DNA from: Octopus vulgaris
Taxonomy: Eukaryota
Length of the DNA: 64,000 nucleotides
Assembly (NCBI GenBank): GCA_951406725.2
Contig: OX597833.1
Location: 19,282,001-19,346,000 of the forward strand
Direction: 5' to 3'
Shown here: piece by piece, positions 1 to 64,000 of the stretch
Position numbering within the stretch: the stretch's first letter is position 1
Layout of the letters: each line of letters begins with the position of its first letter
The notes under the pieces: generated by a model
The model's input: only the letters and a program-made list of their open reading frames with translations
Database searches by the model: none
Told to the model about the DNA's origin: nothing
Program-made: the position numbers and the translations under genes

Positions 1-600
1 TGCTTTTTACATGCTACCGGTATGGAAGCCAATTAGCTGCTCTGGCAACGATCACGTTCGGACAGTGCTCTTAGCGCTCCACTAGCACAGGTGCCAGTCA
101 TCGAATTTGATTTCGATTTCAATTCAATATACACACATTGTGAGCTTCTACACAATTTATGGTTCCAAAATTCTGCTCACAAGACATTCTGAAGTAAGCC
201 AAAAGGTCTGGCGAACCAGATGGCTGCACCAGGCTCCAATCTGATCTGGCAGAGTTTCTACAGCTATATGCCCTTCTTAACGCCAACCACTCTGAGAGCG
301 TAGTGGGTGCTTTTACGTGCCACTGGCATGAGGGCCAGTCAGGCTGTACTTGCAACAGCCACACTCAAATGGTGCTTTTTATGTGCCACCTGCACAGGAG
401 CCAGTCCAGCGACACTGGCAACGACCTTGCTTGAATGTTTTTTCACGTGCCACCAGCACAAGTGCCAGTAAGGCAACGCAGGTAACAATCACACTCGAAT
501 GGTGTTTTTTACGTGCCACTGGCACAGAGGCCAGGTTGTTGCTCTGGCAACAGTCACGCTCGTATGGTACTCTTAGCGCTCCACTAGCACGGATGCCAGT
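1..600 (-). mobile_element. RTE-LINE 3'-end-derived repeat with internal tandem units (ggtggcacgtaaaaagcacc-like), fragmented
   Basis: Reverse complement of the family seen at 18248-18643, 40693-41526 and 48291-48569. Confidence 0.7.
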
Positions 601-668
601 CATATATATATATGTGTGGATAAATTTGGCATAATATACAGATATATAGGTTTGTGTCAATGTGTGTG

Positions 669-722
<54 letters not shown>

Positions 723-855
723 TTTGTGTGTGTATATATGTGTGTGTGTATAAATATAAGTATGTATTTATGCACAGTTTATTTAAACTGAATGAATATT
801 TATCTTGCAACTTCAGCCGATGTGTGTGTGTATATATGTACGCATATGTATATCT
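601..855. repeat. (TA)n/(TG)n microsatellite tract
   Basis: Directly visible; generates spurious YI/CV ORFs. Confidence 0.95.
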
Positions 856-2506
856 GTTGACTGTAATAACAATCATATTATTGAATAAACAATACTAAAA
901 CAACCTAAACCTAAATTTTGGCTGAATACGTTTGGCAACTCTTGGAATGTTGATTCTACATCCCATATGATACCAACTTAATCAACTTGCATTTCCAGCC
1001 TTTCGATGTGAATTCTTACCAAGTTATATCTCCTGATCATTTTACACTTCACATCCAGACACACTCCCCCATTCATTGTATGGATTATATGAAATACTTT
1101 TGGTTTTTACAGTCAGTCTCACATTTGTTGAGTAAGGTTTAGTTTTATATGCATTCCAAGTTTATATTTATTGGTGAGTATCTTGGCATCAAACAGAAAT
1201 AGTCTAAATTTCACACTGAACCAAACCACGTGTGTATTCCTTGCAAGAAATCTATGTATGAAATGTTATATTTGTGCACAAAGATGGCTGTGGTAAAAGA
1301 GGTTGTTGTTGAAGCAGACTTATGATCGAAGACAATCCAGATGTGACCATTCTATGCAGGCAAACCAAAACTTTTTTTATTGCTTAGTCAAGAGAAAGAA
1401 AGGGGCCTTGAAGATTAGTGGGAGATGGGGAGGAAGGTTTCCTCAACTTGGAGACCTGCTCTGAAAATCTGTACCAGAATAGATTCCACTAAAGGCACCC
1501 AGGGTGTCAGATTATAATGTTAAACTGGGTAACAGATTAAGTCAACGACCCCAATGTAGGGTGTAAAGTGATGGAAATTTAGCTGCAGTAGCTGCTCGTA
1601 TTTTAAACAGCCACATAGAGCCTGTCTTGTTTGTTTGACATAGTGTTCGACAAAATTTGTAGAACATTAAAAGAAAATGGTCTGTGCTATTTATTTTATT
1701 TATCTTTGCACTACTTTTTTGCATATCTCAACAACATCTAAGCCACTTCTCTGTTCAGTATCTTCCACCTCTCTCCTCTCTGTAATATGTTATATATCAG
1801 TTCTTGCTGTGATGTCTCCTTCTATCCTGCTTCTCTGTATCTGGTGGACGCGTCTGAAAGGACTAGAGACAAACACTTTCCTCTCTGGTCAATCTCTCAT
1901 CAACTTTTTCAAGTATCACTTGAAAAGGAAGGTGAGAGTAGAGAGGCAAGTTTTGTCTAGCGACTGTTTCAAAAAAAGATGGGTAAATGTGGGAAGGATG
2001 GCACGTATGAATGATGAAGCCACCTTGAGCATGATCCTATGAACCATAAAAATTTAAAACAGAGAGTTACTTATTTGTAAATAAATATGTTAATATGTGA
2101 CATAATTGCTCGAGATTACTGTGGTCTTTTCGTAGGTTTTTCTTTCCACAGATAAACCTCCCCATTTCTTGGGAACGTTTTCTACTATTTCGAAATTTTT
2201 TGCATATATACCCAATGATTTCGATCCATTTTGATCATTGTCCCTATTTTTTTTTTACTTTGTTTTCACCCCCTACCCCTTGAAAAGAAAAACTCTACAT
2301 TGGAATTGTCCCCTCTGTGTCTAGCCCTGTGTGGTCAATAAAGATATCTATCCTACTTCTCTTTACAGCGCCCTTTACTTTACATATCTTAACAACATCT
2401 TCTGTAACCACTTCTCTCATCAGTATCTTTCTCAGTTTCTGCCTTACTTTACTCAGTAGTATTTTGTATATAACTATTCTCTGTTGTACATTTAATAAAG
2501 TAATCT

Positions 2507-2816
2507 CAGTGGTTAGAGCATCGAGCTTACGATCATGAGGTTGTGAGTTCGAATCCTGCGTGTTGTGTTTTTGAGTAAGACACTTTATTTCACGTTGCTC
2601 CAGTTCACTCAGCTGCAGAAATGAGTTGCAACATCACAGGTGACAAGCTGTATCTGCTGTTGCCTTTCCCTTTGATAACACTGGTGGCATGGAGAGGGGA
2701 GGCCGGTATGCATGGGCGACTGCTGGTCTTTCATAAACAACCTTGCCCGGACTTGCGCCTGGGAGGGTAACTTTCTAAGTGCAATCCCATGGTCAGTCAT
2801 GACCGAAGGGGGTCTC
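2507..2816 (+). mobile_element. tRNA-derived SINE (A-box agtggttagagca, B-box gagttcgaatcc)
   Basis: Pol III box-like head followed by a non-tRNA body. Confidence 0.65.
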
Positions 2817-3399
2817 AATATTAACAAAACTGTTTTTCATTTAAAAGTAATCTTGAAGCTAAATAAACTCAATACTGCATGATGAGGCCAGGTTTTTGAA
2901 TTACAAATACAATCTACAAAAAGGGAGACAGAAATAGGGAGAAGGATCAGCCCCAGTCCTGGATATTTATCTTTTACTTGTTTCATTATTGGACTGCAGC
3001 CATACTGATGTGGAGCATTGAAGGGTTTTAGTTGAACAAATCGACCCCTGTACTTTAACTGGCACTCATATCAGTTACAACAATGAGGGTTCATTGATCT
3101 GATCAACAGAACAGCCTGCTGGTGAAATTAAAATGCAAGTGACTGAGCACTCCGCAAACATGTGAACCCATTGTGAAGTTCTCAAAGAGATTCTCCATGA
3201 CACAGAATGTGACAAGGCTGATTCTTTGAATTTTAGTTACAACTCATTATTGCAAGCTAAGTGTGCTGGAGCAATGTGAAATAAAGCATCTTGCTCATGG
3301 AAACAGTGCACCACCTTTACAATCATCTTTCATTTCATTTCATCTAGTTTCAGCTCATGAGCTGTGGCCATGCTGGGCAACTGCCATTTGGTGTTGCTA

Positions 3400-3715
3400 C
3401 ATGATTTCACTTCAAGACCACTTTTTAGCAATTGTCATTTGGTGCATGAGAGAGTTTGATGCAGCTGTCCTCATGTATACTTCCTGCTGCGAAGTTGGTT
3501 CATATGGGACACCTGACAGGAAGAGGTCCAGCTTTATTTTGAAGACACCTACATCCACCCCATGCAGGTCTCTCAGGTCCTTTGGGAGGATATTGAAGAG
3601 CTGTGGACCTCTGAAGCCCAGGCTATTGCAGTATCTTGTCCTACATCTTGATGGCAAATTTGGAGTCCTTGGCACTATGCAGTGGCACCCAGTTCTAGCA
3701 TTTGTGTTCATGAGC
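3400..3715 (-). mobile_element. Non-LTR retrotransposon ORF2 C-terminal fragment (CR1/Jockey-like group)
   Basis: Peptide RGPQLFNILPKDLR...FKIKLDLFLSGVP is typical of LINE ORF2 ends. Confidence 0.7.
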
Positions 3716-3882
3716 TGAATACTCTAAACACTAAGCCTTCACTGTTAAAAGAATTAATATTATTATGAAATTAAAAGAAAAAATAAGCACCATTTAATAA
3801 AATAGAAAGAAATGGTTCAGGAATGGTTAGTTAATCCAAAAGAGCAAGACATCAAGTTCACAAATCTCTTGCAATACATTAC

Positions 3883-4223
3883 GGAGATTTACTTGCATAG
3901 CAAGTGATTTGATCTGAGATCGTGTGCTTGAAACGAAAACAATTGCAGCGTGGAAGTTGTTTGTAAGCCATTTAAGAAACACACAAAATCTGTTTGATTT
4001 ACTTCAACATTTAAGTTTAATTTGTCAAAATATTTTCGTCACTTTAAGACCACAGCCTGTTCACTGACAAAAAGATGCAGCGTAGATTTTTGTCAGTGAA
4101 CAGGTCGCAGTCTTAAAGCGACAAAAATATTTTGACAAATTAAACTTAAATGTTGAAGTGAATCGAACAGCTTTTGTGTGATTCATAAATGGCTTACAAA
4201 CACCTTCCATGCTGCAATTGTTT
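3883..4223. mobile_element. Palindromic (foldback) repeat, ~135-bp arms; second copy at 32881-33191
   Basis: aaacaattgcagc...cactgacaaaaa pairs with tttttgtcagtg...gctgcaattgttt. Absent from the homologous 3' flank of copy A. Confidence 0.85.
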
Positions 4224-4529
4224 GCAATTCAATATATTTTGATTACAGGGGAAGAGATGAGAGAGACAGGTGGGTGTAGAAATAAATGAACATGAGTTTA
4301 TGACTAAAATGCTTTGTAAAAATAAATACTTTAATACTCAGAAAAAGATGTCAGCCTTCATGTTAAAAAAAAAAGCAGTAAAAAGGTATAATTGAATATT
4401 TATATAAGTAAATAAGAAAGCATGCATGCATGCATTTATCCATCAATCAATCAATCAAAGTGCAGTAGCTGCAGCAAAGTTATAATTTGAAAGGGAAACG
4501 GATAAGGTGAAAGGAGTGGATAGCATGAG

Positions 4530-6304
4530 TTATCGTTGGGTATCTAATGATTTGGGCTGCCAGACTGGGGCTGTTGATTTAGGAAGTGCTGGCCGATTCC
4601 GAATGATATCTGCGGCTTTTTCAGCAAGCATACAAGTCGGACCGTTTAAGTTGCCACTGACTACACTGGGCATGATTGAGGCATCTACGACACGAAGATT
4701 CTCAATTCCATAGACTTTAGTGTCAGGACCGACCACAGCCATATTATCTGATGGATCTCCCATCTTGCAGGTACAACATGGGTGATAGTTACTGTCAGAC
4801 TTCTGACGGATAAATGCATCGATTTGTTTATCACTTTGGACATTGGGACCAGGAGCTAGTTCCTCACCTCTATAAGGATCAAAAGCTTTCTGTGCAAATA
4901 TCTCTCTTGAGAGTTTGACATTATCTCTCATATCTGCTACATCTTGTTCGGTTGTAAGGTAGTTAGCAACTATAATTGGATGAACCTTAGGGTCTTTAGA
5001 CTTCAATTTCAAATAGCCTTTACTTGTAGGTCTCATAGGACCCACATAAAACTGATAAGCATGACATGGGCCTGCTTTGCGACCATGATCATCCAAAGCA
5101 GATGGCAGAAAGTGGAATTGAATATCTGGATGTTCTACACCAGGTCTACTACGAATGAAACCTCCTGTTTCAAAATGAGATGTAGCACCATCACCTGTAG
5201 ATGTCAGAAACCATTGAAGTCCAATTTTAATCATGACATGTGGAAACTTCCATTGCGCTTTGTACAATGTGATTGGTTTAAGACATTTCTGTTGTAAGCA
5301 GACTACAAGATGGTCCTGAAGATTTGAGCCTACGCCAGGTAAATGATTAACAATTGGAATGTCCAGTTTTTTAAGGTCATCAGCATTGCCAATACCAGAA
5401 AGCATGAGAAGTTGTGGGGAATTGATAGCACCACCACTTAGAATCACTTCCTTGTTGGCCCTTACTTGGTGAATAACACCTTTCTGTTCGTACTCAATGC
5501 CAACTGCTTTGTTACCTTCGAAAAGGATCCTCCTGGCAAATGCATTTACTTCAGTGTCTAGGTTTGGTCTTTTTAACGACTTCCTCAGGTAAGCACTAGC
5601 TGTACTCCACCTCTTACCCTTGTGAACAGTCATGTCCATCCAACCAAATCCTTCTTGCTGGTAGCCATTCATATCATCGGTGAATGGGTAACCAGCTTGA
5701 ACACCAGCATCAATGAAAGCCTGGTGCAGCTCGTTATTAGACTTACCCTGAGATACATGCAAGGGCCCTTCTCCTCCCCGATATTCATCAGGACCCAGTT
5801 CATGTGTCTGAGATTTACGGAAATAAGGTAAACAGTCTGCATATGACCAGTTCAAAGCCCCTTCCTTTTCCCATCGGTCATAATTAAGAGCATGACCCCG
5901 AATATACACCATTGCATTTAGAGAAGATGACCCACCCCAAACACGGCCCCTTGGCCAATACATTACACGGTTGTCCATGCCTCTCTCCGGTTCTGTCATG
6001 TAGTACCAATTATATTTATCATCACATAGGTTGTATATCAGAGCTGCAGGCATGTGGATCTTCCAAGTATAGTCCTTTGGACCAGCTTCCAATAGAAGTA
6101 CAGTATTGTCAGCATCTTCTGTAAGGCGATTACTGAGGACACACCCTGCAGACCCTGCCCCAACAACAACGTAACTATATTCCTTGGTGGCTGTCACTGA
6201 GTCTTTTGAAGATGTACTAAAATAACGACCAGTCGATTGGGTGCCTGAGAAAGGAGGTCGATGATGGCAGTGGGCAGTCAACATACCAGGGTTTATCGGC
6301 AGGG
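4530..6304 (-). CDS. CHDH: Terminal GMC exon copy C: intact, active-site-diverged choline dehydrogenase-like paralog
   Basis: Open frame, 1775 nt, same acceptor. About 26 aa differences from A: LQDHLE to LQDHLV, SAYHP to SNYHP, QVHV to QFYV. Catalytic His (YHP) and Asn (GNLN) are retained. Confidence 0.9.
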
Positions 6305-6624
6305 CTAGAGGGTAAGAGAAAGATGAATACAAAGTAGGATATAGTAGTATAAATACAGCAGATAACAGTTATATATAAACTCACTATTAAAAGCAGACAA
6401 ACAGGTAATTTGATAACTTCTTCCAGGACCAAGATTAGAAATTTAAGGGAAAGGGACAGTTGGTTATATCAACCCCAGTAATTTACTAGTACCTATTTTA
6501 TGAACCACGCAAAGAACGAAAAAGGAAAAGCATATGATGTGAACTCAAAATATAAAGTGTCATGTTTAAAAATGAAGGAGCATGGCCTTATGATTAGGGT
6601 GTTGTACTCGCGATTCTGAATACC

Positions 6625-6852
6625 TATTTCTTTACTAACCACAAAGGGCCAAACACAGAGGGGACAAACAAGGACAGACAAATGGATTAAGTCGATTACA
6701 TCAATGCCAGTGCGTAACTGGTACTTAATTTATTCACCCCGAAAGGATGAAAGGCAAAGTCGACCTCGGCGGAATTTGAACTCGGAATGTAACGGCAGAC
6801 GAAATACCGGTAAGTATTTCGCCCGGCGTGCTAACATTTCTACTAGCTCGCC
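6625..6852 (-). mobile_element. SINE (family B) insertion with 14-bp target-site duplication cgattctgaatacc
   Basis: TSD at 6611-6624 and 6853-6866; empty site in the paralogous flank at 10229-10242. Confidence 0.92.
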
Positions 6853-7156
6853 CGATTCTGAATACCAGTCAAATTGTAGAGTTTACTGGGTACTTTTTAC
6901 AAGTCACCAGCATTAGTGAGGTCACCAAGAGCTTGCTTGTACATGGTTGTTTGTGTGAATGTGTTTGTATTTTCCTCATCTTCACATGTGTTCACTTGCT
7001 AGTTTCTAAGCAATGGCTTCACTGATGGTATCATTTGCTTGTAGTTCACTGCAAAAGCATGTACAGGATTCTTTTTCAGTTCTATATTTAAGAGATGAGG
7101 AATTATGTACATTATTTACATTTGACGGATATTTGTCCTCATCTTGTTTGTCATTA

Positions 7157-7200
7157 ACACAACGTTTTGGCTGATATACCCTCCAGCTTTCATCAGGTGT
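7157..7200 (-). ncRNA. Degenerate minimal type-I hammerhead ribozyme motif in a Penelope-like repeat (copy C flank)
   Basis: acac-CTGATGA-stem II (gctg/cagc)-[A]AAAC-GTT-gtgt; the G of GAAA is mutated. Confidence 0.45.
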
Positions 7201-7527
7201 CTTGGGGAAATTTCGAACCTGGGTTCTCATTCCTAAGGTATTTTTCGATGTTATTATTATTGTTATTGTTCAGGTTACTGCTTGGAATCAAACTCAGAAC
7301 CTTGGGGTTAGTAGCCCGCGCTTTAACCACTACTCCATATGCTTTTTGTTTGGAAGATTAGGTGATAATTGTCTCACATGGAAGCAAATGGAGGCTGGGC
7401 AACAGGAAGAGCATCTAGCCATGAAAATCTCAGTCCCAACAATGACAACTGAGAGTGGTGCAACAGTCAGAGATAAGACTGAATGACTCTTAAAACTTTA
7501 AGGTCTCTGCACAAGAGACATTGTTTA

Positions 7528-7933
7528 TGGCGCAGGAGTGGCTGTGTGGTAAGTAGCTTGTTTACCAACCACATGGTTCCGGGTTCAGTCCCACTGCATG
7601 GCACCTTGGGCAAGTGTCTTCTACTATAGCCTCGGGCTGGCCAAAGCCTTGTGAGTGGATTTGTTAGACGGAAACTGAAAGAAGCCCGTCGTATATATGT
7701 ATATATATATAAGCATGTGTGTATTTGTGTGTCTGTGTTTGTCCCACTAGCATTGCTTGACAACCGATGCTGGTGTGTTTATGTCCCCGTAACTTAGCGG
7801 TTCGGCAAAAGAGACCGATAGAATAAGTACTGGGCTTACAAAAGAATAATTCCCGGGGTCGAGTTGCTCGATTAAAGGCGGTGCTCCAGCATGGCCACAG
7901 TCAAATGACTGAAACAAGTAAAAGAGTAAAAGA
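7528..7933 (+). mobile_element. tRNA-derived SINE family A (ggcgcaggagtggctgtgtggtaag... internal TA/TG tract ... gtaaaaga tail)
   Basis: High-copy in the window: also 10906-11338, 11744-12168(-), 16715-17418(-, interrupted), 19561-19950, 23469-23873, 38753-39160, 46605-46996, 48836-49226, 57290-57645(-), 63098-63522. Confidence 0.9.
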
Positions 7934-8026
7934 GTGTATACACACATATATATATATGTGTATATATATATACTCTTTACTCTTTTACTTGTTTCAGTCA
8001 TTTGACTGTGGCATGCTGGAGCACCG

Positions 8027-8074
<48 letters not shown>

Positions 8075-8181
8075 CAATTAGAATACATTGGTTGCTGCAT
8101 AGCAGCAAAGTTATAATCCTTTAGACAAGAGAAAAGAAAACATAACATGAAAGGGAGTGAAAGGAGTGGGGATAGCATGAG

Positions 8182-9956
8182 TTATCTTTGGGTATCTAAT
8201 GATTTGGGCTGCCAGACTGGGGCTGTTGATTTAGGAAGTGCTGGCCGATTCCGAATGATATCTGCTGCTTTTTCAGCAAGCATGCAAGTCGGACCGTTTA
8301 AGTTGCCACTGACTACACTGGGCATGATTGAGGCATCTATGACATGAAGATTCTCAATTCCATAGACTTTAGTGTCAGGACCGACCACAGCCATATTATC
8401 TGATGGATCTCCCATCTTGCAGGTACAACATGGGTGATAGGCACTGTCAGACATCTGACGGATAAATGCATCGATTTGTTTATCACTTTGGACATTGGGA
8501 CCAGGAGCTAGTTCCTCGCCTCTATAAGGATCAAATGCTTTCTGTGCAAATATCTCTCTTGAGAGTTTGACATTATCTCTCATATCTACTACATCTTGTT
8601 CGGTCGTAAGGTAGTTACCAACTATAACTGGATGAACCTTAGGGTCTTTAGACTTCAATTTCATATAGCCTCTACTTGTAGGTCTCATAGGACCCACATG
8701 AACTTGATAAGCATGACATGGGCCTACTTTGCGTCCATGATCATTAACAGTAGATGGTAGAAAGTGGAACTGAATATCTGGATGTTCTACACCAGGTCTG
8801 CTGCGAATGAAACCTCCAGATTCTAAATGAGATGTAGCACCATCACCTGTAAAAGCCAGAAACCATTGAAGTCCAGTTTTGATCATGACATGTGGAAACT
8901 TCCATTGCGCTTTGTACAATGTGATTGGTTTAAGACATTTCTGTTGAATATAGACTTCAAGATGATCCTGAAGATTTGAGCCTACACCAGGTAAATGGTT
9001 GACAATTGGAATGTCCAGTTTTTTAAGGTCATCAGCATTGCCAATACCAGAAAGCATGAGAAGTTGTGGGGAATTGATAGCACCACCACTTAGAATCACT
9101 TCCTTGTTGGCCCTTACTTGGTGAATAACACCTTTCTGTTCGTACTCAATGCCAACTGCTTTGTTACCTTCGAAAAGGATCCTCCTGGCAAATGCATTTA
9201 CTTCAGTGTCTAGGTTTGGTCTTTTTAACGACTTCCTCAGGTAAGCACTAGCTGTACTCCACCTCTTACCCTTGTGAACAGTCATGTCCATCCAACCAAA
9301 TCCTTCTTGCTGGTAGCCATTCATATCATCGGTGAATGGGTAACCAGCTTGAACACCAGCATCAATGAAAGCCTGGTGCAGCTCGTTATTAGACTTACCC
9401 TGAGATACATGCAAGGGCCCTTCTCCTCCCCGATATTCATCAGGACCCAGTTCATGTGTCTGAGATTTACGGAAATAAGGTAAACAGTCTGCATATGACC
9501 AGTTCAAAGCCCCTTCCTTTTCCCATCGGTCATAATCAAGAGCATGACCCCGAATATACACCATTGCATTTAGAGAAGATGACCCACCCCAAACACGACC
9601 CCTTGGCCAATACATTACTCGGTTATCCATGCCTCTCTCCGGTTCTGTCATGTAGTACCAATTATATTTATCATCACATAGGTTGTACTTCAGAGCTGCG
9701 GGCATGTGGATCTTCCAAGTATAGTCCTTTGGACCAGCTTCCAATAGAAGTACAGTATTGTCAACATCTTCTGTAAGGCGATTACTGAGGACACACCCTG
9801 CAGACCCGGCCCCAACAACAATGTAACTATAATCCTTGGTGGCTGTTACTGAGTCTTTTGAAGATGTACTAAAATAACGACCAGTTGATTGGCTGCCTGA
9901 GAAAGGAGGTTGATGATGGCAGTGGGCAGTCAACATACCAGGGTTTATCAGCAGGG
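8182..9956 (-). CDS. CHDH: Terminal GMC exon copy B: intact duplicate of the choline dehydrogenase exon
   Basis: Open frame, same 1775-nt length and same acceptor as copy A. About 18 aa differences from A by manual comparison, including PAAL-M to PAAL-K. Confidence 0.9.
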
Positions 9957-10532
9957 CTAGAGGGTAAGAGAAAGATGAATACAAAGTAGGATATAGTAGT
10001 ATAAATACAGCAGACAACATTTATAAATAAGCTCACTATTAAAAGCAGACAAATAGGTAATTAAGGGAAAGGGACAGTTGGTTATACCAACCCCAGTAAT
10101 TTACTAGTACCTATTTTATGAACCACGCAAAGAAGGAAAAAGGAAAAGCGTATGATGTGAACTCAAAATATAAAGTGTCATGTTTAAAAATAAAAAGTCA
10201 TGGCCTTGTGATTCGGTTGTTGTACTCCCGATTCTGAATACCAGTCAAATTATAGAGTTTACTGGGTACTTTTTACAAGGCACCAGCATTAGTGAGGTCA
10301 CCAAGAGCTTGCTTGTACATGGTTGTTTGTGTGAATGTGTTTGTATTTTCCTCATCTTCACATGTGTTCACTTGCTAGTTTCTAAGCAATGCCTTCACTG
10401 ATGGTATCATTTGCTTGTAGTTCACTGCAAAAGCATGTACAGGATTCTTTTTCAGTTCTATATTTAAGAGATGAGGAATTATGTACATTATTTACATTTG
10501 ACGGATATTTGTCCTCATCTTGTTTGTCATTA

Positions 10533-10576
10533 ACACAACGTTTTCGCTGGTATACCCTCCAGCTTTCATCAGGTGT
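10533..10576 (-). ncRNA. Minimal type-I hammerhead ribozyme motif in a Penelope-like repeat (copy B flank)
   Basis: acac-CTGATGA-aa-gctgg-agggtata-ccagc-GAAA-acgtt-gtgt; stems I and II pair and stem III is palindromic. Confidence 0.55.
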
Positions 10577-10905
10577 CTTGGGGAAATTTCGAACCTGGGT
10601 TCTCATTCCTAAGGTATTTTTCGATGTTATTATTATTGTTATTGTTCAGGTTACTGCTTGGAATCAAACTCGGAATCTTGGGGTTAGTAGCCTGCGCTCT
10701 TAACCACTACGCCATATGCTTTTTGTTTGGCAGATTAGGTGATAATTGTCTCATATGGAAGCAAATGGAGGCTGGGCAACAGGAAGAGCATCTAGCCATG
10801 AAAATCTCTGTCCCAACAACGACAACTGAGAGTGGTGCAACATTCAGAGATAAGACTGAATGACTCTTAAAACTTTAAGGTCTCTGCACAAGAGACCTTG
10901 TTTAT

Positions 10906-11070
10906 GGCGCAGGAGTGGCTGTGTGGTAAGGAGCTAGTTTACCAACCACATGGTTCTGGGTTCAGTCCCACTGCGTGGCACCTTGGGCAAGTGTCTTCTA
11001 CTATAACCTCGGGTCGACCAAAGCCTTATGAGTGGATTTGTTAGACAGAAACTGAAAGAAGCCCGTCGTA

Positions 11071-11120
<50 letters not shown>

Positions 11121-11338
11121 TGTGTGCATTTGTGTGTCTGTGTTTGTCCCCCTAGCATTGCTTGACAACTGATGCTGGTGTGTTTATGTCCCCGTTACTT
11201 AGCAGTTCGGCAAAAGAGACCGATAGAATAAGTACTGGGCTTACAAAAGAATAAGTCCCGGGGTTGAGTTGCTCGACCAAAGGCGGTGCTCCAGCATGGC
11301 CACAGTCAAAGGGCTGAAACAAGTAAAAGAGTAAGAGT
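10906..11338 (+). mobile_element. SINE family A copy marking the end of the B/C duplicated unit
   Basis: Paralogous to 7528-7933; similarity between the two units stops after its tail. Confidence 0.9.
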
Positions 11339-11743
11339 TTTACATCTTCTGTAGCTTGTTTAATGGTAAGTTTCTATTTGTTTCTGTCATTGGACTGTGA
11401 TCATGCTGGGACACAAGCTTGAAGGGTTCAAATCAAACCCACCAACCCCAGTGCTTACATTTTTTTTCAAGTCTGGTACTTATTCTGCTGCTCTCTCTAG
11501 CTGAACCACTAAACTATGGGATGTAAACAAAGTAACACCAGTCATCAAGTATTAGTGTGGGGGTGATTTTCCTTACAGTTTCCATCCACAAAATTCATTC
11601 ACAAGGCTATTGTACAAGATACTTACCCAAGGTACTGTACAGTGGAATTGAACCTGAAACCACATGATTACAAAGTGAGCTCTGCCTAAGATTTCTTCAT
11701 AACTAAATCTTTACTTAATGTTTTTTTCTTTTATTTGGTCATT

Positions 11744-12168
11744 CTCTTTACTCTTTTACTTGTTTCAGTCATTTGACTGTTGCCATTCTGGAGCACCGCC
11801 TTTAGTCTAGCAAATTGACCCCAGGACTTTTTCTTTGTAAGCCTAGTACTTATTCTATCAGTTTCTTTTGCTGAACCGCTAATTCACGGGGACGTAAACA
11901 CACCAGCTTCGGTTGTCAAGTGATGTTCGGAGGGACAAACACAGACACACAAACATATACACACACACACACACACCCATATAAACATATATATATATAT
12001 ATATATGATGGGCTTCTTTTAGTTTCCGTCTACCAAATCCACTCACAAGGCTTTGGTCGGCCCAAGGCTATAGTAGAAGACACTTGCCCAAGGTGCCAAA
12101 CAGTGGGACTGAACCTGGAACCATGTGGTTGGTAAGCAAGCTACTTACCACACAGCCACTCCTATGCC
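11744..12168 (-). mobile_element. SINE family A, inverted relative to 10906-11338
   Basis: Reverse complement of the family consensus. Confidence 0.9.
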
Positions 12169-12780
12169 TCATTAATACTAAATATTAATTAATCTGAAGA
12201 TTGACTATTTCTGTCTCATATCTCATTGCTGATAATAAAACAAGTAACAATATGATTCAGGATTCAAAGGCAGTGAGCTGGCAGAATTGTTAGCATGCCA
12301 GGCAAAATGCTCCAGCATTTCATCTATATTTACATTCTGAGTTCAAATCCTGCTGAGGTCGACTTTACCTTTCATCCTTTCAAGGTCAATAAAATCAATA
12401 CCAGTTGAGCACTGAGGTTGATCTAACTGACTTACCCTCTTCCCCGAAATTGCTGGCCTTGTGCCAAAATTTGAAACCAATATGGTTTTGAGTTCAAATG
12501 AATGCACCATCTACCACCCAATAGATGACAACCTTGTGCCTGCTGAAAAAATATGCAATTCATAAAGCAGTAAAAACCACTCAAACATGCTTAGTTGAAC
12601 ACAAAAAAAAAAAATAAGAAAAAAAAAAAAACACTTCTGTATGATTAATATTTTGGTTGCAACAAAATTTGAAGAGGGAAAGTTTGCTGTAAACAGGATT
12701 TAAAATGGAAAAACAAGCAATAATAATTAATAAATTGGATAACATGTGGAATGCATTTATGGCCATTATAAAACTGTTTA

Positions 12781-13230
12781 ACCCTTTAGTGTTTAAACGG
12801 GCCATATCTGGCCCAGATATTCTACATGTTTTATATTCAAACTGGCCATATCTAGCCTCTCACACCTAACCTACAGTGACATTCAAAAAATAAACAATCA
12901 CATCATTGAAACCTCAAAGCTATAACATAATGCATGATTAATTCAAAACAATTTGAGTGAAAAAGTATTACATTTAACAGAGTAATCTGAACACTGAAGG
13001 GTTAATCTTTTAGCATTTAATCTGGTCATATCCAGCCCAAATATTCTACTGGTTTTAAGTTAAAACTGACTAGATCCAAACCCTCATACCTACGCTACAA
13101 TATCATTCTAAATATATACAAACACACCATTGGGATCTTAAAGCTACAAAACAAAGTGTGATTAATTTAAAACAATGTGAATAAATAAGCAATACATTTG
13201 ACAAAGAAATTTAAATGCTTATGGTTTATA
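12781..13230. mobile_element. Two adjacent TTAA-flanked MITEs (ttaaccctttag...aagggttaa family); other copies at 22555-22775, 33228-33450, 42981-43199
   Basis: Short TIRs starting CCC with TTAA flanks, piggyBac-type ends. Confidence 0.7.
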
Positions 13231-13304
13231 TTTGAGATACATTAAATAATACAAGGAGCCAACCAAATGTTTATTATTATTATTTTATTGTTGGTATTAT
13301 TACA

Positions 13305-13745
13305 GTGCTGAGCTGGCAGAATTGTTACCGCGCTGGACGAAATGCTGCGTGGTATTTTGCCTGTCACTACATTCTGAGTTCAAATTCTGCTTGAGGTTGA
13401 TTTTTGCCTTTCTTCCTTTCAGGGTCAAAAAAATTGAATACCAGTAAAATATTAGGGTCGATGTAATCAACCGGTCCCCTTCCCCAAAATTTCAGGCCTT
13501 GTGCCTATAGTAGAAAGGGTTATTATTAAGGCAGCAGGCTGGTAGAATCATTAGCATGCTGGACAAAATGTTTAGCAGTATGTTGCTATGTTCTGAGTTC
13601 AAATTCTGCCAAGGTAGACTTTGCCTTTCATCTTTTCAGGGCTGATAAATTAAGTACTAGTCAAGTACTGGGGTTGACATGATCAATCCCCCCACTCATC
13701 CTCCCCACAAAAATCCAGGTCTTGTGCCTATTGTAGGAAGGATTA
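13305..13745 (+). mobile_element. Head-to-tail pair of SINE family B (gagctggcagaatcgttagc...gcctttcatcctttcggggtcgataaa...)
   Basis: Same family at 12268-12480, 31525-31752(-), 38472-38676(-), 48068-48275, 51330-51560, 56716-56917, 61843-62060, 63834-64000. Confidence 0.85.
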
Positions 13746-15422
13746 TTGATATTTTGGAATAAAATGCCTTTCACATATTTCAAAAGTAAAATACAAATCA
13801 GTTCAAATGACAAAAACCATTGAAGTTTTCAACTGAAAACATCAAAGGTTTCATCATTTAATTTAATTTGTTATTCTCTTTCAAATATTGAAGAAAGGTA
13901 TTTTATACAGAAATATCAGAATTATATTGAAACCCTCCACTACACACAGACACATATATTATTAAACAAAGATTTTATTGTAATAATTTTTCATTTAATC
14001 ACAAAAATAAAAAGATAATACCTCACCATAAAAAAATATGTATTGCAGAGCAAAGACTCTGATATGAATCTGAACATTTTGTGCTAGATTCTCTCAAGGA
14101 CCAAATCATACAAACAAAAACAGAAAATATTAAAAAACGTTTTGGAAGGAAGTTTATAGTTTTCCTGACACGCGCAGAAGAGACTTGTAGCTTAATCATC
14201 ATCTGTGATGGGTAAAAACATAATTCTAAAAGAATTTTCGTAAAAAGATAAAAAGGAAAAAGTTACTTTGTTGTGTCTAGGGAAGGTCATTATGCCACTA
14301 TAATTAATACATGCACTAGTTCAGTTCCACTTCTTTATTATTAGTGAATTGGTTAAATATCCAACTAACCAATCAATTGTTTGTTAACTTGGTTAATTAG
14401 TAAGTCATTTGCAAGTAGCAACGAAAGAGTTTTGACAAACAAATACAAAACAAATGATTTACTGTTTAACCAAGTTAATCAAACAATCAATTTGTTTCAC
14501 TATGATAGATCGCTAGCCACTACACATTCTATATTTTCTCTCCTTGTTTCTTTCTGTGTAAGAGCGTATGCTCGAAACATTAAAGATTTTTTCACTTCCA
14601 GAGCATTATACTAATACATCTGTTTGTTGTCTACACCACTTGTCTTTGTCTTTTGTTTTTTTTTTTGTGAATTCTCTCCATATATTACATGCTCACGTGG
14701 TCACATCAGTTGATCCTGTCTCCTCTCATCACCCACGAATTCTACACTTCTACGGATTCTACCTGTCTTCTCTCATCACCCACCAACTTCTACTGGACTT
14801 TCTACACTTCAGCTGCACCTCTCCTGCCTATGGATTACACTGAACTCCTCTGTTGACGAAGAATCCATTAGTTAGTTGGATATTCAACCAATAGACTAAT
14901 AATAAGGGAGAGGAACTGAACCAGTGTGAGTGTTAATAATACTGGCATAATGACTCTCTAGACACAGCAAAATTTGTATCAATACATGAATTCACATAAA
15001 GAATCTTGTACACCAACTACAAAAATGAAAAAGAAAAAGTTACTGCCAGTTGCGAACTCTGAAACGAAGATGGGAGGAAGAAGAGAAGAGAAAGATAAAG
15101 AAGGGGAGGCTCTGGAAAATAGAAGTTTTGAAAAACTCTTTAATTGATTTTTAATTAATATTTAAAACATAAATTCAGAGCTGGAAAAAATTACAGTAAT
15201 ATGCTTATTTCAAAATTCCACCTTAGAATTATTGCAAACCAGAGTGCCCACCCAGTATGTTCTGAAGTTGCCCTCTCCCTACCTGAAAGCATCAAAGACT
15301 GCTGATTGGCCTGTATAAAAATGTATGAATGGTTCTCTATATAAAAATGTGTGAATTGGTATTTCTACAGAACAATGACAATAGCAGTGAACATAGCAAT
15401 TTCAGTGAGGAATTCTCTACAT

Positions 15423-15602
15423 CAGTGGTTCCCAAACTTTTTAGAGTCTCAACCCACTATTTATCACACCAGTTTATGACGACCCACTTAACTCTACTGA
15501 ACTATCTCAATAGACAGCAGTTAATCAAAGCTAATGCGTAATTTTATAACTTTTTGCGACCCACTAAGATTCCGTTTGCGACTCATAGTTTGGGAACCAC
15601 TG
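15423..15602. mobile_element. hAT (Charlie-type) MITE
   Basis: 16-bp TIR cagtggttcccaaact/agtttgggaaccactg with a perfect 8-bp TSD ctctacat. Confidence 0.92.
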
Positions 15603-15699
15603 CTCTACATGGTTACTCAACATGCTAGAAATAGCAACCAAATCACCTCCACACTACACTGTCATCTGCAATAATTCTTTGAATGTGTATTTCACCTGT

Positions 15700-16268
15700 C
15701 GCTAAGTTCTGAGTTTAAATTCCGCCAAGGTCGTCTTTGCCTTTCATCTGTTCAGGGTCGATAAATCAAGTACCAGTGAAACACTGGGGTTGATGTAATC
15801 GACTCATCCCCTCCCCCAAAATGTCTGCCCTTGTGGCAAAACTTGAAACCATTATTATTGTTGTTGTTGTTGAAAGCTACCAGAATTGTTAGCTTGGTGG
15901 CATTTTGTGCATCTTTACGTTCTGGGTTCAAATTCTGTTGAGGTTGACTTTGCCTTTTGTCCTTTCAGGGTCGATAAATTAAGTACCAGTGAAACACTGG
16001 GGTCAATGTTATTGACTATCCCCTCCTCCAAATTTCAGGCCTTGTGCCTATAGTAGAAAGGATTATTATTATTGTGGTAAGCTAGCAGAATCATTTGCTT
16101 AGCAGCATTTCGTCCATCTTTAAGTTCTGGGTTCAAATTCCGCTGAGGTCGACTTTCCCTTTCATCCTTCCAGGGTCAATAAGATAAGTGCCACTTGAGA
16201 ATTGGGGTTGATGAAATCAACTTACCCCTTTCCCCCAGACTTTCTGGCTTTGTGCCAAAATTTGAAAT
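15700..16268 (+). mobile_element. Three head-to-tail SINE family B copies
   Basis: Repeated ttctg(a/g)gttcaaattc...ctttcatcc...gtcgataaa...aagtaccag core separated by (tta)n tails. Confidence 0.85.
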
Positions 16269-16915
16269 CACTACCACCATTACCATTTAATGCTCGCGAT
16301 ACCAGAGGGCGCAAACTCTCCTATCCTGATGTAATCTCCAGGGATACAGGCATCCAGCAACAGGACCTCCGTAATGCTATGATGGACTGGGAAGTCTGGC
16401 GTAACATAGTAAATTCCATTGTCTCGACCACAGTCAAACAATGATGATGATTTAAAACTGTTTGATTTGGCCGTATGCAGCTTAAAGTCTTACAGGCTCC
16501 TTGCAGAAACCTGGGTCGTCGGGCTCAGGGAATCAATTCAGCTATACAAGCCTCACTAGGTAGGTTATTGTAAGGAGCCTACAAAATTCTAAGTTGCATG
16601 GGGATGAATCAAACTGCTGCAAACAATGATAGACGTAACTCCAACTAAATGTGGTGAGTGGCTCCTTTCATTTGTCCACTCACTCCTAGGTATGTAAGTA
16701 TGTATGTAAATATTCTTTTACTTGTTTCAGTCATTTTGACTGTGGCCATGCTGGAGCACCGCCTTTAGTCGAGCAAATCGACCCCAGGACTTATTCTTTG
16801 TAAGCCTAGTACTTATTCTATCAGTCTCTTTTGTCGAACTGCTAAGTTACGGGGATGTAAACACACCAGCATCGGTTGTCAAGTGATGTTGGGGGGACAA
16901 ACACAGACATATACG

Positions 16916-16958
<43 letters not shown>

Positions 16959-17216
16959 CACCCACTACACTCACGGAGTGGTTGGCGTTAGGAAGGGCAT
17001 CCAGCCGTAGAAACACTGCCAGATTTGACTGGGCCTGATGAAGCCTTCTGGCTTCACAGGCACCCCAGTAGAACCGTCCAACCCATGCTAGCATGGAAAA
17101 CGGACGCTAAATGATGATGATGATGATGATGATGATATATATGTTATCCCATGGTGGGTTGAATTTTCAACCCCTATCTCATTTTATAACCTATATATAA
17201 ATATATATATATATAC

Positions 17217-17255
<39 letters not shown>

Positions 17256-18247
17256 CGACGGGCTTCTTTCAGTTTCCGTCCACCAAATCCACTCCCAAGG
17301 CTTTGGTCGGCCCAAGGCTATAGTAGAAGACACTTGCCCAAGGTGCCACGCAGTGGGACTGAACCTGGAACCATGTGGTTGATAAGCAAGCTACTTACCA
17401 CACAGCCACTCCTACGCCTATATGTATACAAAATATGTATATATTTTGTTTGTGTTTGTATTGCGAGATTCTTCATGTGACCTTTTTTTAAAAAATTTTG
17501 TTGCATGTTAGGAGGGTCATCAGGCCAACAATAAACACATGTACTGGTTTTATTTCACTTCTTCATTTTTGAAGAAGCCTGAAGTAGAGTATGTCACTGA
17601 TGAGATCACAAATGAAAAGAACTTTGACAAAACTAGGCGATTTATTGATGATTAAACAATTGATAATTTAATTGGTTAAATGATTAACCAATCGACTAAT
17701 GAATATAAAAAAGTGAACAAGAACCAGTGTGTGTGTTTCCTTTTATATGTATGTATATGTGCATTCCTGCATTTATTTATTATGCTTGAAGCTCAACAAC
17801 ACACAATTTTCACCGGTAAGAGTAAAGATCCTAAAATAGGGAAATTTGAAGGATTGTTCTGATACAAGAGATGTAGGTTCAAGTTCCAGGGGCAGTATTC
17901 AACTTTTTCTATCCAAAGGTTTGTTTTTTTTTAAGCCAATATTTAGATGCTACTATTTATAGCTTATCTGCTTCAAGATTCAATGTTCTATAAAAGCACT
18001 ATTTCAGGTTCCGCTGAAGTTCGTAAAATTCCTATCCTGTCAATGACAAATATCATATTTAATATTACATAATTGTTTTCATATCTTGGGAAATTTTTAG
18101 TTTTATAAGGTTATTCATTGAGTTAGATGTTTCATTTAATTGAAGAATTGTACGTTTAGAAGATTAGCTTAACTTCTTGTTCAGTGAGTACTTTTAGGAT
18201 GAGCTATATAAAAGATGTTAATAGAAATGGTATATATATATATATAT

Positions 18248-18643
18248 TGTTGCCAGAGCAGCTAACTGGCTTCTGTGCCGGTGGCAGGTAAAAAGCACCA
18301 TTCGAGCGTGATCATTACCAGCGTTGCCTTACTGACACTTGGGCTGATGGCACGTGAAAAAACATTCCAGCAAGGTCGTTGCCAGTGTCGCTGGACTGGC
18401 TCCTGTGCAGGTGGCACATAAACACCATTTGAGCATGGCTGTTGCCAGTACTGCCTGACTGGCCCGTAAAAGCACCCACTACACTCTCGGAGTGGTTGGC
18501 ATTAGGAAGGGCATCCAGCTGTAGAAACTCTACCAGATCAAGATTGGAGCCTGGTACAGCCATCCGGTTTGCCAGTCCTCAGTCAAATCATCCAACCCAT
18601 GCTAGCATGGAAAGCGGACGTTAAACGATGAAGATGATGATGA
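18248..18643 (+). mobile_element. RTE-LINE 3'-end-derived repeat with (gat)n tail; also 16955-17135, 32357-32650, 48291-48569, 50061-50322
   Basis: Shared cacccactacactc...gaagggcatccagc...gcatggaaa...gatgatgat end. Confidence 0.8.
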
Positions 18644-20099
18644 TATAGGATAAAATTAAAGTTTAAATTTAAAATTTACATGTTGGGTGTGTCCCTAGTA
18701 GTATGATGATGATAAAGCACATTCACTGCTTATGGCTACCTGGCATCATCCACAGTAATAGCACAATCATTGTTGGATCGGTGTTAGGAATTCCTTAGTG
18801 CACGTTGAATATAGTAGACACAACAGATGGAGTATACTGGAAACTTTGTTTATCACAACGATCATTTTGACACATCCTGCATCGCTCTCTTGCGGGTGGG
18901 AAACTATACCATGAATTACGGTGCAGAAGCATCCCATCAGGTGTAGATGTACTTTTATAACATTTTGACTCAGCTCCATAAGACTTAATGTTACATGGGT
19001 GCACAGGACATACCCATCTCATCAAATATGGTGACAGACTTCACGAAATGACTGAAAAATCCAATAACCTGGAAGATACTAATGCATCTACCAAGCAGGT
19101 AATAACTGTAGATTACTGTCTCAAACAATGTGATCTTGTTATGATCTAAAGTTGTAATAAAATTAGTAAAGATGTTCCACAAGGATCTGAAGTTTTTATA
19201 TATTGAGGCCTACTCACTATTCTTTCAGGTGAAAGACTCATAGGGCTGGCTCCCAGGTTTCTGTGGCACATATATTTTCCCTTCCTGGATAGAACACCAG
19301 TCCATCACAGGATTACTCGCTTTTGTCAGCTGAGTGAACTGAAGCAATATGAAATGAAGTGTTTTGCTCAAGAACACACTGCATCACCAGGGCCAGGAAT
19401 CGAAACCACAATATTACAATCACGAGTCCAATACCCTAACCCCTCAGCAAATCACCTCCACATCAACTGAAATGCAGGAGGGAACAGGTTATATCTCGGA
19501 TGAAACCAAGGTTGCTTCAAAAAACAACCATTTGCTGCAGTTTCTTGAGTTTTTTTCATAGGCGCAGGGGTGGCTGTGTGGTAAGTAGATTGCTTACCAA
19601 CAACATGGTTCTCGGTTCAGTCTCACTACGTGGCACCTTGGGCAAGTGTCTTCTACTATAGCTTCGGGCCGACCAATGCTTTGAGTGGAATTGGTAGACA
19701 GAAACTGAAAGAAGCCCGTCGTATGAATGTATATATATATATGTGTGCGCGTGTGTGTTTGTGTGTCTAGCATTGCTTGACAACCGATGCTGGTGTGTTT
19801 ATGTCCCCGTCACTTAGCGGTTCGGCAGAAGAGACCGATAGGATAAGTACTGGGCTTACAAAGAATAAGTCCCGGGGTCGATTTGCTCGACTAAAAGCGA
19901 TGCTCCAGCATGGCTGCAGTCAAATGACTGAAACAAGTAAAAGAGAGTAAAAAAAAGAGAGTATTGTCTGCAGTTTCTTGAGTGTATCTCATGAAGCACT
20001 CCATATTCAACACGATACTCTTTGTCTTACTGTTGCATCCCTGGGGTGGTTCCATAAAGTTGCCAATATTGTTACTGAAGAATTCAATCATAAGCATTA

Positions 20100-21130
20100 T
20101 TTCCAGTGGTTACTCCAGCAGGTCTTCAATAGATGAACTCGAGTCTAACTTCTCCAAATCCGTATTTCACTTTCATTGGCAAGCACAAGGGTACATTTGA
20201 AGAATTCCACCAGTATCATTCTTCTTTAAATTCTAAGAAATCATCACAGAAGTCTTCGAGACATAGTTTCTTCCAAATTTTGTCCTAGATTATTTTGATA
20301 TACATGACCTTCGTGATATCAGATTTTTTTTTTATCTTGGTCATTTGTCCTCTCAACAAGTTCTTTGAGAGTGTAAGAGACAGCAGGTCATTATGTCAAA
20401 ATTAGAATCCTATCCATGGACTTGAGTAAAGTAGTGGCATTTGGTGATAGGCAAACTAATTCAACAAGAATACAGGTCTTGAGGGTGTCAAGATTCTGGA
20501 GTTTATCAAACACAAATGTTACCTTATGGAAAAGGTTGTGTTCTTCAAACTGATTTTTTTTTTCACTGTTGGGTAAAAATATGAAACACCACAGTATGAA
20601 ATTTTCTATAATAACCCAGGCTTTTTAGTTTGATTTTCCAATCACATGCAGAGCCATAATTAACATTGCTCTCATTGATCATCAGTACATCTGAATGATA
20701 AATGAACAATTGCTTCAGTCTGAAATCTTTTAAAGCAATACCACCAAATAGTAGGGTTAAATGGTCTTTTCCAGCCTTGACCCAAAAAGCATTTAAAAAA
20801 ATTTTTCCTAAAGACTAAAAATGCAGGATGACATTCATTTTTAGATAATGTTTTTCATTTATATAGAATAAAAGTCAGGGAGGGTATTTACCACACTCAA
20901 AAATAACCTTAAGAACCAAAAGAAATTCCTTGGTTCCCTGGGGTTTACACTTTCAGCTTTACCATACATACAGAGGTTTTGCAGTGTTGGACTCTTTGAA
21001 ACCAACCTCTGCTAATAGTAAATGTTTCTGAATTATTTAATTCTTCTAGTAAGTGATTAAAGATGCTCCTTGGTTTTGCATTGTATGTTGACTTGATGGC
21101 ATGCTGCATTCCTTCTTCAGCTACCTCCAT
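20100..21130 (-). mobile_element. Decayed Tigger/pogo-like DDE transposase remnant
   Basis: Broken peptides ISRGWFQR, KAGKDHLTLLFGG and LSPNATTLLKSMD resemble pogo/Tigger motifs (SxGWFxRF, KDRxTLL, PxNTTxxLQPMD). Confidence 0.6.
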
Positions 21131-23619
21131 AGGAAATATAGTTGATATTTTCCCAAAAGTTTACTCTTTGAACAAATCACTTCAATGATATTGAGATTTT
21201 CAAAGCACTTTTCACAATTGTTCTAACCATTCATTCACTGGTAGAATGTGTCATACAAAACATGTTTTACTCTTAGCATTTTTAAGAAAAGCTTATATTT
21301 AGGAAGTTATTTCACATTAAAGTTCTTGTATTTCGGTAATTTCAACCAATCAATGACGTGTATTCAGCTGAATGAAATTACTGAATACACGTCATTGATT
21401 GGTTGAAATTACCGAAATAGGCCTACTTTGACATGAAATTAGCTGCATACATCAAATACTTGCAAACTTTTCAAGTTCTTGAACACTTACAATTTTATAT
21501 CCACCATGATGCTTCTCCTTCATTATTTACATGAATTTTTCAGCACTTGGGAGTTGGAGGCTACTTTCCATGCAAGATATGCATAGCAAAACGACATGAG
21601 CATACTATCACATACAACAGAATTGTTCAAATGTGAATCAGTTTCTAACATGATAGCACACAACTATAACTAATTATGTCTGCTGTAGGCATGAAACCTG
21701 AAATTTTGCAGGTGGTGGCTGTTAGTTGATTAGAGACCCCAGAGCTCAACTGGTATTTATTGCATCAAATGCAAAAGGACGAAAAGCAAAGCCAACCTTG
21801 GTGGAATTTGAACTCAGAACTTAAAGATGAATGAAATGCTACTAAGCATTTAGTGTTAGTGGACGTATTACTGTGTGTTTATACCATATATATTGTGAAA
21901 CCTTTTTGAGAACTGAATTTTCACTAAAAAAATGTCACCAAAGGAAAATTATTAAATTAAATAGGTCCAAAAATCTCAATTACTTAAGTATTCTCGCATG
22001 ATAATTTCTCAGTAATTGGTTAAATTTACAGTCTATGTTCTAAAGCAATTATTAAATCAATTTCTTTTTTCTTTTTGAAATTGTTAAATGCAAAGTCTAT
22101 TGTGACATGTATATATATATATATATTTAAAAATACAGTTTTCTGTATATTAACAGTTTTATTATTATATTCAATACTTTTACATAAGATAAAAATATTT
22201 TCTGTGTTCATCAGGTTATGGGCACACTAGTACCCATTTTCTATATACAAATCAACCTTGTGTTTCCTCAAAAAGAAACAATAGTTTACTTCTGTTTTGA
22301 CCTGACTGGTTCACTCTTTTGTTGGCCTGTTTATTTTAATATCCTGCAGTAGGTACCCTTAAAATAAGGACCCCACAGACTGGAGGAGGGGGATAACTAA
22401 ATACACTTAATATTTTGGTAGTTTTACAGCACTGGTTCTTAACCCGAGTGGTAATGCCCTCATAGAAGTTGCTAATGTGAAGGAGGAACCATAGTGGAGA
22501 AGAGAACACTGGGTGTTTAGAGGGCTTGCAATTTTTTCAGAGAAAAATATTTCACCCTTTAGCATTTAAACTGGTCACATCTATACCAAATATTCTACCA
22601 GTCTCATGTTGAAACTGACTAGATCCTGTCTCTCACACCTACTGTACAATGCCACTCTACAAATGAACAGTCACATCATTAAAGTCTCAAAACTACAAGA
22701 TAATATATGATTAATTCACAACAATGTGAATAAACAAGCATTACATTTCACTGATTAATCTGAAAGCTAACGGGTTATACCTAGTACAGTTCTTATATTA
22801 GGAAATTAGAAACACATTTCCAAAATGTCTTTGTTAAGATTAAAGTATGAATGGACATGAAGTTATCAGTGAGCAAGAACACAACTGATTTTTTCTTTTA
22901 TTGCATCAAGGTCCAATATAATTTCATTAAGTCTTCACCTTTATTAGTTATTTCCATAAAAAAAATTAACACAGTAACACTAAAAACAAATATATGATGG
23001 ATGTGACAGAAGAAAACTAACTTTCGTTTGATTAAAATAAGCCTTGAGCGAATTTGGTAGATGGAAACTGAAAGAAGCCCATCATGTGTATACGTCTGTG
23101 ACTCTTTGAATTAACATCTCATGATTGTTGTAAAAGAGTGTTATTCATTTCAAATATTCTCCAAAGGCATATCTAGCTCTGGGGAAATAAACCTTACTTG
23201 GAAACAACTAAGGATTGGCAATGAGAAGGGCATCCAGCAGCAGAAATCTATCTCAAATTCTGTGCAAGTCATGCAAGCACAGAAAAGTGGACCTTAAACT
23301 GATGATGATAGGGTTTCATCAAAATACTGTGAGTGCATCTTTTGAACACCATTCCATGAATGGAAGACACTGAGCTACGAAAGGTTAAGAAGCGCCATTT
23401 TACAATGAATTATCTTTTTTTTTTGTTGTTCTTGTTTCTAATAAAATAATCTATTTTATTAACATAAGTGCAGGAGTGGCTGTGTGGTAAGTAGCTTGCT
23501 TACCAACCACATGGTTCCAGGTTCAGTCCCACTGCGTGGCACCTTGCGCAAGTGTCTTCTACTATAGCCTCGGGCCGACCAAAGCCTTGAGTGGATTTGG
23601 AAGACGGAAAGCGAAAGAA

Positions 23620-23658
<39 letters not shown>

Positions 23659-24400
23659 TGTGTGTGTATATGTTTGTGCGTCTGTGTTTGTCCCCCCAAC
23701 ATCACTTGACAACCGATGCTGGTGTGTTTACATCCCCGTAACTTAGTGGTTCGGCAAAAGAGACTGATAGAATAAGTACTAGGCTAACAGAGAATAAGTC
23801 CTGGGGTCTATTTGCTTGACTAAAGGCGGTGCTCCAGCATGGCCACAGTCAAATGACTGAAACAAGTAAAAGAATATTTAATCTAGAATAATCTAAAACA
23901 GACCCCGTCTCTGCAAACAAATACCTTTTTGGTTAACAATCAGAACTTTTACTGGTTTATCTGTGAAGAAAAACAAGCTTTTGAATATAATGAATGATTT
24001 GTGAGATGAAAATGAAGATGATATTTAAGTAAAGGAATGTTAGCTGAAAGAACAGAGAGAGAGAGAAATAGCTTCCACAGAACTCAAGACAAACTGTTGT
24101 TACGAGGTTTGTCAATTGAAATAGATCCCAGCATATTTTAAGTATTAAGTGTATTTTATCAGAAATCAGAAAGAAGCCAAGTAAAAATTAAGGGAACTAC
24201 ATAGGCATAGGTATGATTGCGATTAAGGTCACTTTGCAACCACATAGTTTTGGGTTCAGTCCCACTGCACAGCACCTTGAACAAGTGTCTTTTACTATAA
24301 GCCTTGGGTTGATCAATGCCTTGTGAGTGACTGCAGTAGAGGCAAGCCATTTGGAAGCTTCCCATATTAAAATCGGTGGACTTATTTGTTGAGGACAGCA

Positions 24401-24781
24401 GATAATTTTTTGTAACTAAACACTTTCAAATTTCGGACACTGGTAGAATGTCTCATATAAAACATATTCTACTCTTAACATTTTTTAGAAAAGCTTATAT
24501 TTAGGAAGTTATTTCATGTTAAAGTTCTTGGATTTCAGTAATTTCAACCAATCAATGACGTGTATTCAGCTGAATAAAATTACTGAATACATGTCATTGA
24601 TTGGTTGAAATTACCGAAATAGGCCTACTTTGACGTGAAATTACTTCGTAAATATAAGCTTTTCTCAAAAATGCTAAGAGTAAAACATATTTTATGACAC
24701 ATTCTACCAGTGTCCGAAATTTGAAAGTGTTTAGTTACAAAAAATTATTTTTAAAATCTGTACGTCAAAAGGTAAAGATCC
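24401..24781. mobile_element. Foldback element with long TIRs; relatives at 21235-21435 and 56108-56636
   Basis: aattttttgtaactaaacactttc...ccaatcaatgacgtg is mirrored by cattgattgg...gaaagtgtttagttacaaaaaatt. Confidence 0.85.
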
Positions 24782-24991
24782 CAGATGAATGTTCCACAGC
24801 TTCCTGCTGAACAACCTGCACAGGTAATTTGTTTATATCAATCAAACGTCAGGTGCCAGCGATTGCAGAGCAACATAAAAATGAAGTGTTTTGCTCAAGA
24901 ACTCAATACACTGCCTGGCCCTGATCTTGCGGTTTTGAATGCTACATGCCTTCTCTATCTCACACACACTTACTTGTACTTGTGGCGACAT

Positions 24992-25490
24992 TCACCCTGG
25001 GCGGGTTGAGTCGGCTTCTACTACTCTCGAGGCATCTTGAACCATGGCAGCCCACGCATGATGGTCCTGCGTCAGTTCACTGGAGATAGCGAGCCAGTCA
25101 CAGTTCCATCGGCGCAGACCGACCACCTGCGGTCCCGTGAGCATGGAGAGGTCCTCCTTGATCATCGTAACCCAGGTCTTCAGCTGCCCGCCCGCGCGTT
25201 TCTGCCAGTTGGGAAGTGGAGTTGGGAGAAGGACATCATGGCTCAGTTCACCCACCGGACGCCTACATGCATGGCCAAACCACCGCAAGTGCCGTTGCAG
25301 AAGGACAGATGGAAGGGGCCACAGAGACAGGCGAAGTCGGAGATAGGCAGTGGGAACTCGATCCACCCGATGGCAGCGAAGAATGCACTGGAACCAGTCA
25401 TTGTCGAAGACTTCCAGCCTTCATTGATCGACCACCCGCATAGGCCACGTTTCACAGCCATAGAGAAGTACTGTAAGAACAGTACACACA
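24992..25490 (-). mobile_element. RTE-clade LINE ORF2 3' fragment (GC-rich, frameshifted)
   Basis: RHLRWFGHACRR...KRAGGQLKTW motif. Confidence 0.8.
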
Positions 25491-26678
25491 TGTAATTGTG
25501 TGCATATGTAACTGGTATTGGTTTGTTTACATGCCCCTAATTTGGCAGTTCAGCAAAAGAGCCAGTAAAATAAGTACAAACTCAAGAAATAAGTACTTGG
25601 GTCAATTTTCAACACTAAAACAATTTAAAGCAGGCAGTGGCCAAGCATGCCGATGCCCAATGACCGAAAGAATTATAAAAGGTGAAAGATATACAGAATT
25701 TAGTTGAATGTTTTGTCCTCAGCCCTCAGCATCTGCACAGGTCAAAAGTTTTAAAATATTACCTGTTCAATAAATGTGCCAGGTACTGCTGCACTCAACT
25801 GATTGTCTTAAAAATAAGATTTATTCTTCTTCATTACAGACTCACCTCCACCTCCACCACCATCACACAAAAACTGTTTTAGTTCATGAAAATACAAAAA
25901 CCTAGAAGAAAACAGGTGCAACCAGTTTATTCTATATCACAGTGCAACAGATAAGGTGAGGTTAACTATTTGAATGATTAATTAGTGAAAGTGTAAATGA
26001 AGCAAACTAGAAGCAGGTGACAGGTAAATGCAATTTATTAATTTTCTTTTGCAAATGAATCAAATTTCAATACAAACTTTTACAATTTTTTGCTGTTATC
26101 TAATTCATGTAAACTTTTTGTTCCTTTGAAAAATTTGGAAATTGGTCTAAACTGTTGGAATTGTTAAAGAAGGGCAGTTAGAATCTCTGAAGTAAATGAA
26201 GAATTTTAATATGGTTTTCTTTATACTGCTAAGAAATTTAAAAAAAAAGGGAATCATTTAATAAAATAGGAAGAAAGAAATAGTTGAGGAATGGATGGTT
26301 AAACTAAAAGAGCAAGACATCAAATTCCCAAATTTCTCACAACAGATTTGTTCTTTTTCATTACAGGGGAAGAGAATAGAGAGACAGGTGGGTGTAGAAA
26401 TAAAATGAACATGAGTTTATAACTAACAAGCTTTGTAAAAGTGAATACTTTAATACACAGAAAAAGATGACAGTCTTCTTGTAAAAAAAAACAATTAAAA
26501 AATGCAAAACAGAATATTTATATATACACACATATATATGTATATATATATATATATATTATATATATTTACAATTAGAATACATTGGTTGCTGCATAGC
26601 AGCAAAGTTATAATCCTTTAGACAAGAGAAAAGGAAACATAACATGAAAGGGAGTGAAAGGAGTGGGGATAGCATGAG

Positions 26679-28453
26679 TTATCGTTGGGTATCTAATGAT
26701 TTGGGCTGCCAGACTGGGGCTGTTGATTTAGGAAGTGCTGGCCGATTCCGAATGATATCTGCTGCTTTTTCAGCAAGCATGCAAGTTGGACCGTTTAAGT
26801 TGCCACTGACTACACTGGGCATGATTGAGGCATCTACGACACGAAGATTCTCAATTCCATAGACTTTAGTGTCAGGGCCGACCACAGCCATATTATCTGA
26901 TGGATCTCCCATCTTGCACGTACAAGATGGGTGATAGGCACTGTCAGACATCTGACGGATATATGCATCGATTTGTTTATCACTTTGGACATTGGGACCA
27001 GGAGCTAGTTCCTCACCTCTATAAGGATCAAATGCTTTCTGTGCAAATATCTCTCTTGAGAGTTTGACATTATCTCTCATATCTACTACATCTTGTTCGG
27101 TTGTAAGGTAGTTAGCAACTATAACTGGATGAACCTTAGGGTCTTTAGACTTCAATTTCATATAGCCCCTACTTGTAGGTCTCATAGGACCCACATGAAC
27201 TTGATAAGCATGGCATGGGCCTACTTTGCGTCCATGATCATTAACAGTAGATGGCAGAAAGTGGAATTGAATATCTGGATGTTCTAAACCAGGTCTACTG
27301 CGAATGAAACCTCCAGATTCTAAATGAGATGTAGCACCATCACCTGTAAAAGTCAGAAACCATTGAAGTCCAATTTTGATCATGACATGTGGGAACTTCC
27401 ATTGCGCTTTGTACAATGTGATTGGTTTAAGACATTTCTGTTGAATATAGACTTCAAGATGATCCTGAAGATTTGAGCCTACGCCAGGTAAATGATTAAC
27501 AATTGGAATGTCCAGTTTTTTAAGGTCATCAGCATTGCCAATACCAGAAAGCATGAGAAGTTGTGGGGAATTGATAGCACCACCACTTAGAATCACTTCC
27601 TTGTTGGCCCTTACTTGGTGAATGACACCTTTCTGTTCGTACTCAATGCCAACTGCTTTGTTACCTTCGAAAAGGATCCTCTTGGCAAATGCATTTACTT
27701 CAGTGTCTAGGTTTGGTCTTTTTAACGACTTCCTCAGGTAAGCACTAGCTGTACTCCACCTCTTACCCTTGTGAACAGTCATGTCCATCCAACCAAATCC
27801 TTCTTGCTGGTAGCCATTCATATCATCGGTGAAGGGGTAACCAGCTTGAACACCAGCATCAATGAAAGCCTGGTGCAGCTCATTATTAGTCTTACCCCGA
27901 GATACATGCAAGGGCCCTTCTCCTCCCCGATATTCATCAGGACCCAGTTCATGTGTCTGAGATTTGCGGAAATAAGGTAAACAGTCTGCATATGACCAGT
28001 TCAAAGCCCCTTCCTTTTCCCATCGGTCATAATCAAGAGCATGACCCCGAATATACACCATTGCATTTAGAGAAGATGACCCACCCCAAACACGGCCCCT
28101 TGGCCAATACATTACTCGGTTGTCCATGCCTCTTTCCGGTTCTGTCATGTAGTACCAATTATATTTATCATCACATAGGTTGTACATCAGAGCTGCGGGC
28201 ATGTGGATCTTCCAAGTATAGTCCTTTGGACCAGCTTCCAATAGAAGTACAGTATTGTCAGCATCTTCTGTAAGGCGATTACTGAGGACACACCCTGCAG
28301 ACCCGGCCCCAACAACAACGTAACTATATTCCTTGGTGGCTGTCACTGAGTCTTTTGAAGATGTACTAAAATAACGACCAGTCGATTGGGTGCCTGAGAA
28401 AGGAGGTCGATGATGGCAGTGGGCAGTCAACATACCAGGGTTTATCGGCAGGG
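26679..28453 (-). CDS. CHDH: Terminal GMC exon copy A (proximal): choline dehydrogenase domain with canonical active-site motifs
   Basis: GAGSAG FAD motif, [37 protein letters not shown]. Acceptor tctttctcttaccctctag|CC is phase 1; a second in-phase acceptor ttctcag|GC lies at 28393. Stop is TAA. Confidence 0.95.
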
Positions 28454-31400
28454 CTAGAGGGTAAGAGAAAGATGAATGATAAGAAGTTTGTACAATAGAT
28501 AACAATTATATATAAGTTCACTTTAAAATCCAGACAGAACAAAACTAATACCTGAAGCAAGTGACTAATAAAATTATAAAATAAGTTAATAATGATTAAA
28601 TTAATTAAAGAACAAAATAAATAAAAATGACATAAATGCTGCGGTAATTAAGGTGACAAGGGTAAAGCAAACGAAGCATATCACAAAGGTAAAGGATTAC
28701 AATACATTCATAATAATAATAATAATAATTCTTTGCCCTAGGTGTCGGGAAGACACCCAGCAAGAAATGGAAACATAACTGAAAGAAAAAAAAAATAATA
28801 ATAGTAATAAGATCTCTTGCCTGGGCAGTGTTGTAGGAGAAGGCAGCAGAAGTACTCTTTAGAAAGGTACTTATGATCAACCACTCCAAAACAAACAAAC
28901 AAATAATAGATAAATAAAAATAAATAAAGTGAAATAAAGAAAAACACCAACAAATCAAACTTTCGAAGCTATCAAATCTTCAACATTTTTCTGATTTCTA
29001 ATATTAGTGTGTCTAGCTAAAAAAATTTCTAACGGTAAGGTACAACCAACTGATTCAACTTTGGTATATTGCTGGTAGTTATTTTATCAATAATTTGATA
29101 AATAGATGAAAGGTTGATAACCATTAAAGACTGCACAGTACTGTTGTTCTCCTGATTCTGCCATCCCACTGCCCTGGACATACTAATGGCAGCATTAAGA
29201 CTATTCTGTAGAGACCTGAATAAGTGGAAATCCGAAGGAGCAATATTTGGTGAATATGGAGGGTGGGGTAACATATCCCAGCCGAGCTGCAGCAATTTTT
29301 GTCTGGTTCCCAAAGCATCAAGTGCTGAAAATGAACTTTCTTATCTTCGATTTTAAAGGGTTACAGAATTAACACAGGTTATAAGAACATAAACCTTCTT
29401 CCACGAAAAGATAGCTTAAACTGTGCTCTAAATGGAGGTGTAGTCAAATCCTATTTTATGGACTCAACCATGTTCTAAAATAAGTCGAAAGGTAAGCTAC
29501 TATAAATTGGCACGAACTTTCCAGACAGCCCAATAAATAAGCATCACACTTGACAGAGTAATCTGAATGCTGAAGAACTAATTAAAACAAAGGCAGTGTA
29601 TTTCAACAGAAATATGGTAACAAAAGGGTTAAAGACCCTCTAGAAGAGGGAGTTTTACATTTTTCAAAGCTTGTGTAACTGCTACTAAAAGATTTCTTCA
29701 TATTCTTCGTTTAACATTTATATTCTTTCTTCAAGAACAGATATCTGAAATAATCTATTGACTATTGTGTTTCCCTATTGATCATAAGTAACAAAGTATA
29801 ACAATATGATACTGTGACTGGTTCAGTTGATTGTACCATCTACCCTGCAACAAATAATAACCTAGTGCCTGCAAATATATATAAATCAAAATAAGCAACA
29901 AGGATATCCAGAGATAATGCAGTACAATCGTTTCATGCAGCTCCATTTAATTGAACAATGCAATCATTACATCAATTTAAAATGAAGAGCAATCCTCAGC
30001 TGTACAAAGACATAGAATTTAATTAAATTAGAACAGATGGACACATTAGTATAATTATACCTAAAATCTTCAAGAAGTTAAGGAGATAGACAAAGAACAT
30101 GCTGGCAGAGTCTGTAACAATGTATATCTTCTTGATAACTTCTATGCTGGAGTGAAGCCAGCATGTTCTTTGTCTATCTCCTTAACTTCTTAGAGATTTT
30201 AGGTATAATTATACTGTGTCCATCAGTTCTAATTTAATTAAATTCTATGTCTTTGTACAGCTGAGGATTGCTCTGCATTTTAAATTGATGTAATGATTGC
30301 ATTGTGCAATTAAATGGTGTTGCTTGAAACAATCATACTGCATTCCCTATGGATATCCTTGTTGCTTATTTTGATTTTAATCACCTTACTTTGAAATTGT
30401 ATGGCTAATACCATACTAAATTCTGGTTCCTCAACTTTAGTACCATATTCATCTGAATCTAAATTTTTGCTATATATATATATATATATATATTATGATG
30501 TAGTAAAAGTTACATAAATATTTTTGACAGAAAAGGAAAACACATTTTATATAATATTATGGGATGTAACAAATCTTTAAATTTGAAATGAGAAATTAAC
30601 TGTAAACAGCACAAAGACCATTGTGGAGCAGAGATGTGTGGGTAATAGTCATTGTTTCAACATCCACTTTTCCATGGTTGCATAGATTGTGGAGGCAGAT
30701 TTTCTACAGCTGGATGCTCTTCCTGTCACCAACCATTACCTGCTTCCAAACAAAGCAATATATCTCCCCATGGCCAGACATGTTTGCACAGAAAATTAGA
30801 AATGAATGACATCCATTTACAACAATTACATAATGTCAACACAATTATACACAAACTTACATAAACACACATATACATAGAACAGGCTTCTTTCAGTTTC
30901 CATCTACCAAATCCACTCATAAGGTTTTGGTCAGTGTGAGGATATTAGTAGAAGAGATTTGCAATAGTCAATAGATATTCAAATTAAACCATAAAACTGT
31001 TAACAGTAGAGAAGTTTGAGGGATTATCTATGAAGGTCTTTGAGAGAAAGGACATCAGTAAATTATTTAAAAAAAAAAAAAAAAATCTGTACTATAGTGG
31101 GACAGTAATGATGGGCTACTTTCTCTCCATTGGTTGCTGCATAATTTGAAAGTAAACAGTTTGAGGCTGTGCGGTAGGAAGCTTGTTGACAACCACCTTG
31201 TTTTGGGTTCAGTCCCACAGCGTGGCAACTTGGACAAATGTCTTCTACTATAGCCTCAATCCGAACAAAGCCTTGTGAGTGGATCTGGTGGACAGAAACT
31301 GAAATGAAGCTGGTCATGTGTGTGTGTGTGTATTACTGTCTCTTTGCTCCCCCCCACATTGTGTGACAGAGCTGTAAACGAGCGTCACTGTCATGTATGT

Positions 31401-33748
31401 GGTGTCCATCATTTCCAATCATCTGATACTTGCCTGGACATAGAAATATTACTTAGCTTGGAAACAAGTGAAGGTTGGCAACTGGAAAGGCATCCAGCCA
31501 TAGAAAATCCACCTTAACAAATACCTATTTCTTTACTGCCCACAAGGGGCTAAACACAGAGAGGACAAACAAGGACAGACAAATGGATTAAGTCAATTAC
31601 ATCGACCCCAGTATGTAACTGGTACTTAATTTATCGACCCCGAAAGGATGACAGGCAAAGTCGACCTTGATGGAATTTGAACTCAGAACGTAGCGGCAGA
31701 CGAAATACCACTGAGCATTTTGCCCGGCGTGCTAACGTTTCTGGCAGCTTGCCTTAACAAATACCAAGAGACCAATGCCAGTATGGAAAAGTGGATGTTA
31801 AAATGATGATGATATATTCATCATAGCAGCTGTCACAGCTTGTGTGTCTGGGCATAGTGGAACTTTTTATGTGGTTTACTGGTTACTCCTCATTTCAATG
31901 GCTATAATATTAGATTTACTTCATATTTGCATCTGCTTTTTATCACATTCCTAGTTCTATACAGAAAAACAAATATATAAAAAAAAGACAGAAAAGGTAA
32001 TGGTTCAACTGAAATTAGATTTTGTTAATCAAAAGAAATAATTATGATAATGAAGAAAACCTGTCCTTAGTGATACAGCATTTGAGATTAGAGAGAGAGA
32101 ATAAAAAAAAAAAAAGAAAAGAAAACCCCTGTTTTTTAAAGGTCTTAACTTTTCAGCAAAGTATTTGTAGTGCTTAACTCTTTGAATGTGGAAAGTAGAT
32201 ATATCCAATCAAAATTTTATTACCATTAACTGTGGAAAGTGGTTTTTATCTTTGAGGCTTTGAGAAAAATACTTGTTATGCTGCAATCAGCAGAGACATT
32301 ACTATTGCCACTTTTCACAAAAGACAATTTTTCAGATTTTCTTAATTTTTATCACATGTGGCATGTCAAAAACACCATTCAAGCGTGATCGTTACCAGCA
32401 TCGCTGGCATGTGTAAAAGATTTGAGTGAGGTTGTTGCCAGTGCCACCTGACTGGCCCTGTGCTGGTGGCACGTAAAAAGCACCCACTACACTCTTGGAG
32501 TGGTTGGCATTAGGAAGGGCATCCAGCTGTAGAAACTCTGCCAGATCAAGATTGAAGCCTGGTGCAGCCATCAGGTTCGCCAGCCCTCAGTCATACGTCC
32601 AACCCATGCCAGCATGGAAAGCAGACATTAAACGATGATGATGATGATGATTTCATCAAATATCTCTTGACAGAGCAAGAATCAAATACTTTTAGTGGTG
32701 AAAAATAAAAAAAACTGTATCTACAGGAGATACTGACAAAAAAATACTGCAGAAGCAGAAAATATCAATTCTATATTTTGGTAAATAATCAACATCATTA
32801 CAGGAATGGCCATGAAATTTCATTTCACAGTCAAAAAGTGAAGCACATCAAAGATTTTAGATGAAGAAAGATGAATTCCGGAGATGCACTTGCATAGCAA
32901 GTGACCTGATCTGAGATTGTGTGCTGGAACGAAAACAATTGCAGTGCGGAAGGTGTTTATAAGCCATTTAAGAAACACACAAAAACGATTAGATCACCTT
33001 TAACATTTAAGTTTAATTTGTCAAAATATTTTCGTCGCTTTGAGACCGCAACCTGTTCACAGCACGGAATTTTGTCAGTGAACAGGTCGCGGTCTCAAAG
33101 CGACGAAAATATTTTGGCAAATTAAATTTCAATGAATCTAACGGTTTTTGTGTGTTTCTTAAATGGCTTATAAACACCTTCCACGCTGCAAAGATGAATT
33201 CATTTGGTGTAAAATCTTTGTTTTTAACCCTTTAGCATTCAGATTACAGTTTAATGTGATGTTTATTTATTCACATTGTTTTGAATTAATCATGCATTGT
33301 TTTGTAGCATTGAGATTTTAATGAGGTAACTGTTAATGTTTAGAATGATATTGCGAGGTTGGTGTAAGGGGCCAGATGCGGCCAGTTTGAACATAAAAAC
33401 AGGTAGAATATTTTGGATGGACATGGCTGGTTTAAGTGCTAAAGAGTTAAGACATCAAAATCCTGAAATTCATACCATTTTTTCTTGACCTTCTCTAACA
33501 GACATTTTAAAGTATTCTAATATATATTTGGTTTTAATAAAACAACATTTAGAATTTAATGTATTTTTTTTTTAATATTTTTCATTTTTATTATTTATTA
33601 TCAACACTTACAAAGTGAAGATAAAACAACAAAATAAAAACATGTTTTTAACATAACTCTCTAATTTTTTTAAATTAAAAAGAAAAAAAAATTGTTTATT
33701 TAAAAGAGGACAGCAGAACCCTTTTCAAGCAGCCAACAGAACCAAGAA

Positions 33749-33793
<45 letters not shown>

Positions 33794-36286
33794 CACATAT
33801 ATATGTCAAACACACACACACTCCCTGATACATATATATATTCACTTATATACTTATACATGCATGTAGACCTACATACATACAGATGTACTTATACCTA
33901 CCTACATACACACACAGATGCACACATACATTCATGCATACATACATACATACATATATAAAATAGCAATTAAGAGAGGAAGAAAGGGTAAAGGAAAGGG
34001 TAAAGAAGCAAGGTAAGGGCATAAAAATAGTTGATTGATTATTTATTAGAATTAAGAGAGCAACAGCAACAAAGAAAAACAGCAAAAACTGCTTACCTGC
34101 CTTTCAGAATATTGCAAATAACGGACAGATTTATTCCTTCACCCACAATATACAGTTTCATTCTCAGACATACAAGACCCCGACCCTTAACTAACACACA
34201 GGCATAGTCTTTCCAGATATCAACATGAACAATCCAGAAAATATACAAGACGTGGTATAAAAAGTGGAGAGGGATAAAAAAATTTTTTAAAGATGTCAGA
34301 TAGAGAGAATGAAATATATTTTGATAAATGTAGTAACAATAAAGATGAAAAAGAAATATGGAGCGGAATAAAGTGAAAAGAAAAATTATTTTAGCACAAA
34401 TATAAATAAGTGAATATTTCCTCCAATATGGATTAAGATTAATAGAATAAGAAAGACAGGAAAAAGAAGATATATATAGAAAGATATTAAGAATGGAATA
34501 ACAAGTATGAGATCAGATATTATTATTGGTCTTAAATTATCATAGCTTCTAAATAATCATTAATTAATTTATCAAAACTGATCAAATTAAATAACTGTTA
34601 AAAGGAATAAGTTTGGGGCTATGTGGTAAGAAGTTTGCTTCCCAACCACATGGTTTCAGGTTCAGTCCTGCTGCGTGGCACCTTGGGCAAGTGTCTTCTA
34701 CTATAGCCTCAGGCCGACCAAAGCCTTGTGAATGCATCTGGCCGACAGAAACAGAAAGAACCTTGTTGTATGTGTATTTGTACCAGTGCCTTAACACTGC
34801 TTGACAACTGGTGTTGGTTTGTTTACGTTCCTGTAACTTAATGGTTCAGTAAAAAAGACTGATAGAATAAGTACCAGGCTTAAAAAAGAAAAAAACAGGT
34901 TATGAAGTACAGAAGCTGAGAACGCAATAATTAAGACCAAACTTAAAAAGTCACCAAATAGATTAAATAGCTGATTTCATAAAGAATTGAAGTTAAGCTA
35001 AAAAAGCTTTACTTAGCTTAGAAACACTTCTAAGACTTAATCCAAGGAAAATATATGAATAATATATATGTACATATGAAATATAAGAATAAATTTATAT
35101 CAGATCAATATCCATTCAAGAGAAGACCTCTGTCTAAATTAAACATGGCAAAATATTGATTTTGTAATTTATATATATTTTGTATAATTATTTGTCTATA
35201 TCACTTTTTACTTTTTAAACATTTTATTTTTAACTTAATATGGTATAATGTAACAATCTGTTAAAATAAATTTATTATTTTAAGATATTGAAAAATAGTA
35301 ATCAACTTTGCAACACACAAAACAAGGAAAAAGTTTAACAAAGCCATTGAAGTTACTATTCACTAATTCCTTGTAAATATAACACACACATATATATATA
35401 CATGTATATATATTCATCAATGCATACAGTATAATAGATCTATTTTAGATCTTCCCATTTGGTTTCACACTGGATATTAGATAACAGTGTGGGTAATCAC
35501 TACCCCCATGTGCTTTTCAGAGATGGAATATGTATGTGTATATATATATAAAGTTAATCCAAACAAGAAAGCACAAAAAAACACAACAACGCGAGGATGT
35601 GGAACAAAGATAGAATTATTGGACGCTCAGGAAAGAAGGAGGGTTTAACGTTTCGAGCAGAGCTCTTTGTCGGAAACATAGGAGAAGGAAAGATCCAGAC
35701 AAGGGAAGACAGAGGAAAAAAAAAAAAAAGATCGCCAACGGTACACATGCGGTCACATTATATATATATATACACACACACCTGTGTGTGTGATACTCTA
35801 CTTAAAGGTATAATGATTCTTCACCCAACATTTGCGTTGTGTATGTATGCATATAACTGCATACAGATATATATACATTGCATTAGTCTTCTCAATTTCT
35901 TAATTTAACAATGCTTCAAATGAACTGAACTCACACACACACACATATATACACACATACATACACACATTTGCATATGTGTGCATACACACAGTAGAAG
36001 CATAAGAAATAAACTGGCATAGATTTGAAAGGAGACAAGAAAAATAAGCTCAAGAAGAACAGAGGTGGGTGACAAAAAAGAAAAGAAAAAAAAAAGGTTA
36101 TCATTCCTCTGTTCAGGCAGTAATTAACTAAGAAATCGGAAGTGAATATGTAGCAAGAGCTAGCTGATTAAAATAATTAGAGATCATTTGCCAAGTTCTG
36201 CTCAACACACTGATATTATATAACAAAAAAAAAATGTATGTTTTGAAGTAAATATTTGTGCAAAGATATAAGAAAATTAGAATGAA

Positions 36287-36325
<39 letters not shown>

Positions 36326-36381
36326 CACCATCATCAATGAATGGAATTAAAAAGAGTCATGGTGCAGAATAGCATTCTATG

Positions 36382-36421
<40 letters not shown>

Positions 36422-36622
36422 ATGTTCATTTCCAATTTTCCTTGAAAAATATGTCTGGCTTTGAAGATTTTTTTTTTACATTGCTTGGAAACAGGTGAGA
36501 GTGAAGGTTGGTGACAGGAAGGGCATCCAGCCATAGAAAATCTGCCTTGACAAATTCTGTCAGACCCTGGGAAGCATGGGAAGGCTGACATTAAATGAGG
36601 AGGATCTAAAACAACACACACA

Positions 36623-36661
<39 letters not shown>

Positions 36662-39600
36662 CACTCTTTACTCTTTTACAGTTATTTGACTGCAGCCATG
36701 CTGGAGCACCGCCTTTAGCTGAGCAAATTGACTCCAGGACTTATTCTTTGTAAGCCTAGTACTTATTCTATCGTTCTCTTTTGCCAAACTGCTAAGTTAT
36801 GGGTATGTAAACACACCAGTATCGGTTGTCAAGCGATGTTGGGGAGATAAATACAGACACACAAACAAACATAATATATATATATATATAGGTGTACGTT
36901 AGTTTAACAGTAGCACGCTTGCCACGAATACATAGACATGTGGGTTCGCATTCCATACATACGGCAACCCCTACTTTTTTCTGTTGAGGGCCTATATGCA
37001 CCAACATTAGACTATTTGCCTTAGTCAATGCACGGTGATCGCTTATAAAAAATATTATCATTATTCACACACACACACACGTATGTATATATAGGTATAT
37101 TTATGCATATATTCTTGTCATTTAATGTCCAGGTTCCATGCTTGTATGGGTTGGACCGTTTGACAGGATCCGATATGTCCAAGGACTGCATTATGCTTCA
37201 ATGTCTGCTTTAGCATGGTTTCTAAGGTTGGATGCCCTTCCTAATGCCAACCACTATAAAACTTGGACTGCATGCTTTTTTTTTGAGCCACCTGCACTAT
37301 AAATACACATATACGCGCATGCACACACACTCATGTATTATGTTTCTTTGCGTGTAATTATGTAATAGTCATATGGAATTAGGAGATCACACAACTGTTG
37401 ATTTAACGCAAGGAAAGTCCTGTGGTCATCAAATATGTCCCTTCAGATCTCAAACACTCAAATTACGTACGTACATATATATATATAAAAGCAAATATAT
37501 GTTACATCTATAAACAAATGTTACATGTTTCTTTATATATGTGTATGACTTATTTGTTTATATGTACAGGTAACATATAAAAGAATGTTATATATACACA
37601 AGAATATAGATATATGTAACAAATACATAATAAAAAGAAATATATAAAGAAATATGTTACATATAGAGAGAGAAAAAGGGGGAGAGAGAGAAAATGGGAG
37701 GGAAAGCGAGAGCGAGAATGAATTTCATTATTCAACGACATAGTAAATGCATCGTCAGGTTATTCAATCATTACCTTTTTTGTTGGAGGGCTGAGGAGAT
37801 TTGATAATTTTAATGTCAGAGACTGGATCAAGAAGGTCCCAGGCAGTGGGTAGTATGTGATCAGCGTGGGGTGCAAGCTCAGCTTTCGAACCAGTGCCAC
37901 TAAGAACCCCAATGCTTGCCTGTACATGGGCCTTTTTTCCAGAGTTGAGGTTTTTAGCACAGTCACTCACCACTATTGCCTCTGAAGGGGTGACACCCAG
38001 TTCATTACAGATCAAGGATGTTGCGTTGACTTCGGAGTTGCTGTCGTCTCCACACACCATCATATCCACATACTTCATTAAGCTGAATCGGTCGAGTATC
38101 TTGAAGGTTTCCTCGCGTGCATCTTGTGACATGATAGCAATCTTGATTTTATTTTGCTTCAAAGTTTTGAAAAGATGCTGAAGGTCTCCCAGAACTTTCA
38201 GATCTCCATACAATGAGTTCTTACAGTCTTTCCATGCCTGATTAACAGTCACTAATGATTCTTCATAACCAAGACCTTGTTCTCGAAGAAGTGACTTTAG
38301 AGCATCTTTAATCTCGGCTTTGGGACGTTCCGCAAGGATACCATGCTTCACCTTAAGAGATATTTTACAAATTCCAAGGCGTGAATAAACCTCTTCCATT
38401 AGTTCCATGTGTGTTAGTTCTTCGAGCCTGCAATGAAAAAACAAAGAAATCTTGTATTGTAATTAATAGTTTCAAATTTTGGCACAAGGCCAGCAAATTT
38501 CAAGGAAGGGGCAAATTAATTACATCAATCCCAGTGTTCAACTGGTAATTTATCAACCCCGAAAAGATGAAAGGCAAAGTCGACCTTGGTGGAATTTGAA
38601 CTCAGATCGTAAAGACAGACAAAATACCACTAAGCATTTTACCCGGTGTGCTGACAATTCTGCCAGCTCGCTGCCCTAATGTTGCATATAATTAATGTTA
38701 ACAAATATATAACAGAAGAAAATAGTTTGAAAGCAACCTTCTTATAGTTAAAGCAGGAGTGGCTGTGTGGTAAGTAGCTTGCTTACCAACCACATGGTTC
38801 CGGGTTCATTCCCACTGCATGGCACCTTGGACAAGTGTCTTTTACTATAGCCTCGGGCCGACCAAAGCCTTGTGAGTGGATTTGGTAGATGGAAACTGAA
38901 AGAAGCCTGTCGTATATATGTACATGTGTGTGTGTATGTATGTATATATATGTGTGTGTGTGTGTGTGTGTTTGTCTCCACAACATCGCTTGACAAATGA
39001 TGCTGGTGTGTTTACATCCCTGTAACATAGCGGTTAAGCAAAAGAGACCGATAGAATAAGTACTAGGCTTACAAAGAATAAGTCCTGGGGTCGATTTGCT
39101 TGACTAAAGGCGGTGCTCCAGCATGGCCGCAGTCAAATGACTGAAACAAGTAAAAGAGTAAATCTAACTTCATACCAGTCTTATTTCACAGTTAAGGAAA
39201 AGTTCTTAGATGTTTTTGTCTTAGATTTCATTATAATTTTCTCTAGGTATTTTTTGTTTCGTTTTCTTTGTTTTCTTTTATCACATTGCTAATACACATG
39301 CTAATCTGTTGCATATTACTAACACAGATATGTAGCACATATACGCAAAAAAAAAAAAATCGAAAAAGAAAAACCCAAACAACTTCGTATGTAAATTGGT
39401 TCTCATATTTCTGTTTCTGCTGTTAGTCAAGCAAATATCTAAATAGTTTGGATTTTTGTGAAACAGTGTTTCACTTACATAGAAAAGTTCAGCAGCACTT
39501 TATGGGTGAAAAGAAAGGAAAAAATACAGTAATTGGATTGGTTTAGAGAAATGCTTGCTGAAAACTGTACAGCTAAGATAAGATCAAAAATGCTAGTTGC

Positions 39601-42600
39601 CGTAAGTGACAGAGGCAGAATAAGGAGAGGTTGGGAGAAGTAGGGTACGAACAAACCAGTATAGAAATATAGGAATACTAGCAGTATAGCCCGGCGTTGC
39701 TCGGGTTTGTTTTCTTTTCGACCCTTTAGAATTGGAATTTTTGAAAAGTAAAACTTTTGCATTATGTAGCTTGTTATTCTCTTTAAGTGAATATTTTTCT
39801 GGTTGAAATACACCAAAAAATGGTGACACACCAGTAAAAATATCGTAAAAAATAGGGATTTTTCATAGAAAAAAAGCACCTTTTTGATGTCAATAATTTT
39901 TGGTCTTAACATGGTCCGATTTGAATATTTTCTTCTACGGAATGAAGAGTAAGCCTTCTATCATACTCTCAATTTTAGTCAACTTGCGCCGCAGGGTCTC
40001 AGAAGAGATAGTGTTAGTTGAAGGCTACCAAACCTGCCACACACAGACAGACAACTTTAGCTTTATATATAAAGATTATCAGACTTAAATTATTATTACT
40101 CTGTAAAAAGTGACACACTATTGAGTTGCCTGTTGGTATTAGCAGATCCAAACAAGCAATATTTGTATGAAAGAGTTGCAGGATTAAGATACCTACAGAG
40201 TGTGGTTTCTTGTGCAATCATGTAGTTCAATAATGACTTGTGTGGGAATTCGGAAGATGGAAGCAGTGTGGAAGACAATTGTATTTATGTGTGCATATAT
40301 GGGATTTGGACAAAATAATGGAAACACCTTAAGAATTCAACCAAATTTATTTTAATATGGGGCAGGACTGCCTTTGGCAGTAATTACAGCTTGAATTCTA
40401 CAAGGTATGGACTAGTATAAAGTTTGAATTGTTTCTAAAGGAATTTTTGATTAACACCAGTATAATAGTATAATACAGAATGCTGTGTGTGACTTTTACC
40501 TGAGAATGTACCTTAAGAATATAAAAATATAAAACAAAGCTATGTAGCTCTACAGGCCGACTTATGACCAGTCAGTCAGAACACCATTTGTGGTCATAAG
40601 TTGATGACGACCTGTATGTGTGTAAATACAAATAAGGTGGTGAGCTGGCAGAATCGTTAGCATGATGATGATATATCTGTCTTGCATACTATATCAAATG
40701 TGTTGTGCAAGAGAGACGACTGTGTTGGTATGGTCATTTGTTACTTATGGATGAGGACAGCTGTGTGAGGAAGTGCCACACCTTAACTGTGGAAGGAACC
40801 TGTGGAAGAGGTAGACCCAGGAAGACATGAGATGAGGTGTTTAAGCATGACCTTTGAACATTGGGCCTCTCAGAGGCAATGACAGAAGACTGAGACCTTA
40901 GGAGATATGCTGTGATTGAGAAGACACAGCAACTAAAGTGAGATCACAGCCATGGCTGATGCCAGTGTTACCTGTCCAGCACATTTAAGAGTACCCTTGA
41001 TGTTTGGGCGATATGATATGCTTGAGAAGACCTGTTGAGTCACTTAAAACCAAAATCGTAGCTGTGACCAGTACCCACTGACTGGATCCTGCTCTGGTGG
41101 CACATAAAATGCATCATCTGAATGTGATCGACACAAGTGTTCCTTGACTGCCGGTGGCATGTAAAAAACACCATTCGAACGTGGCTGATGCCAGTACTCG
41201 CTGACTGGCTCCTGTGCCTTTGGCACGTAAAAACCACTATCTGAACGTGGATGACGCCAGTGCCCCGTGACTGGCTCCCATGACGTTGGCATGTAAAAAA
41301 GTACCATCTGAACGCGATCAATGCCAGGCCCGCCTGACTGGCTCCTGTGCAGGTGGCACATAAAAAGCACCCACTACATTCTCAGAGTGGTCAGCATTTG
41401 GAAGGGCATCCAGCTGTAGAAACATTGCCAGATCAGAGTGTGGTTCAGCCGCTGGCTCTCTAGACCTCAGTCAAACTGTCCAACCCATGCCAGCATGGAA
41501 AACAGATGTTAAATGATGATGATGATGCCAACCCTTTTACAGAGTGTACTGGGTGCTTTTACACAGTACATTCTTTTGATACCGGCCTATCCAAGACTGC
41601 CTCTGCTTCTATGACAAACTTCCTGTCATAAAGTGATCCAAATCAAAACACTCAACCAAAATTTCATGTAAGTTTATGTTACAAGCACCAGCTTAATTAA
41701 AGACAGTTATTTTACTAAATTCTTCATTATTTTCCTAAATTAACTGAAACAAAAGCAGTGCATTTCAACAGAAATATGATAACAAAACGGTGGAAATATG
41801 TCCAATAACAAAACAAATTGACAATTTAAATAAAAGAATAAGAAATTAAAAAATACCTTTTAGCAATCTGTTTTGTCCAATTTAACCAAACAGCTTCGGA
41901 ACAGACTAAGGTACCATGCAAATCAATAATGGCTAACGAAACCTTCTGCTCAGGTAAATTTTCTCCAAGACTTTCCTCTTCCCCAAAATGACGTTCGATT
42001 AGGATGCGTTCAGTCGAATATACGTAACAGTCTTTCCATTCCTCTGTCGGCATTATCAATGGTAGCAAGTCCTGAACATTTTGAATGATATGGTCAGCAT
42101 TAGGCTGCAAATCAGTCTTACCGCCCACACCACTCAATACCCCAACACTTAAGCCAAGATTGGCTGCCCTCCCCATCATGACATCTACTTTAGTGTCTCC
42201 AACCATGACAGCCTCAGATGGATCCACTCCCAACTTCTTGCAAATCATCAAAGCATTATGTGGAGATGGTTTGGGTTCTGACAAAGCATCGTCTCCACAT
42301 ACGATGAGATCGACGTTTTTGGACAGGTTTAAGATTTCAAGAAGTTCTTCAGTAGGTTTTCTAGAATCTGCCGTGCAAATAGCAACTTTCACTTGCTTTT
42401 GTTTAAGAACTTTGAAAAGGATTTGCAAATCAGCCAAAGATCGCATTGTTTCTGGGTTCTTGTTGTCGCCATGATCTAAATTCTCATCAACTAGCTCTTC
42501 AGCTCGTTGCAATGAAAACCCTTCTTTTATCAATAACTTTATTAACTCTTCCTTAATTATTGGACCAGTTGCCTCTGCCAACAGCCCAGGTACTACTTTA

Positions 42601-45600
42601 TTGGAGAGTGTGCAGTAGCCCAACATATCATAGACTTTCTTCTGGAGCGGAAGACCAGTAGCATTTGATAACCTGTAAGGATAAAGGAATTATGTTCAAG
42701 TTCTTGATACAGTATGCTAACTACCCTCAAAAGGAACATAGCATTTAAAATATACAAGTGCTAGTTAATCTTTATTAGTAAGTAAAAAAAATAGCATCCA
42801 CCCAAACATTTGCTTTGGAAATATGGAAAAAAAATTTTTTTTTTAATTTTTAGAAAAAATTAATTGGTTGTGGGGAGGATGTGATGTCTTCACATACTGT
42901 TACATTAAAAACTTTATGCACTCAAGCAATTGGTTAGGAGTAAAAACTAGTCACAGATAGCAATCAAAATATTTATTTAACCCTTTAGCATTCAGATATC
43001 TTTGTCAAATGTATTGCTTATTTATTCACATTGTTTTGAATTAGTCATGCATTATTTTGTAGCTTTGAGATTTCAATGTTGTGTTTGTATATTTTTAGAA
43101 TGACATTGTAGGTTAAGTGTGAGAGATTATATCTAGTTAGTTTTAACATAAAACAGGTAGAATATTTGGGCCAGAATGGCAAGATTAAATGCTAAAGGGT
43201 TAAAATTTCAATGAAAACAAAACATTTGCCAGTTTTTGGTGTTGTAGTATGACACAACAGAAATATGCATACACTATATGGAGAGTGATTACAGTTTCCC
43301 CCCATTGCTACCATAGCCATCTAAGGTTAACCCTTTCGTTACTATATTTCTGACCAAAATACACCCCTCATCAGTTTCAATTAAATTCTAAAATAATCAT
43401 GAATCTAGGCTTGTTTCATTAAATAACTGTAACTTTTTTACTTATCAACATATTAATGTGATATTTGGAACATAATTAAAGAAAGGGTTCTTAATCAATT
43501 CTATTGCAAAACTTTTGTCTCAAAGTGACTTTAATTACAGGTAAATCCAGGTAAATTGAGCAAAAGGTAAAAATATTAAAATTTTAAAATGAGCAAAAGG
43601 TAAAAATATTAAAATTTTGTTTAAACATCACCATAGAAAATGAATCATCAGCTAATATTCAAATGGGTATGCAACAAAATTTTGATAAAGAAGAATTGTG
43701 CACATCACTATATCATCAGTTGAATTTAATGCACAACAGGTATACCATAAAGGTGGAATAAACTGAAATATTGGAATCCACCATAAGTTTGACCGAACTA
43801 AAGAAACCGGTCAAAAAATAATATACGGCTCTGGTTATGGTATGGAAGTGATAAATTCCAGACCACATCGTTCCCTAGGCCATGCTGACTAACATTATTT
43901 TCCCTGTAAAAAAAACAAAATCCACACACTACCTAGTATTTGCTTCACAAATTTTCCGAAATTTGAACCCCCATTTTGTGTTTGTTTACGTTCTGCGTAA
44001 GTTTGTTTCCGCATTGATCGCTTCAAACAATAACTTCCAGACCACATCATACCCTAAGCCATGCTGACTAACATTAGTTTCCCTGTATAAAAACTAAATC
44101 CACAACAGTACCCAGTATTTGTTTCACAAATTTTCCAATTCGGAATCAATGCTTGATAACATGAAACTCCTATCTATTTTCAAAGTTGAAGAAAAATCGA
44201 TGCCGAAAAAAATGTGGAAAAAAATCTCCCAAAATTCAGGGAATTAAAATTACACGTCGATCTTTGTACGAAACTGTAGATTAACTGTTTACGAAGTATA
44301 ATCACGTTTTCACGAATGTACTAAAGAGATTTGCTCTGATATTCTCATTTAAATATGAATTCGGGCGGCTTTGGGCGGTTTGGTAACGAAAGGGTTAAAA
44401 TTATTATTATGTTAACTTAAATAGACTTGTACAAACTGAATGTTCCATTAACACAACAGAATCGGTTACTTCTTACACAACTGACAAATGCATCAACTAG
44501 AAGTTGATCAACAGGTTAAAATCAAACTAACTTATAATGATTATTTTTTTTTTTTTTTAGGTTAGTTTATTGGAGACAGGAATGTATAGAATCGCACAGC
44601 TATTTAGGAATGGAAGATCCTCTTGAATTATTATCAAATACTACCAATAGTTTTGAGAAGTGCATCGTAAATTTGGTAAAGTCTTAAAAAGAAAAGAAAA
44701 TGTAATTTTTTTTTATGACAAAATAATGTTTTCCATTCCCTAACTGGCACCAATAAATTATTCCATATTAATCCTCCAAAAAATTATCAGATATATCAGA
44801 GTACTTCTGAACCATGGGCATGGTTTTTAAACAGATTTTCCAAGTAGCAGACAACCATACATTCTCACATCCACACGAGACATGATACATACTTACTTTT
44901 CAGCCAAATTCTTAGCCCAAGGTACCCACATCGACTGGAAGCAGATTAAAGTACCATCTTTGTCAAATATCACCAAAGACATCTTCTTCCGCTTGCTGGA
45001 GTCTTGTTTAGTGTTTGAAGTTTTGTCATCATTACGCTGCTTCTTTAGATTGGCTTGTGCAGCCGAACTGTAGAGCACCCTCTGACCTTGGTCTGCAACA
45101 CACCAACCCACATAACAACAACGACCCAAGGTGCATGAAGACACCAATCACTAACTAAACACCCTAAAATTATTATCTACAACATCTAGCTGGGAGGGGA
45201 ACAATGCGCTTTAAATATTAACACTACAAGTGTATTGTTTATGCTTTTCATAGTTAGACCTCTTTTTCTCTCTCTTCAACAATATTTAACTGAAAATTAC
45301 CAGTTTTTTTAATATATAAACATTTTAGGAAAAAACACAGTTGACAAGATAGAAGAAAAGTCTTAGAATGAACAACAAAAATAGCAAAACTTATTCTCAA
45401 AACTACACCAATACAAAGCATTCAATATTGTAGTTGCCTACTTAAACATTTACATTTTACAATCTGCTCATGGTGGAAACATGTCACCATGACTTTTATG
45501 TTAGCAATAAATAATAGATATTCATGCCATTGAATAAGAATTCAATAAAATTAATGGACAATTGAAATTCTAGAAGTATAAAACAACTAGAAAATTAAGC

Positions 45601-46376
45601 TTTATTACTCAGACTTGTCATGAGTTTAAAGCAAGTTTGTCACATTTTAGCGGATAAACTGCTAACTTGAAAAAATCTGTTACATGACTTTAACAATTAC
45701 AGAAATACAAAGTTTGAGAGAGAAAAAAAGTAGGAAACAAGGTGTAAATTATTATAGAAATAATTTTTGTAAGAATTTGTCATTGCAAAGTTATTTCATA
45801 ATCAAACAATCTTTTTCATTTAGATTTAAAACTGACCAAAAGAAAATAAATTTTTCTTTTTTTTTTTTTACAGAAATTCCAAAGATTTTCCTAAGTAAAT
45901 TAATAGCTAAATGTTGTAGATACATTTATTTAAATATGGATGCTAACATAACTACATAAAAAAACTGAGCTGTTCATCCATGATCCGTTCACTATTTAAT
46001 CCCAAAACACAGCAATTTATTGCCCAGACATAGCTATTCTTTCTCACCATACTGTCTCTACATAGGTGAGAGAACAGCAATGGAGGAAGAAGCAAAGAAC
46101 AATATTGAAGCATCATAATTTTAATATTTTATAATGCACAGCAAAATATTGCATTTCAATAATTGCTCATACTAATACACATACACACATACATATGCAA
46201 AAAACATATGTTCAAAGATTGGGTAAACCATACGGTAGCAAGTACATACCTGTAGAGGAAATCCTGCAGGCGCTTAAGACAGAGGCATCGGCCACAGCAG
46301 AACAGGAGCTGAGTCTTGACAAACTTTTGCTACGGCAACGAGATGTCAGCCTCAGAGCCTTAGGTAGATGCAACAT
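26679..46376 (-). CDS. CHDH: Spliced gene model: mitochondrial-targeted HAD-HAD-choline dehydrogenase (GMC oxidoreductase) fusion, ~1188 aa; exons 46250-46376, 44897-45092, 41857-42672, 37775-38427, 26679-28453
   Basis: All four introns have GT..AG ends with matching phases (1,2,2,1). Summed CDS is 127+196+816+653+1775=3567 nt = 1189 codons including TAA. HAD motifs and GMC motifs fall in one frame. Confidence 0.8.
29190..29534 (-). mobile_element. Internally deleted mariner element
   Basis: [28 protein letters not shown] matches the mariner YSPDLAPxD motif; TIR-like end tattgggctgtctggaaagttcgtgcc. Confidence 0.85.
29883..30377. repeat. Long inverted repeat (~220-bp arms 29883-30106 and 30157-30377, ~50-nt loop)
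   Basis: Arms read as reverse complements by eye, e.g. gatagacaaagaacatgctggc/gccagcatgttctttgtctatc. Confidence 0.92.
37775..38427 (-). CDS. Coding exon 4: rest of the degenerate HAD domain 2
   Basis: ORF 37764-38444. Acceptor tttttcattgcag|G; donor AAAAAG|gtaatg (phase 1). Paralogous to exon 3 ([14 protein letters not shown] vs [14 protein letters not shown]; GVLSGTG vs GVLSGVG; ADHI). Confidence 0.9.
39676..40075 (+). mobile_element. Helitron/Helentron-like non-autonomous repeat; related end inverted near 51995-52028
   Basis: 5' actagcagtatagcccggcgttgctcggg with short GC hairpin; 3' gctttatatataaagat end. Confidence 0.5.
40693..41526 (+). mobile_element. 5'-truncated RTE LINE: ORF2 C-terminus followed by a tandem-unit 3'UTR and (gat)n tail
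   Basis: Translates [22 protein letters not shown]...GRGRPRKT*, then continues into the repeat family of 18248-18643. Confidence 0.8.
41857..42672 (-). CDS. Coding exon 3: rest of HAD domain 1 (motif II ICTAD, motif III EPKP, motif [11 protein letters not shown]) and start of HAD domain 2 (IIDLHGTL)
   Basis: ORF 41826-42626 extends to acceptor ccttacag|G at 42672; donor AAAAG|gtattt. Length 816 nt, phase 2 to phase 2. Confidence 0.9.
43331..44394. mobile_element. Non-autonomous piggyBac-type element in intron 2
   Basis: TTAA flanks, 12-bp TIR ccctttcgttac/gtaacgaaaggg, and internal direct duplications (43558-43618; 43857-44135). Confidence 0.85.
44897..45092 (-). CDS. Coding exon 2: linker plus HAD domain 1 motif I (VIFDKDGTL)
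   Basis: ORF 44893-45147. Acceptor tgttgcag|AC is phase 1 and compatible with exon 1; donor GAAAA|gtaagt is phase 2. Contains the DxDGT motif. Confidence 0.8.
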
Positions 46377-46432
46377 ATTGCAAACTCTATCAGAGATTTC
46401 AAAAACCAGATATCAGCCAATTGTGATGTGTT
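46250..46432 (-). CDS. First coding exon (ATG at 46376; 5'UTR 46377-46432): [42 protein letters not shown], mitochondrial presequence-like
   Basis: Acceptor ttttgtttttgttctgcag and donor ACAG|gtatgt (phase 1). Peptide is rich in R/S/L/K with one acidic residue. Not in the ORF track for this strand because it is short. A non-coding exon must lie further upstream. Confidence 0.7.
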
Positions 46433-47259
46433 CTGCAGAACAAAAACAAAAATAAAATATTAGTGGAATGCAGATGAGGGTTTTATATATTAATTTTGTA
46501 AACAGGATAATAAAAAAAAAATTAAAAAATTAAAAGCAGGAAGTGAGATAAGTTTGTGTGCCAGAAAGGAAAGTAACAAGCAACATTTCAAAAATGGAGC
46601 AACGGGCGTGGCTGTGTGGTAAGTAGCTTGTTTACAAACCACATGGTTCCGGGTTCAGTCCCACTGCGTGGCACCTTGGGCAAGTTTCTTCTACTATAGC
46701 CTCGGGCCGACCAAAGCCTTGTGAGTGGATTTGGTAGACGGAAACTGAAAGAAGCCCGTCGTATATATGTATATATATGTATGCGTGTCTATGTTTGTGT
46801 GTCTGTGTTTGTCCCCCTAGCATTGCTTGACAGCCAATGCTGGTGTGTTTATGTCCCCGTTACTTAGCGGTTCGGCAAAAGAGACCGATAGAATAAGTAC
46901 TGGGCTTACAAAGAATAAGTCCCGGGGTCGATTTGCTCGACTAAAGGCGGTGCTCCAGCATGGCCGCAGTCAAATGACTGAAACAAGTAAAAGAGTATGG
47001 GGAAATCACCGCACAAATGTCTTTGAACACAGGTCTGTTTGATTAAATCTAACCTGGAACTAAATATCAATAACATCACATTTCTTTTTATTGAATTCAC
47101 TAGGTACAAGCATGACTGTGGTTCAAAGAAGTTTGTTTTCCAACTGTGCGATTTCAGGTTCAATCCCATTACATGGTACCTTAGGTAAGTGTCTTCTATA
47201 ACTTGAGTGAAATCAACAGATGGAAACTATGCACAAGCACATCATTCATATAGAGAGAG

Positions 47260-47995
47260 CACTTTCCATATATGTAGGCAGCCCTTTATCAAACAAGCGC
47301 ACCTCAGAAAAAGATGTGGAACACAGAATTGGAGCTGCACACAAGGTATTTGGAAAGTTAGCTAAATGCATCTTCAACAACAAAAATCTTAGCTAAACAA
47401 TGAAAATTATGGTTTATAATACTGTTGTTGTCTCAACTTTGCTATATGGCTGTAAAACCTGGACTCTGTACCATCACAACACCCAAAAATTAGAACATTT
47501 TCATCAACAAAAGCTTCGCTCAATCTTGAGCATCAAACGGGAACACCATGGGACCAACAACAAAGTCGTGGAAAGAGCCAACAAAATATTGAATCGCAGA
47601 TCATGAAACATCGTCCTCGGTGGTCAGGACATGGAGCAAGAATGGAAGAGTCGAGGTTCCCATGTCAAGTCTTATTCAGTGAGTTAATTTCAGGTGAAAG
47701 ACCACAGGATTATCCTCTTCAAAGATACCAGGACCAACTCAAAGCAATAGTGAAAGCCACAGGAATTGAGCTTAAATCATTTGAAACACAAGCCAAAAAC
47801 CGTACCAAGTGGCAGTGGTCCAGCACTATTGGAACCGAAAACATCAAAACCACCAGAGAAAAGGAAGAAATCAAACAGTAGGAGAGAAAGGCTCAACAAA
47901 ATCAACCACATCCTCCACCAACATAGTCATGCAGTCAATGCCATTGGCTCTTCTATGCAAGAATTGGTCTACAGAGTCATCGATGGCATTACCAT
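47260..47995 (+). mobile_element. Decayed RTE-clade LINE ORF2 3' region
   Basis: VYNTVVVSTLLYGCKTWTL and RWSGHGARMEESRFPCQVLFSEL motifs, with stops and frameshifts. Confidence 0.88.
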
Positions 47996-50609
47996 TCAGC
48001 AAGAAACATTCAGCAAAGAAGAAAATAAATTTTCGGGTACAAGACAAAAGCCGCTGCCGATATATAAGGCAAGCTGGCAGAAACATTAGCATGCCGGGTG
48101 AAATGTTTAGTGGTATTTGGTCTGTCTTTATGTTCTGAGTTGAAATTCTGCCAAGGTCGACTTTGCCTTTTGTCCTTTCAGGGTCGATAAATTAAGTACC
48201 AGTTGCGTACTGGAGTCGATCTAATCAACTGGCCCCCTCCCCCAAAATTTCGGGTCTCGTGCCTAGAGTAGAAAAGAAAGGATATATATAGCCAGTGCCG
48301 CCTCGACTGGCTTCCGTGCAGGTGGCACGTAAAATGCACCAATCCGACCGTGGCCGATGCCAGCCTCGCCTGGCACCTGTGCAGGTGGCACGTAAAAAGC
48401 ACCCACTACACTCACGGAGTGGTTGGCGTTAGGAAGGGCATCCAGCTGTAGAAACATTGCCAGATCAGACTGGGCCTGGTGCAGCCTTCTGGCTTCTCAG
48501 ATCCCCGGTCGAACCGTCCAACCCATGCTAGCATGGAGAACGGACGTTAAACGATGATGATGATGATGATACACACACACACACACATACATACATACAT
48601 ACATAGAGAGAGAGACAAGCGACAGGGATACAATATCCCTTAGTTGTAATCCAGGCCAAGGCCAACCACATCAAGCTGAAATGAGCACCTAGAATTACGA
48701 GAGATAAGCAATCCAACTGTATTTTATCCTATAGGTAAATCCAGAGTTCACTTATCTGGATTATGAATATTTAACCAAGTGTATATCCAATTCAGTAACA
48801 AAGAATATGGAGATTAGTACAACTGCATAATTCTTGGTAAGTATCTTGCTTACCAACCACATGGTTCTAGGTTCTAGCCCCCCTGCATAGTTCTAGGTTC
48901 AGTCCCACTGCATAACACCTTGGGCAAGTGTCTTCTACTATAGCCTCGGGCTGACCAAAGCCTTGTGAGTGGATTTGGTAGACGGAAACTGAAAGAAGCC
49001 CGTCGTATATATGTATATATGTTTGTGTGTCTGTGTTTGTCCCCCCAACATCACTTGATAACCGATGCTGGTGTGTTTACGTCCCCATAACTTAGCGGTT
49101 CGGCAAAAGGGACCAATAGAATAAGTACTAGGCTTACAAAGAATAAGTCCTGGGGTCGATTTGCTCGACTAAAGGCGGTGCTCCAGCATGGCCAAAGTCA
49201 AATGACTGAAACAAGTAAAAGAGTAAAAGAGTAAAGAGTAAAAGAGTATCCCTCTGGAGCCACCAGCAGCTAAGTGACCTCACTTGTGCTGGCACCATGA
49301 AACAAAAAAAAAAATGCACCCATACATGCTGTAAGGTAAATGGAATTAAGGAGAGTATGAAGCCATAGAAACCATGCCAACGCAGACACTGGATAACACA
49401 GTGTAACACAATCTTTGTCTTTGGGTAGCAACTGTTTTTCCTATTTGCTTTCCCCAAAAAAGTATGAAAAATGGTTAATATTTCCTTTAAATTTTACTTT
49501 TGTTAGATTTATTCAAACCCCAAAGAATCCCTCTCAACACATGATGCTCCCCTACTATTCCTGCTCAGAGATGTGCATATTGTCAGTCACTAAGGGACAT
49601 GTTCAAGTGATTAAGGTCAAGCAACTGACAAGCAAACCTGTGGTATTGAGTAGGATATTTGCTGTAACACTATTTCTGCTTCAGCAACTCAGCGCTGAAT
49701 GTGTCTGAAATGTAATGGAAAATAGGTCAGTTTCAAAACAATGTCCAGGTCACAAAAGCAAAGGGGATAGTAGACATTTGCTTTGATTTCTAGATAGAAG
49801 CAAATAGGAAATAATACTGACCAAATACAAAAAGAAATAAAAATATAATTTTTGTTACCAGATGCAGACCTCATGCCAATTGGATCCTGCCAAACTGTCC
49901 TCCACATGCCAGCATGGAACATGGATGTTAAATAATGATGACGATAATGGTATATTATGAGTGATCTCATGTTAGTAGGTCCAAATTAAAAAGCATGCTT
50001 ATACAATGGTAGTACAGAGACAAACTTATTGTACTTAAATATAATACATTTTATTATATACTGGCTTCCGTGCCAGTGGCACGTAAAATGCACCAACCGT
50101 TCGTGGCCGTTTGCCAGCTCCGTCTGGCTCCTGTGCGGGTGGCACGTAAAAAGCACCCACTACACTCACGGAGTGGTTGTCGTTAGGAAGGGCATCCAGC
50201 CGTAGAAACACTGCCAGATCAGACTGGGCCTGATGCAGCCTTCTGACTTCACAGACCCCAGTTGAACCGTCCAACCCACGCTAGCATGGAAAACGGACAC
50301 TAAATGATGATGATGATGATGACAGAGAGTATAAGTTTCAAATCAAGGGTGCAAAAACCCAAACAATCATCAGATTGCATTGTCATCTCTTATGACCACA
50401 ACCAAGACAACTCCAGTTGGGGTTGTAAAGCACCAAAATACTTTAAGAAAGTGAGACTTATTTTGAAACTGTATAAAACATTCTGACTCGGAAGATAAGT
50501 ATTTGATATCACAAGCCATATGTATATACATATGGTATGTATATCCTATATAACTGTAATCCAAGAGCATGTTCAGTGATTTTAGGAAGATCATTGTACA
50601 CACAATATA

Positions 50610-50815
50610 CAGGGTATCCCAGAAGTAGTGCACCACTTTGGTTTTTTTAAAAGAATACACCCATATTGATTTCAAAAGCACTTTATTGAAATTAATCATA
50701 ACAAATGCTCCAATTGAGCACCCTCTACAATAAAACATGCCGAGAAAATATAATAAAATAAGATGCTTTATTTTAAATGAAAACCAGAATGGTGCGTGAC
50801 TTCTGGGACACCCTG
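50610..50815. mobile_element. Tc1/mariner-type MITE
   Basis: TA flanks; TIR cagggtatcccagaagt/acttctgggacaccctg. Confidence 0.85.
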
Positions 50816-52027
50816 TATATAGCATTAAGGCAGCAAGCTGGCAGAAACGTTAGCATGCTGGGTGAAATGCTTAGCAATATTTTGTCTGTCTTTACTTTCT
50901 GAGATCAAATTCCACCGAGGTCAACTTTGTCTTTCATCCTTTCGGGGGTTGATAAATGAAGTACCAGTTGCTTACTGGTAAGAGTGTAAACTGTCCAACC
51001 ATGCCAACATGGGAAACAAAAGTTAAATGATAATGAAGTAACAACACAACATGTGTGTGAATGCATGTTTATGTTTGTGTCTGTATCTCAGAGTGTCTTG
51101 CATCAACATAAGTCTGAAGGCAGTGACATTTGTGTCACAGTTCAATAAGTGAAGACCAGTAGAATAAAGCGAGCACTAACATCAAAAAGAGCATCGGCAT
51201 CATCATTTAATGTACACTCTTCCATGCTTGCATGGGTTGGATGGAGTTTGAGACAGACTTTCTATAGCAGGATGCCCTTCCAGTTGCCAACTCTTACCTA
51301 TTTACAAGGAAGTTAATATAATATTTTTAGGGCGGCGAGCTGGCAGAATCAGTAGCACACCGGGCGAAATGCTTAGCGGTATTTCGTCTGCCGCTACGTT
51401 CTGAGTTCAAATTCCACCAAGGTTGACTTTTTCTTTCATCCTTTTGGGGTCGATTAAATAAGTACCAGTTACGCACTGGGATCGATATAATTGACTTAAT
51501 CCGTTTATCTGTCCTTGTTTGTCCTCTCTGTGTTTAGCCCCTTGTGAGCAGTAAAGAAATAGGTAATATAATATTTTCTTATGGCCAGACAGGTTTTTGC
51601 AAAATACTGGAAATGAAGAACACTGTAAGACAGTGACATTCATTTACAACTATCATCTGATGTCAAGATAAAGAGACACAAACACACACACCTGTATATA
51701 TAAAAGGCAGGATGTGTGTGTGTGTACGTGAATGTAATTTATGCACGTCCACAAATTAGCACGCATGCCGCTCCAATTTTAGGAGGACATTCGTTATGAC
51801 CCTAGCTGTATTTTCATCAACTTATTTTTCCCAGAGGCACCAGTGAATAGCAGTAAAAATAAATTTTCAACCAAAACTTTTAACAATTTTCAAGTCGGAG
51901 AAATCACCATTGTTTGCAAACAGGAGTTAAGTCCCCTTCTAGAGACGAGTAAATTTTTGTTAAGACTTTTGTTGTTTCTTTTCCATTTAGCTTAATAATC
52001 CCAGGCAAAGACGGGTTATACTGCTAG

Positions 52028-52073
<46 letters not shown>

Positions 52074-52786
52074 TCATTTAACATTTGTTCTCCATGCTAG
52101 ACAGTTTGACAGGAACTATCCTGCTGGAGTGCAATCTGGGCTCCATTTTGCCTGCCTTGGCATGGTTCTTACGGCTGGATGCCCTTCCTAACACCAACCA
52201 CTTTACAGAGCAGACTGGATCACTTGTTATGTGACACCAGCACCAGCACAGGTGCTTTTACATAGCACTGCTACAGCATGGCCACTGTCAAATGACAAAA
52301 ACAAGTAACAGAATAAAAGAAAATATATTCTTTCCTTCTCTCTATCCTTATTTTTACACTCAACTAAAACACTATCCAGTAATTTTTATCCCAATGTTTT
52401 TGTATTAAGTTTCTCGCATTATGCTGTAAACAAATACAATAATAGGAGACAAATGTTTATATGTTGAAACAAAATAATGAGTTTTAAGTCCAAGATTTGA
52501 ATTGTAATTTGAAGACCATCATAAAAGCAGTTTCAGGCAAGTTGGCAATTTTATGGCACACATAGGAAACCCAATATAATATTTCTAGCTGTAATAAGCT
52601 TTAACTATTGTGAATATATTTGACATGCTTTTATTTCAGGAATAATCAAAAATATTTAGTTCATTTAAAAAAGTAAATGCTTAATGAATGCTAGTAATTA
52701 AATCATAAATTAACTAGCATTGTTCTAATTGGGAACATTATATAAATTCAGAAATTAATTGTACTTATTATCTCTCTCTCTCTCTC

Positions 52787-52789
<3 letters not shown>

Positions 52790-52817
<28 letters not shown>

Positions 52818-53050
52818 TTTACCAAGGCAGTGCTCCAGCATGGCATAATCAAATGACAAACAAGTAAAAGAATACATACACATTCATACATAAATGCATA
52901 TACACACACACACACAAATACACACATACACACATACATACAAATACACACATACATACAAATACACACATACATACAAATACACACATACATACAAATA
53001 CACACATACATACACACACACACATACATACAAACAAATACACACACACT
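52790..53050. repeat. CA-rich micro/minisatellite (catacaaatacacacata units)
   Basis: Directly visible 18-bp periodicity. Confidence 0.9.
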
Positions 53051-53539
53051 AAGCTAAACATTAATGATTTGGAAATACAGCCCTTATTCCCTGGGGAAAG
53101 GTATGGTATATGCATTTTGGACAGGATGATAGTGTTAGCTATGATGGACCCATCAAAAAAACAGAGGACGAAGAATGAGTAGAGTACAAGATGCATATTG
53201 CCCATAACACGTTTGCAGTGCTAATCCTCATGCTCACATTTGGCCTTCTAAGCTGGTCACTACAAGAGCTCAACAAGATAAACATGAACTTGCAAACTGC
53301 TCAGTGTTACTGGAAACTTCAACATCAAGATGTAGATAAGCGATATTTTCCATACAAAGATGGTGTCTGCAGTCTTATAAATATAATAATGAAATTATTG
53401 TATACAGTGCTCAGGTGCACCACAACTTGTCAAGAGTGCATATAAAGCATATGCAGTAATGTACAAATGTCTGGGAAGTGAATAGTGTATGAGTCAGATA
53501 CATGCTTGCATGTGTATGGAGGGGAGAAAATCAGGTGTA

Positions 53540-53730
53540 GTGTTGGAGAATCCCAGGAAGCATGGAAGGTTTGAAGGATGCAGTGCTCCGACAAATAACA
53601 ACTGGTGTCGGCAGCTTGTTCCATATTTCAGCAACTCTTAGCGTGGAAAAATGTTTCGGAAAGTCATGGGAGCTGTGCTGTTTTCTGACTTTGTAAACAT
53701 GTCCACAGGTGTTAGATAGGTGGAGTCAGA
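53540..53730 (-). mobile_element. CR1-like LINE 3' fragment
   Basis: TCGHVYKVRKQ...FSTLRVAEIWNKLP resembles the CR1 motif TRGH..K...FFS.RV...WN.LP. Confidence 0.65.
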
Positions 53731-53974
53731 TGAAGCACTAATTATGATATTGAAGCAACATCTGCAGCAGAGGAAAGAAGCATGAAGTAAGAGCTAATGC
53801 AGATCTCTCTCCAATGAACATTGGTAGATTCTACCTATCGCAACAACAAAATGAAATAAGAAACGAAACAGATAATACATGGGTACTTGACGTGAAGGAC
53901 ACAAACCATAAAGGAAATAAATCATATCAAAAACTTGGCATGGAGTACCAACAAGTTTACATCATCCCACTTTA

Positions 53975-54494
53975 ACCCTTTCGTTACCAATCCAGCTGAA
54001 ACCGGCTCTGGTTCTGAGTACAAATGTCTTGTTTCCATAAGTTTTGAATTAAAGTCTTCCACTAAACCTTAATCACAATTTATGTTCCTAACACTAGCTT
54101 AATGATAACTAAGTTATTTTACTAAATTCTTTGTTATATTTAAAATAATTGAAAGAAACACAGAGTATTTTGTTTATTTTTAGAATGACAATGTAGGGTG
54201 TATGTGTGAGGGGCGAGATCTGGCCAGTTTGAACATAAAACTGATAGAATATGGCTGGATATGACTGGTTTAACCCTTTCGTTACCAACTTAGCTGAAAC
54301 TGGCTCTGGCTCTATAGTACAAATGTCTTGTTTTCATAAGTTCTGAATTAAAATCTTCCACCAAACCTTAGTCACAATTTATGTTCCTAACACTAGATGA
54401 ATGATAACTAAATTATTTTACCAAATTTTTTGTTGTATTTAAAGTAATTGAAAGAAAAACAGAGCATCTCAAAATAAAAACAGTAACGAAAGGG
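53975..54494. mobile_element. Cluster of piggyBac-type MITEs; complete copy at 54274-54494
   Basis: ttaa-ccctttcgttac ... gtaacgaaaggg-ttaa, the same TIR as 43331-44394. Confidence 0.8.
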
Positions 54495-54499
54495 TTAAA

Positions 54500-54930
54500 G
54501 GCTACCTCCATACAATTCAAAAGAAATCCTCCACCAAATACCTGCAATCTAAAAGGCAGAAAACACTGATAGACAAGTGTAGGCTGTGTAAAACTAAAAC
54601 TGAAGACATCAACCACATTATTGACAAATGTTAGAAAATGTTTTCTAGATATTATCTTCCCAATGAGGCATGGTGCAGTGGCTAGAACAATCTGGAACAA
54701 AATAAGAAAATAGAAAATATCCGCAAAGTCGATTATATTAATCAATAAGAGTATTATGTTAATCAATGATATTATATTAAGCGATAAGAATATTAGTGGA
54801 AGTTAAAAGAGCCACCAAAACAAAACACAACAGGCCATTTATTGTTGTGTAGGACCACAAGAATAAAAATTGCTTATAGTAGAAACCAGCTGTACTATGG
54901 ACACCAAAGTGGTTAGAAAATACAAGAGAA
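54500..54930 (+). mobile_element. Relic of a restriction-like-endonuclease non-LTR retrotransposon (R4/Dong/NeSL-type) C-terminus
   Basis: DKCRLCKTKTEDINHIIDKC (CCHC knuckle), RHGAVARTIW, and KHNRPFIVV (decayed RPD motif). Confidence 0.7.
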
Positions 54931-56107
54931 ATATAGACACACACGGCTAAGTTATTATAGGTTCTGTCTACTAAAGCCACTTAAAAGGCAGTGGTCAGTC
55001 TGGAGCTATATAGGGGACACTTGCCAAAGTGTTGTGCAGTGGGACTGAACCCAAGAATACACGGTGGGGAAGCAAGCTTCTCAACCACAGAGCCACACAT
55101 GTACCTTTTCATGAAAGTGTTTTGAATTTAGGTGAGATTTTGTGGTAAGAAGCTTGCTTCTAAACCGCATAGTTCTGGGTTCAGTCCCACTGCATGGCAC
55201 TTTGAGCAAGTGTCTTCTATTATAGGCCTTGGGCCTTGAGAGTGGATTTGGTAGATGGAAACTTAAAGAAGCCCATTGTGTGTATGTGTGTTCCACCACT
55301 GCATAACAACCAGTGTTGGTGTGTTTATGTCACCGTAACTTAGCAGTTTGGCAAAAGAGATTGATAAAATAAGTACCAAGCTTAAAAGAAAAAAAATATG
55401 TACTGGGGGGTCGATTCATTTGACTAAAAAGTCAAGAAGTGCTCCAGCATGGCTGCAATATATTGACTGAAACAAGACACAATACACACATACATACATA
55501 CATACATGCGCACACACAAATATATATATATATTAAATTCAAATTACGATGAATGTAAACAAACAAAGTTTGCTTTAGAACCATTGAGATGTCTTAGAAA
55601 GTTAAAGAAGTGATTTTAAATTCTCAAACGCAGGATAATGCTAATAATATAGCCTGAACAGGATAAGCTACCCCTATTTTTGCAGAAAAATGTGTTGGCG
55701 GCCGGCTATGAGACTCAAATTCACACCTCCATGATTACGCGTCACAATGCTCTGAACCATTAAGCTAAACCGTGGTGTGAGTGGTGGTTTAGTTTAAAAT
55801 ATATATACATATATATATTTTCATCGTTTTAAAATTTCATTAACCTGTTTCGGTCATTGAAACCATGTCTGCTGTAAAGATGTATTTAACAAGCAGGTAA
55901 AGGTTGGTGACATAAAGAGCATCCAGCCATAGAAAACTTTTCATCAATTACGCCCCCACCAACACCACTATCGAAGTCATACTAGCATGGAAAAACAGAC
56001 ACAAAACTATAAAAGACAACAACTGCTGATTTCCTCCACAAAATCGGAATAACTGAGACTTATCTGAAAAATAGTAGTTTGTCTGTCGATGCAACAAAGA
56101 CAATCTA

Positions 56108-56636
56108 GAATGTGTCATAAAAAACATCTTTTACTCTAGGCATTTTTAAGAAAAGTTTATATTTACGAAGTTATTTCATGTTAAAGTTCTCGTATTTCGG
56201 TAATTTCAACCAATCAATGACGTGTATTCAGCTGAATAAAATTACTGCCGTTGTTTGTCAAAAACAACTATCGGCGGTGTATATTTCGTTTGTCACTGTT
56301 ATTTATGACATCGTTCGTGCATTTGTACTGGTTTTAAGGTTAGGGTTAGGATATTAGGGTTGTCATAAATAACAGTGACAAATTAAATATACACCACTGA
56401 TAGTTGTTGACAAACAACAGCAGTAATTTTATTCAGCTGAATACACGTAATTGATTGGTTGAAATTACCGAAATACTACAACTTTAAGGTGAAATAACTT
56501 CTTAAATATAAGTTTTTCTCTAAAATGCTAAGAGTAAGATGTTTTATATGACACATTCTACCAGTGTCCGAAGTTTGAAAGTGTTTAGTTACAAAAAATT
56601 ATTTTTTAAATCTGTCGGTCAAAAGGTAAAGATCCG
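56108..56636. mobile_element. Long foldback element with a central ttaggg-like tract
   Basis: Arms of ~200 bp are reverse complements around ggttagggttaggatattagggtt (56338-56361). Confidence 0.85.
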
Positions 56637-57427
56637 AGTGTTTTTTCTTCTTTCCTTTCTTTTTGTATAAGTAGGTTGTTAATAATATTTTTAATATTAA
56701 TATTTTTAGCGTTAAGGTGAAGAGCTGGCAGAAACATTAGCACACCAGGCAAAATGCTTAACAGTATTTTGTCTGTCTTTATATTCTGAGTTCAAATTCC
56801 ACCGAGGTCAACTTTGCCTTTCATCCTTTCAAGGGTCAATAAATTAAGTACCAGTTGCATACTGGGGTCGATCTAATCAACTAGCCTTGTTGATTTGGGG
56901 CCTTGTGCCTAGAGTAGAGTGTTTTTTCTTTTTTTTCTTCCTGTAAAAGTAGGTTGTTAATAAAATGCGATTTGGAAGAGAAAAAAAAAAAAGAAGAAAC
57001 TTAAATAGCAATTACAGATGACCGATAGAGGTAACCAGAAAATATGTGAGCGATAAAGAATTAGCATGCAGCTAACAGGAGAGAGAGAGAGAGAGAGAGT
57101 GTGTGCCAGACAGCAGTGAATTAATATTTAGCACAAGGTGGATTGCCAAAGGTGATAGGAATATCAGAAAGCAGTGAATATGTGAGCATTGGTATGTAGA
57201 GCAGAGTGGATAGCAAAAGTTGATAAGAAAACCACAAAAGGTCTGTATTGGTATGTAGTAGTAGAGTTAAGCAAGTAGTAGGTTTCAGCAATTAGGCTGT
57301 GGCCATGCTGGGGCACCGCCTTGAATTTTTAGTCAAATGAATGAATTGACTCCAGCACTTCTTTTTAAAGTCTTGTACTTATATCAGTCTCTCTTGCTGA
57401 ACTTCAAAGTTACAGGGATGCAAGCAG

Positions 57428-57472
<45 letters not shown>

Positions 57473-58011
57473 TACATATACACATATATATGTATGACGG
57501 GCTTCTTTCAGCTTCCATCTACCAAATCCACTCTCAAGGCCCAAAGCTTAAGGCTATAGTAAAAGACACTTGCTCAAAGTGCCATGCAGTGTGGCTGAAC
57601 CTAGAAGCATGTGGTTGGGAAGCAAGCTTCTTACCACATAGCCATATCTGCACCTTAGTTATTGAGGAAAAAAATCCTTCAATGACAGACTATTTTGTAA
57701 ATTAAGAGGAGATTCTAACTAATTTTATTTCACATGTTTTTAGCACTACACAATCCATCCGTCTATTTTCTCCACTCATCATTCCTGGGAGGGTTGTTTG
57801 GACAGAGTTCTTAGGTGCCTACCAGAAGCAACCATTATTACACTTCCTGGCTGGATTCTCAAACATGACCAACTGAGATTATGGATATTATTGAACCATT
57901 ATATATTATGAACTTTGTGTTTTCCTTTGTGGATGAACCTTTGATCCATAGAAAAACTGTCTTGCATGAAACCGGTCTTTGGTGCAAAAATGGTTGGAGA
58001 CCACTCCATTA

Positions 58012-58534
58012 ACTCCTTTGTTACTATATTTCTGTTGAGATGCTCTGTTTCTTTCAATTAATTTTAAATATAACAAAGAATTTAGTAAAATAACTTAGTT
58101 ACTGTGGAGGCACATGGCCTAGTGGACTTGCAGTCAAGGGATCGTGGGTTCGAATCTCAGACCACGCAATGTGTGTGTTTATGGGCAAAACACCTAAGCT
58201 CCATGTGACTCCGGCAGAAGGTAATGGCGAACTTCTGCTGACTCTTTTGCCACAACTTTCTCTCACTCTTTCCTCCTGCATCTTGCAGCTCACCTGCAAC
58301 GGACCGGCGTCCCGTCCAGGTGGGGAACCTATATGCCAAGGAAACCGGGAAACTAGCCCTTATGAGCTAGGTGTGGCTCGAGAAGGAACAAACAACTTAG
58401 TTATCATTAAGCTAGTATTAGGAACATAAATTGTGACTAAGATTTGATGGAAGATTTTAATTCTGAACTTTTGAAAACAAGACATTTGCAAGACAGCGCC
58501 AGAGGCGTTTTCATGTGGGTTGGTATGTTAAGGG
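58012..58534. mobile_element. TTAA MITE interrupted by a SINE (58102-58393) with 10-bp TSD aacttagtta
   Basis: TSD at 58092-58101 and 58394-58403; the host matches 54274-54494 in reverse. Confidence 0.8.
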
Positions 58535-59844
58535 TTAAAGCTTGTAATATGGACCCAACTTTGTATAAAGGACCCAAGGTAAATTTTCAAGACATTTTCC
58601 TTGAAAAAAATGTACATCTTATATACCACCAGATACAGTATTAGCCAATGAAAAATTTCAATGATCCATACAAAAATCAGTTCATCATTATGCATCCCCC
58701 ATCACAAAGATAACCAAAGGAATAAGTTCTACTCCAAAGATTTATTAAAAAAAAAAAAAAAAAAAAAAATTCAGCTACAGAGAAGGACCATCTAATCACT
58801 AAAATAGTATCAACCTCAAGAAATTAATAATCCTTCTCTATATAATAGTCTGTGGTGTTTCTTTTTAATCTTGCCATTTTGATTACTCTATTAATAATAT
58901 CTATATCAATCAGTGTGCTGTTGCCATGCTGGGCACCAAAATGATGACCATTTTTGCTTTTTCCCCTTTCACTTAATTATTTAATCAAGCTATACATATA
59001 CACATCAGTATTAAAAAATTAGAGGAGGCAAAATGATGGGTGGATGGATTTGTCTTAGCCTACAAGCTTGCATGTCTTGGGTTCAAATTCAACAAAAATA
59101 TTTTATAAAACTGAGGATATATCTGTGTGGATTGGACTGCCTGTGCTCAGTCCTCTGCAAGACGAAGGCCTCGGCATGTTTTCTCCACCAACCATGATCT
59201 GATGTGGAGGCCATGGATGTGAACTTGAGATCATACCAGCTCAATGAGCCTAATCTGCCACAGTGGCTCAACACAGCCAACTATATATGTCCTAATTCAC
59301 CTAGTTCATAGGAACATCTCGAGGAATAGCAGTACATCTCTTGGAATAGTCTGACACTCAACAGGAAAGGAGATTTATCTGTTTTTTACCACCCAACTAG
59401 AGCTAAAACATTGGCCCTTCGGATCTCCACAACATTTGGTCCAGTAGAGACCGATGTACATCTAGCCATTATTAGAATTTTGGGAGTGATTACTGAGGAG
59501 AGACAGACAGAATACAGGTGTTTATAATATTTAAAGCAAAGACTGGTTGTGAAGTTAGTATCACCATCTTTTAATGCAGGAAGGATTTTAAAAAGCTAAC
59601 TTGAAATAATTAAGCAGTGACCTGTAATATTGGTTCTGCACCAAGTTACAGATGCTCCCTTGTTATTATCACAGTCAGAAATGTGGTAAACCAGTGAGTG
59701 AGTTGTTGGAAACTTGTCCTTGTTCATCACTTGTAATATAAAATAAATTAAGATTACTCATCTAACATGTAAACAAATTATCTGAAATAATGATAATGTG
59801 TCTGGACTGTGATGTGACAACAGATATTACATGAGAATATATAG

Positions 59845-59889
<45 letters not shown>

Positions 59890-60730
59890 AGAGAAAGTCT
59901 ATGTATGCCGCTATATATATATAAAATATACAAAATGTGACGAGAACGCAAAACATCCGGACAACTAGGTGATACAAAAAGGGACAACAAAACATCCAGA
60001 TAGACAATACAAAGAAAACAAGGACGGGTTATTCGAAGTTTTCTATCTTCAGTCATGAACCAGATCATCCTTGCAATTTCGGCTGAAATATATACATACA
60101 CACATACATACATAGAGTCAGGCAAAAAAATGTATCCATATTTCAGGAAAGGAAAAATCTGTATAAATATTTAACTTGTATAAGTACCTCTATAACTATA
60201 GATACCTTTCAACGTTTTATCAAATTTCAATAACACTGAATTAAAATATTTATACAGATTTGCCTTTTCTGAAAGTGTGTATACATTTTTTTTGGGGTGG
60301 CTTCTGTATATACGCACAACACTTCTTTACATTAAAAGTATGTAAAAACAGAGAGAAAGAGAAAGAAGAGATAGCAATTGAAGAGGAAGATAAGTGATTG
60401 TAGTCTGAGAGAAAGATAGGTAGTCACAGATGGAGACAAAGAACTAGGTGGTCAGAGAGAGAAAGTAGCAAGATGGTCTTCCACAGAGCCAAATGTACCA
60501 GAGTACATCATTCACCTGTGGTCTCTCACCTGCCCAAGTTGGCAATGTCACAATACTTGATATCAGCAAAGCCTTCCGAGCTAAGCTGTACACTTATGGC
60601 TTCTAACAGTCTCCCGTTTCTTGCACACTGTCCCTTTGCATGAAGTGCCAATAAAGTCCTCTCTCTCTCTAACCTGCACCATCAACTGTGGTGTTCCCCA
60701 AGGTTTGGTAATATATTCTATATACATTAA

Positions 60731-61252
60731 CCCCTTGTCAACGGTTGATGCAAATATGCGATCACACTTTTGCTTGCCTACCCGCGGTTAACATAAATAT
60801 ACGATGTAGAGCTGCTCTACATCTATCACGGACTTTTTAGCGGCTGACGTATGTTTACGTTCGCTATCAAGTACTTTATCTCTTGAGGTGCGCACGCTCG
60901 TCGTCCCGTGCATTATCTTAGCTATTTTAGGTTACGTTCAAGTCATGAGACTAGTAGTAGACCAATGACATGCGGATACTTTACATGCATAATACCATGT
61001 TTGGAGTTGTATCATATGCAAGCTATTTTCTGAACTTGAGCAGAATAACTCGTGCATATCATATTATGATAAATAGCTTCACATAATTCGTTTTCATAAA
61101 CCGGCAGATGTAAATGTACGACGCTATGTTATTGTTACGGCGAACATAAATAGATGCAAGCTCGTTAGCACTTGTGTGTTTGTGTGGCCTCATTAGATAA
61201 AAAAAACTGGAGCAGTGTCTCGCATGCTTCGGTTAATACTGGTGTCAAGAGG
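60731..61252. mobile_element. TTAA-flanked non-autonomous DNA element
   Basis: ttaa-ccccttgtca...tgtcaagagg-ttaa imperfect TIR; interior is CpG-richer than its surroundings. Confidence 0.55.
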
Positions 61253-61415
61253 TTAACAATCGACTCATTGTCATTTCTAACAAAACACTCTACAATATCA
61301 TCCTTTATTTTTCTTTAACCTTTTGCACACATGTAGCATTCACATGCAAATTTAAAATAATATTTTATGGCATTTAAGACACTTCTGTTCCCAAAATAGT
61401 CCTTATAAAAATTTC

Positions 61416-61447
<32 letters not shown>

Positions 61448-62304
61448 CCCCAGTTCCTATGTGCAAAGTTGGGCCTCCCATAAGCTTAATATGCTAAAAG
61501 CTTTTTGCCTAAATATGATCTGCTGTAATTGGGATGCATCTTATATGTCCATGCATTTTTTATGCAATCAAACATGGTGCTTCATGTTGTGCATCCGGTG
61601 CCTCCAAGAACAGTCTGTAATGGAGACACAACAATCTCCATGCTTATCAGAGAAAATAGTCTTCTACCTCACCCTCTCTTGTCATGAGCAACCAAAAACT
61701 CAAAGTTGTTACAAACTTCAAAATCTCTGATGTTCTTTAACCATTACCAGCCACGATCGAGGAGATGTCTGATCAAAAACCATACCAGCCAAGATCATCC
61801 TGCTTTTTCTATGAGCTAGGAACCCAATATATCTAGCCTCGCAGACACATTAGCATGCCAGGCAAAACGCTTAGCGGTATTTCGTCTGTCATTACGTTCT
61901 GAGTTCAAATTCCGCCAAGGTCGACTTTGCCTTTCATCCTTTCGGGGTTGATAAATAAAGTACCAGTTTCGCACTGGGGGGTCAATGTAATCGACTTAAT
62001 CCCTTTGTCTGTCCTTGTTTGTCCCCTCTATGTTTAGCCCCTTGTGGGCAATAAAGAAATATATATCTAGCCTCATTTATCAATGATCCAGGATAATGTT
62101 ATACTAAACTATGAACCATGTTATGCTTATCACGGATTGATCTGTGATAATAAAGGTTGGCAATCAGCCAAAGATTCTGCTTGGATAGCAAAAGGACACC
62201 TGAATGACCACCAACAATGCCCAGTTAGCCAGAACACTCAGATGAACAGTCATATTTACATCACCATGGTGTGACATTGCATATTCTGTATAGTTTTATG
62301 TATA

Positions 62305-62826
62305 CCGTAAATCCTCGAGTATAGTCCGTCCTTGAGTATAATACGCAGGGGATTTTTAGGGGGTTGTACCTCTGAAAAACCTAAACCTTGTGTAAAATAC
62401 GCACCCCTTATCTAAGTTGAGTCATGCGTAATTAAGCCAGCAGCATCTAGTCAAACAATCACTTTCACTCATGCATAATACAATAATGGTGATGTTCTTA
62501 ACTGTTATATGGGAATGTAAATATGTTTGCAAATCGTTTTTGTTACATGTTATTCTGTGATATGAATACTTTTATTTTAATAAATGTTGCTTACTGCAAG
62601 TTACGGCTGATTCTTTTATGACTTCACTGCTTTCAGGCTTAGCTTAAGGTATTTTCGCGCTCGACATCACAAAATGCATCTGAATAAACATTGCCGGACA
62701 GCAAATAGAGACTCAGACATTGCTTAGAAAATGTTTTTCATTTTTAACCTTGTATATAGTATGCACTAGGGATTTTGACCTTTAAATTTTGGTAAAAAAA
62801 TGTGGATTATACTTGAAGATTTACGG
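62305..62826. mobile_element. pogo/Tc2-type MITE
   Basis: TA flanks; TIR ccgtaaatcctcgagtatagtcc vs ggattatacttgaagatttacgg. Confidence 0.8.
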
Positions 62827-63263
62827 TACTCGTCAACACACCACTAGTGAACAGGAAAAAATATTAATCATTTATCACCCATTCATTTAACAGTATTTAT
62901 TTGGAAACAAATGCCTGTGATAAAGGAGGATAGATGCACTGTGTTAATCAACATGTCCATTTTTATGATGGCAGGATGTGGTATGCACTCCACTTATTGT
63001 CACATATAGTGACCATACAAAGCCTCCTTCACTGGTTTGCACAGTAACCACACAAGAGACTCCACAGTTAATATATATAACGTCATGAAAACTACTAGGA
63101 GTGGCTGTGAGGTAAGTAGCTTGCTTACCAACCACATGGCTCTGGATTCAGTCCCACTGTGTGGCATCTTAGGCAAGTGTCTTCAACTACAGCCTCGGGC
63201 TGACCAAAGCCTTTATAGTGGATTTGGTAGACGGAAACTGAAAGAAGCCTGTCATATATATGT

Positions 63264-63300
<37 letters not shown>

Positions 63301-64000
63301 ATACATTTGGGTGTCTGTGTTTGTCTCTCTCACCTCCAACATCGCTTGACAACCGATGCTGGTGTGTTTACATCCCTGTAACTCAGCAGTTCAGCAAAAG
63401 AGACTGATAGAATAAGTACTAGGGCTTACAAAGAATAAGTCCTGGGGTTGATTTTCTCAACTAAAGGCGGTGCTCCAGCATGGCCACAGTCAAATGATTG
63501 AAACAAGTAAAAGAGTAAAGAGAGAATTCCTCTTCATAATCAGGAAATATAAATCTCATTTAAGTTCCATTCTTACATGAGTTTTGTAAACAGAGTTTGT
63601 AGTTTGCATAGCAACCTTAAAAATGCACTCAGTCCAAGTGCTAAAGTATTTAGTATTTGAAAGGCTGTCCGGCCATAGAAACTATACCAAAGCAGACATT
63701 GGAGCTCAATACAGTCCTTGGACTCATCAGATCTTGTCAAATTGTCCAACTCATGACAGCATGGAACATGAACGTTAAATGATGGTTGCTCACATCTAAG
63801 GTGCTACATAATAGTAAGAAACTCTCAAGAGAAAGGCAGCAAGCTGGCAGAAACGCTAGCACACTGGGTGAAATGCTTAGTGGTATTTCGTCTGCCGCTA
63901 CGTTCTGAGTTCAAATTCTGCCGAGATCAACTTTGCCTTTCATCCTTTCGGGGTCGATAAATTAAGTACCAGTTACACACTGGGGGTCGATGTAATCGAC

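Follow-up and report, generated by a model that had tools for sequence, protein, structure and literature searches.

Three copies of the final exon of a choline dehydrogenase gene in octopus, one with changes at near-invariant pocket positions and a likely shift in substrate preference

Choline dehydrogenases (animal CHDH; bacterial BetA, TIGR01810; PDB 9LQ0) belong to the GMC family and have a catalytic His/Asn pair. Pocket positions E312, W331, H351, V464, H466 and N510 of Arthrobacter globiformis choline oxidase (PDB 2JBV) align with the octopus domain described here; this oxidase is a distant homolog, and its residue roles are carried over to choline dehydrogenase by analogy, as probable roles. 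According to excerpts of the published work, W331, H351, V464, H466 and N510 contact betaine and M62, V355, F357 and M359 form the gate (PMC10980864), N378, N462 and T463 are further residues of this kind (PMC10991250), and His466 and Glu312 are also treated in PMC12839357. In the same excerpts, E312 stabilizes the charge, and the crystal structure places it out of close contact with betaine (PMC10980864), and the cost of E312Q in choline binding is about 15 kJ/mol (PMC13736859).

In molluscs, one or two HAD domains precede the choline dehydrogenase domain in a fusion protein. This arrangement has a parallel in the yeast Arg5,6 tandem precursor, in which, as in the octopus fusion, two enzyme parts flank a linker with an R-2 motif and an aromatic residue at +1; the R-2 motif is the cut site of the mitochondrial processing peptidase (MPP) in the excerpts of PMC8734313. 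Unlike Arg5,6, the octopus gene is an animal gene encoding other enzymes, its cleavage is predicted, and its second enzyme is apparently swappable by exon choice. Also comparable are bivalve paralogs labeled ‘choline dehydrogenase, mitochondrial-like’ (Mytilus XP_052087822, Mercenaria P0033, Ruditapes P0041, Argopecten P0120 and Ylistrum P0148), which, like octopus copy C below, have a polar residue at position 499, have lost Tyr329, mostly carry Phe371 and occur beside a standard paralog. In contrast to C, they have separate origins and most have Asp327 and His413; several carry HAD domains of their own, whereas the octopus copies share upstream exons. An octopus choline dehydrogenase gene has been used as a brain cell marker, according to excerpts of PMC9795677. 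Our literature search, with subscription papers outside its scope, found no paper on the octopus copies, the HAD–GMC fusion or the bivalve paralogs, and no characterized bivalve paralog.

Three copies of one last exon

We analyzed a 64,000-nt stretch of the Octopus vulgaris genome (GCA_951406725.2, contig OX597833.1, 19,282,001 to 19,346,000; hereafter the window, in whose positions all coordinates are given). A, B and C each represent the last exon of a single HAD–HAD–choline dehydrogenase gene and are not whole-gene copies (Table 1). The preliminary description of this DNA had spoken of three copies, and their 584-aa frames are indeed intact, colinear and on the minus strand, but what was copied is one exon rather than a gene. 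Four upstream coding exons lie inside the window, and the donor at 37775 joined to the acceptor of A, B or C gives an in-frame protein of 1,188 aa in each case. A whole-genome search of O. vulgaris found only A, B and C and no fourth copy. The C-terminal part of O. vulgaris CAI9737432.1 is identical to A, the best PDB match of which is choline dehydrogenase (9LQ0, E 5e-183). The annotations of O. vulgaris and O. sinensis both list C as a 584-aa protein in its own right. C scores above the family cut-offs (TIGR01810, 752.1 bits against 732.1; PRK02106, 826.3 against 605) and has the GMC hallmarks, namely the FAD motif GAGSAG (GxGxxG), H501 and N545.

Several further features of the locus are recorded here. 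B and C lie within a tandem duplication of ~3.4–3.7 kb that includes flanking repeats (4507-7932 versus 8157-11337), and the likeness of this region to A stops ~90 bases upstream of the acceptor. Positions 17889-17776 (minus strand) match the first exon of the O. sinensis B model XP_036366616.1; CTG replaces ATG there, and no GT follows the last matching codon. Downstream of A, ~26186-26167 (minus strand) encodes EILTALL behind an AG, matching the end of the O. bimaculoides HAD-only isoform XP_014788186.1, and may serve as a short last exon with A skipped. Elsewhere in the genome (L004-L007, G000:C4:103.26-103.29 Mb) lies a separate GMC gene, which contains introns and is 45–62% identical in pieces.

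Table 1 Coordinates of the exons, motifs and pocket residues discussed, in positions of the window
Feature	Position	Strand	Remark
Copy C, last exon: linker and whole GMC (choline dehydrogenase-type) domain	4530..6304	-	stop ends at 4530; in-frame ATG at 6284
Copy B, last exon	8182..9956	-	ATG at 9936; pocket as in A except M83K, S503C
Copy A, last exon in annotated full-length proteins	26679..28453	-	ATG at 28433
Splice acceptor of C (pyrimidine tract and AG)	6305..6330	-	same in A and B; X1, X4 and X8 contig pieces end at 6306
Shared exon, 653 nt, second HAD domain	37775..38427	-	its donor is in frame with each of the three acceptors
Shared exon, 816 nt, first HAD domain and start of second	41857..42672	-	
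Shared exon, 196 nt; encodes HAD motif I, DKDGT	44897..45092	-	
First coding exon of the 1,188-aa form	46250..46376	-	Arg/Ser-rich, presequence-like by eye
RYFST in linker of C, predicted internal MPP site	6213..6227	-	
RYFST in linker of B	9879-9865	-	
RYFST in linker of A	28376-28362	-	
Residues 327-503 of C	4776..5306	-	21 of the 26 A/C differences
M83I (M83K in B)	6036..6038	-	A/B/C comparison; probably near gate residue Met62, by spacing only
E327V, equivalent to choline oxidase Glu312	5304..5306	-	GAA>GTA at 5306-5304
Y329C	5298..5300	-	Tyr in 149/171 homologs
L371F, aligned to Trp331	5172..5174	-	
V397L, approximately gate residue Phe357	5094..5096	-	ungapped count from His351
H413Y	5046..5048	-	His in 168/170 full homologs and 120/120 fragments
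A499N, equivalent to Val464	4788..4790	-	
His501, equivalent to catalytic His466	4782..4784	-	kept
Asn545, equivalent to Asn510	4650..4652	-	kept

Assembled contigs suggest that C is probably an alternative last exon and an expressed variant. A 3,409-nt contig from run X1 aligns to 4365-6306 with four differences and C bases at the diagnostic sites, and its alignment to the C locus ends at the splice acceptor. The remaining 1,469 nt (3,409 − 1,940) equal the 816 + 653 nt of two upstream exons (42672-41857 and 38427-37775), an exact match made by length in the single run, guessed to be RNA, of the four compared. The contig end and this length match are why we take C to be a probable alternative last exon; since A and C share their first 148 nt without a difference, assembly software has no means of phasing the two, and the join therefore depends on C being the main path in the X1 assembly. 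The terminal peptide of XP_014788186.1 downstream of A lends weak added support to the skipping of A. In run X8, one contig covers 5257-6306 and resembles A, while two short pieces, 4982-5129 (two differences) and 5108-5286 (none), resemble C. Contig cover was missing over B in X1, X2 and X4 and over most of C in X2 and X4, which we do not count as evidence. In the run search, 20 of 24 listed runs contain part of the stretch, none of them listed as RNA, and run shares near 0.45–0.49 were not used because A transcripts could produce them.

The linker encoded at the start of each copy carries a conserved motif that suggests a polyprotein cut in mitochondria. The pattern R-x-[FYL]-S-[TSAN], formulated after some linkers had been seen, occurs in 54 of 62 invertebrate fusions, against a mean of 1.8 and a maximum of 7 in shuffles. 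As in the octopus gene, HAD domains precede the GMC domain in the homologs. The second octopus HAD domain has DLHGT (~41935-41915, minus strand) where the first has DKDGT (44965-44945, minus strand) and may for this reason be catalytically inactive. No NCBIfam HAD family scored above its cut-off save generic HAD-IA/IIIA-type subfamilies, an ESM Atlas search for a clue to the HAD substrate returned only nameless bacterial HADs, and a plasmid search with the HAD gave four weak hits, all lacking annotation.

Pocket residues changed in copy C

Of the 584 residues, 26 differ between A and C (~96% identity), and 22 codons carry silent differences. The preliminary description had placed 21 of about 26 differences within some 177 residues, and a recount bears this out: 20 fall in L322–P502 (181 aa), and 21 when S503C is included (residues 327-503, 177 aa). 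All five motif changes quoted there are found in C, and A499N does need two base changes (GCC>AAC at 4790-4788). Uniform draws placed 21 of 26 differences in any 177-residue window once in 100,000 trials. The A–B pair is a fairer control, with dN of 0.014 inside and 0.012 outside the block. Silent A/C codons number 9 inside residues 327-503 and 13 outside (Fisher p 0.007). Six of the replacements (L383V, Y491F and S503C inside; R179Q, T182S and K251R outside) are common to B and thus not C-specific. Two others, V450A and D134N, are found neither in O. sinensis C nor in the X1 contig, which rules them out as fixed C changes and makes them either alleles or assembly-specific; D134 is invariant in the homologs (171/171) and is Asp in X1 and O. 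sinensis C, whereas C of this assembly has Asn.

Residue equivalences were taken from a HMMER alignment to 2JBV, counted residue by residue, and give E327=E312, L371=W331, H391=H351, A499=V464, H501=H466 and N545=N510. This alignment confirms the earlier proposals that C has lost the Glu312 equivalent (E327V) and changed the Val464 equivalent (A499N) and that it retains the catalytic pair, His501 and Asn545; His391 is also kept. The alignment is gapped around choline oxidase residues 351-378, so V397=F357 and H413=T376 are only approximate. Twelve pocket or gate residues of choline oxidase map within the pocket-block domain, and C is changed at four of these (p 0.035, tested against the rate of change in that domain). 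The earlier phrase ‘rebuilt substrate pocket’ is supported in part: changes are enriched at pocket and gate residues, but about half the changes are to states common in the family.

Which changes stand out was judged from 247 homologous proteins, 179 of which pass the filter (50% identity, spanning the domain), 171 of them from outside Octopus, and from the best 120 of 766 shorter homologs, mostly bacterial. At residue 327, Glu occurs in 159/171 and Asp in 10/171, so that the acid missing in C is present in 169/171; Val occurs in 0/171, and in 0/94 fragments. Ala499 occurs in 142 and Val397 in 153 of the 171 homologs, with Leu at 397 in none. The fragments have E327 in 94/94, Y329 in 95/96, H413 in 120/120 and A499 in 114/119. 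By contrast, K495 (70/171), L425 (94/170), A404 (50/171), I437 (53/170) and T373 (45/171) are common states in the homologs, as are F371 (78/120) and C503 (24/119) in the mostly bacterial fragments, and L371F, S503C, M495K and M425L were accordingly dropped as diagnostic. By these counts the diagnostic set of C is E327V, Y329C, H413Y and A499N, with V397L and M83I more weakly so; unlike choline dehydrogenases, C lacks the near-invariant Glu327, Tyr329, His413 and Ala499. Glucose oxidase has Asn at the place corresponding to 499, before Tyr-His. Other pocket variants (P0039, P0045, P0146, P0119, P0036, P0047 and P0113, with L, I, C or H at 329 and A or G at 499) come from oysters, another animal and amphioxus, an indication that the family often diversifies its pocket.

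Retention in octopus and parallel change in bivalves

All three copies are present in O. sinensis, the C protein of which (XP_029647501.1) shares 24 of the 26 A/C differences, the exceptions being D134N and V450A. Sixteen states are C-specific, in that they are absent from every A and B, and 15 of these lie in the pocket-block domain; all 16 recur unchanged in O. sinensis, as the way the set was defined requires. The two C proteins differ at seven residues with no C-specific state reverted, and no stop or indel is found in C of O. vulgaris or O. sinensis. Between the two species, A has 2 residue differences, C has 7 and B has 16, and B (8182-9956) may be a drifting copy or the one most often converted. 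In O. bimaculoides, a model with gaps (A0A0L8FP00) carries N499 but retains M495 and S503, and its sister model has A499; the single protein seen from Argonauta (P0124) is A-like. No further cephalopod C was found among the best 120 of the 766 shorter homologs, which are all at or below 70% identity.

By counting on the three paralogs, A–C dN/dS is 0.49–0.63 in the pocket-block domain and 0.12–0.14 outside, and the C-private value in the domain is 0.61–0.77. C-private changes comprise 19 replacements to 9 silent changes inside the domain and 1 to 5 outside; the latter ratio argues against neutrality (p 0.0035), and the inside–outside contrast has p 0.06. As a check on neutral decay, an outcome the preliminary description had considered, these figures give a divided answer. 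Outside the domain, a single private replacement against five silent changes makes decay unlikely; inside, dN/dS for C never exceeds 1 (0.49–0.77) and is indistinguishable from it (p 0.24), so no positive selection is demonstrated, and relaxation fits too. dS is also higher in the domain (0.115 versus 0.047 outside, p 0.027), and the informative sites are grouped into tracts (36 runs, p 0.00035), a pattern that fits gene conversion. Conversion that spares the pocket block is likely to have kept the FAD-binding part alike among the copies.

The same pocket sites have changed repeatedly in bivalves. We used a 55-row tree built without 14 pocket columns, its rows hand-picked from 126 and its traits also chosen after the states had been seen. 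A polar residue at 499 arises six times on this tree (five times in a 38-row analysis), in octopus C, venerid clams, mussels, two scallops and one further bivalve clade. Tyr329 is lost in six of six independent pairs with polar 499 (p 0.03), and these pairs have F371 in 5/6 and a residue other than Glu at 327 in ~5/6 (both p 0.06). One ancient paralog behind all variants is rejected by the AU test, since a single clade for 12 variants has p-AU 1.4e-4 with the pocket columns (residues 322-503, 38 rows, five changes) and is rejected without them too. The 329/499 pair could be packing compensation; that it arose more than once among bivalves suggests that mollusc metabolism has a real second substrate. 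Most bivalve variants keep Asp or Glu at 327, the acid being lost only in Argopecten P0120 and octopus C, and for this reason their substrate may stay cationic. The earlier proposal of neofunctionalization therefore holds in part: C states are kept in O. sinensis and have parallels in bivalves, but dN/dS lies below 1 and positive selection is not demonstrated.

Function of copy C

Judged from sequence, C would be a kept, probably expressed variant with a shifted substrate preference, a change of substrate being likely. Our preferred explanation, to which we give somewhat better than even credence, is that C, as an intact last-exon duplicate, replaces A in the spliced transcript and makes a working flavin dehydrogenase preferring an alcohol other than choline. 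The shared donor at 37775 would be joined to the acceptor of C, skipping A and B; the 1,188-aa precursor would enter mitochondria, where MPP would cut the linker at RYFST to free the dehydrogenase. His501 and Asn545 would retain the alcohol-to-aldehyde chemistry. Without Glu327 and Tyr329, the pocket would no longer offer charge and aromatic contacts to a trimethylammonium group, and Asn499 and Tyr413 would supply new hydrogen-bond partners. With those contacts lost and these partners gained, the likeliest substrate would be a primary alcohol that is uncharged and carries an additional polar group. The non-cationic alcohol proposed earlier keeps its basis in E327V, which is confirmed, but this part of the proposal depends on octopus E327V and Y329C alone because most bivalve variants keep the acid. 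Isethionate and sulfonates, considered because of K495, were dropped as substrates because Lys is the commonest state at that position.

Passage of the betA cut-off by C and the lack of close contact between E312 and betaine are two counterpoints to a substrate switch. In one alternative, C still oxidizes choline or a close cationic analog, and its pocket changes retune kinetics or the electron acceptor. In line with this, C passes that cut-off, His391, His501 and Asn545 are all kept, most bivalve variants have an acid at 327, F371 is a common bacterial state, and N398D puts a new acid near the entrance. Nevertheless, Val327 is unique to C among the 171 homologs and 94 fragments, Tyr329 and His413 are gone as well, and choline binding is weakened by E312Q in the excerpts of PMC13736859; we regard such retuning as rather unlikely. 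Relaxed selection on a redundant C, with the FAD part copied from A or B by conversion and the pocket drifting, would account for a domain dN/dS below and not different from 1, for the conversion tracts and for D134N at an invariant site in this assembly. However, the frame is free of stops and indels in both species, the 16 states are identical in O. sinensis, N499 recurs in the O. bimaculoides model, bivalves change the same sites together, a likely spliced contig carries C, and D134 is restored in X1 and O. sinensis, all of which make drift quite improbable.

A different question is whether C belongs to the HAD fusion at all. It could instead be a stand-alone one-exon gene, starting at ATG 6284, with the same changed pocket and with the linker as its mitochondrial presequence: C is annotated as a protein of its own in both species, its frame starts with a basic, Ser/Thr-rich stretch ending in RYFST, and A, with poly(A) hexamers behind it, sits between the shared exons and C. 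Yet the X1 contig departs from the genomic sequence at the acceptor, its remainder equals two upstream exons, and the acceptor of C is intact and in frame, so we hold this arrangement to be very improbable. Returning to C as a swapped last exon, a broader scheme can be put forward tentatively, as a possibility that we do not favor outright: molluscs may make a mitochondrial polyprotein of phosphatase-like domains and choline dehydrogenase, cut after import, and may repeatedly have evolved a second dehydrogenase for another alcohol, in octopus by exchange of the last exon.

If this is so, one octopus gene would offer a cassette of catalytic domains, and the finding would point to an undescribed metabolite route common to octopus and bivalves. 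It would be unusual for a metabolic enzyme to be diversified by way of a HAD fusion that has a conserved processing motif and whose catalytic last exon can be exchanged. The database label ‘choline dehydrogenase’, attached to all these proteins, may be wrong for C. More generally, A and C constitute a young and almost clean natural experiment: the enzymes share 96% identity and are set apart by some four changes at pocket sites that hardly vary in the family, which makes the specificity determinants of choline dehydrogenase directly testable.
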